From Rhodothermales bacterium (lineage in GTDB: Bacteria; Bacteroidota; Rhodothermia; Rhodothermales; VXPQ01): a stretch of 39,495 bases of DNA. This document shows positions 1 to 39,495 of the stretch, in pieces. Every line of letters begins with the position of its first letter. The first letter of the stretch is position 1. The position numbers and the translations under genes were made by a program. The notes under the pieces are model-generated. The model had not been told where the DNA came from. It made no database searches and was given only the letters and a program-made list of their open reading frames with translations. The stretch is taken from assembly GCA_040904565.1 (NCBI GenBank), contig JBBDTI010000042.1, positions 1-39,495 on the forward strand, written 5' to 3'.

Positions 1-65
1 AGGATGTGCGGGCGAAGGAGGTCGACCTCGTCGTCCACCCACAGGACTCTGGGTTCACTGGCCAT
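1..65 (-). CDS. porX: PorX/PglZ-type response regulator, N-terminus only (runs off the window start)
   Basis: Not in the ORF track. Manual translation of the minus strand from ATG at 65 gives MASEPRVLWVDDEVDLLRPHI. This matches the typical 'ILWVDDEIDLLKPHI' start of Bacteroidota PorX-family receiver domains. Confidence 0.7.
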   Translation of the reverse strand, partial: MASEPRVLWVDDEVDLLRPHI

Positions 66-449
66 TCGTTGCAGCAGATGTGTGCGAAAGGTAACGAAGT
101 TCCGGCGAGCTCTGTCGCCGGCAGGTCGTAGCGTTACGTCGAATACGCAGGGAGGCCATGATGAAAGGGGTGCGAGCCGTATCTAACTAGCCCGGGTGAC
201 GTCTGTTCTGCGACCGACGGCATCGATGCGCGCGGTGGATCCGCATGATGGGTGACGTACGGCCCGCTGCGCCGTGCGTAGATGGAAGAGGTTCGAAGAA
301 AAGGCCGCGAACCGCTGCGTCCGCCGCCCGTATTTCGATACGGGGTGGAAGGCCGACCGGAAGGCAAACCGAAACCCATCATGCGCAACCCACCACACAC
401 CCACCAGACAGAGTTCAGCCCACGGATCGTGACGCGCGTTTCATCAGTG

Positions 450-663
450 ATGGTCGAGTCACCGAAGATACAAGACGTTTCGTGGGGTCGCGTGCGCGTA
501 GCCGGACGCGCCGAGCCGTTTAAGGATGCGAAGCTGTTCCCAGGAGGCGCCGCGGGACCGCGAGATAGACGTCGACGTTCTCGAGACGCGTCAGGCCGTG
601 GCCCGGTACAACGAACTGGCCGCCGCCGTCCCCGTCGGCGCACTCATTCACTCTACCTGCTGA
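450..663 (+). pseudogene. Mth938-like (AAMDC family) protein with internal deletion and frameshift
   Basis: 450-551 encodes MVESPKIQDVSWGRVRVAGRAEPFKDAKLFPGGA, the family N-terminus. A different frame from about 553 to TGA 661-663 encodes RDREIDVDVLETRQAVARYNELAAAVPVGALIHSTC*, the family C-terminus ending HSTC. The central portion is absent. Confidence 0.8.
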
Positions 664-1241
664 ACGTGACGCCGCATGCGGGGAAGAAGCTCCTCGATCG
701 TCATGGCCCCCTCGAAGCGGTCCGCAACGTGACCCTCCCGGTCGACCACGTACGTGGTCGGTACGACGTGGTGGGCACCGTACTCTCGGGCGACGGAGAG
801 GCCGTCGATCAGCAGGGGATAGTCGACCGGAAACGTCTGGTAGAAATCGGCGACCACGTCACGTCCCTCCTCGTCGAGCGATACTCCGACGACGACGAGG
901 CCCTGATCGTCCAGCGAATCCTGTAGCATGACCAGATCCGGCATCTCGTCACGGCAGGGCGCGCACCACGTCGCCCAGAAGTTCAGCAGGACGACGCCTC
1001 CCCGGTGGTCGGACAGCTCGAACGCTCCGGCATGGAGCGTCTGCAACGTGAAGTTCGGCGCGACGTCGCCGATCCGGACCGCGGGGACCCTCTCCGCGGC
1101 GACCCTCGGCCTTTCTTTGGCGGACTGCGTCGGGGCGTCGGCCGGCAGGTGGAGAGGCTCGGAACGCAGAACGAGCCAGGCGGCCGCTCCGACGGAAAGA
1201 AGCAGCAGCATCCCGACAGCCAGTTTGCGAGCAATCTTCAT
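648..1241 (-). CDS. TlpA/ResA-family thiol-disulfide oxidoreductase (membrane-anchored)
   Basis: N-terminal hydrophobic anchor, GDVAPNFTL, and LNFWATWCAPCRDEMP active-site CxxC. Start is ATG 1241 or GTG 1247. Confidence 0.92.
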   Translation of the reverse strand: MKIARKLAVGMLLLLSVGAAAWLVLRSEPLHLPADAPTQSAKERPRVAAERVPAVRIGDVAPNFTLQTLHAGAFELSDHRGGVVLLNFWATWCAPCRDEMPDLVMLQDSLDDQGLVVVGVSLDEEGRDVVADFYQTFPVDYPLLIDGLSVAREYGAHHVVPTTYVVDREGHVADRFEGAMTIEELLPRMRRHVQQVE

Positions 1242-1390
1242 CGACACGCTCGTTGATCGAAAGGACGGCGTCGTTCGGATGGAGCGTTAGGCGGACTCGC
1301 CTTTGGAAGGCGCGTCAATTATACTCTCACAAGCACCAGATAAGTTTTGGGCGATGTCCAGGAGGGCGCTCCGCGACGGTCTATCGATTG

Positions 1391-1399
1391 AAAGGAGGT
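1391..1399 (+). promoter_or_regulatory. Shine-Dalgarno site for pgm
   Basis: AAAGGAGGT lies 8 nt upstream of ATG 1408. Confidence 0.8.
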
Positions 1400-1407
1400 A
1401 CCACGCT

Positions 1408-3060
1408 ATGTCATTGCACGAACTCGCCGGCAAGCCGGCACCCCGCGAGCTTCTGGTTAACGTCCCTCGGCTCGTCTCGGCGTATTTCTCTGTACGACCC
1501 GATCCTGAGAAGAAAGACCAGTGCGTCTCGTTCGGCACGTCGGGGCATAGAGGCTCCGCGCTGGACGCGTCGTTCAACGACGCACACATCGCTGCTATCT
1601 GCCAGGCACTGGCGGAGGTGCGTAAGGCCGACGGCGTAGATGGACCGATGCTCGTCGGCATCGATACGCACGCCCTCTCGGAGGCGGCCTTTACCACGGC
1701 GCTCGAGGTGCTGGCCGCCAACGGAGTCGAGCTCCGCATCCAGCAGGGAGGGGGTTTCACGCCTACACCGGTCATCTCGCACGCCATCCTGACGTATAAC
1801 GAGGGGCGGTCGAGCGGACTCGCAGACGGGATCGTCATCACACCGTCTCACAATCCTCCACAGGACGGCGGTTTCAAGTACAATCCACCTACAGGTGGAC
1901 CTGCGCCCGGTGAGACGACCGGCCGCATCGAAAACCGAGCCAATGAACTTCTCTTTGGTGGACTGAACGGCGTCCAGCGTATGTCGATCTATCGGGCCCG
2001 GGCATCAGGCACGACACAGGAAGTCGACTTCCTGCAGCCGTACGTGGAGGATCTTGCCGGCGTGATCGACATGGATGCGATCGCGGGATCCGGACTTAAG
2101 ATCGGCGCCGACCCCATGGGAGGCGCGGGCGTGGCGTACTGGGAGCCGATCGCGGACCGATACGGGCTCGATATCGAGGTCGTAAACCCGCGCGTCGACC
2201 CTACCTTTTCGTTCATGACGGTCGATAAGGACGGAAAGATTCGAATGGATTGCTCCTCACCCTATGCGATGGCCGGACTCATCAAGCTCAAGGACGGGTT
2301 CGACATCGCTTTCGGCAACGATCCGGACTTCGACCGGCACGGGATTGTGACCCGCTCGGGCGGACTCATGAATCCGAACCACTATCTGTCCGTCGCCGTC
2401 TCGTACCTGTTCCGGAACAGGCCCGGCTGGTCCGACGACGCGGCCGTCGGCAAGACGCTCGTTTCGAGCTCCATGATCGATCGGGTAGCCCGCGATATGG
2501 GACGAAGGCTGGCTGAAGTCCCCGTCGGCTTCAAATGGTTTGTGGACGGGCTGATGGATGGATCCTACGGCTTCGGCGGTGAAGAGAGCGCGGGCGCTTC
2601 CTTCCTGCGGAAGGATGGAACGGTGTGGACCACGGACAAGGACGGCATCATTCTCAGCCTCCTGGCGGCGGAGATCACGGCCGTAACGGGTAAGAATCCG
2701 TCCGAGCACTATGAGGACCTGGAAGCGCGCTTCGGGAGCCCCGTCTACGAACGCATCGATGCACCGGCGACGCGCGACCAGAAGGCCGCGCTCAAGAATC
2801 TGTCGCCGGATCAGGTAGATGCCCGAGAGCTGGCCGGCGAGCCGATCGAGGCCAAGCTAACCAGGGCGCCCGGCAACGACGCGCCTATCGGGGGCTTGAA
2901 GGTGGTGACCGAGAACGGCTGGTTCGCCGCCAGGCCGTCCGGGACCGAAGACATCTACAAGATTTACACGGAGAGCTTTCGGGGCACGGACCATCTCAAG
3001 CAGATCCAGAACGAAGCTCAGGCCATCGTCAGGAAGGCGTTTGAGTCGGCCGGACTCTAA
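1408..3060 (+). CDS. pgm: Phosphoglucomutase, alpha-D-glucose phosphate-specific
   Basis: FGTSGHRG, catalytic TPSHNP, metal loop DPDFDR, sugar-binding GEESAG, RPSGTE. Strong SD before ATG 1408. Confidence 0.96.
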
Positions 3061-3112
3061 GCCCGCGGTCAGGTAGCGCGTCGTATCGTCCACCGTCCAC
3101 CTCCTATAGGCC

Positions 3113-4051
3113 GTGTGCAGCATCGTGCTATCCGCGTCGTCACTGGCGTTCCCTTCGTCGTCCGAGCACCTCTTCGGTCGGCGTGCACCGCTCGTCGCCG
3201 AGGTTGGCGTCGGCAGCGGCGGCTTCATCGCAAATCTGGCGAAGCGACGACCGGATGTCAACATCCTGGGCATCGACCGAGCGCCGCAGTCGATCGCGCG
3301 TTCGTATCGTCGGCTCTTGCACGACGACATTCGCAACGCCCGGCTGTTCAAGGGAGACGCCGAATGGTTCGTACGCAACGTAATTCCCGCTGGCGGACTC
3401 GACCGCGTATACGTTAACTTTCCGGATCCCTGGCCGCGAAAGAAGCATCATGAGCGGCGCCTGCTTCAGGCTTCTTTTCTGCGCCTGCTGGCTTCGAGGC
3501 TGGCGGCGGACGGCGACGTACTCGTGACGACGGATCACGAGGAGTATTTCCAGTTCGTGCTGCACAGTGCCGAGGAAGCCGCGTGCTATCACGTGGTGTC
3601 ACCGGACCCGACGCCGGAAGTGCTGGAGACGAAATGGGCCCGGAAGGCGGATGTGCATTACCACGCCGTGCTTTCGCCGTCCGATGAGGTTGCAGACGTT
3701 CATGCGAACGTCGAAGTTACGGACACCATGTACCACGCAGTAGTCGGTGGCAGCCTGCCTGATTTTGCGCCGTTCGAACGGCGCACGATCACCTATCGCG
3801 ACGGCGTCGTCGTGTTAATGGACGCCTATCGTCCCCTGTCGGGAACGGGTGTCGTGTTCCTCGTGCATGTAGAGGAGAAGGGGTTGACCCAGGAAGTGCT
3901 CGTAGAGGTGCGGGAGGGCAAGGAGGGCTTCGTCGTGGCGCTGCGGCGTTTCGGTGAGCCGCTGCATACGCGCGGACTCCGTGCCGCCGTTCGCGTCATC
4001 ACCGAGTGGCTCGTCGAACAGGGGATGGACATCATTCACAGGAAATACTAA
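3113..4051 (+). CDS. trmB: tRNA (guanine46-N7)-methyltransferase with C-terminal extension
   Basis: EVGVGSGGF SAM motif, VNFPDPWPRKKHHERRL, TTDHEEYF, ETKW, plus about 110 extra C-terminal residues. GTG start is approximate. Confidence 0.9.
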   Translation: MCSIVLSASSLAFPSSSEHLFGRRAPLVAEVGVGSGGFIANLAKRRPDVNILGIDRAPQSIARSYRRLLHDDIRNARLFKGDAEWFVRNVIPAGGLDRVYVNFPDPWPRKKHHERRLLQASFLRLLASRLAADGDVLVTTDHEEYFQFVLHSAEEAACYHVVSPDPTPEVLETKWARKADVHYHAVLSPSDEVADVHANVEVTDTMYHAVVGGSLPDFAPFERRTITYRDGVVVLMDAYRPLSGTGVVFLVHVEEKGLTQEVLVEVREGKEGFVVALRRFGEPLHTRGLRAAVRVITEWLVEQGMDIIHRKY

Positions 4052-4053
4052 GC

Positions 4054-4716
4054 ATGTCGAATCGAAGCATCGGCCTTACGCCCGAGTTACACGCCTATAT
4101 GGTCGGCCACTCCGTTCGTGAACCGGACGTCCTGCGCCGGCTCCGCGAGGAAACGGCGGAGAGGGACCAATCTGGAATGCAGATCGCCCCCGAACAGGGT
4201 GCCTTTATGGCCATGCTCGTGCGAATGCTCGGGGCAAAGCGCACCCTGGAGGTGGGCGTCTTTACCGGTTACAGCTCGATCGCCGTGGCTCTTGCCTTGC
4301 CTTCGGACGGCCACATCACCGCCTGCGACGTCAGTAAAGAGTACACGTCGGTAGCGAAGAAATACTGGCGCGAAGCGGATGTGGAATCGATGATAGACCT
4401 GCGAATAGGTCCGGCCGCCGAAACCCTCGGGGTGCTGCTGGATGAAGGGAGAAGCGGGACGTACGATTTTGCATTCGTGGATGCCGACAAGCCGTCCTAC
4501 GATACGTATTACGAACACGCCCTCCGTCTCGTACGCCCGGGAGGCGTCATCGCGCTGGATAACGTGCTGCGCAACGGCCGCGTGCTCAGTCCGGCGGAGG
4601 ATGACGTGAGCACGAAGGCGATCTGTGCACTGAACGACAAGATCGTCGCCGACGATCGGGTCGACGTGTCCATGGTGCCGATCGCCGATGGAGTGACGCT
4701 CGCACGCAGGAGATAG
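4054..4716 (+). CDS. Class I SAM-dependent O-methyltransferase (CCoAOMT/MdmC-like)
   Basis: MQIAPEQG, LEVGVFTGYS, FDFAFVDADK-like motif (YDFAFVDADK), DNVL, IADGVTLA. ATG is 2 nt after the trmB stop. Confidence 0.92.
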   Translation: MSNRSIGLTPELHAYMVGHSVREPDVLRRLREETAERDQSGMQIAPEQGAFMAMLVRMLGAKRTLEVGVFTGYSSIAVALALPSDGHITACDVSKEYTSVAKKYWREADVESMIDLRIGPAAETLGVLLDEGRSGTYDFAFVDADKPSYDTYYEHALRLVRPGGVIALDNVLRNGRVLSPAEDDVSTKAICALNDKIVADDRVDVSMVPIADGVTLARRR

Positions 4717-4751
4717 CCGCGGCAGATTCGGAAGATGCCGCCCCGCGGGTC

Positions 4752-6269
4752 CTATCGGTAGTCGCGACGCTCGATCCAGCGCGACGCAGGGGCGGCGGCC
4801 CGGTTAACGGATGGGGCGGGCCGATCGATGCGTTGCAGTACCGCGGCAAGTGCCGCGGCATCCGCCGCCTCGTCGTCGACCTGACCTTCGGTCCCGGGGA
4901 GGCCGTCTGCGAAATGACGCTCCACAAACCGCGTCGTGAACGCGCCGGATTGAAAGGCGTCGTGCGTCATGACGAAGCGGCAGAACGGAATCGTCGTACG
5001 GACGCCTGCAACGTGATACTCATCCAGGGCACGCACCATGCGCCGCACGGCTTCCGCTCGCGTTCGCCCCCAGGCCGTCACCTTGGAGATCATCGGATCG
5101 TAGTGGATTTCGACGCGTCCGCCCTCCTCGACCCCCGCGTCGACCCGCACACCGAGTCCGGATGGCGGCAGGTGACGGACGAGCGTCCCCGGGTCAGGAA
5201 GAAAGTTATTGTCCGGATCCTCCGCATACACGCGGCACTCGATGGCGTGTCCGTGGATGTTCAGGTCGCCCTGTTCGTACGAGAGTGCCTCGCCCTCGGC
5301 GATGCGAATCTGTTCGGCCACGAGATCCAAGCCCGTGATCCATTCGGTCACCGGATGCTCCACCTGGAGCCGTGTGTTCATCTCCATGAAATAAAAACTC
5401 AGGTCGGCGTCCAGCAGGAACTCGACCGTGCCGGCGCCCACGTAGCCGCAGGCGCGGGCCGCTTCGACGGCGGCGGCGCCCATCCGCTCCCGGAGCTCGG
5501 GCGTAAGGACGGATGAGGGGGCTTCCTCGACGACCTTTTGATGGCGCCGCTGGACGGAACATTCTCTTTCGAAGAGATGCAGCACGTTGCCGTGCGAGTC
5601 GGCGAGGATCTGAAACTCGACGTGCCGGGGCTCCTGGATGTACTTCTCGATAAAGACCCGGCCGTCGCCGAATGCGGAGCCTGCTTCGCTGCATGCCATT
5701 TCGTACGCACGCTCGAGGTTGGCGGCACGGTGAACGACACGCATTCCTTTACCCCCACCGCCTGCGGCTGCCTTGATCAGTACGGGGAATCCGATACGCT
5801 CGGCCTCACTCAGGGCCGTCTCGGCGTCCTCGACGGCGTCCGTCGTTCCAGGAGCCATCGGCACGCCCGAGCTCCGCATGAGCATTCTCGCCCTGGTTTT
5901 GTCGCCCATGCTTCGGATCGCCTCAGGCGGAGGTCCGATAAAATGAATCCCGGCCTCCGCGCACGCCTCGGCAAATGACGCATTCTCGGATAGAAAACCG
6001 TATCCGGGATGAACGGCGTCGGCACCGGCGCAACGTGCCGCCTCCAGAATCCGGTCGACGTGGAGGTACGACTCGGCGGCGGGTGCCGGGCCGAGAAGAT
6101 ACGCCTCATCGGCGTGGCACACGTGCATCGCTCCGCGATCTGCTTCACTGAATACGGCCACGCCGCGGATGCCCAGCTCGCGGCACGTTCGCAGCACGCG
6201 AACGGCGATCTCGCCGCGGTTGGCTACCAGTATCTTTTTGATGGATCGTCCTGTCATATCTTCAGACAT
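4752..6269 (-). CDS. accC: Biotin carboxylase subunit of acetyl/propionyl-CoA carboxylase
   Basis: KKILVANRGEIAVR, HPGYGFLSEN, GGGGKGMR, ERECSVQRRHQK, FMEMNTRLQVEHPVTE, YDPMISK. No biotinyl domain. Confidence 0.93.
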   Translation of the reverse strand: MSEDMTGRSIKKILVANRGEIAVRVLRTCRELGIRGVAVFSEADRGAMHVCHADEAYLLGPAPAAESYLHVDRILEAARCAGADAVHPGYGFLSENASFAEACAEAGIHFIGPPPEAIRSMGDKTRARMLMRSSGVPMAPGTTDAVEDAETALSEAERIGFPVLIKAAAGGGGKGMRVVHRAANLERAYEMACSEAGSAFGDGRVFIEKYIQEPRHVEFQILADSHGNVLHLFERECSVQRRHQKVVEEAPSSVLTPELRERMGAAAVEAARACGYVGAGTVEFLLDADLSFYFMEMNTRLQVEHPVTEWITGLDLVAEQIRIAEGEALSYEQGDLNIHGHAIECRVYAEDPDNNFLPDPGTLVRHLPPSGLGVRVDAGVEEGGRVEIHYDPMISKVTAWGRTRAEAVRRMVRALDEYHVAGVRTTIPFCRFVMTHDAFQSGAFTTRFVERHFADGLPGTEGQVDDEAADAAALAAVLQRIDRPAPSVNRAAAPASRWIERRDYR

Positions 6270-6451
6270 CTATGCAGATATCGTTTCGTGGCACGATATC
6301 TGTTCAATGTAGTTAGAGATAAGGAGAAGGTTGCCGTGCAGGCTTCGCCGCCGGGGATGCGCCTGCGATCACGCGGCGCGCTGCCGTCGGGTGGAGCGGC
6401 ATCGCACCGTGTTGAGGTGAGGATGAAGATGGAAGCAGGGTAATATAGACT

Positions 6452-7375
6452 ATGCCGGACGTTAAGGATTTTTACAAGGTACTGGGGATCTCGGAGGATG
6501 CGAGCGCCGACGAGATAAAAAAGGTGTACCGGAAACTGGCCCGGGAGCACCATCCCGACCGGAATCCGGACCGGCCGGATGCGGAGGAGCGGTTCAAAGA
6601 GATTCAGGAAGCCTATTCGGTACTGTCGGATCCGGAGAAGCGCAAAGAATACGATCAACGGCGGAAACATCCATTCGGCGGTTTTGGCGATGGCTTCGGC
6701 GGACAGGGGGGTACGTACGAACGATGGGGCCAGGGCCCCCACGTGCGGTACGAAGCGACCGGAACGCCGTTCGAAGGTCCGGGGGGAGGATTCGGTGACA
6801 TCTTCTCGAAGATGTTCGGAGGTGCATCCGCCGATCCGTTCACGGAACGGCGCCAGCATGAAGCGCGCGGCGCCGATCTGGAGACGACGCTGAACCTGTC
6901 GTTCCATCAGGCGCTGGAGGGTGGAAAGACGGAAGTCAAGCTGCCCGATGGGGAAACCGTTCGCATCGACATCCCTAAAGGTGTCGATTCCGGATTCAAA
7001 ATCCGCCTCAAAGGGCGAGGGGCACAGGGACCCCGCGGTCGACGCGGAGACCTGTATGTGACGTTCCAGGTGGCTGCCCATCCGAAGTTCAAGCGGGAAG
7101 GCAATAACCTGCTAACGCCCGTCGAGATCAATCCCTTCGAGGCCATGTTCGGCACGAAGCGAAACGTTCGGACGCCGTACGGGAAGCGGATCAAGGTCTC
7201 CATCCCGAAAGGCTCTCAGCCGGGCGAGCGACTGAGGCTCCGCGGCCAGGGGGTTGAATCCGATGGGGAGACAGGCGACCTCTTCGTCGAGATCGTCGTT
7301 GCCGTCCCGAAAGACCTGACGGAGGAGCAAGAGGCGGCACTTGAACGGGCGGCTAAAGAGGCCGGTCTTCTGTAG
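6452..7375 (+). CDS. DnaJ class B / CbpA-like co-chaperone
   Basis: J-domain with HPD, G/F-rich linker and two DnaJ C-terminal subdomains. No CxxCxGxG zinc finger. Confidence 0.92.
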   Translation: MPDVKDFYKVLGISEDASADEIKKVYRKLAREHHPDRNPDRPDAEERFKEIQEAYSVLSDPEKRKEYDQRRKHPFGGFGDGFGGQGGTYERWGQGPHVRYEATGTPFEGPGGGFGDIFSKMFGGASADPFTERRQHEARGADLETTLNLSFHQALEGGKTEVKLPDGETVRIDIPKGVDSGFKIRLKGRGAQGPRGRRGDLYVTFQVAAHPKFKREGNNLLTPVEINPFEAMFGTKRNVRTPYGKRIKVSIPKGSQPGERLRLRGQGVESDGETGDLFVEIVVAVPKDLTEEQEAALERAAKEAGLL

Positions 7376-7409
7376 AGAGCGGATCGGTGACCTGAGAGCG
7401 AATCGGTGA
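7375..7409. repeat. 16-bp direct repeat, 2 copies with 1 mismatch
   Basis: GAGAGCGGATCGGTGA (7375-7390) and GAGAGCGAATCGGTGA (7394-7409) lie between the convergent J-protein and ruvA genes. Confidence 0.7.
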
Positions 7410-7431
7410 ACGTGTACCTTGTCGGCGCGCG

Positions 7432-8037
7432 TCACTGTTCTCGAAGCACGAGGCGGATCATCTCCTCAGTGACTGACACGTCGGGGTTTTTCTTCAACAC
7501 ACTTCGGAGATGTTTTTCCGCGGTCGCGCGGGCGAAGCCCAGCGATTCGAGGGCAGCCAGTGCATCCGAGCGCGCGGCCGTGCGCGGATCCGACGTCTTG
7601 GTCGCCGTGCCGGCACCCTCGTCGATCGGCTCCATGTCGGCGAACCGATCTTTGAGCTCGACAATGAGCCGCTGGGCCGTCTTGCGTCCGACGCCCGGGA
7701 TGCTCGTGAGAACAGCCGTTTCACCGTGAATGACGTGCGCCCGCAGATCGTCCGGCTTCATCGCGGACAGTGCTGCCAGGGCCAGCTTGGGACCGATTCC
7801 GGATACGCCCAGCATCACCTCGAACACCCTTTTCTCGGGTCTCGAAGCGAACCCGAAAAGCAGACTGGCATCCTCTCGCACGTGGAAATAGGTGAACAGC
7901 TTGACCGGTTTGTTCAGCGGGGGCAACTGCTCGAACGTGGACGTCGTGATCTGCATCCGGTATCCAATTCCCTGGACGTCGATGACGGCTTCTGTGGGAC
8001 GCTTTTCGACGAGCGTTCCGGAGACGTAGGCGTACAT
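7432..8037 (-). CDS. ruvA: Holliday junction branch migration protein RuvA
   Basis: MYAYVSG, VIDVQGIGY, HVREDASLLFGF, HhH motifs VSGIGPKLALA and IPGVGRKTAQR, and C-terminal ALESLGF. Confidence 0.96.
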   Translation of the reverse strand: MYAYVSGTLVEKRPTEAVIDVQGIGYRMQITTSTFEQLPPLNKPVKLFTYFHVREDASLLFGFASRPEKRVFEVMLGVSGIGPKLALAALSAMKPDDLRAHVIHGETAVLTSIPGVGRKTAQRLIVELKDRFADMEPIDEGAGTATKTSDPRTAARSDALAALESLGFARATAEKHLRSVLKKNPDVSVTEEMIRLVLREQ

Positions 8038-8304
8038 TCGTTGATGCTGCGATTGAACGTGACACGATAGAAAAGGCGATTACCCCGTCCATGAAGGTAG
8101 CGATCCGCAGGTTCATTCGACACGTTGAATGTGATGGGCGTTCGTGGTTCTTTCTCGCTACAGAGAGGCGGGGAGTTGATTTTTCCGCATTACGTATGCA
8201 TTTATCACTGTGAGGTTATCGCTGTGGGGCCGCCGTAGGTCGAGTCGTTCGGGACGCGACCGTTGCCTCGTCAGAAACCCGTTTCACGATCGATGGAGAG
8301 GGAC

Positions 8305-9624
8305 ATGCTGCGGCAAATACGATATGTGCTTCTGATGGCTGTGACCGCCGTGCTCGTCGGTGCTACCGACGGTGCGGCGCAGACGGCGTTTGTGAACGCA
8401 CGCGTACTTCCGATGACCGAAGAAATCGTACACGAAGGGTGGACGGTCGTCGTCGATGGGGATCGTATCGTGGCGGCTGGACCGAACGATGCGATCGAGG
8501 TGCCGCCTTCCGCGCTTCGCATCGATGGGACGGATAAGTACCTCATCCCCGGACTCGCGGAGATGCACGGACATATCCCGCCCCCGGAGCCGGACCGCGC
8601 CTACGTGGAGTCGGTACTGCTGCTTTTCGTCGCCAATGGGATTACGACGGTTCGCGGCATGCTGGGGGAGGCCGGACAGCCGGCCCTCCAGGAGGAGATC
8701 CGATCCGGCCGCACGTTAGGGCCGACGCTTTATCTGGCCGGCCCCTCATTCAGCGGCGGCTCCATACAGTCTCCGGAGCAGGCCGAGGCACGTGCCCGCG
8801 CCCAGGCGGAAGAGGGATGGGACTTCCTGAAGGTGCATCCCGGTCTCACGCGCGCCGAGTACGATGCGATGGCGAACGCAGCGCATGAAGAAGGCATACC
8901 GTTCGTCGGCCACATTCCGTCTGAGGTCGGACTCATCCACGCCGTCGAGATGGGCCAGCAGACGATCGATCATCTCGACGGATACATCCAGTATATCGCG
9001 GACGAGCACGGTGCGATCGACGCGGATCGGCTCGAGGAGGCCGTGGATCTGACGATGAGTGAAGGCGTGTGGGTCGTTCCGACCATGGCACTGTGGGAGA
9101 CCATCCTGGGTGCCCCCGAAACGCGGCGGCTCGAGGCGTATCCCGAACTGCGATTCATGCCGCCAGATCTCGTCGCCGGCTGGTCACGATCGCACGAACA
9201 GCGGCGAAGCGCCGCCTCCTTCGACCAGGCGGCGGTGGACGGCATAACGAGCTCCCGCATCGACCTTCTGAAAAGTCTCAATGATGTGGGCGCACGGATA
9301 CTGCTGGGGACGGACGCCCCACAGCAGTTCAGCGTCCCCGGATTTTCGCTGCGTCGCGAGTTTCCGCTCATGCAGGCCGCCGGCATGACACCCTACGAGA
9401 TCCTCGTATCCGGAAGCCGAGCCGTCGGTGAATATCTGGCCGACAAAGACACCTTCGGGACGGTCTCCGAAGGAAGCAGGGCGGACCTGATCCTGCTGGA
9501 CGCCAATCCGCTCGAAGACATTATGAACGTCTTCGACCGAACCGGCGTGATGGTACGCGGGCGCTGGCTGTCTGAGGCAGAGATTCAGGACCGATTGGCG
9601 GCCCTGGCTGAGAGCTACGACTAG
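8305..9624 (+). CDS. Secreted amidohydrolase family protein
   Basis: Signal-peptide-like start, IPGLAEMHGH, KVH, GH, DH, GTDAP and ADLILLDANPL. GGAGAGG SD before ATG 8305. Confidence 0.88.
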   Translation: MLRQIRYVLLMAVTAVLVGATDGAAQTAFVNARVLPMTEEIVHEGWTVVVDGDRIVAAGPNDAIEVPPSALRIDGTDKYLIPGLAEMHGHIPPPEPDRAYVESVLLLFVANGITTVRGMLGEAGQPALQEEIRSGRTLGPTLYLAGPSFSGGSIQSPEQAEARARAQAEEGWDFLKVHPGLTRAEYDAMANAAHEEGIPFVGHIPSEVGLIHAVEMGQQTIDHLDGYIQYIADEHGAIDADRLEEAVDLTMSEGVWVVPTMALWETILGAPETRRLEAYPELRFMPPDLVAGWSRSHEQRRSAASFDQAAVDGITSSRIDLLKSLNDVGARILLGTDAPQQFSVPGFSLRREFPLMQAAGMTPYEILVSGSRAVGEYLADKDTFGTVSEGSRADLILLDANPLEDIMNVFDRTGVMVRGRWLSEAEIQDRLAALAESYD

Positions 9625-9670
9625 ACCGCCGTTGAGAAATTGCGCGTCTTCGCGGCGTCGCGCTGGCACG

Positions 9671-10273
9671 TTACTGGCTGCCGCCGTCCGACGCTTCCGG
9701 TCCCACCAGCATCATGTGGGCCCACGGCATGCCCGGGTTCATCAGCCACGGCTGGCCGCGAGGCGCACCCGATGGGAGTCCGGTCGACTCCGTCGTAGCG
9801 TACGGCATGTATACCACGTGCAGCGGCGTAGCACCGGAGACCGTCATGTCTTCCGGGTCGAAGCTGTCGGGCGGACCGGTGAGCGAATAGAGCGCGGCCG
9901 CTTGCTCCGGCATGTTCAGCTGCCCCGAGCGGGCTTCCTCTTCACGAATTTGCCGGACGGTATCGTCGTCGTGTCCTTCCGCGCGCAGCGTACGCCCGCG
10001 CTCCATGAACGGCTCGAGAGAATCGTGATAACACGCCACGTGGAAGCGATCGTCGCCGGGCTGGTCGCCCAGACAGATCATGTCGTTGGAACCGGGGCGG
10101 AGCGTTTCGAGCCCGTCATCCGCGAAGACACGTACCTCGGCACCCTCCTTGTACTCGTCGGGAAGCGGACTGACGGCGGCGGCAATCTGTTGCTCCGCGG
10201 TCAACGATTGTGCGAAGGCTGGTTGGATCCAGCAGGCCCCCGCAAAGAGGGCGATAAGCATCAGGCGTACCAT
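9671..10273 (-). CDS. Hypothetical secreted protein
   Basis: Signal peptide (AFA-Q) and a protein-like sequence with ICLGD..ACYH and PWLMNPGMPWAHMM segments. Co-oriented with the upstream gene (7-nt gap). Confidence 0.8.
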   Translation of the reverse strand: MVRLMLIALFAGACWIQPAFAQSLTAEQQIAAAVSPLPDEYKEGAEVRVFADDGLETLRPGSNDMICLGDQPGDDRFHVACYHDSLEPFMERGRTLRAEGHDDDTVRQIREEEARSGQLNMPEQAAALYSLTGPPDSFDPEDMTVSGATPLHVVYMPYATTESTGLPSGAPRGQPWLMNPGMPWAHMMLVGPEASDGGSQ

Positions 10274-10280
10274 GGGAGGA

Positions 10281-10784
10281 TCAGTTGACTGTGAGAAAGT
10301 CGTCGGCGAACTGGTCGATCAAGCCGAGCACGGATTCCGCAATGATCGACGTTCTATCATGAGAGACGAGTCCGACGACACTCTCGTTCCATGTAATCGC
10401 ATCGACCGACACGCGCCGGTCCACCAATCGGACGCTCTGAAAGAAGTCCAGCTCCACCGAGAAAGCGATCAAGCCGGTTTGCACCTGCATCATATTCAGG
10501 TGGATGTGCAGGTTGGGTAATTCTTCCGAGGCCGCGGCCAGCGGAAGGTCCATTTCTCGAAGTCGCTCCGATGCTGCGGCAATGAGTACGCCGACGCGGA
10601 GGAGGTCGGACTCAGCCAGGTGGGCGGGTCCTTCGACCGTGGCGTCGACGGAAAAGGCGGAGACGCCGGCAAGGGATCCCCGTGCGCCCTCACGATCTCC
10701 CTGCGCCCGCGAGGTCTGCACGCCAAGGCATACGACGAGGCATACGATGAACAGGTACGGAAGGAGTCTCGTCGATCTCATCAT
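10281..10784 (-). CDS. Hypothetical secreted protein
   Basis: Signal peptide-like N-terminus (SRA-Q) and alpha/beta patterning. Fits the gene layout. Confidence 0.72.
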   Translation of the reverse strand: MMRSTRLLPYLFIVCLVVCLGVQTSRAQGDREGARGSLAGVSAFSVDATVEGPAHLAESDLLRVGVLIAAASERLREMDLPLAAASEELPNLHIHLNMMQVQTGLIAFSVELDFFQSVRLVDRRVSVDAITWNESVVGLVSHDRTSIIAESVLGLIDQFADDFLTVN

Positions 10785-10888
10785 GTCGCGTACGTGAGTG
10801 ACGTGTCGCTATTAAAGCGGTGGATCGGATCGAGGCGTCGACACGATCGTATGCAAGTCCAGAGTCCGGCCTCTACAACCTGGACGAC

Positions 10889-10971
10889 TGGATCCTGATG
10901 TCTCCAATCTAACGTGTCCAATCTAACGTCTCGAATCTAACGCCTAGAACCTGACGTCTCTAACTGACGCC
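10889..10971. repeat. Degenerate 14-bp tandem repeat array, about 6 units
   Basis: TGGATCCTGATGTC / TCCAATCTAACGTG / TCCAATCTAACGTC / TCGAATCTAACGCC / TAGAACCTGACGTC / TCTAA-CTGACGCC. Confidence 0.8.
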
Positions 10972-11019
10972 TCCAAGAATGTCCCTAACACACGGCACGC
11001 TCCCATGCGCTCACGACTG

Positions 11020-11574
11020 ATGACACACACGGTGACGATTCTCGTCGCCGCGCTCGGCGCCGCTGTCGTATTCGCCATCGGAACGGGCCTCGACCGGACG
11101 GCCACCGGCGATGCGGAAACGCCGAAGGGGGCCGACTGGATGGACGAAGGCGATCCGGCGCCGAACTTCGAGCTTGCCACGCTCGATGGCGATACCTTTC
11201 GCCTGACCGACCACACGGGCCGCGTCGTCGTGCTGAATTTCTGGGCCACGTGGTGCGCTCCCTGCCGCGTCGAAATCCCCGACCTGATCGATATGCAGAC
11301 GGAATTTGGCGCAGATATGGTCCGATTCGTAGGCGTCTCCGTCGACCATCAGGGGGAAGACGTCGTCAGCTCGTTCGTCGAAGAGATGGGCGTCAACTAT
11401 CCCGTCGTCATCGACGACGGGTCGGTGTCGGACAAATATGGGGGGATCTACGCGCTCCCGATGACCTTCGTGATCGACCGTGAAGGTACGATCCGATGGC
11501 GCAAGGCCGGGCTCGTCCGGAGGGATGCGCTGGAGCCGGTGCTCGACGAGCTGACGGCCGCACTAATCCAGTAG
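11020..11574 (+). CDS. TlpA/ResA-family thiol-disulfide oxidoreductase
   Basis: N-terminal anchor, [25 protein letters not shown], and [12 protein letters not shown]. Start is 11005 or 11020. Confidence 0.92.
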   Translation: [184 protein letters not shown]

Positions 11575-13143
11575 CCCAACATAGTCGACGTCGCCACCCT
11601 CGAGCACGTCGATCGATGGCACCTTTCGCCGGCGGAGGAGCTCCTCGATTGCGGCCATCTCTCTGTCGCGCCCGCAACCCGAGGCGGCTACGACCTCACC
11701 GCCCTGTACGTAAAAGGCGATGAACGACCGATCTTCCGGCCGGCCGTCGAAAAGGATGACGTCCCACGCGTCTGCGTGTCCAACGTATCGGATATTGGTG
11801 CCGAAGTGCGCCGTCCAGAAGAAGGGCACGCTTCGATATGCCGTCTCCTCGCCTGCCAGATTGTAGCCGGCGATTCGACCGTGCTGGCAGGCGAGTCGCC
11901 AGTGCTCGATACGGGTCGCCCGCCCCGTCAGCCAGTACGGAAACTGCGCGATATCACCCGCCGCATAGACGCCGTCGGCCGCCCGCATCTGCTCGTCGAC
12001 GACCACGGCGCCGTCGCCGGCGAGTTCGAGTCCGTCGATGAAATCGGTAGCCGGACGCACACCGACGCCGACGATGACGAGGTCGGCCTCGAGCGCTTCC
12101 CCATCGTCGATCACCACGCGCTCGACACGGTCGTCACCCTCAAATGCCTGAACGATACGTCCCAGTCGGAAGCGGACGCCGTGTTCCTCGTGAATGGATT
12201 GGACCATCTTGCCGACACGTTCCCCGAACGCGGCCGCAAAGGGAACGTCTTCCGGCGCGACGACGGTTACGGTATCGACCCCCAGCTCTTTCAAGCTCCA
12301 CGCCGCTTCCATACCGATGAAGCCCGCGCCGACCACGACGGCGTGCGACGCCTCGCGTCCCGCAGCGAGAAGCTCCTCCGCATCCCGGTACGACCGGAGG
12401 ACGTGGACGCCGGGCAGCTCGGCCCCATCGACGTCGAGCGTACGGGGTACACCGCCCGTGCAGATGACGATGCCGTCGAAGTCCATCTCGTCGCAGTTCT
12501 CGAACGTCAGGCGCTTTGCGGCCGCATCCAGCTTCACGACGGTTCGGTTGTGGAGGCGCTCGATATCGAGATCGTCGTAGAACGCTGCGCCCCGCAAGAA
12601 CATCCACTCTTCGGGCGCCTTCCCCTGCAGGTAGTCCTTGCTGCAGTTGGGACGATCGCAGGGCGTCTCCGCCTCTTTCGTGATGAGGACCACACGGCCG
12701 CTGAATCCTTTCTCTCGCAGTCCCTCCAGCGCGTACTCGCCGGCTGCTCCGCCGCCGAGGATGACGAACGTGCGGTCGTCGGCAGGGTCGCGCCGGCTCA
12801 TCTCGACGATCCGGTGGCCTCCCGCCTCTTCCGGGACGCGGACCACGACGTCGTCGCCATCGATTCGAACGTCGTAGGCGTCGAGCGCGTCGAGTCCCGG
12901 GGGCTCGAGCTGATCGCCCGACGATGCGTTGAAACAGGCATGATGCCACGGACAAACGATCCGGTCGCCGCTCAAAACGCCGTCGGCGAGCGGAGCGCCG
13001 TAGTGCGTGCAATGGGCGTGAAATGCAGCATACCGGCCGCCGCGCCGCACCAGTAAGACGTCCGTCTCGCCGACGGATACCTGGCGCATCTCTCCATCGC
13101 GGAGCTCGTTCCGCTGCATTACGACCTGTTCTCGAAAGGACAT
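11563..13143 (-). CDS. Rieske [2Fe-2S] + FAD/NAD(P)H-dependent reductase (AIF3-like fusion)
   Basis: Rieske motifs CTHYGAPL and CPWHHACF, GGGAAG FAD loop, GAGFIGME NAD loop, YAAGDIA, RIEHW and VPFFWT. Confidence 0.93.
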   Translation of the reverse strand: MSFREQVVMQRNELRDGEMRQVSVGETDVLLVRRGGRYAAFHAHCTHYGAPLADGVLSGDRIVCPWHHACFNASSGDQLEPPGLDALDAYDVRIDGDDVVVRVPEEAGGHRIVEMSRRDPADDRTFVILGGGAAGEYALEGLREKGFSGRVVLITKEAETPCDRPNCSKDYLQGKAPEEWMFLRGAAFYDDLDIERLHNRTVVKLDAAAKRLTFENCDEMDFDGIVICTGGVPRTLDVDGAELPGVHVLRSYRDAEELLAAGREASHAVVVGAGFIGMEAAWSLKELGVDTVTVVAPEDVPFAAAFGERVGKMVQSIHEEHGVRFRLGRIVQAFEGDDRVERVVIDDGEALEADLVIVGVGVRPATDFIDGLELAGDGAVVVDEQMRAADGVYAAGDIAQFPYWLTGRATRIEHWRLACQHGRIAGYNLAGEETAYRSVPFFWTAHFGTNIRYVGHADAWDVILFDGRPEDRSFIAFYVQGGEVVAASGCGRDREMAAIEELLRRRKVPSIDVLEGGDVDYVGLLD

Positions 13144-13372
13144 CGGCTACCGGCTTCGACTGTACGAGGGATCCTGACACTTTAACGTACCCAATTTACG
13201 CGTGGCCGTCTACTATGTCGATCCGGTTCCGCCGTGCCGCAGGGCCCTTTACGTTCTTTTTACAGGGCCTTTGTCGGAGCGTCCGCCCGCAGCCGTAAAC
13301 GGAGACGCCGCATCGAAAGAGGTGGCCGTTCAGTATACTGGACTACGCGATACATCCATACCAGACCATCCC

Positions 13373-15070
13373 ATGACCTTGAAACGAATTCACGGTGGCG
13401 CCGATCGACTTGTCGGTCGTGCGTTCGCTTCACGCAGTCCGGTGCTGGCACGGAACGGCATGGCGGCGACGAGTCATCCGATCGCCTCGTTCCTGGCCGT
13501 CGAGACGCTGAAGAGGGGTGGGAGCGCCGTCGACGCCGCCATCGCCGCGAACGCCGCGCTCGGTGTTATGGAGCCGGTAAACTGCGGTATCGGCGGGGAT
13601 CTGTTTGCCCTTCTGTGGGATCCGGACGAGGAGGCGCTGGTCGGACTCAACGCGAGCGGCCGGTCGCCCAGGCGTGTTTCCCGTTCGGTACTGCGTTCTC
13701 GACTCGCCTCGGCCGGCACCGACCGCATACCCCTGTACGGTCCCCTTTCGGTGAGCGTCCCGGGGGCCGTGGACGGCTGGTTCGAACTCCACGATCGATA
13801 CGGAAGGCTGCCGATGGCCGACCTCCTGGCGCCGGCCATCGCGTATGCGCGGCAGGGTGTTCCGGTGCCTCAAACAATCGCCCATCACTGGAGTGAGGCC
13901 TACGCGACGTATTCGAACCACAGGGACAGCATCGGCGAGTTCGATAATTTCCAGGCTACGTTTCTGGTAGACGGCCGGCCTCCCGGAGAAGGCGAAGTAT
14001 TCGCCAACCCCGACCTGGCTCGCACCTACGAACGGATCGCGGCCGGCGGGCGCGACGCTTTCTACCGTGGAGAGGTTGCGGAGACGGTCGATGCCTACAT
14101 GCGCCGCGTTGGCGGATGGCTTCGGAAAGAAGATCTCGCGGACCATGCCGGCGAATGGGTTGCGCCGATCTCAACGACGTACCGGGGGGTCGACGTTTAC
14201 GAGCTGCCGCCGAACGGTCAGGGCGCCGCCGTTCTCCAGATGCTCAATATCCTGGAGGGATTCGACGTGGCCGAAATGGGTCATCATTCTGCCGATTACC
14301 TTCACGTGCACGCGGAAGCGAAGAAGCTTGCCTTCGAAGACCGTGCGCGGTACTACGCCGACCCTGACTATATCGATGCGCCCGTCGATGAGCTCATCTC
14401 GAAGAACTACGCGCGGCGTCTTCGCGATCGCGTGCGTATGGACGACGTCCTCCGAGAGATCCATCACGCCCCGAGGCCGTTAGATCGGGGCGACACCGTC
14501 TACCTGACGACGGCCGATGCCGACGGCATGATGGTCTCGTTCATACAAAGCAACTTTCACGCGATGGGCAGTGGACTCGTGCCGGACGGGCTCGGATTCG
14601 GGCTTCAGAACCGGGGGGCGCTGTTCACGCTCGAGGAGGGTCATCCGAACGTCTACGCTCCAGGAAAGCGACCCTTCCACACGATCATTCCGGCGTTCGC
14701 CATGCGGAACGGACGACCGTGGATGAGCTTCGGGGTGATGGGTGGACCGATGCAGCCGCAGGGGCAGGTGCAGGTGCTGTGCAACATGATCGACTTTGGA
14801 ATGAACGTTCAGGAGGCCGGCGATGCCGCCCGGTATCGGCACGACGGTAGCAGTTCCCCAACCGGGGACCGGATGACGGACGGCGGAGTCCTCCGCGTGG
14901 AGAGCGGCGTTGCGGCCGACGTGGTCGAAGCGCTCCGAGCGCGCGGTCATCGAGTGGAGGTCACAAGGGGAGGCTACGGCGGATACCAGGCGATATGCAG
15001 ACAGGGCGAGACGATCGCCTACCACGGCGCATCGGAGATGCGAAAAGACGGGCAGGCGATTGGATACTGA
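13373..15070 (+). CDS. ggt: Gamma-glutamyltransferase family protein
   Basis: GGSAVDAAIA, GIGGDLF, SVPGAVDGW, nucleophile region GDTVYLTTAD, KRPFHTIIP and GVMGGPMQPQG. Start ATG 13373 is inferred. Confidence 0.93.
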   Translation: MTLKRIHGGADRLVGRAFASRSPVLARNGMAATSHPIASFLAVETLKRGGSAVDAAIAANAALGVMEPVNCGIGGDLFALLWDPDEEALVGLNASGRSPRRVSRSVLRSRLASAGTDRIPLYGPLSVSVPGAVDGWFELHDRYGRLPMADLLAPAIAYARQGVPVPQTIAHHWSEAYATYSNHRDSIGEFDNFQATFLVDGRPPGEGEVFANPDLARTYERIAAGGRDAFYRGEVAETVDAYMRRVGGWLRKEDLADHAGEWVAPISTTYRGVDVYELPPNGQGAAVLQMLNILEGFDVAEMGHHSADYLHVHAEAKKLAFEDRARYYADPDYIDAPVDELISKNYARRLRDRVRMDDVLREIHHAPRPLDRGDTVYLTTADADGMMVSFIQSNFHAMGSGLVPDGLGFGLQNRGALFTLEEGHPNVYAPGKRPFHTIIPAFAMRNGRPWMSFGVMGGPMQPQGQVQVLCNMIDFGMNVQEAGDAARYRHDGSSSPTGDRMTDGGVLRVESGVAADVVEALRARGHRVEVTRGGYGGYQAICRQGETIAYHGASEMRKDGQAIGY

Positions 15071-15809
15071 GTTGCTGCGTACGGCCGTCATGGGCACCCA
15101 TCCGAACCTGGATGTCCGGGCCGGCGTGCTGGAGGAGCGTTCCTCGTTCCGGGGGTCGGTTGCATCCGCCGACGAACTGGACGTTGTTTTCGTGGGGGTG
15201 CCCTCGGCCGAGCGATTCGAAGCGGCGTCGAGTGCGCTTCGAAAGGGAGCGCACGTGTTCCTGGAGTGGCCGCCGAGCTCGTCGATTCGTGAGTGTGCGC
15301 GGCTGGTCGATCTGGCGGAGGAAGCAGGGCTTGAAGTTGCCGTGAGCCGGCCGCTCCGCGTCGCTGCCGGAGACGTGCTCGGGCAGCGGCGCGCGCAGAT
15401 CCTGTCGATGTCCGTCAAGGGGGTACCTTCGGTGGTCGCTGCGCTGGCCGACGTGATCGACCTGGCCTTTGCGGTCGGGCAGAGCGGCAGCGTACGGCGC
15501 GTCGAAGCGGAAGCCGCCCACGATGCGGCCCGCTCGATGACGTCCGTCGCCGTCAGCCTGCGGTTTCACAGCGGTACGTTTGCACAGGCGCTTATTCGGA
15601 CCGGCGGACGCGCGGGCGGCGTGGAATTGTATGCGGCGGACCAGGACGTGGAGAAAGACATCGTGCTGCACGCGGGAAGGGCCGAGCTCGTGGAGGAAAC
15701 GGGCGGTGTGCTACGTGCGCTGGAGAAGGCGGATCCGGCACCCGTATCGGCTCTCGATGCGCTGCAAACGATGCGGGTGATCGAGCGCGTCATGAGCGTT
15801 CTGCGCTAG
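15060..15809 (+). CDS. Degenerate Gfo/Idh/MocA-like oxidoreductase homolog
   Basis: LDVVFVGVP..RFEAASSALRKGAHVFLEWP, LRFHSGTFA, and C-terminal PVSALDALQTMRVIE. The inferred TTG start overlaps the ggt stop. Confidence 0.7.
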   Translation: MDTELLRTAVMGTHPNLDVRAGVLEERSSFRGSVASADELDVVFVGVPSAERFEAASSALRKGAHVFLEWPPSSSIRECARLVDLAEEAGLEVAVSRPLRVAAGDVLGQRRAQILSMSVKGVPSVVAALADVIDLAFAVGQSGSVRRVEAEAAHDAARSMTSVAVSLRFHSGTFAQALIRTGGRAGGVELYAADQDVEKDIVLHAGRAELVEETGGVLRALEKADPAPVSALDALQTMRVIERVMSVLR

Positions 15810-15935
15810 GCGAAGGCCGCATTCCGGCCGACGCCGGGCGCGCCGTGAAACCTGCTCACGCTTCATACGTCGATTCCCACGCCGGAGAGCAACGATAACA
15901 GGTCAACACATCGCTACGTGGATCCCAAGCCCATA

Positions 15936-17576
15936 ATGGCCGACAGCCGACCCAGCCTAGCAGAAGACGTAGAACGACAGCGGTACGCAACCGTGCTCCG
16001 TACCGCGGGTCGTGTGGCTGCCGCACAGGATATCGAGGCCTACCTCGTCGGCGGGGCCGTCCGAGACATGCTGCTGGAACGCCCGACGACGGACCTCGAT
16101 TTTGTTACCGTGGGTTCGGGATCGGGCATTCGGCTCGCGGAAGCCGTGTCGGAGGAACTGGGTGGACAGACCGTCCACGTCTATCCGAAATTCGGCACCG
16201 CCGCCATTCGCGTGCATGATTCCCAAGTCGACGAGCCGTTCGTGCTCGAATTCGTAGGGGCGCGGACCGAATCCTACCGTCGAAGCTCCCGCAAGCCGAT
16301 CGTCGAGGAGGGTACCCTGATGGACGACCTGCGGCGACGCGACTTTACGGTCAACGCGATGGCGATGACGCTCGACCCCAACGCGTTCGGCAAGCTGATC
16401 GATCCCTTCGATGGCCTCCACGACCTGTCGGACCGGCTGATCCGAACGCCGCTCGATCCGGAGGCGACCTTCGACGACGATCCGCTGCGCATGGTCCGCG
16501 CCGCCCGCTTTGCCGCGCAGCTTCGTTTTCGCATCGACGACGCCGCACGGACCGCCATGCAGTCCAGATCCGAACGCGTCGACATCCTGAGTCAGGAACG
16601 CATTACCGACGAATTGCAGAAGATGATCTGCGTCGCCGAACCGTCCGTCGGCTTCCGGATCCTGTTCGAAACAGGCCTCCTCCATCACATCCTGCCGGAG
16701 CTCGTCGAGCTTCAGGGTGTGGAAGCGGTCGACGGCCATCGCCACAAGGATAATTTCTTCCACACGCTTCAGGTGCTGGACAATCTTGCGGCGATGACCT
16801 CGGAACGGGACGAAGAGGAGACGCGCTACCTCCGCTGGGCGGCCCTGCTGCACGACATCGGCAAGCCCGTTACCAAACGGTTCTCGCGATCTGCAGGGTG
16901 GACCTTCCACGGGCACGAAGATCTCGGTGCGCGCATGATCCCCGGATTGTTCAAGCGGCTCAAGCTGCCGTCCGACGACCGGATGAAGTACGTCCGGAAG
17001 CTCATTCTCCTCCACCATCGACCGGTGGCACTGGTCGATGAGGAGGTTACGGATTCGGCGGTCCGCCGCCTGCTGTTCGAGGCGGGTGACGACATCGACG
17101 ACCTGATGACGCTCGTTCGTGCCGACATTACGTCGAAGAACCCGCGCCGCGTACAGCGCTATCTGAACGCGTTCGATCGCGTCGAGCAGAAGCTGTACCG
17201 CGTCGAAGAAGAAGATCGACTGCGTAATTTCCAGCCTCCCGTCGACGGATATGAGATCATGGAGACGCTGGGGATCACCGAAGGGGTCTCCATCGGTATC
17301 ATCAAGGAGGCCATTCGCGAGGCCATCCTCGACGGACGGATCCCCAACGAACACGATGCCGCGTTCGATCTGATGATGAGCATGAAGGAAGATGCCCTTC
17401 GCCGGGGAGACCTGTTCGAAGAAGTGATACAGGACCTTCGGGGGAGAGAACGGGCGGCGACGGGCGCCATCAAAGAGGAGATCTTCAGAGGAGACCTGCC
17501 CCGGGATCACGACGCAGCGTATCGCCACCTGATGCGTATAAAGGAAAACGTACTGGAAGAACGGCAAGAATCATGA
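15936..17576 (+). CDS. cca: CCA tRNA nucleotidyltransferase with HD domain
   Basis: YLVGGAVRD, DLDF, DDLRRRDFTVNAM, DDPLRMVRAARF, SQERITDEL, HKDNFFHT and LLHDIGKP. Confidence 0.93.
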   Translation: MADSRPSLAEDVERQRYATVLRTAGRVAAAQDIEAYLVGGAVRDMLLERPTTDLDFVTVGSGSGIRLAEAVSEELGGQTVHVYPKFGTAAIRVHDSQVDEPFVLEFVGARTESYRRSSRKPIVEEGTLMDDLRRRDFTVNAMAMTLDPNAFGKLIDPFDGLHDLSDRLIRTPLDPEATFDDDPLRMVRAARFAAQLRFRIDDAARTAMQSRSERVDILSQERITDELQKMICVAEPSVGFRILFETGLLHHILPELVELQGVEAVDGHRHKDNFFHTLQVLDNLAAMTSERDEEETRYLRWAALLHDIGKPVTKRFSRSAGWTFHGHEDLGARMIPGLFKRLKLPSDDRMKYVRKLILLHHRPVALVDEEVTDSAVRRLLFEAGDDIDDLMTLVRADITSKNPRRVQRYLNAFDRVEQKLYRVEEEDRLRNFQPPVDGYEIMETLGITEGVSIGIIKEAIREAILDGRIPNEHDAAFDLMMSMKEDALRRGDLFEEVIQDLRGRERAATGAIKEEIFRGDLPRDHDAAYRHLMRIKENVLEERQES

Positions 17577-17596
17577 CCCATCATCTCGCCCCCGCC

Positions 17597-18775
17597 ATGC
17601 TCTACAGGCTGAGCCTCGTCCTGCTGGCCGTCGCCTTGATCGGCTGCACGCCGGAGTCGACCGATTCCCAGGAAAGCGAAGCGGACTTCGTCGACCTGAT
17701 CAGCGACGATATGTCCGGCTGGATCAACCCGTACGACTGGGGAACGTATTCCGTGGACGACGGCGTCGTGTCGCTCGTAGGCGACACGAAATGGTTTCTC
17801 GTCACCGAGGAGACCTACGGCGATTTTGTTTTCGAGGCTGACGTGATGGTGCCGGATTCCGGCAACAGCGGGTTCATGTTCCGTGCTCATTACGAGCCGA
17901 ACCGGGTATGGGGCTATCAGGCGGAGGTCGATCCCAGTGATCGGCAGTGGTCGGGTGGTCTCTACGACGAGGCGCGGCGGGGATGGATCAATCCCCTCGA
18001 CGGGGAGGAGGAGGCCGAGGCCCGGTCGGCATTCAACAACGGCGAATGGAATCACTACCGGATCGAGGCCGACGGATCCCACCTTCAGATATGGGTTAAC
18101 GGCGTCCGGACGACCGATTATTACGATACGATGGATATCGAGGGGCACCTCGCGCTGCAGCATCACGGTGAAGACGGACTCGTATATCGGTTTCGCAACG
18201 TCCGCGTCCGCGATCTGGGGCGGCACGCATGGCGACCGATTTTCAATGGGCGGGATTTCGACGGATGGCGGACCACGCCGGGCGGCGAGTGGACCGTGGA
18301 GGACGGCATCCTTGTCGGAACGCAGGAGCCGTCCGACGAGCGGCATGGCCTGCTCCTGACGGAGGTTGCCTACGACGATTTTTCCGCGCGGCTCGATTTT
18401 CAGGCCCGGGAAGGTAACAGCGGGTTTTATTTCCGTGCGGAAGAAGTGGAGGACGACGTCCACGTCCACGGATTTCAGGCCGAGATCGAGCCTGACGGAG
18501 AGACGGGGGGACTCTATGAGACCGGCGGACGTGGATGGGTCGTCGAGCCCGAGACCGATCAGGTTGAAGAGTGGCTCAACGATCCCGGCGAATGGAACGA
18601 ATTGTCCGTCGTCGCTCAGGGCCCCCGCATCCTCGTCCACGTGAACGGTCACGAAAGCGCCGACATCGTCGACGAGGAAAGCCGCCGAAGCGGGCCCCTC
18701 GGACTTCAGCTGCACGGGGGCATGACCATGGACGTGCGCTTCAAAGACATCGAGGTGCTCAAGAAGGTCGAGTAG
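17597..18775 (+). CDS. Lipoprotein with two tandem DUF1080 (3-keto-disaccharide hydrolase-like) domains
   Basis: Lipobox LIGC. Two repeats of GNSG..GY/FQAE..GGLY..GEWN..NG..LQHHG/LQLHGG..FRN/FKD. Alternative start 17573. Confidence 0.9.
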   Translation: MLYRLSLVLLAVALIGCTPESTDSQESEADFVDLISDDMSGWINPYDWGTYSVDDGVVSLVGDTKWFLVTEETYGDFVFEADVMVPDSGNSGFMFRAHYEPNRVWGYQAEVDPSDRQWSGGLYDEARRGWINPLDGEEEAEARSAFNNGEWNHYRIEADGSHLQIWVNGVRTTDYYDTMDIEGHLALQHHGEDGLVYRFRNVRVRDLGRHAWRPIFNGRDFDGWRTTPGGEWTVEDGILVGTQEPSDERHGLLLTEVAYDDFSARLDFQAREGNSGFYFRAEEVEDDVHVHGFQAEIEPDGETGGLYETGGRGWVVEPETDQVEEWLNDPGEWNELSVVAQGPRILVHVNGHESADIVDEESRRSGPLGLQLHGGMTMDVRFKDIEVLKKVE

Positions 18776-18793
18776 CGCGCGGAGGGTCCTACG

Positions 18794-19642
18794 CTATCGA
18801 ACGATCTCTTTCAGCAGGCGCGCAAACTCTTTCCGTCCGACACGCCGGTCTTTCACCCGAATACGGTACAGCGTCCGCCCGGCCAGCGCCAGGACCCGGT
18901 CTTTCATCGCATCCTTTTCGCGGCGTGGATCGGTATCGTGATGCGGACTGTCGAGCTCGAAAAAGTAGCAGGGCCGGTAGCCGTCCTGCTGATCGAACAC
19001 GACGCAATCCACCATCCCGCGAAAAAAATACTGTCGTTCGGCGGCAGTGAGATCGTCCTTCAATCGCTCGAAATCAAGCAGACTGCTCAACGCTACGTTA
19101 GGATAGGCGAAGTAGGAGGCAAAGACCTCCCGGACGGCCATGAAGAAGGCTTCTTCCTGCCTGGATCGAAACAGGCTCTTCGTGCGATCGACGCCCGCCT
19201 CGGCGTGGGTTTCGTCGAGCCGGATGCGGTCGTCCATCGAGTGCTTCACCGGCCGGCGCAGGTCATGCCGTTGGAGCACGTCGGCGCACACGGCGTTCTC
19301 GGGGCAGTGCCGGGCATACCCCACGGCGGACTGTGGCCGATCCGCGTGCAGCGACACGAGGTGCTCGACCGCCGCTTCGAAGTGATCGTCTCGCAGCGCG
19401 TGGTACCCTCCCGCGTGCAGAAGGAACAGTTTCTCCAGCTTCGGCAGCATCGCAGCCGGATCCTCTTCCGGGAGGCGCTCGAAGAACGTCTCCTCGAACA
19501 CATCAACGGCATGGGACAGGAGCGCATTCTCCGCGACGGCGTCTCGATGGCGGTGCACGAGATCGAGCAGCTCCGTCCACCGCTCCTCATAAAGTAGCCG
19601 GTAGACGGTTTCATGATCGACGGCGGCATCTGCTTGAGACAT
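18794..19642 (-). CDS. DUF2726 domain protein with helical N-terminal region
   Basis: C-terminal LFRSRQEEAFF..YPNVALSSLL..VDCVVFD..FELDSPHHD..KDAMKDRVLALAG resembles DUF2726 (PD-(D/E)XK-like). Start ATG 19642 is inferred. Confidence 0.8.
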   Translation of the reverse strand: MSQADAAVDHETVYRLLYEERWTELLDLVHRHRDAVAENALLSHAVDVFEETFFERLPEEDPAAMLPKLEKLFLLHAGGYHALRDDHFEAAVEHLVSLHADRPQSAVGYARHCPENAVCADVLQRHDLRRPVKHSMDDRIRLDETHAEAGVDRTKSLFRSRQEEAFFMAVREVFASYFAYPNVALSSLLDFERLKDDLTAAERQYFFRGMVDCVVFDQQDGYRPCYFFELDSPHHDTDPRREKDAMKDRVLALAGRTLYRIRVKDRRVGRKEFARLLKEIVR

Positions 19643-19814
19643 GGCCTCCGGCACGGTTCGGTGATAGATCGACGGACGCGCACAAAGTAGGAAATTTTTG
19701 GAGGCGCGAGCCATCGCACGGCGGACGGAGCATCCTCTCTGGATCGCGCGTCTTATCTTTTTACCGTCCGATGAATCCTTTAACCACGCACGGCGACGAT
19801 CGGCGACCGAACGC

Positions 19815-21023
19815 ATGAATCATCATCCATGGCGACGCGTGGGCGGAACCTGGGGCGTCGTCCTCGTTCTGCTCGCCGTTCTTCCCGCCGGAGCGCAGCA
19901 CCTGCCCGCCAGGGGAACGGCATCGACCTTCGAGGCGGCGACGTGGAACATCAACTGGTTTGGTTCGCCGGCGAACGGCCCATCCGACGAGGAGCAGCAG
20001 CTCCGCAACGTTGCTCGCGTCATCCGGGAATCCGAGATAGACCTGTGGGCCGTTCAGGAGATCGACGACGCGGCGCATTTCCAGCGACTGCTCGACGAGC
20101 TGGGTGCGGAATGGGCGGGGGAGATCAGCCGCACCGGCTCGAACTTCAAGCTCGGATTCGTATATCGGAGGGACGTGATTTTCGTGCGGCAAAAATCGGC
20201 GATTCTGACGTCGCACGCCGCTGACTTCGCGGGACGCCCGCCCCTTCAGATCGAGGCCGACGTGATGCTGCCGGCCGACACGCTCCAGGTCGTTTTCATC
20301 AATCTCCACATGAAGGCGTTCGGCGACGACCGGTCGTACGATCAGCGAGTTGCGGGAGCCCGTCTCCTGAAGGAGCACGTCGACATACACCTGACTCATC
20401 GAGCGGTCGTCATACTGGGCGATTTCAACGACGAGCTCGGGTCGTCCATCAGCAACGGCCGGCCATCGCCCTATCAGGAACTTTTGGAGGCGTCGGACGA
20501 ATACGCGTTTCTTAGCTGGACGCTCGACGTACGGGATGCCCGGACCTTCTGTGCGACGTCTACCTGCAGCGCCGGGTCGACGTTCGACCACATTCTGGTT
20601 ACGAACGAGATCGTCGACGCGTACGACGTGGCGTCCGCCGAGACTTACGCCGAGGTGCTTGGGATCGTGGAGGGGTATACGACGACGACGTCCGACCATC
20701 TTCCCGTGTACGCGCGCTTCGGGACGGGATCGAGCACAGGCTATGAGCGACGTTCAGGAAGGACTTCGCCGTCGCTCACCGTCTACCCCAATCCGTTCGT
20801 GGCCTCGACCGCGATTGAATATGAGATGAACGTGCCGGGACCGGCCGGGCTGACGTTATACGACGTCATGGGACGCGTCGTACGACGCCACGTCGATCCG
20901 TATCGCGCCACCGGCATGCACCGGTTTCGTGTGGATGGAAGCGGGCTGGCCGCCGGCGTCTACATGGCCCAGGTCGACGCGCCGGGAGGGCGCCTGACGG
21001 CCCGCGTCGTACGCATTCATTGA
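19815..21023 (+). CDS. Endonuclease/exonuclease/phosphatase family protein with T9SS C-terminal sorting domain
   Basis: Signal peptide, ATWNINWF, AVQEI, HMKA, GDFND, DHIL and SDHLPV. CTD motifs YPNPF..YDVMGR..AAGVYM. Confidence 0.9.
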   Translation: MNHHPWRRVGGTWGVVLVLLAVLPAGAQHLPARGTASTFEAATWNINWFGSPANGPSDEEQQLRNVARVIRESEIDLWAVQEIDDAAHFQRLLDELGAEWAGEISRTGSNFKLGFVYRRDVIFVRQKSAILTSHAADFAGRPPLQIEADVMLPADTLQVVFINLHMKAFGDDRSYDQRVAGARLLKEHVDIHLTHRAVVILGDFNDELGSSISNGRPSPYQELLEASDEYAFLSWTLDVRDARTFCATSTCSAGSTFDHILVTNEIVDAYDVASAETYAEVLGIVEGYTTTTSDHLPVYARFGTGSSTGYERRSGRTSPSLTVYPNPFVASTAIEYEMNVPGPAGLTLYDVMGRVVRRHVDPYRATGMHRFRVDGSGLAAGVYMAQVDAPGGRLTARVVRIH

Positions 21024-22333
21024 TCGCTGGATCGGCTCGACGTTTCCCCGCTAGCGACGCGCTCCACCTCATCCATCACGCGAAGCACGTTGCCACCGAG
21101 AATTTTATTGATGTCTTCCTCGGAATAGCCTCGCCTGAGCAGCTCGTAAGTGATCCAGGGAAGGCGCGTAACGTCTTGCAATCCGGCCGGCACATCGAAG
21201 ATGCCGTCGAAGTCGGATCCGAGTCCGACGTGATCGACGCCGGCCACGTCGACGGCATGCTCGATGTGGTCGACGACGTCGGAGAGGGTAGCCCCGGGAA
21301 GCTCGCGCTCTCGGATGAGATCGTAGATCACGCTCCACATGTCATTGAGGCTGGTCCGGCGGCCGCCGAGCCGTTCGTAGGCTTCCGCCATCACGTCCTC
21401 CGTCAGATGCGGATTCACAACGGCGTCGAAGAAATTGATCATGACCAGCCCGCCGTTGTCGGCAAGGGCACGCAGCATGTCGTCGTCTACGTTGCGGACG
21501 TTATCCACGAGGGCTCGGGCCGAAGAATGAGAGAGGAGGACGGGTGCGTTCGAGGCGTCGAGGGCGTCGTAGAACGTCGCGTCCGAAACATGCGATAGGT
21601 CTACGGCGACGCCGAGCCGGTTCATGTGCTTCACCAGCGCGCGTCCGTGGTCCGTCAACCCGCCCCACCGCGGCGGGGACTGCGAGGACTCCGCCCACGA
21701 GTTGTTGTTCACGTGCGTAAGCGTGACGTAGCGAATGCCGGCCTCATACAGCGCCTTCAGGGTGTCTACCGAGGCGGCCAGCGCGTTTCCCCCTTCGAGT
21801 CCGAGCAGTACGGCCTTGCGGCCCGACGTCGCGATGCGTCGGACGTCGTCGGCCGTAAGCGCGAGCTCGGCGCTGTCGGGCACGGCCTCAACCTGGCGTT
21901 TCACCGCCTCGATCTGGAGGAGTGCCCGTGCTACGGCCCGATGTCCTTCCCCATAGTGATGGGCGATGTAGACGGAGAAAAAGGCGGCGTCGAGTCCGCC
22001 TTCGTACATCCGCGGTAGATCCACGTGCGCGGCATGGGAGGGATGGCGCACCCTGAAATCGTACGCGTCGTCGACCATGAGCGACGGTACGTCCACGTGT
22101 CCGTCCACTACGATCGCGTCGTAGTGGATGCGTAAGGCGCGCTCCCAGAGCGTGTCTCCCCTGATCAGGACGCGGGCGCGGATGGGCGACATGCGTATGG
22201 CGCCTCCGTCCGTCTCCAGCGTGTCGCTGGGCGGCGAGTATTCAACCGGACCGACCGGTGAAGCGCCACGAACGGTCGCTGCGGCGACCACGACGACTAG
22301 CAGGGGCAGGAAGGGTACCGTCGCAGCGCGCAT
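21017..22333 (-). CDS. Membrane dipeptidase (peptidase M19), secreted
   Basis: VVDGHVD, LGLEGG, TLTH, DLSHVS, SHSS and GLGSDFDG. Signal peptide from ATG 22333. Confidence 0.92.
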   Translation of the reverse strand: MRAATVPFLPLLVVVVAAATVRGASPVGPVEYSPPSDTLETDGGAIRMSPIRARVLIRGDTLWERALRIHYDAIVVDGHVDVPSLMVDDAYDFRVRHPSHAAHVDLPRMYEGGLDAAFFSVYIAHHYGEGHRAVARALLQIEAVKRQVEAVPDSAELALTADDVRRIATSGRKAVLLGLEGGNALAASVDTLKALYEAGIRYVTLTHVNNNSWAESSQSPPRWGGLTDHGRALVKHMNRLGVAVDLSHVSDATFYDALDASNAPVLLSHSSARALVDNVRNVDDDMLRALADNGGLVMINFFDAVVNPHLTEDVMAEAYERLGGRRTSLNDMWSVIYDLIRERELPGATLSDVVDHIEHAVDVAGVDHVGLGSDFDGIFDVPAGLQDVTRLPWITYELLRRGYSEEDINKILGGNVLRVMDEVERVASGETSSRSSDQ

Positions 22334-22471
22334 AAGGAGGTTCGCTTGTGTCGCAAAGGCGCAGGGAGAAAATGGCCCGCGGAGTGAGGAGGATATGAAA
22401 ACGGCCGGTCTGCCGCTATGGGCAGGCCGGCCGTCGGGTTTTCTCATGGCGTCCCGCCATCTCGGGGGGGC

Positions 22472-22570
22472 GGCCAGCACGTCGGTCGACGCCCCCGAAT
22501 ACCCGTCACGCGTTACGGAAACGCGCAGCTCCATCGTGCTGTCGACCTCCACGTCGAAGGCATACGCGCC
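22472..22570 (-). pseudogene. Possible gene remnant resembling a carboxypeptidase-regulatory/Ig-like beta-sandwich segment
   Basis: GAYAFDVEVDSTMELRVSVTRDGYSGASTDVLA has a clear beta-strand pattern (G-x-Y-x-F...V-T-R-D-G-Y) and is flanked by non-protein-like translation. Confidence 0.35.
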
Positions 22571-22747
22571 TACCGAACCGGCAGCTCGTCCCTCGGAAGG
22601 CGGCGGCGCCCAGCGCCAACCGGAGCGAGATCACACAATAGTTGCACGTCGGGCGAATCGGGCAATGGGTGTACAATGTATGGATGAGGTACGCTCGCTT
22701 TACCGTGCGGGCTTAACTCAGTCCTGATACATCATCACACAGCGCAC

Positions 22748-23257
22748 ATGCCTAAGACGATCTTTTCATCCCTCCTTTTTGTCCTGCTGGTTCTGCTCGT
22801 AGGGGGCTGCGATTCAGGTGACCCCATCGATGAACCGCATCCGAGAGACGTGGCCGGGCTGTACAACTTCACGGAGTTTACGTTCGAGCCGAGCGGAACC
22901 GCGTTTCAGCCGATCATCGTCCTGGATACGCTCGTGCAGTCTGAAACCAATCTTCGCCTCTCGAGCGGCGGCAATTTCATCCTTTCGTACCAGTTCATCA
23001 ACGGGGATGTATTCTTTCCCGCCGGCAACTTTGCCGTAACCGCGTCTACCGTACGGCTGAACGGGGAGGACACGTATCGGCCGCAGTTCGAGCAATTGCT
23101 TCTGACCGACGAGTTCACGCTGCGTCGAAGCGTCGACGAGCCGGGTCTGCTCACCGCCTCGATTTCGAAAACCATCAACCCATCCGAGTTTTCGGACCGA
23201 TATGCGGGAGTGACCGAGATGTCCGGCACGCTGAAGCTTCGGCTGGTCAAAGAATAA
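22748..23257 (+). CDS. Hypothetical lipoprotein, beta-rich (lipocalin-like pattern)
   Basis: Lipobox LVGGC-D, VAGLYNFT near the N-terminus, and alternating beta-strand pattern. Confidence 0.82.
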   Translation: MPKTIFSSLLFVLLVLLVGGCDSGDPIDEPHPRDVAGLYNFTEFTFEPSGTAFQPIIVLDTLVQSETNLRLSSGGNFILSYQFINGDVFFPAGNFAVTASTVRLNGEDTYRPQFEQLLLTDEFTLRRSVDEPGLLTASISKTINPSEFSDRYAGVTEMSGTLKLRLVKE

Positions 23258-23313
23258 CTGCCGCGGGCGACCTTACCCTTGTATCTATGGCGGATTAGCG
23301 TCTCTGAAGGATT

Positions 23314-25545
23314 ATGCCTCGACCCACAATAGACTACGGTTCCTCACGGCACCTCATCTCCATTTTTCTTCTAATGTTTTTCGGCATCACGACCGCCCAC
23401 GCACAGGTGCGCGGCCTGAGCTATACGCTGTCTCCGGTCGGCGAGCAGATCTTCTTTGGTGACAACGCGGGAATGGAGCGCGGTTTCGTCTACGGCGGCG
23501 AGGTCGGCTTCGGGTTCGGACGCCTTGTGGAGCTGCATGCCGTCTACCTGAGAAACGACGGATTATCCACCGACTTCGGTACCGTCAGCGGCATCACGGA
23601 GGAGACGCGCGAATTGCTCGTGGGACTCCCGTCTCGATCGGTGAACATGCAGCGATACGGTGGAAAGCTGCGCCTTAACGCTCCAATAGAAAATGTCGTC
23701 CCCTTCGGGTTCGTCGGTGCGGGTATCGTTCGCTTGGAGCCGGAGCATCTCAATCCGACGCGCACGATCTACCTGGGCGCCGGGGCCGGCGTTCAGTTTG
23801 CGTTCGGGGGACGTTACGCACTGGCTCTTTCAGCGGAACGGTTTAGCTACCGGTACAATCTAGGCTCCACCTTTTTCGACGGCCTGGATCTGGCCGATCT
23901 CGGTCTGGCTCCGGAGAGCTTCAATCAGATTGACGTGAATAACTGGGCCTATAGGGCTGGCCTGCAGATATACGTCGGAGGCAGGGCGCCGGGCGAAGAG
24001 ACGTCGCTCGACCGTGCGCTGCGCGAGCAGATTTCGGGCGGGTTTCGAGGCTTGAGTCTTCGCTTCGAGCCTGCCGTGAGCACGCTGGCTTTCCACGAAG
24101 ACCTGGGGTTTCGAGGGGACCAGCGCTTCGTCGGACTCTATGCAGGTTTGAATCTGGGACCCTACGTCGGCGCCCGTGCCTTTTACTGGCGCGCGCTCGA
24201 ACAGGGCGGACTGAACCTGGAAGCGCTGCAGGCCTACGGAGGCGAAGTACGCTTCGAGTTGGGCGTCAGTCAGTCTCTGGCGCCCTATCTCATGGCGGGT
24301 GGGGGCTACATGGATGTGCTCGAGGGGTACGTCGGGCGGGAAGGCCGGACTCCCGGAGACGAGCCGTTCGTCCTCGTAGGCGCCGGTGCGTCGCTCCCAC
24401 TCAGCGAGTCGCTGTCGCTCAACGCGAGCGCCCGATCCGTGCTCATGGGTGAGGAGGGGGTCGACAATGTCGACGATCCGGGGCAGGTGCGCTCGAGCTG
24501 GATGTATTCGGCCGGACTGAATTTCGCCTTCGGGAGAAGCACAACCACGGCATCTAGCGCCTTCGAGACGGCGATGGATCGAGGCGATGCGGAATTGCGT
24601 GATGAATTGCAGCGCTCGGAGGCCAGGATCGACTCGCTGGCGCGAGTTCTCGACCGCTTGCAGTTGGGTGTGCCGGCTGCCGCCTCGTCCGATTCGGTCG
24701 CAGCGGGGCAGCTCGTGACTGAAGAGGGACGGAGAGCGCCGGCTCGCGAACCGCGAATGGTCACGCTGCCGCTTCCCGAGGAGGGCGAACTCTACATACG
24801 ATTCGGCCGTCCCGGCGGCGTCAGCATTGAAACCGTTACGGAAGATGGGGAAGTCGTCCGTTCGCCAGGGAACGCGGCTGGATTGACGTCCGACCAGATC
24901 GACGAGATCGTCCGCGCGACGGTGCGCGAGCAGCTAGGTGGTTCGGGGGATGCCGCCGTGACGAATGAACAGATCGTCCGTATCGAACAGATGCTGGATC
25001 AGCGACTCGACGCCATGGAAGAGCGTCTGCAGGCACAGATCGAAAGCGATCGGCAGCGGTTCGAGCGGCAAACGACGCCCTCCACCGTCGTGATAGACCG
25101 ATCGGGATCGTCCGCTTCCACTCGTTCCAGTGGTCCGCGCGCCGTGAAGCCCTTCACGGGAGCGATGTTCGGGACACCCGATATGGGTGTGGTTGGATTT
25201 CGACTGGACATGGATGCATCGCTGCTGGGTCCCATCGACCTTCAACCCGAGTTTGCGCTGGGCTTCGGAGCGGGCACGTACGCCTATCACGTCAGCGTCG
25301 ACGCCATATACGATCTGACGTTCATGCAGCGATCTCTCGGGGGTGCCCTGCCATACGTTGGACTGGGAGGGGGGATGCTGGGCTTCAACGACAGTCCCGC
25401 CGATACGCCGGGCGTTCAGCTTACGGTCAACAGCCGCATCGGCGCCGATTTCGACCTGCCGTGGGGCCGGTTTTTTGGGGAGTATGCAGCGTATGACGCG
25501 TTCACATTTAACCGAATCGTCTTAGGGTACCGATTCGGCCTATGA
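23314..25545 (+). CDS. Outer-membrane protein with three predicted OMP beta-barrel domains and a coiled-coil linker
   Basis: Signal peptide (AHA-Q). Barrel-like segments at about 23404-23985, 24050-24535 and 25140-25542, each with P(F/Y)xxxG(A/G)G and terminal GLQIY/GLNFAF/GYRF strands. Heptad-rich acidic linker. Confidence 0.8.
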   Translation: MPRPTIDYGSSRHLISIFLLMFFGITTAHAQVRGLSYTLSPVGEQIFFGDNAGMERGFVYGGEVGFGFGRLVELHAVYLRNDGLSTDFGTVSGITEETRELLVGLPSRSVNMQRYGGKLRLNAPIENVVPFGFVGAGIVRLEPEHLNPTRTIYLGAGAGVQFAFGGRYALALSAERFSYRYNLGSTFFDGLDLADLGLAPESFNQIDVNNWAYRAGLQIYVGGRAPGEETSLDRALREQISGGFRGLSLRFEPAVSTLAFHEDLGFRGDQRFVGLYAGLNLGPYVGARAFYWRALEQGGLNLEALQAYGGEVRFELGVSQSLAPYLMAGGGYMDVLEGYVGREGRTPGDEPFVLVGAGASLPLSESLSLNASARSVLMGEEGVDNVDDPGQVRSSWMYSAGLNFAFGRSTTTASSAFETAMDRGDAELRDELQRSEARIDSLARVLDRLQLGVPAAASSDSVAAGQLVTEEGRRAPAREPRMVTLPLPEEGELYIRFGRPGGVSIETVTEDGEVVRSPGNAAGLTSDQIDEIVRATVREQLGGSGDAAVTNEQIVRIEQMLDQRLDAMEERLQAQIESDRQRFERQTTPSTVVIDRSGSSASTRSSGPRAVKPFTGAMFGTPDMGVVGFRLDMDASLLGPIDLQPEFALGFGAGTYAYHVSVDAIYDLTFMQRSLGGALPYVGLGGGMLGFNDSPADTPGVQLTVNSRIGADFDLPWGRFFGEYAAYDAFTFNRIVLGYRFGL

Positions 25546-26453
25546 GTCGATCTGCTATGACGTCTGTCGCATGCGTGTTCGTATTGCTGACCGCCTTTCC
25601 TGCACTCGGACAGGCACAACCGGATACGACCGGCCGCACGATCACCATCCCTGTACCCGATGAGGGGATCATCTACATCCGATCGGGCCCACCCGGAGGC
25701 GTACGCATCCGGTCGCTGCGAACCGCGCAGGGTCGCCGGGTGGACACGGGCGGCGACGATCTCGAACGTCCGGACGTCGCCGCCGTCGATCTCGAACGGC
25801 TGGCCCGGGTCTTCGATCGTCAGGGCCTCGATCTGGACGCCGAATACGTGCGCTCGGGCGGCCGCGACGTGATCGTCCTCCGTGATGCGAATACCGGGCA
25901 GGCCGCCGACACCCTTTCTGTTGCGGAAGCAGCGGAACTGGTGGAGAGTTTCGCGGACGAAGCTCTTCGTGGAGAGGATATCGATGGGGCCGTTGCCGCG
26001 GGCGATGACGGGGGCGTTTCCGATGGTCTCAACGAGGTACGTCCAGACTCGAGCCTGGTGGCCGTCGTAGAGCGGTTGATGCTGGACAAAGGGGTGTTTC
26101 GGTCGCTGCAGGTGAACTTTGAATTCGACCGTAGCGAGCTTCTGCCTTCGTCCCGGCCGACGATCGAGGCGGTCGCGGACGTTCTCAACAGGTATCCCGA
26201 CCTTCAGGTCGAGGTAGCCGGACACACCGACTCGATCGGGACGGCGTCTTACAATCAGGCGCTGTCGGAACGTCGGGCGGCACGTGTTGCGGACGATCTC
26301 ACCGCTCTCGGCATCGACGCCGATCGACTCCGTGCCACCGGTTACGGGGAAACACGCCCCATCCTTTCAAACGACTCGCCGACGGGAAGGGTGTTGAACA
26401 GGCGGGTTGAATTTAGAGTGCTCGACGGAGCCGCCATCGACGTACAAGACTAG
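25542..26453 (+). CDS. OmpA C-terminal (peptidoglycan-binding) domain protein without its own barrel
   Basis: Signal peptide, VNFEFDRSEL, VAGHTDSIG..YNQALSERRA, GYGETRP and NRRVEF. ATGA overlap with the upstream gene. Confidence 0.92.
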   Translation: MSRSAMTSVACVFVLLTAFPALGQAQPDTTGRTITIPVPDEGIIYIRSGPPGGVRIRSLRTAQGRRVDTGGDDLERPDVAAVDLERLARVFDRQGLDLDAEYVRSGGRDVIVLRDANTGQAADTLSVAEAAELVESFADEALRGEDIDGAVAAGDDGGVSDGLNEVRPDSSLVAVVERLMLDKGVFRSLQVNFEFDRSELLPSSRPTIEAVADVLNRYPDLQVEVAGHTDSIGTASYNQALSERRAARVADDLTALGIDADRLRATGYGETRPILSNDSPTGRVLNRRVEFRVLDGAAIDVQD

Positions 26454-26484
26454 TCTTACGGGAATAAAAGAGAGTTACGCTGCC

Positions 26485-26643
26485 ATGGACGTACTACGCA
26501 TCATCATTGCCGTTCTCCTGCCCCCACTGGGCGTTTTTCTGCAGGTCGGTCTGGGAGCGCAGTTCTGGATCAACATCCTGCTGACGCTCCTCGGCTACGT
26601 ACCGGGGATTGTCCACGCCGTTTGGATCATCGCGAAGCGGTGA
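26485..26643 (+). CDS. YqaE/Pmp3 family small membrane protein
   Basis: MDVLRIIIAVLLPPLGVFLQVG..FWINILLTLLGYVPGIVHAVWII is a canonical Pmp3 sequence. Confidence 0.93.
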   Translation: MDVLRIIIAVLLPPLGVFLQVGLGAQFWINILLTLLGYVPGIVHAVWIIAKR

Positions 26644-26656
26644 TTGCGGCAGTCGC

Positions 26657-27076
26657 CTAGTCGTCGTCTTCGTCCGTCGGATTGGCGTCGGCGGGACGGA
26701 CATCCCACATCAACATCGACTCGATATCGGCGAAGTCTTCCTCGTCGCTCTGGTCCACAAAGCGGTAGTCGCCAAGCTCGTCACGCTTCGGCTCCGGTAC
26801 ACGGAACCACTGCACTCCTTCTCGATCCACAAATTCATCCGGAAACGGACTCTGGACGCGATAGGAGGGATGGTATGAACGATAGATCTTATCGGCATCG
26901 TACAGGGCGGCTCGGCGTGCGCCCGCTTTCGATTGGCTTTCCCCCGACACGCGGAACGGGGCTACCGTGATCGTCGCACGGAAATACTCGTCTTCCATCT
27001 CCGTGTATTCCGGCCGCATGACCTTAAATTCTTCGGGATGCGGATAAGCGCTCCGTTCTACGGTTTCCTGCAACAT
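26657..27076 (-). CDS. Hypothetical protein
   Basis: 139-aa ORF with normal composition that fills the gap between Pmp3 and the divergent acidic ORF. Confidence 0.75.
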   Translation of the reverse strand: MLQETVERSAYPHPEEFKVMRPEYTEMEDEYFRATITVAPFRVSGESQSKAGARRAALYDADKIYRSYHPSYRVQSPFPDEFVDREGVQWFRVPEPKRDELGDYRFVDQSDEEDFADIESMLMWDVRPADANPTDEDDD

Positions 27077-27305
27077 GTTCGACTCGATATATGACCAAGA
27101 GTAGGCGTGACACGGACGACCGTGGCGTGCTATAAACTAAGCAGCCGCCGGTGGGGTCCGTGTACGTGTTCAAGTTTGACAGGAAAAAGGCCGATACGTT
27201 TGTTAATTTTTGCGTCGTGCGTCCTAAGAGCTGTTGCTATTTGTGAAGCGGACTGCCGTACCTTTATCGTGCGGCCTCACCTATCCACCAGTATGTATGA
27301 TGATT

Positions 27306-27521
27306 ATGGCACCCTTTTCCTACGAGATGGACGAGCAGGATGTCCTCGATTATCCGATGGCTTTTGAAGACGACGATCTCGATTTCGAGTCGGACGACGA
27401 TCTCGATGATTTTGACGACGACTTCGACGACGACGACGATTTCGATTTCGATGATGATGAAGACTTCGACTTCGACGACGACGACTTTGAGGACGACGAC
27501 TTCGACGAAGACGACCTGTAG
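27306..27521 (+). CDS. Hyper-acidic Asp/Phe-repeat small protein (71 aa)
   Basis: MAPFSYEMDEQDVLDYPMAFEDDDLDFESDDD...DEDDL*. 43 of 71 residues are D/E and none are K/R. Mixed synonymous codons, followed by a terminator. Confidence 0.65.
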   Translation: MAPFSYEMDEQDVLDYPMAFEDDDLDFESDDDLDDFDDDFDDDDDFDFDDDEDFDFDDDDFEDDDFDEDDL

Positions 27522-27591
27522 TCCCGCGGGGTGCTCCCGGATTGGGATCGAAGGCGTGCCTCCGGATTGAAACCACGAGTATTTGCATCGG

Positions 27592-27622
27592 GCCTCGCGC
27601 TTTCTCGGCGTGGGGCTTTTTT
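27592..27622 (+). terminator. Rho-independent terminator
   Basis: GCCTCGCGC-TTTCTCG-GCGTGGGGC stem (two G:U pairs) followed by TTTTTT. Confidence 0.8.
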
Positions 27623-27776
27623 CCTGGCGCACCCTGCTTCCGTGACTCCTCCTGTTCGCGGGTGGCGCGCCGTCCGGTTCGCAGAGAGAATGGGGGCCCG
27701 GCGTGCCTTCTCCCTCGGGGGATGGAGAGCGTCCCGTCCGATCTGAGCCCTCGATCTCGACTTACAGCGCCAAACG

Positions 27777-27797
27777 TGCTACATTATATATGTTGCA
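27777..27797. promoter_or_regulatory. AT-rich imperfect palindrome, candidate operator for the iorAB-like genes
   Basis: TGCTACAT-TATAT-ATGTTGCA (8-bp arms, 1 mismatch), 95 bp upstream of ATG 27893. Confidence 0.5.
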
Positions 27798-27892
27798 TAA
27801 AGCGCCGGCCGATCACGGTGTCGAGCGACGAAGGTACCAGCGATCAAGGTATCGACCGATCACAGCGTACGAATCTCTGATCACAGCAGACC

Positions 27893-28354
27893 ATGTCGAT
27901 CTTCCACCTTAACGTCAACGGAACACGACATCAGGTCGATGTCGAGCCGGACACCCCCATCCTGTGGGTTTTGAGGGAACACCTGCACCTGGCCGGGACC
28001 AAGTTCGGTTGCGGGATGGCGCAGTGCGGGGCGTGTACGGTGCATCTTGATGGAACGGCCGTACGCGCGTGCGTGCTCCCGATTTCCAACGTGGGCGACC
28101 GAGCCATAACGACTATCGAGGGATTATCGGAAGAGGGAGATCACCCCGTTCAGCGGGCATGGCTCGAACACGACGTACCGCAGTGCGGGTATTGCCAGGC
28201 CGGCCAGATCATGAGCGCAGCGGCATTGCTGGACTCCAATCCGAGTCCAACCGACGAAGAGATCAACGATGCGATGAACGGCAATATCTGTCGCTGCGGC
28301 ACGTATATCCGCATCCGTGCCGCCATCAAAACGGCGTCGGCCGAGATGGGATAG
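27893..28354 (+). CDS. iorA: 2Fe-2S subunit of a molybdopterin oxidoreductase (IorA/CoxS-like)
   Basis: [25 protein letters not shown] and NICRCGTY. Confidence 0.92.
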
Positions 28355-28406
28355 CGGGTTTCTCCGGACGTGGACCAGGCCTTATTCATTTTGACGAGAA
28401 TGCATC

Positions 28407-30620
28407 GTGGCACGGATTAAGACATCGATCAATCGACGTTCCTTTCTGAAAGCCTCTGCTATGGCAGGTGGAGGCATGATGCTGGGTTTCAACTGGCTGG
28501 CGGGCTGTACTCCATCCGGGCCCAACGGAGCGGGCATGCCCGGAGAGTGGTTCGACATCAATGCCTTTCTCCGGATTGCCGACAATGGGCTCGTGACGAT
28601 CATGTCGCCCAATCCGGAAATCGGGCAGAACGTGAAGACGTCCATGCCCATGATCGTTGCCGAGGAACTTGACGTCGATTGGAAGGACGTCGTCGTGGAG
28701 CAGGCAGGGCTCGACACGGGCAAATTCACCCGCCAGCTCGCCGGCGGCAGCCAGTCCATTCGCCAGGGATGGCCCGGTCTGCGCATGGCCGGGGCGACGG
28801 CCCGGCGCATGCTGCTCGAGGCCGCCGCACATCGGCTTGAGGTGCCGGTCTCCGACCTCTCAACGTCGGCGGGCGTAATCACGCATGCCGCCAGCGGTAG
28901 ATCGGTAGGGTACGGAGACGTCGCTTCTGACGCCGCGCTGGTCGACGTCCCCGAAGAGGTCGAGTTGAAGGATCCGGCGGACTTCACGATCGTCGGAAAG
29001 CCGACCAGGAATGTTGATGCTCCGGACATCGTGCGGGGCGAGCCGCTTTTCGGCATCGATGTTCAGCGGGACGGGATGTTGATCGCCATGATCGCACACC
29101 CCCCGGCTTTCGGCATGACGGTCGGTTCGGTGAATGCAGAGGAGGCGCTCGGCATGCCCGGCATCCGCGACGTGTTTACCATCGACGCCGCGCCGGAGGG
29201 TTTCGAACGGCAGTGGTCCGACGTCAACGCCTTCCCCGAGCTCGTCGTCCTGGTCGGACGGTCGACCTGGGAAGTCAAAAAGGCGAAGGAAGCGCTGCGC
29301 GTCGAGTGGGAGACCGTGTCTCCCCCTGAAAGCAGCGCGGACCACGCGCGCGGACTCGCGGCATTGATCGAGTCGGGCACGACGGAGCCGGGCCGGCGCG
29401 ATGGAAACCCTGAGGCCGCTTTCCGAGAAGCAGCGACGGTCATCGAGCGAACCTACACGGCCCCGTTCCTCGCACATAACACGCTCGAGCCGATGAACTT
29501 CTTCGCCCGCGTGACGGAGGATGCGGCGGAACTCGTCGGGCCGATTCAGACGCCGGAATTTCTCCGGTCGTCCGTCGCCAGCCTGCTCGGCATGTCGGAG
29601 GAGCAGGTTACGGTCGACATGACTCGAATGGGCGGCGGATTCGGCCGACGTCTCTACGGCAACTTCGGTGTGGAGGCCGCGCTCATTTCCCGCCGCATCA
29701 ATGCACCGGTCAAGCTCGTCTATACGCGCGAAGACGACATGACCCAGGGCACGTATCGGCCGGCGTACCAGGTACGGTATCGTGCGGCGCTCGACGAAAA
29801 CAATGAGATGACCGCCTTCCACGTCCGGGCGGCGGGGGTGCACGAGGGTCCCGCGTTCCCGGATCGTTTCCCGGCCGGGGCCGTGGAGAACTACCTGGCA
29901 GAAAACCTGGCGCTCGAATCCAACGTTTCGACGGGTGCCTGGCGGGCCCCACGGTCGAATTTCATCGCGGGCGCGGAACAGGCGTTCCTCGACGAAGTCG
30001 CGGAGGCGGCCGGCAGGGATCCTATCGATTTCAGGCTGGAGCTGTTTGACCGTGCGATGAAGGATCCCGTTGGCGACGAGCACGATTATGACGCCGAACG
30101 CTACGCCGGCGTGCTGCGGCTGGTCCGCGATCGCGCGGACTGGGATACACCCATGCCGGATACGTACCGGGGTGTGGCCGCCTATTACTGCCACAATTCG
30201 TACGTGGCCCAGGTGGTCGACGTGATCCACCGCGACGGTCGGCCGATCGTCGACAAAGTGTGGTGTGCCGTGGATTGCGGCATCGTCGTCAACCCCGAAG
30301 GCGCACACAATCAGGTCGAAGGAGGCATCATCGACGGTATCGGTCACGCGATGTACAGTGGGCTGTCCCTGACGGACGGGACGCCCGATCAGAACAACTT
30401 CGATCGGTATCGGCTCATCCGGCACCGCGAGGCTCCAAGGGAGATAGAAGCCTTTTTCGTGGATAACGGGATCGATCCCACCGGACTGGGCGAGCCCTCG
30501 CTGCCGCCGGTATCCGGTGCGCTGGCCAACGCGCTGGCGCAGGCAACGGGTCGAAGGATCTACGACCAGCCGTTTATCAACGAGCTCGAGACGATCGAAC
30601 TCGAAGCGGCTACCGGTTGA
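28407..30620 (+). CDS. iorB: Molybdopterin-binding subunit, isoquinoline 1-oxidoreductase beta / xanthine dehydrogenase family; Tat lipoprotein
   Basis: SINRRSFLK twin-arginine motif, LAGC lipobox, EIGQNVKT, AGGSQS, MGGGFGRR, AWRAP, QVEGG and GLGEP. Confidence 0.92.
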   Translation: MARIKTSINRRSFLKASAMAGGGMMLGFNWLAGCTPSGPNGAGMPGEWFDINAFLRIADNGLVTIMSPNPEIGQNVKTSMPMIVAEELDVDWKDVVVEQAGLDTGKFTRQLAGGSQSIRQGWPGLRMAGATARRMLLEAAAHRLEVPVSDLSTSAGVITHAASGRSVGYGDVASDAALVDVPEEVELKDPADFTIVGKPTRNVDAPDIVRGEPLFGIDVQRDGMLIAMIAHPPAFGMTVGSVNAEEALGMPGIRDVFTIDAAPEGFERQWSDVNAFPELVVLVGRSTWEVKKAKEALRVEWETVSPPESSADHARGLAALIESGTTEPGRRDGNPEAAFREAATVIERTYTAPFLAHNTLEPMNFFARVTEDAAELVGPIQTPEFLRSSVASLLGMSEEQVTVDMTRMGGGFGRRLYGNFGVEAALISRRINAPVKLVYTREDDMTQGTYRPAYQVRYRAALDENNEMTAFHVRAAGVHEGPAFPDRFPAGAVENYLAENLALESNVSTGAWRAPRSNFIAGAEQAFLDEVAEAAGRDPIDFRLELFDRAMKDPVGDEHDYDAERYAGVLRLVRDRADWDTPMPDTYRGVAAYYCHNSYVAQVVDVIHRDGRPIVDKVWCAVDCGIVVNPEGAHNQVEGGIIDGIGHAMYSGLSLTDGTPDQNNFDRYRLIRHREAPREIEAFFVDNGIDPTGLGEPSLPPVSGALANALAQATGRRIYDQPFINELETIELEAATG

Positions 30621-30807
30621 TGCCGTGGTCGTTACGCGAGGGTTGCCCAGCTCCCTTCGCCCTCTGCTCGCTGCCATCGACCCGTGTCAAACCCGTTGAT
30701 GTAACACCTGCCCGTGTTAAATCCTGCCACTGCCCACCCAACCCATACGCATATTGCCGTTATTGCACCGCGGAGTGAGCCGTTATTGTGCCTCGGATGC
30801 CGCCCTT

Positions 30808-30966
30808 TGTGGAAAACCTGTTGAGACGGTGTGGGTATCTCCATGACATCCCCAATAACGGTTCCATCCATCGATTAAATCTTGCCTGAGTGCGAACAAA
30901 AAGGGGGATTCCCTCCTATAATATGAACGGCACGCAGGATCAGCCGAATTAGCTGTTTGTGGAAAA
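30808..30966. promoter_or_regulatory. DnaA-box-like cluster upstream of nrdJ
   Basis: TGTGGAAAA (reverse complement TTTTCCACA, fits TTWTNCACA) at 30808 and 30958. Degenerate TGTTGAGAC (30819) and TGTGGGTAT (30830) follow at 11-bp phase. Confidence 0.55.
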
Positions 30967-31197
30967 ATACAGCTTGCATAACGGTGCTCGGCTGGATTTA
31001 TTGGTAATCACGCTTGCCGTTTCGAGCACACGGTTCGTCGCCGGCGTTGGTGATAGACCGTTATTCGTCCGCTTTCCTGCTGAAGTTGCGTCAAGTGAAC
31101 CACCGGCTTAGTCGAGGCCGGTTCGCCGCGTGTATCCGCCACGCGTCCACTCGTCTTCGACCGTTGAGCATTATTGAAATCTAGATCCGGAGGCGCT

Positions 31198-34100
31198 ATG
31201 TCCCAGAAAACGACGCCCAACAACGAGACGCCCGCAAAGAGCTCACCCGAAAAGAAAGCCGAGCAGGCTGCGACGGCCAGTCTCTTCAAGGACCATCGGT
31301 CCGACGTTTCCGTCCCGGACGCCGACGCGTTTCGATCCGGCTTACGCATCAAACGGGTCTTTTCCGAAGACGACCGGCATCCGTTCGATTCCGTCGTCTG
31401 GGAGAAGCGCGACGCGGCCATCAAGAACAACAAGGGAGACGCCATCTTCGAGCAGAAGAACGTCGAGTTTCCCGAGTCGTGGAGTTTGCTGGCGACGAAC
31501 GTCGTATCGAGCAAGTATTTTTACGGTGACGTATCGAAGATCGACCTCGACCCGGCCGACGGCGGCCGGGAGACGTCGCTCAAACAGCTCATTCACCGCG
31601 TCACGCGAACGATTGCCGACTGGGGCCTCGAGCAGAACTACTTCGCCACGAAGGAAGACGGAGAGCGCTTCTACGACGAGCTGACGTGGCTGTGCGTCAA
31701 CCAGCACGGCGCCTTCAACAGTCCGGTTTGGTTTAATGTCGGGCTGAACCAGCAGTACGGCGTTCGGGACACGGGCGACAAGAAGATATTTGGCTGGAAC
31801 GAAGAGAAGGGCAGAATCGAGCCCGTCGATCCCTACGTGCGCCCACAGGCCTCCGCCTGCTTTATAATCTCGGTCGAGGACTCGATCGACGACATCTGGA
31901 AGCTCATGGGCGAGAGTGCCCGCCTGTTCAAGTTTGGCTCCGGCGTGGGTGCCGACTGGTCGACGCTGCGCTCCTCAAAAGAGAAGCTGTCCGGCGGCGG
32001 CCAGCCTTCCGGACCCGTCAGCTTCATGCGCGTACAGGACGCGACGGGCGGGACGATCAAGTCGGGTGGGAAGACCCGCCGCGCTGCCATCATGCAGACG
32101 CTGAAGTCGTGGCATCCCGACATTCTGGAGTTCGTCGACGCCAAACAGGAGGAGGAACGCAAGGCCTGGGCTTTGATCGAGCAGGGGTACGACGGCTCCT
32201 TCAACGGCCCGGCATACGGCAGCGTCGCCTTCCAGAACGTCAACCAGTCCGTCCGCGTCGACGACGCGTTTATGTCGGCCGCCTCGAAAGGGGAAGATTA
32301 CGGGCTGCGCGGCGTGCTGGAGGGAGAGGTCCTCGAAACCGTCGCTGCTCAGGACATTCTGGAAAAGATCGCCGAAGGAACGCACGTCTGCGGCGACCCG
32401 GGCGTTCAGTATGAGGACACGATCCAGAAATGGCACACGTGTAAGAACACCGACGCCATCAACTCCAGCAATCCCTGCTCGGAGTACATGTTCTTGGACG
32501 ACAGTGCCTGCAACCTGGCGAGCCTCAATCTGCGCAAGTTCCAGAAGGCGGACGGGACGTTCGATATCGACCGTTTTCGTGCCGCGGCCCGCGTCTTCAT
32601 CACGGCGCAGGACATACTGGTGGATAACGCCGGCTATCCGTCGGCCTCCATCGCGAAGAATTCCCATGATTACCGTCCGCTGGGGCTTGGATTCGCGAAC
32701 CTCGGTGCCGCATTGATGGCGCTGGGCCTGCCGTACGACAGCGATGAAGGCCGGGCCGTGGCCGGTGCCTTGATGGCGATCGAGCATGGTGAGGCCTACG
32801 CGCGGAGCGCCGAAATCGCGGCCAACGAACACATCGGACCGTTTGCAGGCTTTCCGCCGAACCGCGAGCCCATGCTCGAGGTCATGCGGATGCACGCGGA
32901 TGCGGTGAATCAGATCGATCCGTCGTGCCCGGACTACCTGCTCGATGCTGCGAAGGAGACGTGGACCTACTGCGTCGAGGCCGGCGAGAAGTTCGGCTAT
33001 CGGAACGCGCAGGCAACGGTGCTGGCGCCGACCGGCACGATCAGCTTCATGATGGATTGCGACACGACGGGCATCGAGCCCGACATCGCGCTCGTGAAGT
33101 ATAAGCTGCTCGCCGGGAAGGGTGACGGCATGATGAAGATCATCAATCGCAGCGTGCCGGAAGCATTGAGGCACCTGGGGTACGCGTCGGACGAGGTCAA
33201 GGCGATCATCGAATACATCGATGAGAACGACACCATCGAAGGTGCCCCCGACCTGAAGGAGGAACACCTTCCGGTGTTCGACTGCGCCTTCAAGCCGTTC
33301 AAAGGTGAGCGGTCCATCCATCACATGGGGCACATCAAGATGATGGCTGCCGTGCAGCCGTTCATCTCCGGTGCTATCTCGAAGACGGTAAATATGTCGG
33401 AAGACGCGACGGTCGAAGAGATCGCCGACGCCTACGTAAAGGGATGGGAGCTCGGACTGAAGGCCCTCGCCATCTACCGGGAAAACTCCAAGCGAAGCCA
33501 GCCGCTTTCGACGTCGAAGGACGGCAATACGAAGAAAAGAACGGAAGAGGTCGCCGAAGCTTCGGGTGACGGCATGGCCGCGGGCCAGCCGGAGATGGTC
33601 GAGAAGGTCGTCGAGAAGGTCGTCTACAAGCCGGTTCGCAAGCGGCTGCCGGACGAGCGTCCGTCGATGACGCATAAATTTTCTATCGCCGGGCACGAAG
33701 GATACCTGCACATCGGGCTCTATCCCGATTCACACATGCCGGGCGAGATCTTTATCACCATGGCCAAGCAGGGCTCGACGATCTCGGGGCTGATGGATGC
33801 CTTTGCTACGTCGATCTCCATCGCGCTGCAGTACGGCGTCCCGGTAGAAGACCTCTGCAACAAGTTCAGCCACATGCGCTTCGAGCCCAGCGGCTTTACG
33901 AACAACAAGCAGATCCCGATCGCCAAGTCGATCATGGATTACATCTTCCGGTACCTCTCTCTCAAATTCCTGGGTAAACAGAAAGAGGAGGAGGAAACCG
34001 TAAACCCTACTGACGCCGTTGCGGAAGAGGCGAACCGCAGCGGCGCGGCATCTGACGAAGAGCAGATGGAGATCGAGTTCGACGACGAAACGGGCGAAGA

Positions 34101-34311
34101 AATGGACCCCCTCGTCGGCCAGACCGTAGAGGCCTTCATGGGTACGATGACCGATGCAGACGCATCTCCCGCAGGTGCGGCGGCTTCCACTGAGAAGACC
34201 TTCCGAAACCAGGAGGACAGTCCGGCCTGCTCCAACTGCGGGTCCATCATGGTCCGCAGCGGATCCTGCTATTCGTGCGCCAACTGCGGGTCGACGAGCG
34301 GCTGCGGATGA
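31198..34311 (+). CDS. nrdJ: Adenosylcobalamin-dependent (class II) ribonucleotide reductase with TSCPD domain and C-terminal Zn ribbon
   Basis: FNSPVWFN, SACFI, GGKTRRAA, SNPCSEY thiyl-radical Cys, CNLASLN, APTGTIS, RKRLPDER and CSNC..CANCGSTSGCG. GGAGG SD. Confidence 0.96.
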   Translation: MSQKTTPNNETPAKSSPEKKAEQAATASLFKDHRSDVSVPDADAFRSGLRIKRVFSEDDRHPFDSVVWEKRDAAIKNNKGDAIFEQKNVEFPESWSLLATNVVSSKYFYGDVSKIDLDPADGGRETSLKQLIHRVTRTIADWGLEQNYFATKEDGERFYDELTWLCVNQHGAFNSPVWFNVGLNQQYGVRDTGDKKIFGWNEEKGRIEPVDPYVRPQASACFIISVEDSIDDIWKLMGESARLFKFGSGVGADWSTLRSSKEKLSGGGQPSGPVSFMRVQDATGGTIKSGGKTRRAAIMQTLKSWHPDILEFVDAKQEEERKAWALIEQGYDGSFNGPAYGSVAFQNVNQSVRVDDAFMSAASKGEDYGLRGVLEGEVLETVAAQDILEKIAEGTHVCGDPGVQYEDTIQKWHTCKNTDAINSSNPCSEYMFLDDSACNLASLNLRKFQKADGTFDIDRFRAAARVFITAQDILVDNAGYPSASIAKNSHDYRPLGLGFANLGAALMALGLPYDSDEGRAVAGALMAIEHGEAYARSAEIAANEHIGPFAGFPPNREPMLEVMRMHADAVNQIDPSCPDYLLDAAKETWTYCVEAGEKFGYRNAQATVLAPTGTISFMMDCDTTGIEPDIALVKYKLLAGKGDGMMKIINRSVPEALRHLGYASDEVKAIIEYIDENDTIEGAPDLKEEHLPVFDCAFKPFKGERSIHHMGHIKMMAAVQPFISGAISKTVNMSEDATVEEIADAYVKGWELGLKALAIYRENSKRSQPLSTSKDGNTKKRTEEVAEASGDGMAAGQPEMVEKVVEKVVYKPVRKRLPDERPSMTHKFSIAGHEGYLHIGLYPDSHMPGEIFITMAKQGSTISGLMDAFATSISIALQYGVPVEDLCNKFSHMRFEPSGFTNNKQIPIAKSIMDYIFRYLSLKFLGKQKEEEETVNPTDAVAEEANRSGAASDEEQMEIEFDDETGEEMDPLVGQTVEAFMGTMTDADASPAGAAASTEKTFRNQEDSPACSNCGSIMVRSGSCYSCANCGSTSGCG

Positions 34312-34367
34312 TCTCATGCCCGGCGTGGTGATGGGCACGAAGACGTATGTAGACAGCGATGGATTCA

Positions 34368-34406
34368 GAAAGCGCCCGGACTCCCAACAGGAGGCCGGGC
34401 GCTTTT
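34368..34406. terminator. Bidirectional Rho-independent terminator
   Basis: AAAGCGCCCGG-ACTCC-CAACA-GGAGG-CCGGGCGCTTTT hairpin between the convergent nrdJ and FkbM genes. Confidence 0.85.
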
Positions 34407-34434
34407 CCATCTGCCCACGTCACATCCGTACGCT

Positions 34435-35184
34435 TCACGTCGGCCTGTAGCACCAGAGTGGACTGTGCCATCCGTCGGTCGGATCCGGTACGGGGGTTCC
34501 GTCGAGTCTTTCCGCGACGTAACCTCGCGCGAGTACTTCGTCCCGGATACCCGCCTGTTCTTCAGGGCCGTGCAGCTCCACGTAAAGCAGCGGCGCCGTC
34601 TCTTCCAGAATACGGCGAGCCCCCTTCAACACCGCCGCGGCCGCGCCTTCCACGTCGATCTTGATGAAGTCGGGTTGGCCGTGCTCGGCCACGAGGTCAT
34701 CCAGCCGGACCGCCGGAACCGACAGCTTCGTGGCAGCCCGTTTTCCATACGTCGGTTCGACATCCGCCACTTTTCCCTGCATCGGTCGTTGCGGGGCGTA
34801 TTCGAATTCGATTTCCCCGGTCTCATGAAAGGCGGCAGCGTGAATCGTCCTCACCATGCCGAGATCGTTTAACGCAAGATTCCGGACCAGGCTATCATGT
34901 TCGCGGGGTGCCGGTTCCAGCGCGACAATGGTCCCGTTCGGTCCGACCAGCGATGCAAACAGCAGCGCCATCTGGCCCTTGTTGGCACCGATGTCATAGA
35001 CGGTCATACCTGGACGAACACGCGTCCTGAACGAGTGTGACGCCGCACCGTCCGTCGCGAGCGCGTACGACGCGCCGATGCCCGGCTCGACGACGAAGCG
35101 CGTTCCACGCGCCGGGCCTCGAAGCACGTGTCGCGTGCTCCCGTATGGAAACAAGAGTCGGATGATACGCTGTTGCAGACCCAT
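34435..35184 (-). CDS. FkbM family methyltransferase
   Basis: YDIGANKG, ALEP, VRLDDL, FIKIDVEGA and YVELH. Start ATG 35184 is inferred. Confidence 0.88.
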   Translation of the reverse strand: MGLQQRIIRLLFPYGSTRHVLRGPARGTRFVVEPGIGASYALATDGAASHSFRTRVRPGMTVYDIGANKGQMALLFASLVGPNGTIVALEPAPREHDSLVRNLALNDLGMVRTIHAAAFHETGEIEFEYAPQRPMQGKVADVEPTYGKRAATKLSVPAVRLDDLVAEHGQPDFIKIDVEGAAAAVLKGARRILEETAPLLYVELHGPEEQAGIRDEVLARGYVAERLDGTPVPDPTDGWHSPLWCYRPT

Positions 35185-35203
35185 GGACGCATTCGTGCGT
35201 TGA

Positions 35204-36613
35204 TTATGGAAAGATGCCCATCTCGAGATACAATACGGCAATCTTGTCGATGGAACTGGCAAAGGCGGCCGTTCGCAGGTCCGTGTCCCTCTGCTTCGCC
35301 ACCTGCCGGATCTCGTCGTATGCAAAGACCATCGTTTCTTCCAGGCCGGAATTAACGAGGTCGATCTCGTCGGCTCCGTGGACGATGTCGGTGATGACGT
35401 TCGGGGGAAACCGGTGACCGGTTACGTTTTCGACGGCGGCGATCAGTTTCTGCTGGCTGTTCCGCTCGAAACGCTTGCTCATCCGCCCGAAACGCACGTG
35501 CGAGAGGTTGCGGAGCCACTCGAAGTACGATACCGTCACACCGCCGGCATTGAGGAAAAGGTCCGGAAGAATGAGCACGTTGCGCTCGAGCAGCATCTCG
35601 TCGGCCTTCGACGACGTCGGGCCGTTTGCCGCCTCCGCAATGATTTTAGCTTTAATGTCTCGTGCGTTACTGGAAGTGATCTGCTCTTCGAGCGCTGCGG
35701 GAACCAAAATATCGCAATCCAGCTCCAGTGCCTTCACAGATGGCGTGATGTTCTCGGCGCCGGGATAATCGAGCAGCGACCCGTGTTCTTTCCGAAAGGC
35801 AAAGACCTCCTCGACGTCCAGCCCATCCTCCTTGTGGATGGCCCCCTCCATTTCCGCGATGCACGTGATGAGGGCCCCTCCTTCCTGCAGAAACTTGGCC
35901 GCATGAAAGCCGACATTTCCGAGTCCCTGAACGACCACTCTTTTTCCTCCGAGGCCCGGTTCGAGGCCGAGCTTCTTCATGTCTTCTGCGTGGCTACAGG
36001 CCTCGCGAATACCGTAGAAGACACCCTGGCCGGTCGCCTCCTTGCGGCCCCGCACGCCTCCCTGTCCGACCGGCTTGCCCGTGACACAGGCCAGGGCATC
36101 CAGCGGGTTATCGGTCATCTGGTTGTATGTATCCAGGATCCACGCCATTTCCTGCGCGCCCGTCCCATAGTCCGGAGCCGGCACGTCTGTGCCCGGTCCG
36201 ATGAAATTTTTCCGGACTAGCTCGAACGTGTATCGGCGCGTAATCCGCTCGATCTCGGCCTTCGAATACTTCGACCGGTCGATTTTGACACCGCCTTTGG
36301 CACCGCCGAAGGGGACGTCGACCACGGCGCATTTATAGGTCATCAACGAGGCGAGGGCGACCACTTCCTTCCTGTTCACGCTCGGTGCGAACCGGATACC
36401 GCCCTTTACCGGAAGCTTATGGTGACTGTGCTCCGCCCGAAAGGCGTGGATAACCTCGATGGATCCGTCGTCCCGCTTCAGCGGGAATTCCATGGCATAG
36501 ACGCTGTTGCATATGCTGATCTGTTCGAGCAACCCGATCGGATGTTCCGTAAGCTTCGCCGCTTTGGCGAACATCCGATTAACGTCTCCTAAGAAGTCTG
36601 ACGGCATGGGCAT
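35204..36613 (-). CDS. gdhA: Glutamate dehydrogenase (Glu/Leu/Phe/Val family)
   Basis: KGGIRF, MTYKCAVVDVPFGGAKGG, DVPAPD, VTGKP, QGLGNVG, EAANGP and NAGGVTVSYFEW. Start is 36613 or 36607. Confidence 0.95.
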   Translation of the reverse strand: MPMPSDFLGDVNRMFAKAAKLTEHPIGLLEQISICNSVYAMEFPLKRDDGSIEVIHAFRAEHSHHKLPVKGGIRFAPSVNRKEVVALASLMTYKCAVVDVPFGGAKGGVKIDRSKYSKAEIERITRRYTFELVRKNFIGPGTDVPAPDYGTGAQEMAWILDTYNQMTDNPLDALACVTGKPVGQGGVRGRKEATGQGVFYGIREACSHAEDMKKLGLEPGLGGKRVVVQGLGNVGFHAAKFLQEGGALITCIAEMEGAIHKEDGLDVEEVFAFRKEHGSLLDYPGAENITPSVKALELDCDILVPAALEEQITSSNARDIKAKIIAEAANGPTSSKADEMLLERNVLILPDLFLNAGGVTVSYFEWLRNLSHVRFGRMSKRFERNSQQKLIAAVENVTGHRFPPNVITDIVHGADEIDLVNSGLEETMVFAYDEIRQVAKQRDTDLRTAAFASSIDKIAVLYLEMGIFP

Positions 36614-36962
36614 GCCTCTGGAAATGTTGCGTAAATACGTACTAATATGGTCGCGCGTTCGGCAGCGCGGCGCCTGTCGACCGGGAGAACCGATCGTGAA
36701 ATGCGGTACCCCGGAACGGCCACCCCTGCTCGGACCCTTCATGGTACGATGCAGAACCGAGAAATTCGCGGGGCCGCACGTGGTCTCCCAAAGACGGTGC
36801 GAACGGAGCGGCGGCGGCGGCGTATTGTGCGTCCGGAACCGGGCGTACGTGGAAGCCGGTATGTTGGATCGGGCCGGAGCCTTCGTCTGGAGCCGCCCAA
36901 CATCGGACTGGCCTCATATTGCGGACGATCTCGTGGCTGAACCACATGCTGAGCGATTTATC

Positions 36963-37823
36963 ATGAATGCCGGAACGCGGTTGGTCGGTCTCATCGGTGA
37001 TCCCGTCGAGCACTCGCTGTCCCCCCTCATACACAATACGGCGTTTCGGGAGCAGGACATCAACGCAGTCTACGCAGCGATGCGGGTCCGTCGAGAACGG
37101 CTGGGAGAGGCGGTTGGCGGACTCCTTGGACTCGATTTTATGGGGGCCAACGTTACCGTCCCGCATAAGCAGGCCGTGGTGGCGTTAATCGACGAGCTTT
37201 CTCCGCAGGCCCATGCCGTGGGGGCGGTCAATACGATCGTGTGCCGGCACGATGACGGTACCCTTTACGGCGACAACACGGATGTCGCGGGGTTCGTGGC
37301 TCCGATCGCTCGGCGCACGGACGAACTGACCGGTGCACAGATGACGATCATCGGCTCCGGCGGTGCGGCGAGGGCGGTGGCGTATGCGCTGCTCACGACG
37401 TTCGGGCCGTCTCGCCTTACGCTTGCCGCGCGCACGCCATCCAAGGCCGAGCGGTTGGCGTCGGACCTGTCGGACTACGATCCGAACGGGGCGCTTGCCG
37501 TGGAACATCTTGATGGCGCAGGGTCCGTTGTTAGAAGCTCTCAGCTGGTCGTAAATGCGACGCCCGTTGGGATGTACCCGCGGGTCGACCGTACGCCGTG
37601 GCCGGACGCGAGTGATTTCGGTGCGGATCACGTCGTCTATGACATCGTCTACAACCCCGAACGGACGCGGCTGCTTCGTGAAGCGGAGGAGCGAGGCGCG
37701 ACCACGGTGGGGGGGCTCGACATGCTCGTCGAGCAGGCAGCGGCGTCGTATGTGCAGTGGACGGACCGGGATATGCCGGTCGATGTGGTCAAGAATGCCC
37801 TGCGTGGCCGAGCGAATCGATGA
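36963..37823 (+). CDS. aroE: Shikimate dehydrogenase
   Basis: GDPVEHSLSP, GANVTVPHK, GAVNT, GDNTD, GSGGAARA, NATPVGM, DIVYNP and GLDMLVEQA. Confidence 0.95.
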   Translation: MNAGTRLVGLIGDPVEHSLSPLIHNTAFREQDINAVYAAMRVRRERLGEAVGGLLGLDFMGANVTVPHKQAVVALIDELSPQAHAVGAVNTIVCRHDDGTLYGDNTDVAGFVAPIARRTDELTGAQMTIIGSGGAARAVAYALLTTFGPSRLTLAARTPSKAERLASDLSDYDPNGALAVEHLDGAGSVVRSSQLVVNATPVGMYPRVDRTPWPDASDFGADHVVYDIVYNPERTRLLREAEERGATTVGGLDMLVEQAAASYVQWTDRDMPVDVVKNALRGRANR

Positions 37824-38581
37824 GATCTCCAACGTCTTCGTATCCTGAACCCATCGTCCCGCGCGTCTTCTCGGGTGTGGCGTGCGTCAAGGCCGGGTTC
37901 AGCCGGAGATACGGTGGCGTGAGCGAAGGGCCCTATCGATCCTTGAACCTGAGTTTAAGCACGGGCGATGAGGAAAGCCGTGTCGAGGAGAACCGGCGTC
38001 GATTCTTCGAGGCGCAGGGTATCGGGCCACACCGTCTCGCGATCGCCGGCCAGGTTCACGGCAGCAGCATTGAGGTCGTAACGGAACCGGGGCCGTACCC
38101 CGATCGCGACGCTCTCGTGGCGACGGTGTCGCACGTCGCCCTCTGCATTGTAGCGGCCGACTGCGCGGTCGTGCTGCTGGTCGATGCCCGTTCGCCGGTC
38201 GTCGCCGCCTGTCATTCCGGCTGGCGTGGGACCGTCGACAACATCGCGGGGAAGACGGTTCGTAAGATGGTCGAGTACGGCGCCGATGCCTCGGCGATCC
38301 GCGCATGGGTCAGTCCATGTATCTCCATCGAACATTTCGAAGTCGGACCCGAAGTGGCGGCCCGCTTTGCCAAGAAGTACGTCGTGCGCCGTGACCGATG
38401 GCCGAGGCCCCACGTCGACCTGAAGGCTGCTATTGCAGATCAGCTAGGTCGCGCTGGAATCCCCCAAACCCAGATAGAGGTGTCCGACCGCTGCACGGCC
38501 GCGGAAACGGATACCTTCTTTTCACACCGTGCGGAACAGGGCACGACCGGGCGGATGATGGGCTACATCATGCTTACTTGA
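37820..38581 (+). CDS. pgeF: PgeF/YfiH family purine nucleoside phosphorylase (polyphenol oxidase-like)
   Basis: GGVSEGPYRSLNL, QVHG, ADC, HSGWRG, CT, FFSHR and GRM. ATGA overlap with aroE. Confidence 0.92.
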   Translation: MRSPTSSYPEPIVPRVFSGVACVKAGFSRRYGGVSEGPYRSLNLSLSTGDEESRVEENRRRFFEAQGIGPHRLAIAGQVHGSSIEVVTEPGPYPDRDALVATVSHVALCIVAADCAVVLLVDARSPVVAACHSGWRGTVDNIAGKTVRKMVEYGADASAIRAWVSPCISIEHFEVGPEVAARFAKKYVVRRDRWPRPHVDLKAAIADQLGRAGIPQTQIEVSDRCTAAETDTFFSHRAEQGTTGRMMGYIMLT

Positions 38582-38618
38582 CACACGGCATCACCAGAGG
38601 AAGCCGTATAAACGATTT

Positions 38619-39495
38619 ATGGTCGACCTGCATTCGGTTACACTCAGAGAGATTCGACTCGCCTTGCGCGAGCCGTTCGTTACGTCGACCGGTGTGATAC
38701 GGGATCGTCGCATCCTGCTGCTCGAAGTGCAGTCAGGAGACGGTTATACGGCCTGGAGCGAATGTGCAGCGCAGGATACGCCGGCATACGCACCGGAGAC
38801 GGTCGACACGGCGTGGACGTCGATCCGTGACTGGCTCATTCCGGCGCTTCGCAGTGCCGGTGGCTCACGCGAGGATCGGCTCGCCACGGTGCTGGACCGG
38901 CGGGTTTCCGGCCACGGGATGGCCAAGGCGTCGCTGGAGATGGCCGCGTGGAACCTGGAGGCGCAGCGGAACGATGTGCCCCTGGCTGAGCTGCTCGGAG
39001 GGGTTCGGCGCAGGGTTCCCGCAGGTATTGCCGTCGGGCTGCAGGAGAACACCACCCGGCTCGCGGAACGCGTGCTCGAGGCCGTCGAGGCCGGCTATCG
39101 GAAAGTGAAGCTGAAGATCGAGCCGGGGTCGGACCGAGAGGTTGTTGCTGCTGCCCGGGAGGTGGCAGGTGACGGTGTGGAGCTTGCCGTCGACGCCAAT
39201 GAGGCATACGGGCGCGGGGATATGGGACTCCTGCGATCGCTCGACGGGTTTCGACTCAGCATGATCGAACAGCCGCTCGCTCGTGAGGACCTGGTCGGTC
39301 ATGCCAGGCTTCAGGAGCAGCTCACGACGCCGATCTGCCTGGACGAATCGATCACGTCGAGTCGGGTCGTCGAAACAATGATTCGACTGGGCAGCGGGCG
39401 CATCGTCAATGTGAAGCCGGGTCGTGTTGGCGGACTCGCCGCGTCCGTCGCCATCCACGACCTCTGCGGCGAGCACGGCGTCCCAGCCTGGGTGG
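38619..39495 (+). CDS. menC: o-Succinylbenzoate synthase / N-succinylamino acid racemase (enolase superfamily), runs off the window end
   Basis: Not in the ORF track because there is no stop. Manual translation gives MVDLHSVTLREIRLALREPFVTS..PAYAPET..KVKLKI..VDAN..IEQP..LDES..NVKPGRVGG. Confidence 0.9.
   Translation, partial: MVDLHSVTLREIRLALREPFVTSTGVIRDRRILLLEVQSGDGYTAWSECAAQDTPAYAPETVDTAWTSIRDWLIPALRSAGGSREDRLATVLDRRVSGHGMAKASLEMAAWNLEAQRNDVPLAELLGGVRRRVPAGIAVGLQENTTRLAERVLEAVEAGYRKVKLKIEPGSDREVVAAAREVAGDGVELAVDANEAYGRGDMGLLRSLDGFRLSMIEQPLAREDLVGHARLQEQLTTPICLDESITSSRVVETMIRLGSGRIVNVKPGRVGGLAASVAIHDLCGEHGVPAWV

Follow-up and report, generated by a model that had tools for sequence, protein, structure and literature searches.

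A motif shared by a three-barrel outer-membrane protein and its OmpA-domain neighbor in Rhodothermales, a candidate module for docking the outer membrane to the cell wall

For Lpp, Pal, OmpA, and OmpM, it is well established how the outer membrane is held to the cell wall; in the Bacteroidota/Rhodothermota branch, the subject is, to our knowledge, poorly charted. Among the described systems, those closest to the locus analyzed here are RmpM with its porins and TpgA with AtaA. RmpM binds through its N-terminal ~40 residues; we know of no partner of RmpM that is not a single-barrel trimeric porin, nor of one that carries a copy of a shared motif or is encoded in an overlapping pair with RmpM. 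In the other system, tpgA lies next to ataA. RmpM (class 4 protein or PIII of Neisseria) interacts with PorA/PorB complexes, associates non-covalently with peptidoglycan, and stabilizes the outer membrane (PMC4226279). TpgA of Acinetobacter sp. Tol 5 is a periplasmic peptidoglycan binder, whose N-terminal domain, a folded α-α-β-β-β unit resembling BamE, binds the transmembrane barrel domain of AtaA (PMC12523085). A third relevant group is the Poly-8 multibarrel proteins of Bacteroidetes genera, in which one chain holds several 8-stranded barrels and a helical linker (Solan et al. 2021).

The locus lies in a window of 39,495 nucleotides, the whole stretch of DNA that was analyzed (contig JBBDTI010000042.1 of a Rhodothermales bacterium), and encodes a predicted lipoprotein, a three-barrel outer-membrane protein (OMP), and an OmpA-domain protein (Table 1). 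A preliminary description made from the letters of this DNA had pointed out a 23-residue likeness between the latter two and proposed that it clips the peptidoglycan-binding protein onto the barrel protein. Here, we examine what the shared motif is, where it occurs, and how far a docking role can be argued.

Table 1. Positions of the genes, domains, and motif copies in the window.
Feature	Coordinates	Strand	Remarks
Predicted lipoprotein, 169 aa	22748..23257	+	Lipobox ..LVGGC by eye; first gene of conserved cassette
OMP, 743 aa	23314..25545	+	Signal peptide, then three distinct barrels of 8 strands, the second and third separated by a helical periplasmic insert of ~200 residues (predicted)
Barrel 1	23416..23979	+	Residues 35-222; 8 strands (DSSP)
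Barrel 2	24055..24531	+	Residues 248-406; 8 strands (DSSP)
Helix 413-450, 38 residues	24550..24663	+	Leaves barrel 2; predicted descending stalk arm; DSSP helix in both models
OMP copy of motif	24754..24834	+	Residues 481-507; 24760-24828 of the preliminary description = residues 483-505
Helices 526-542 and 551-586	24889..25071	+	Predicted ascending stalk arm back to barrel 3 (DSSP)
Barrel 3	25135..25539	+	Residues 608-742; 8 strands (DSSP)
Secreted OmpA-domain protein, 303 aa	25542..26453	+	Start overlaps OMP stop
OmpA-protein copy of motif	25641..25709	+	Residues 34-56; 8-10 residues past predicted leader cleavage
OmpA-like domain (peptidoglycan-binding type)	26118..26402	+	PF00691, E 1.3e-21
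Terminator-like hairpin + T-run	26519..26533	+	66 nt past OmpA-protein stop; consensus scan

Architecture of the two proteins

The reading of the first protein as a triple barrel with a linker agrees with two AlphaFold2 models and with a structural match for each barrel. The model built with 108 sequences has a pLDDT of 84 and a pTM of 0.65. The three predicted β regions, taken as residues 35-224, 244-406, and 604-743, each match solved 8-stranded barrels, with Z scores of 14.7-16.5. In VIA-align comparisons, barrel 1 resembles NspA (Z 15.8, rmsd 2.4, 150 aligned), OmpW (Z 15.5), and the OprF N-domain (Z 15.3); barrel 2 resembles CarO (Z 14.7), OprH (Z 13.5), and the OmpA TM domain (Z 11.7); and barrel 3 resembles the OmpA TM domain (3nb3, Z 15.5) and PagL (Z 15.3). 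In sequence, residues 19-181 match PF13505 (OMP_b-brl) with 34.6 bits against a cut-off of 28.7, and barrel 2 matches TIGR04565 weakly (24.1 bits, below the cut-off). Family members are unnamed 'hypothetical' proteins; the family is an uncharacterized one of Rhodothermales-type outer-membrane proteins with a predicted 8+8+8-strand build. The predicted 8+8+helices+8 arrangement is that of Poly-8 proteins, which have at least two 8-stranded barrels per chain (here 3 x 8 strands in both models) and an α-helical linker between barrels (here three DSSP helices). The part of the Poly-8 account on which we draw mentions no conserved linker motif, OmpA partner, or Rhodothermus-type organism (Solan et al. 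2021).

Within the insert, the motif is a conserved island flanked by linkers whose pLDDT stays below 50 and by two helices, 38 and 36 residues long, that start or end at the barrels; from the models, we infer a two-armed stalk. A β-hairpin, as first suggested for the motif, is not predicted: residues 451-525 have no secondary structure in either monomer model, and the motif region has no DSSP element, with pLDDT values of 71, 64, and 44 per 10-residue block and flanks (456-479 and 502-524) below 50. The moderate values of the core in the deep-alignment model could mean that the motif packs in cis elsewhere on the OMP.

The second protein has neither a barrel nor a lipobox and so lacks a membrane anchor of its own. 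Inspected by eye, its hydrophobic leader ends at residue ~23-25, which places the motif just after the signal peptide, as had been described. The C-terminal domain matches PF00691 over residues 193-287 with 77.2 bits (gathering score 27.2). Among 10 neighbors, G227, H228, and D230 are invariant and N238, L241, S242, R245, and A246 are at least 90% conserved; the Asp of the ..HTD.. turn (D230) and the Arg of ..LS..RA.. (R245), which we take to be the peptidoglycan-contact residues, are among them. In the same neighbors, P37, R47, G53, V54, R55, and I56 of the motif copy are conserved. None of the named NCBIfam OmpA subfamilies (Pal, YiaD, YfiB, LptF, MotB, TpgA, and others) reaches its whole-protein cut-off; the best is YiaD (124.2/175), with Pal at 80.6/125.35 and TpgA at 50.9/350, and all span the OmpA domain only. 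Pfam BamE gives no match in this protein at E<=1, and no sequence relation to RmpM was detected.

Upstream, the lipoprotein matched no Pfam or NCBIfam family. Downstream, the hairpin and T-run possibly end the three-gene unit, a weak call because the number of such elements found equals the shuffle expectation (4 vs 4.0).

Homology and conservation of the motif

Re-translation reproduced both 23-residue stretches exactly, and a recount gave the same 14/23 identities. When every 23-residue window of the OMP was paired with every one of the OmpA protein (202,601 pairs), 23 pairs had 9-14 identities, which we interpret as overlapping offsets of one alignment; the highest background is 8/23. A chance or compositional likeness of two unrelated Gly/Pro-rich stretches is favored by the shortness of the segment and by the high G+C content of the genome, in which codons for Gly, Pro, and Arg abound; yet the gap between 14/23 and 8/23, together with the profile comparison and the profile search of representative proteins given below, refutes that explanation, to which we assign a negligible probability. 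BLASTP aligns OMP residues 472-557 with OmpA-protein residues 23-90 at E=1e-6, and a 48-aa piece searched against the whole 4.02-Mb genome finds these two places only (2.1e-27 and 1.7e-6; next E=0.2). Also against chance, a profile comparison (hhalign) of 18 OmpA N-termini with 32 OMP linkers gave a probability of 98.1% and E 7.8e-14 over 71 columns, covering motif and helix, and both gene families conserve the motif, in several families within the order and also in one genome that belongs to another class. Judged by this homology, the OmpA-protein copy is a paralogue of the OMP motif plus the following helix.

Divergence of the codons, from which protein-level selection had been deduced, proved half true: DNA identity is 47/69, and the 14 identical residues are encoded by the same codon in 7 cases and by synonymous codons in 7. 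Selection at the protein level is supported. The weaker echo of LARVLDR (OMP 442-448, within helix 413-450) in LARVFDR (OmpA protein 87-93) exists, yet the two are not colinear: the echo precedes the motif in the OMP and follows it in the OmpA protein. By profile comparison, the colinear partner of the OmpA-protein post-motif helix is OMP ~551-574. In helix 413-450, D440, S441, and L442 are nearly invariant (33 sequences).

The OMP motif has the core pattern P.P..GE.Y.R.G, followed by an optional tail, PGGV.IES. In 108 OMPs, G491, E492, R496, and G498 are invariant, and P486, P488, and Y494 are at least 90% conserved. These four are among the 10 invariant columns of the family, and E492 and R496 are its sole invariant residues other than Gly or Pro; to judge from this alignment, no other element of the family is as strongly conserved as the motif. 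As the preliminary description held, it belongs to no named domain: no Pfam or NCBIfam name was found. A profile built from it, the search proposed at that time, found matches restricted to the OMP/OmpA gene pair and its fusions. Across 401 genomes of the phylum, every match at E<=1.6e-4 falls in an OMP frame of 736-900 aa or in the next downstream ORF, and 1.84 billion representative proteins yielded 236 matches at E<=1e-3. A set of 177 motif-bearing proteins comprises 144 of OMP type, 16 (plus P0101) of OmpA type, 6 true fusions, 9 short fragments, and 1 unrelated protein.

Conservation in orthologues of both genes held fully for the OMP alone. Every OMP orthologue examined has the motif, with the core unchanged in 78/78 loci, whereas only a subset of OmpA neighbors does: 19/56 carry a strict OMP-like motif, ~10/56 a degenerate one (2 doubtful), and 9/56 neither this nor the element of the remaining 18, here called 'motif B' ('V.RVR.RI..IRG' followed by a Pro-rich hydrophobic strand). 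Among the neighbors that have it, the OmpA-side copy shows good conservation in several families (f1, f14, f10, f17, f19, and f33).

Gene linkage, fusions, and the two classes of copy

The ATGA overlap of the two genes is real (OMP stop at 25543-25545, OmpA-protein ATG at 25542). An OmpA-domain ORF directly follows the OMP gene in 56 of the 73 loci with at least 900 nt of room, and the two are a conserved adjacent pair. No such ORF follows in 17/73. When five of these genomes (G020, G558, G473, G021, and G465) were queried with the C-terminal 137 aa of the neighbor, three returned distant, unlinked OmpA domains (<=45% identity) and two returned nothing at E<=1e-10. G558, the one locus of this kind examined, retains motif and tail complete in its OMP, and a lipoprotein gene follows in place of an OmpA gene.

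Six natural fusions combine barrels, motif, and OmpA domain (the last above the Pfam cut-off), with a single motif per chain; in P0131 and P0132, motif and helix run straight into the OmpA domain without a third barrel. The motif core is invariant in these fusions as well. Since it is invariant both there and in OMPs lacking a motif-bearing or adjacent OmpA partner, clipping onto the neighbor cannot be its only role. The partner occurs in fused or re-equipped forms, namely fusions, neighbors with their own barrel, and neighbors with motif B. The neighbors with a barrel of their own, at two loci (G005 and G004a), lack the motif, which speaks for docking as the means by which an anchorless neighbor would be held.

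The invariance of the core whether the neighbor lacks the motif, is fused, or is not adjacent speaks for a common third partner, bound by both copies, so that the OMP and the OmpA protein need not touch via the motif. Such a partner could be the lipoprotein encoded upstream, the OmpA-like domain itself, the periplasmic face of a barrel, or peptidoglycan. The core pLDDT of 64-71 in the monomer model, as if from an intramolecular contact, fits this explanation, as does the lipoprotein gene, which immediately precedes the OMP gene in 10 loci, the present one included; that count, however, is out of 17 orthologue loci, and several of the others have too little upstream sequence to judge. Harder to square with one shared site are the two classes of copy. 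In OMP copies, column 17 is Glu (58/61) and column 22 is Phe/Tyr (59/61), with a tail ..IES and a net charge of -2.0; in OmpA copies, column 17 is Val/Ile/Leu (16/18) and column 22 is Ser/Ala (15/18), with a tail ..RIRS and a net charge of +2.2. In the OmpA protein of this locus, for instance, a hydrophobic residue replaces the invariant Glu and the tail is GGVRIRS. Because of these class-specific residues and opposite charges, the copies are not interchangeable, and we consider a common third partner unlikely, if worth keeping in mind.

The single-motif fusions bear on a further alternative, namely that motif and helices oligomerize the OMP or its fused ancestors, and that the OmpA copy is left over from partial duplication or fission, kept for its own dimerization or folding and not for docking. 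The extension of the homology over the helix agrees with this, as does the decay or replacement of the neighbor-side motif in most lineages. Against it, the copy on the OmpA side, where present, has class-specific residues of its own and is well conserved in several families, which argues for a maintained, specialized function; moreover, a soluble OmpA protein that merely self-associated would lack any connection to the outer membrane. Homotypic assembly appears to us improbable, more so than a third partner.

Pairs of motifs from one genome are more alike than pairs across genomes (residual +5.0, reached by 0/10,000 permutations, with phylogeny uncorrected). Co-occurrence of tail and partner trait draws on few independent events: among four supported independent pairs, the partner trait changed in the same direction in ~2.5, in the opposite direction in 0, and not at all in ~1.5 (sign test p>=0.25). 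In G042, both copies end in ..INS; in G552, G568, and G554, the OMP tail is kept and the partner tail lost; and in G505, E stands opposite D, which is not complementary.

A proposed docking model and its relation to known tethers

As we see it, the motif stands an even chance of being a docking module by which a soluble peptidoglycan binder is attached to the barrel protein, functionally like TpgA-AtaA or RmpM-porin; we infer the pairing of copies and the tether role from the features above. In this docking model, the 23-residue match is the core of a duplicated periplasmic module of motif and following helix. One copy would sit at the far end of the two-armed helical stalk inserted between barrels 2 and 3, and the other forms the mature N-terminus of the adjacent soluble protein. 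We propose that the acidic copy of the OMP and the basic one of the OmpA protein pair by strand addition, assisted by the neighboring helices, which would leave the peptidoglycan-binding domain suspended from the tip of the stalk, roughly 5 nm beneath the outer membrane. Two genes would thereby supply a non-covalent tether that joins the outer membrane to the cell wall. The motif interface is probably older than the OMP/OmpA split, and in the fused relatives (barrels-motif-helix-OmpA), it would act between identical chains.

As in TpgA-AtaA, an OmpA-like peptidoglycan-binding protein would use its N-terminal part to reach an outer-membrane β-barrel protein; as in RmpM, the periplasmic protein ends in an OmpA-like domain. 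The traits of OMP-docked binders, solubility and a gene next to the partner's, are both found here, with a leader, no lipobox, and no barrel homology. Unlike the TpgA domain, the candidate element here consists of a ~27-aa motif and a helix and has its paralogue within the partner itself, and unlike AtaA, a trimeric autotransporter, the partner is a predicted three-barrel protein with a helical stalk. The locus would also follow OmpA and OprF in linking outer membrane to cell wall through an 8-stranded barrel and an OmpA-like domain, a logic that the fused relatives (P0131 and others) keep in one chain; here, however, the barrel is triplicated, a ~200-residue helical insert is added, and the OmpA domain resides on a separate soluble protein. 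Unlike in Pal and Lpp, there is no lipid anchor or sign of covalent linkage.

More tentatively, and with somewhat less than even confidence, we suggest an undescribed modular tether of Rhodothermales type, in which an invariant acidic peptide at the tip of the ~5-nm stalk (GE.Y.R.G ...IES) is recognized by a basic paralogue and the partner has repeatedly been fused, split, and re-equipped. As the OmpA protein would recognize the tip via a paralogue of the same peptide, the interface would have been made by duplicating one partner's own sequence. If this is true, the family contributes a tether that is split and non-covalent and whose partners would recognize each other via paralogous, charge-complementary copies of one peptide, and its split, fused, and re-equipped variants would offer a natural series for studying how an interface originates by duplication.

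Gene unit and predicted architecture of the outer-membrane protein

Three tightly packed genes on the same strand of the window encode a predicted lipoprotein of no known family, the outer-membrane protein (OMP) and the OmpA-domain protein (see the table). As the preliminary description had it, the ATG of the third gene overlaps the OMP stop codon as ATGA. Lipoprotein homologues directly upstream of the OMP gene are conserved in 10 loci; this protein may be a third part of the system. A promoter scan at the locus found none, and terminators were exactly as numerous as expected from shuffling. The database entry for the OMP, P0003 (723 aa), begins 20 codons downstream (MFFGITT...); since the ATG at 23314 yields a regular leader that has both a charged n-region and a hydrophobic core (helix 11–23 in the model), the longer reading seems preferable. 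Elsewhere in the window, a 441-aa open reading frame (ORF) resembles, by eye, enzymes of the endonuclease/exonuclease/phosphatase type and seems to carry a type IX secretion sorting domain at its C-terminus, as would befit a Bacteroidota/Rhodothermota host, and a possibly coding 95-aa ORF, overlapped by long antisense ORFs, ends in ~55 residues of near-pure Asp/Glu/Phe repeats.

Coordinates of the genes and motif copies discussed, in the window and in other genomes
Feature	Genome	Position	Strand	Product or remark
441-aa ORF	window	19698–21023	+	
Lipoprotein gene	window	22748–23257	+	169 aa
OMP gene	window	23314–25545	+	743 aa
Motif copy in OMP	window	24760–24828	+	residues 483–505
OmpA-domain gene	window	25542–26453	+	303 aa
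Motif copy in OmpA protein	window	25641–25709	+	residues 34–56
95-aa ORF	window	27234–27521	+	
Gene downstream of OMP	G005 (locus L011)	3207–4766		OmpA domain with barrel
Gene downstream of OMP	G004/G004a (locus L013)	3670–4803		OmpA domain with barrel
Gene downstream of OMP	G558 (locus L064)	2839–3570		predicted lipoprotein, 243 aa

Whole-protein searches with the OMP returned unnamed ‘hypothetical’ proteins only, two of them labelled Salinibacter sp. and Salinivenus sp., and Pfam recognizes OMP_b-brl alone, at residues 19–181. No description of the family, the motif or the gene pair was found in the literature covered, which excludes most subscription journals. AlphaFold2 models built from 33 sequences (pLDDT 74, pTM 0.46) and 108 sequences (pLDDT 84, pTM 0.65) both contain three eight-strand blocks (residues 35–222, 248–406 and 608–742) and helices at 413–450, 526–542 and 551–586. 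In VIA-align, each block superposes separately on solved 8-stranded barrels, among them NspA for block 1 (Z 15.8), CarO for block 2 (Z 14.7) and the OmpA transmembrane domain for block 3 (Z 15.5). Thus, the ‘triple barrel’ proposed earlier holds at the level of prediction. These superpositions supersede a Foldseek search of the PDB with the whole model, which returned generic barrels only (TM <0.3, rmsd ~20 Å). An ESM Atlas search with residues 405–610 gave no usable feature match, and its structural neighbors (TM 0.25–0.38) were unrelated.

Because helix 413–450 leads out of barrel 2 and helix 551–586 leads into barrel 3, the stretch that separates these helices, motif included, is predicted to be membrane-distal in the insert; were these 36–38-residue helices straight and upright, the motif would sit ~5 nm from the membrane. 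The motif is predicted with moderate confidence (pLDDT 71/64), above that of the linkers on either side of it (below 50). The β-hairpin previously suggested for the motif did not materialize: the OMP models place neither a strand nor a hairpin there, nor any other secondary structure.

Kinship and conservation of the two motif copies

The two peptides translate as originally quoted and are identical at 14 of 23 positions, against a maximum of 8 identities in background 23-residue window pairs from the same two proteins, so that chance resemblance is scarcely credible. BLASTP aligns the OMP with the OmpA protein at E = 1e-6, and a 48-aa probe matches the whole 4.02-Mb assembly at these two places only. 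When 18 neighbor N-termini were compared with 32 OMP linkers by hhalign, the match extended over 71 columns, from the motif through the subsequent helix (probability 98.1%, E 7.8e-14); this run used cut alignments without the fusion protein P0038, whose presence in the OMP alignment (A2) had yielded the OmpA domain only. A strict pattern for the post-motif helix finds few matches (16/55 neighbors, 16/78 OMPs), so we do not claim this helix to be universal. The LARVLDR/LARVFDR pair, initially taken for a weaker echo, lies outside the colinear match and was rejected as part of the homology. At the DNA level, 47 of 69 positions are identical, and for half of the shared residues the codons differ, which argues against recent gene conversion between the copies. 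Judged from the sequences, the OmpA-protein copy is a specialized paralogue of the OMP motif.

Sixteen of the 41 related genomes encode the OMP, with 17 orthologues among them that all carry the motif. Residues P486, G491, Y494, R496 and G498 are invariant among 33 OMP homologues collected independently of the motif. In 108 sequences partly collected via the motif, G491, E492, R496 and G498 make up four of the ten invariant columns of the whole OMP, with E492 and R496 the sole invariant residues other than Gly and Pro. Alignment A2 leaves out P0003 and the partial sequences P0030, P0032 and P0035.

A profile of the motif matched 27 of 401 genomes of the phylum, with all strong matches in an OMP-sized frame or the next ORF, 90 of 285 genomes of the order, and 236 of 1.84 billion representative proteins at E ≤ 1e-3. 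The 177 motif-bearing proteins that were sorted comprise 144 of OMP type (set A5 holds the 107 of 700–910 aa), 16 plus P0101 of OmpA-neighbor type, in which the motif lies close to the N-terminus, six true fusions, nine fragments of ≤202 aa and one unrelated repeat protein, P0141. To the check suggested in the preliminary description, the answer is that the motif resides in two architectures and their fusions, and no named domain matched it. P0141 (505 aa) has six tandem repeats with a core-like ..EEGEIYIR.DGKKVRRV.. separated by Ser/Thr/Gly-rich linkers; it lacks OMP or OmpA homology, shows sub-threshold Pfam matches to L24e and TFIID-18kDa on the repeat, and may represent an independent, convergent hairpin repeat.

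The two classes of copies differ systematically. Column 17 is Glu in OMP copies (58/61) and Val/Ile/Leu in OmpA copies (16/18); column 22 is Phe/Tyr in the former (59/61) and Ser/Ala in the latter (15/18). The tail following the core (P.P..GE.Y.R.G in the OMP) reads ..V(S/Q)IES in OMP copies, where present, and ..VRIRS in OmpA copies, and the mean net charge is −2.0 and +2.2, respectively. Motif pairs from the same genome are more alike than cross-genome pairs (permutation 0/10,000, uncorrected for relatedness); in genome G042, both copies read ..INS. Co-occurrence of the OMP tail with a neighbor motif offers ~4 independent contrasts in a phylogenetically controlled test, too few for significance, with four discordant genomes (G552, G568, G554 and G505).

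Variation of the downstream gene

From the 95 genomes with motif matches in the phylum and order scans, we picked 77 by hand, with a preference for long contigs, and these supplied 78 OMP loci; 17 genomes fell outside the sample, and G495 was left out as no OMP ORF passed the filter. An OmpA-domain ORF lies directly downstream of the OMP in 56 loci and is absent from 17 despite at least 900 nt of room; five loci end at a contig edge. Among the 56 neighbors, 19 have the OMP-like motif by a strict pattern, ~10 a degenerate motif, 18 a basic helix ‘V.RVR.RI..IRG’ and, after it, a hydrophobic strand with Pro (‘motif B’), and nine neither element; the ‘degenerate’ and ‘motif B’ classes follow loose patterns of our own, and at least two ‘degenerate’ members (G444, G574) look doubtful. 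Most neighbors without the OMP-like motif carry the V.RVR.RI..IRG-type N-terminal element, a basic amphipathic helix plus strand seen in L079, L080, L084, L088, L096, L100, L104, L107 and other loci. The neighbors in G039 and G490 look intermediate: a GGVRIRS tail precedes a VITVPVP strand by ~25 residues.

Other loci rearrange these parts. In G005 and G004/G004a, the downstream gene encodes a leader, an OmpA domain, a helical region and, last, a barrel of eight strands with homology to OMP residues ~520–740; this neighbor has its own membrane anchor and lacks the motif. All six fusions score above the Pfam OmpA cut-off: P0131 and P0132 lack a third barrel and consist of barrels, motif, helix and OmpA in that order, and P0038, P0125 and P0149 add OmpA after barrel 3.

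A docking model and its alternatives

The OmpA protein lacks a membrane anchor, and its domain of peptidoglycan-binding type shows the conserved Asp and Arg to be expected there; the sole other conserved feature of the protein, where its mature chain begins, is a copy, inverted in charge, of the element best conserved in the OMP. Fused genes, overlapping genes and the P0131/P0132 architecture all put the OmpA domain at the end of the motif and helix. In the simplest model, motif and helix would form an association interface, homotypic in fused forms and heterotypic in the split form of the window, where the acidic OMP copy would pair with the basic neighbor copy; the peptidoglycan binder would thereby hang from the stalk tip. 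Of the co-assembly module proposed in the preliminary description, the observation is confirmed and much extended, and the interpretation, although plausible, is supported in part only. A complex prediction for OMP 405–610 (A2) and OmpA protein 23–140 (alignment A3) scored 0.02–0.03 against a mark of 0.32, in a run without controls and with the partner fold uncertain, and so weighs on binding in neither direction.

The OMP core is invariant also where the neighbor lacks the motif, where the OmpA domain is fused, or where the neighbor is absent (e.g., G020, G558). In G558, a predicted lipoprotein gene replaces that of the OmpA protein and the nearest OmpA domain is unlinked (E 2.5e-12), and the OMP keeps the full motif and tail. 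Such invariance without a motif-bearing partner means that the core's primary job may be something other than docking, such as self-association, cis packing or contact with a third partner. A third partner shared by both copies is a somewhat unlikely explanation, and a homotypic element with a leftover copy in the OmpA protein an improbable one; what weight remains goes to explanations beyond these. Docking of the OmpA protein on the OMP through the motif stands, in our judgment, at an even chance.

Functionally, such docking would resemble TpgA–AtaA (PMC12523085) and RmpM–porin (PMC4226279), and the OMP shares its architecture with the poly-8 multibarrel proteins with helical linker that Solan et al. 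(PMC8346858) predicted. The pair plausibly falls into an established class, that of periplasmic OmpA-like proteins docked on an OMP, here in an uncharacterized multi-barrel family.
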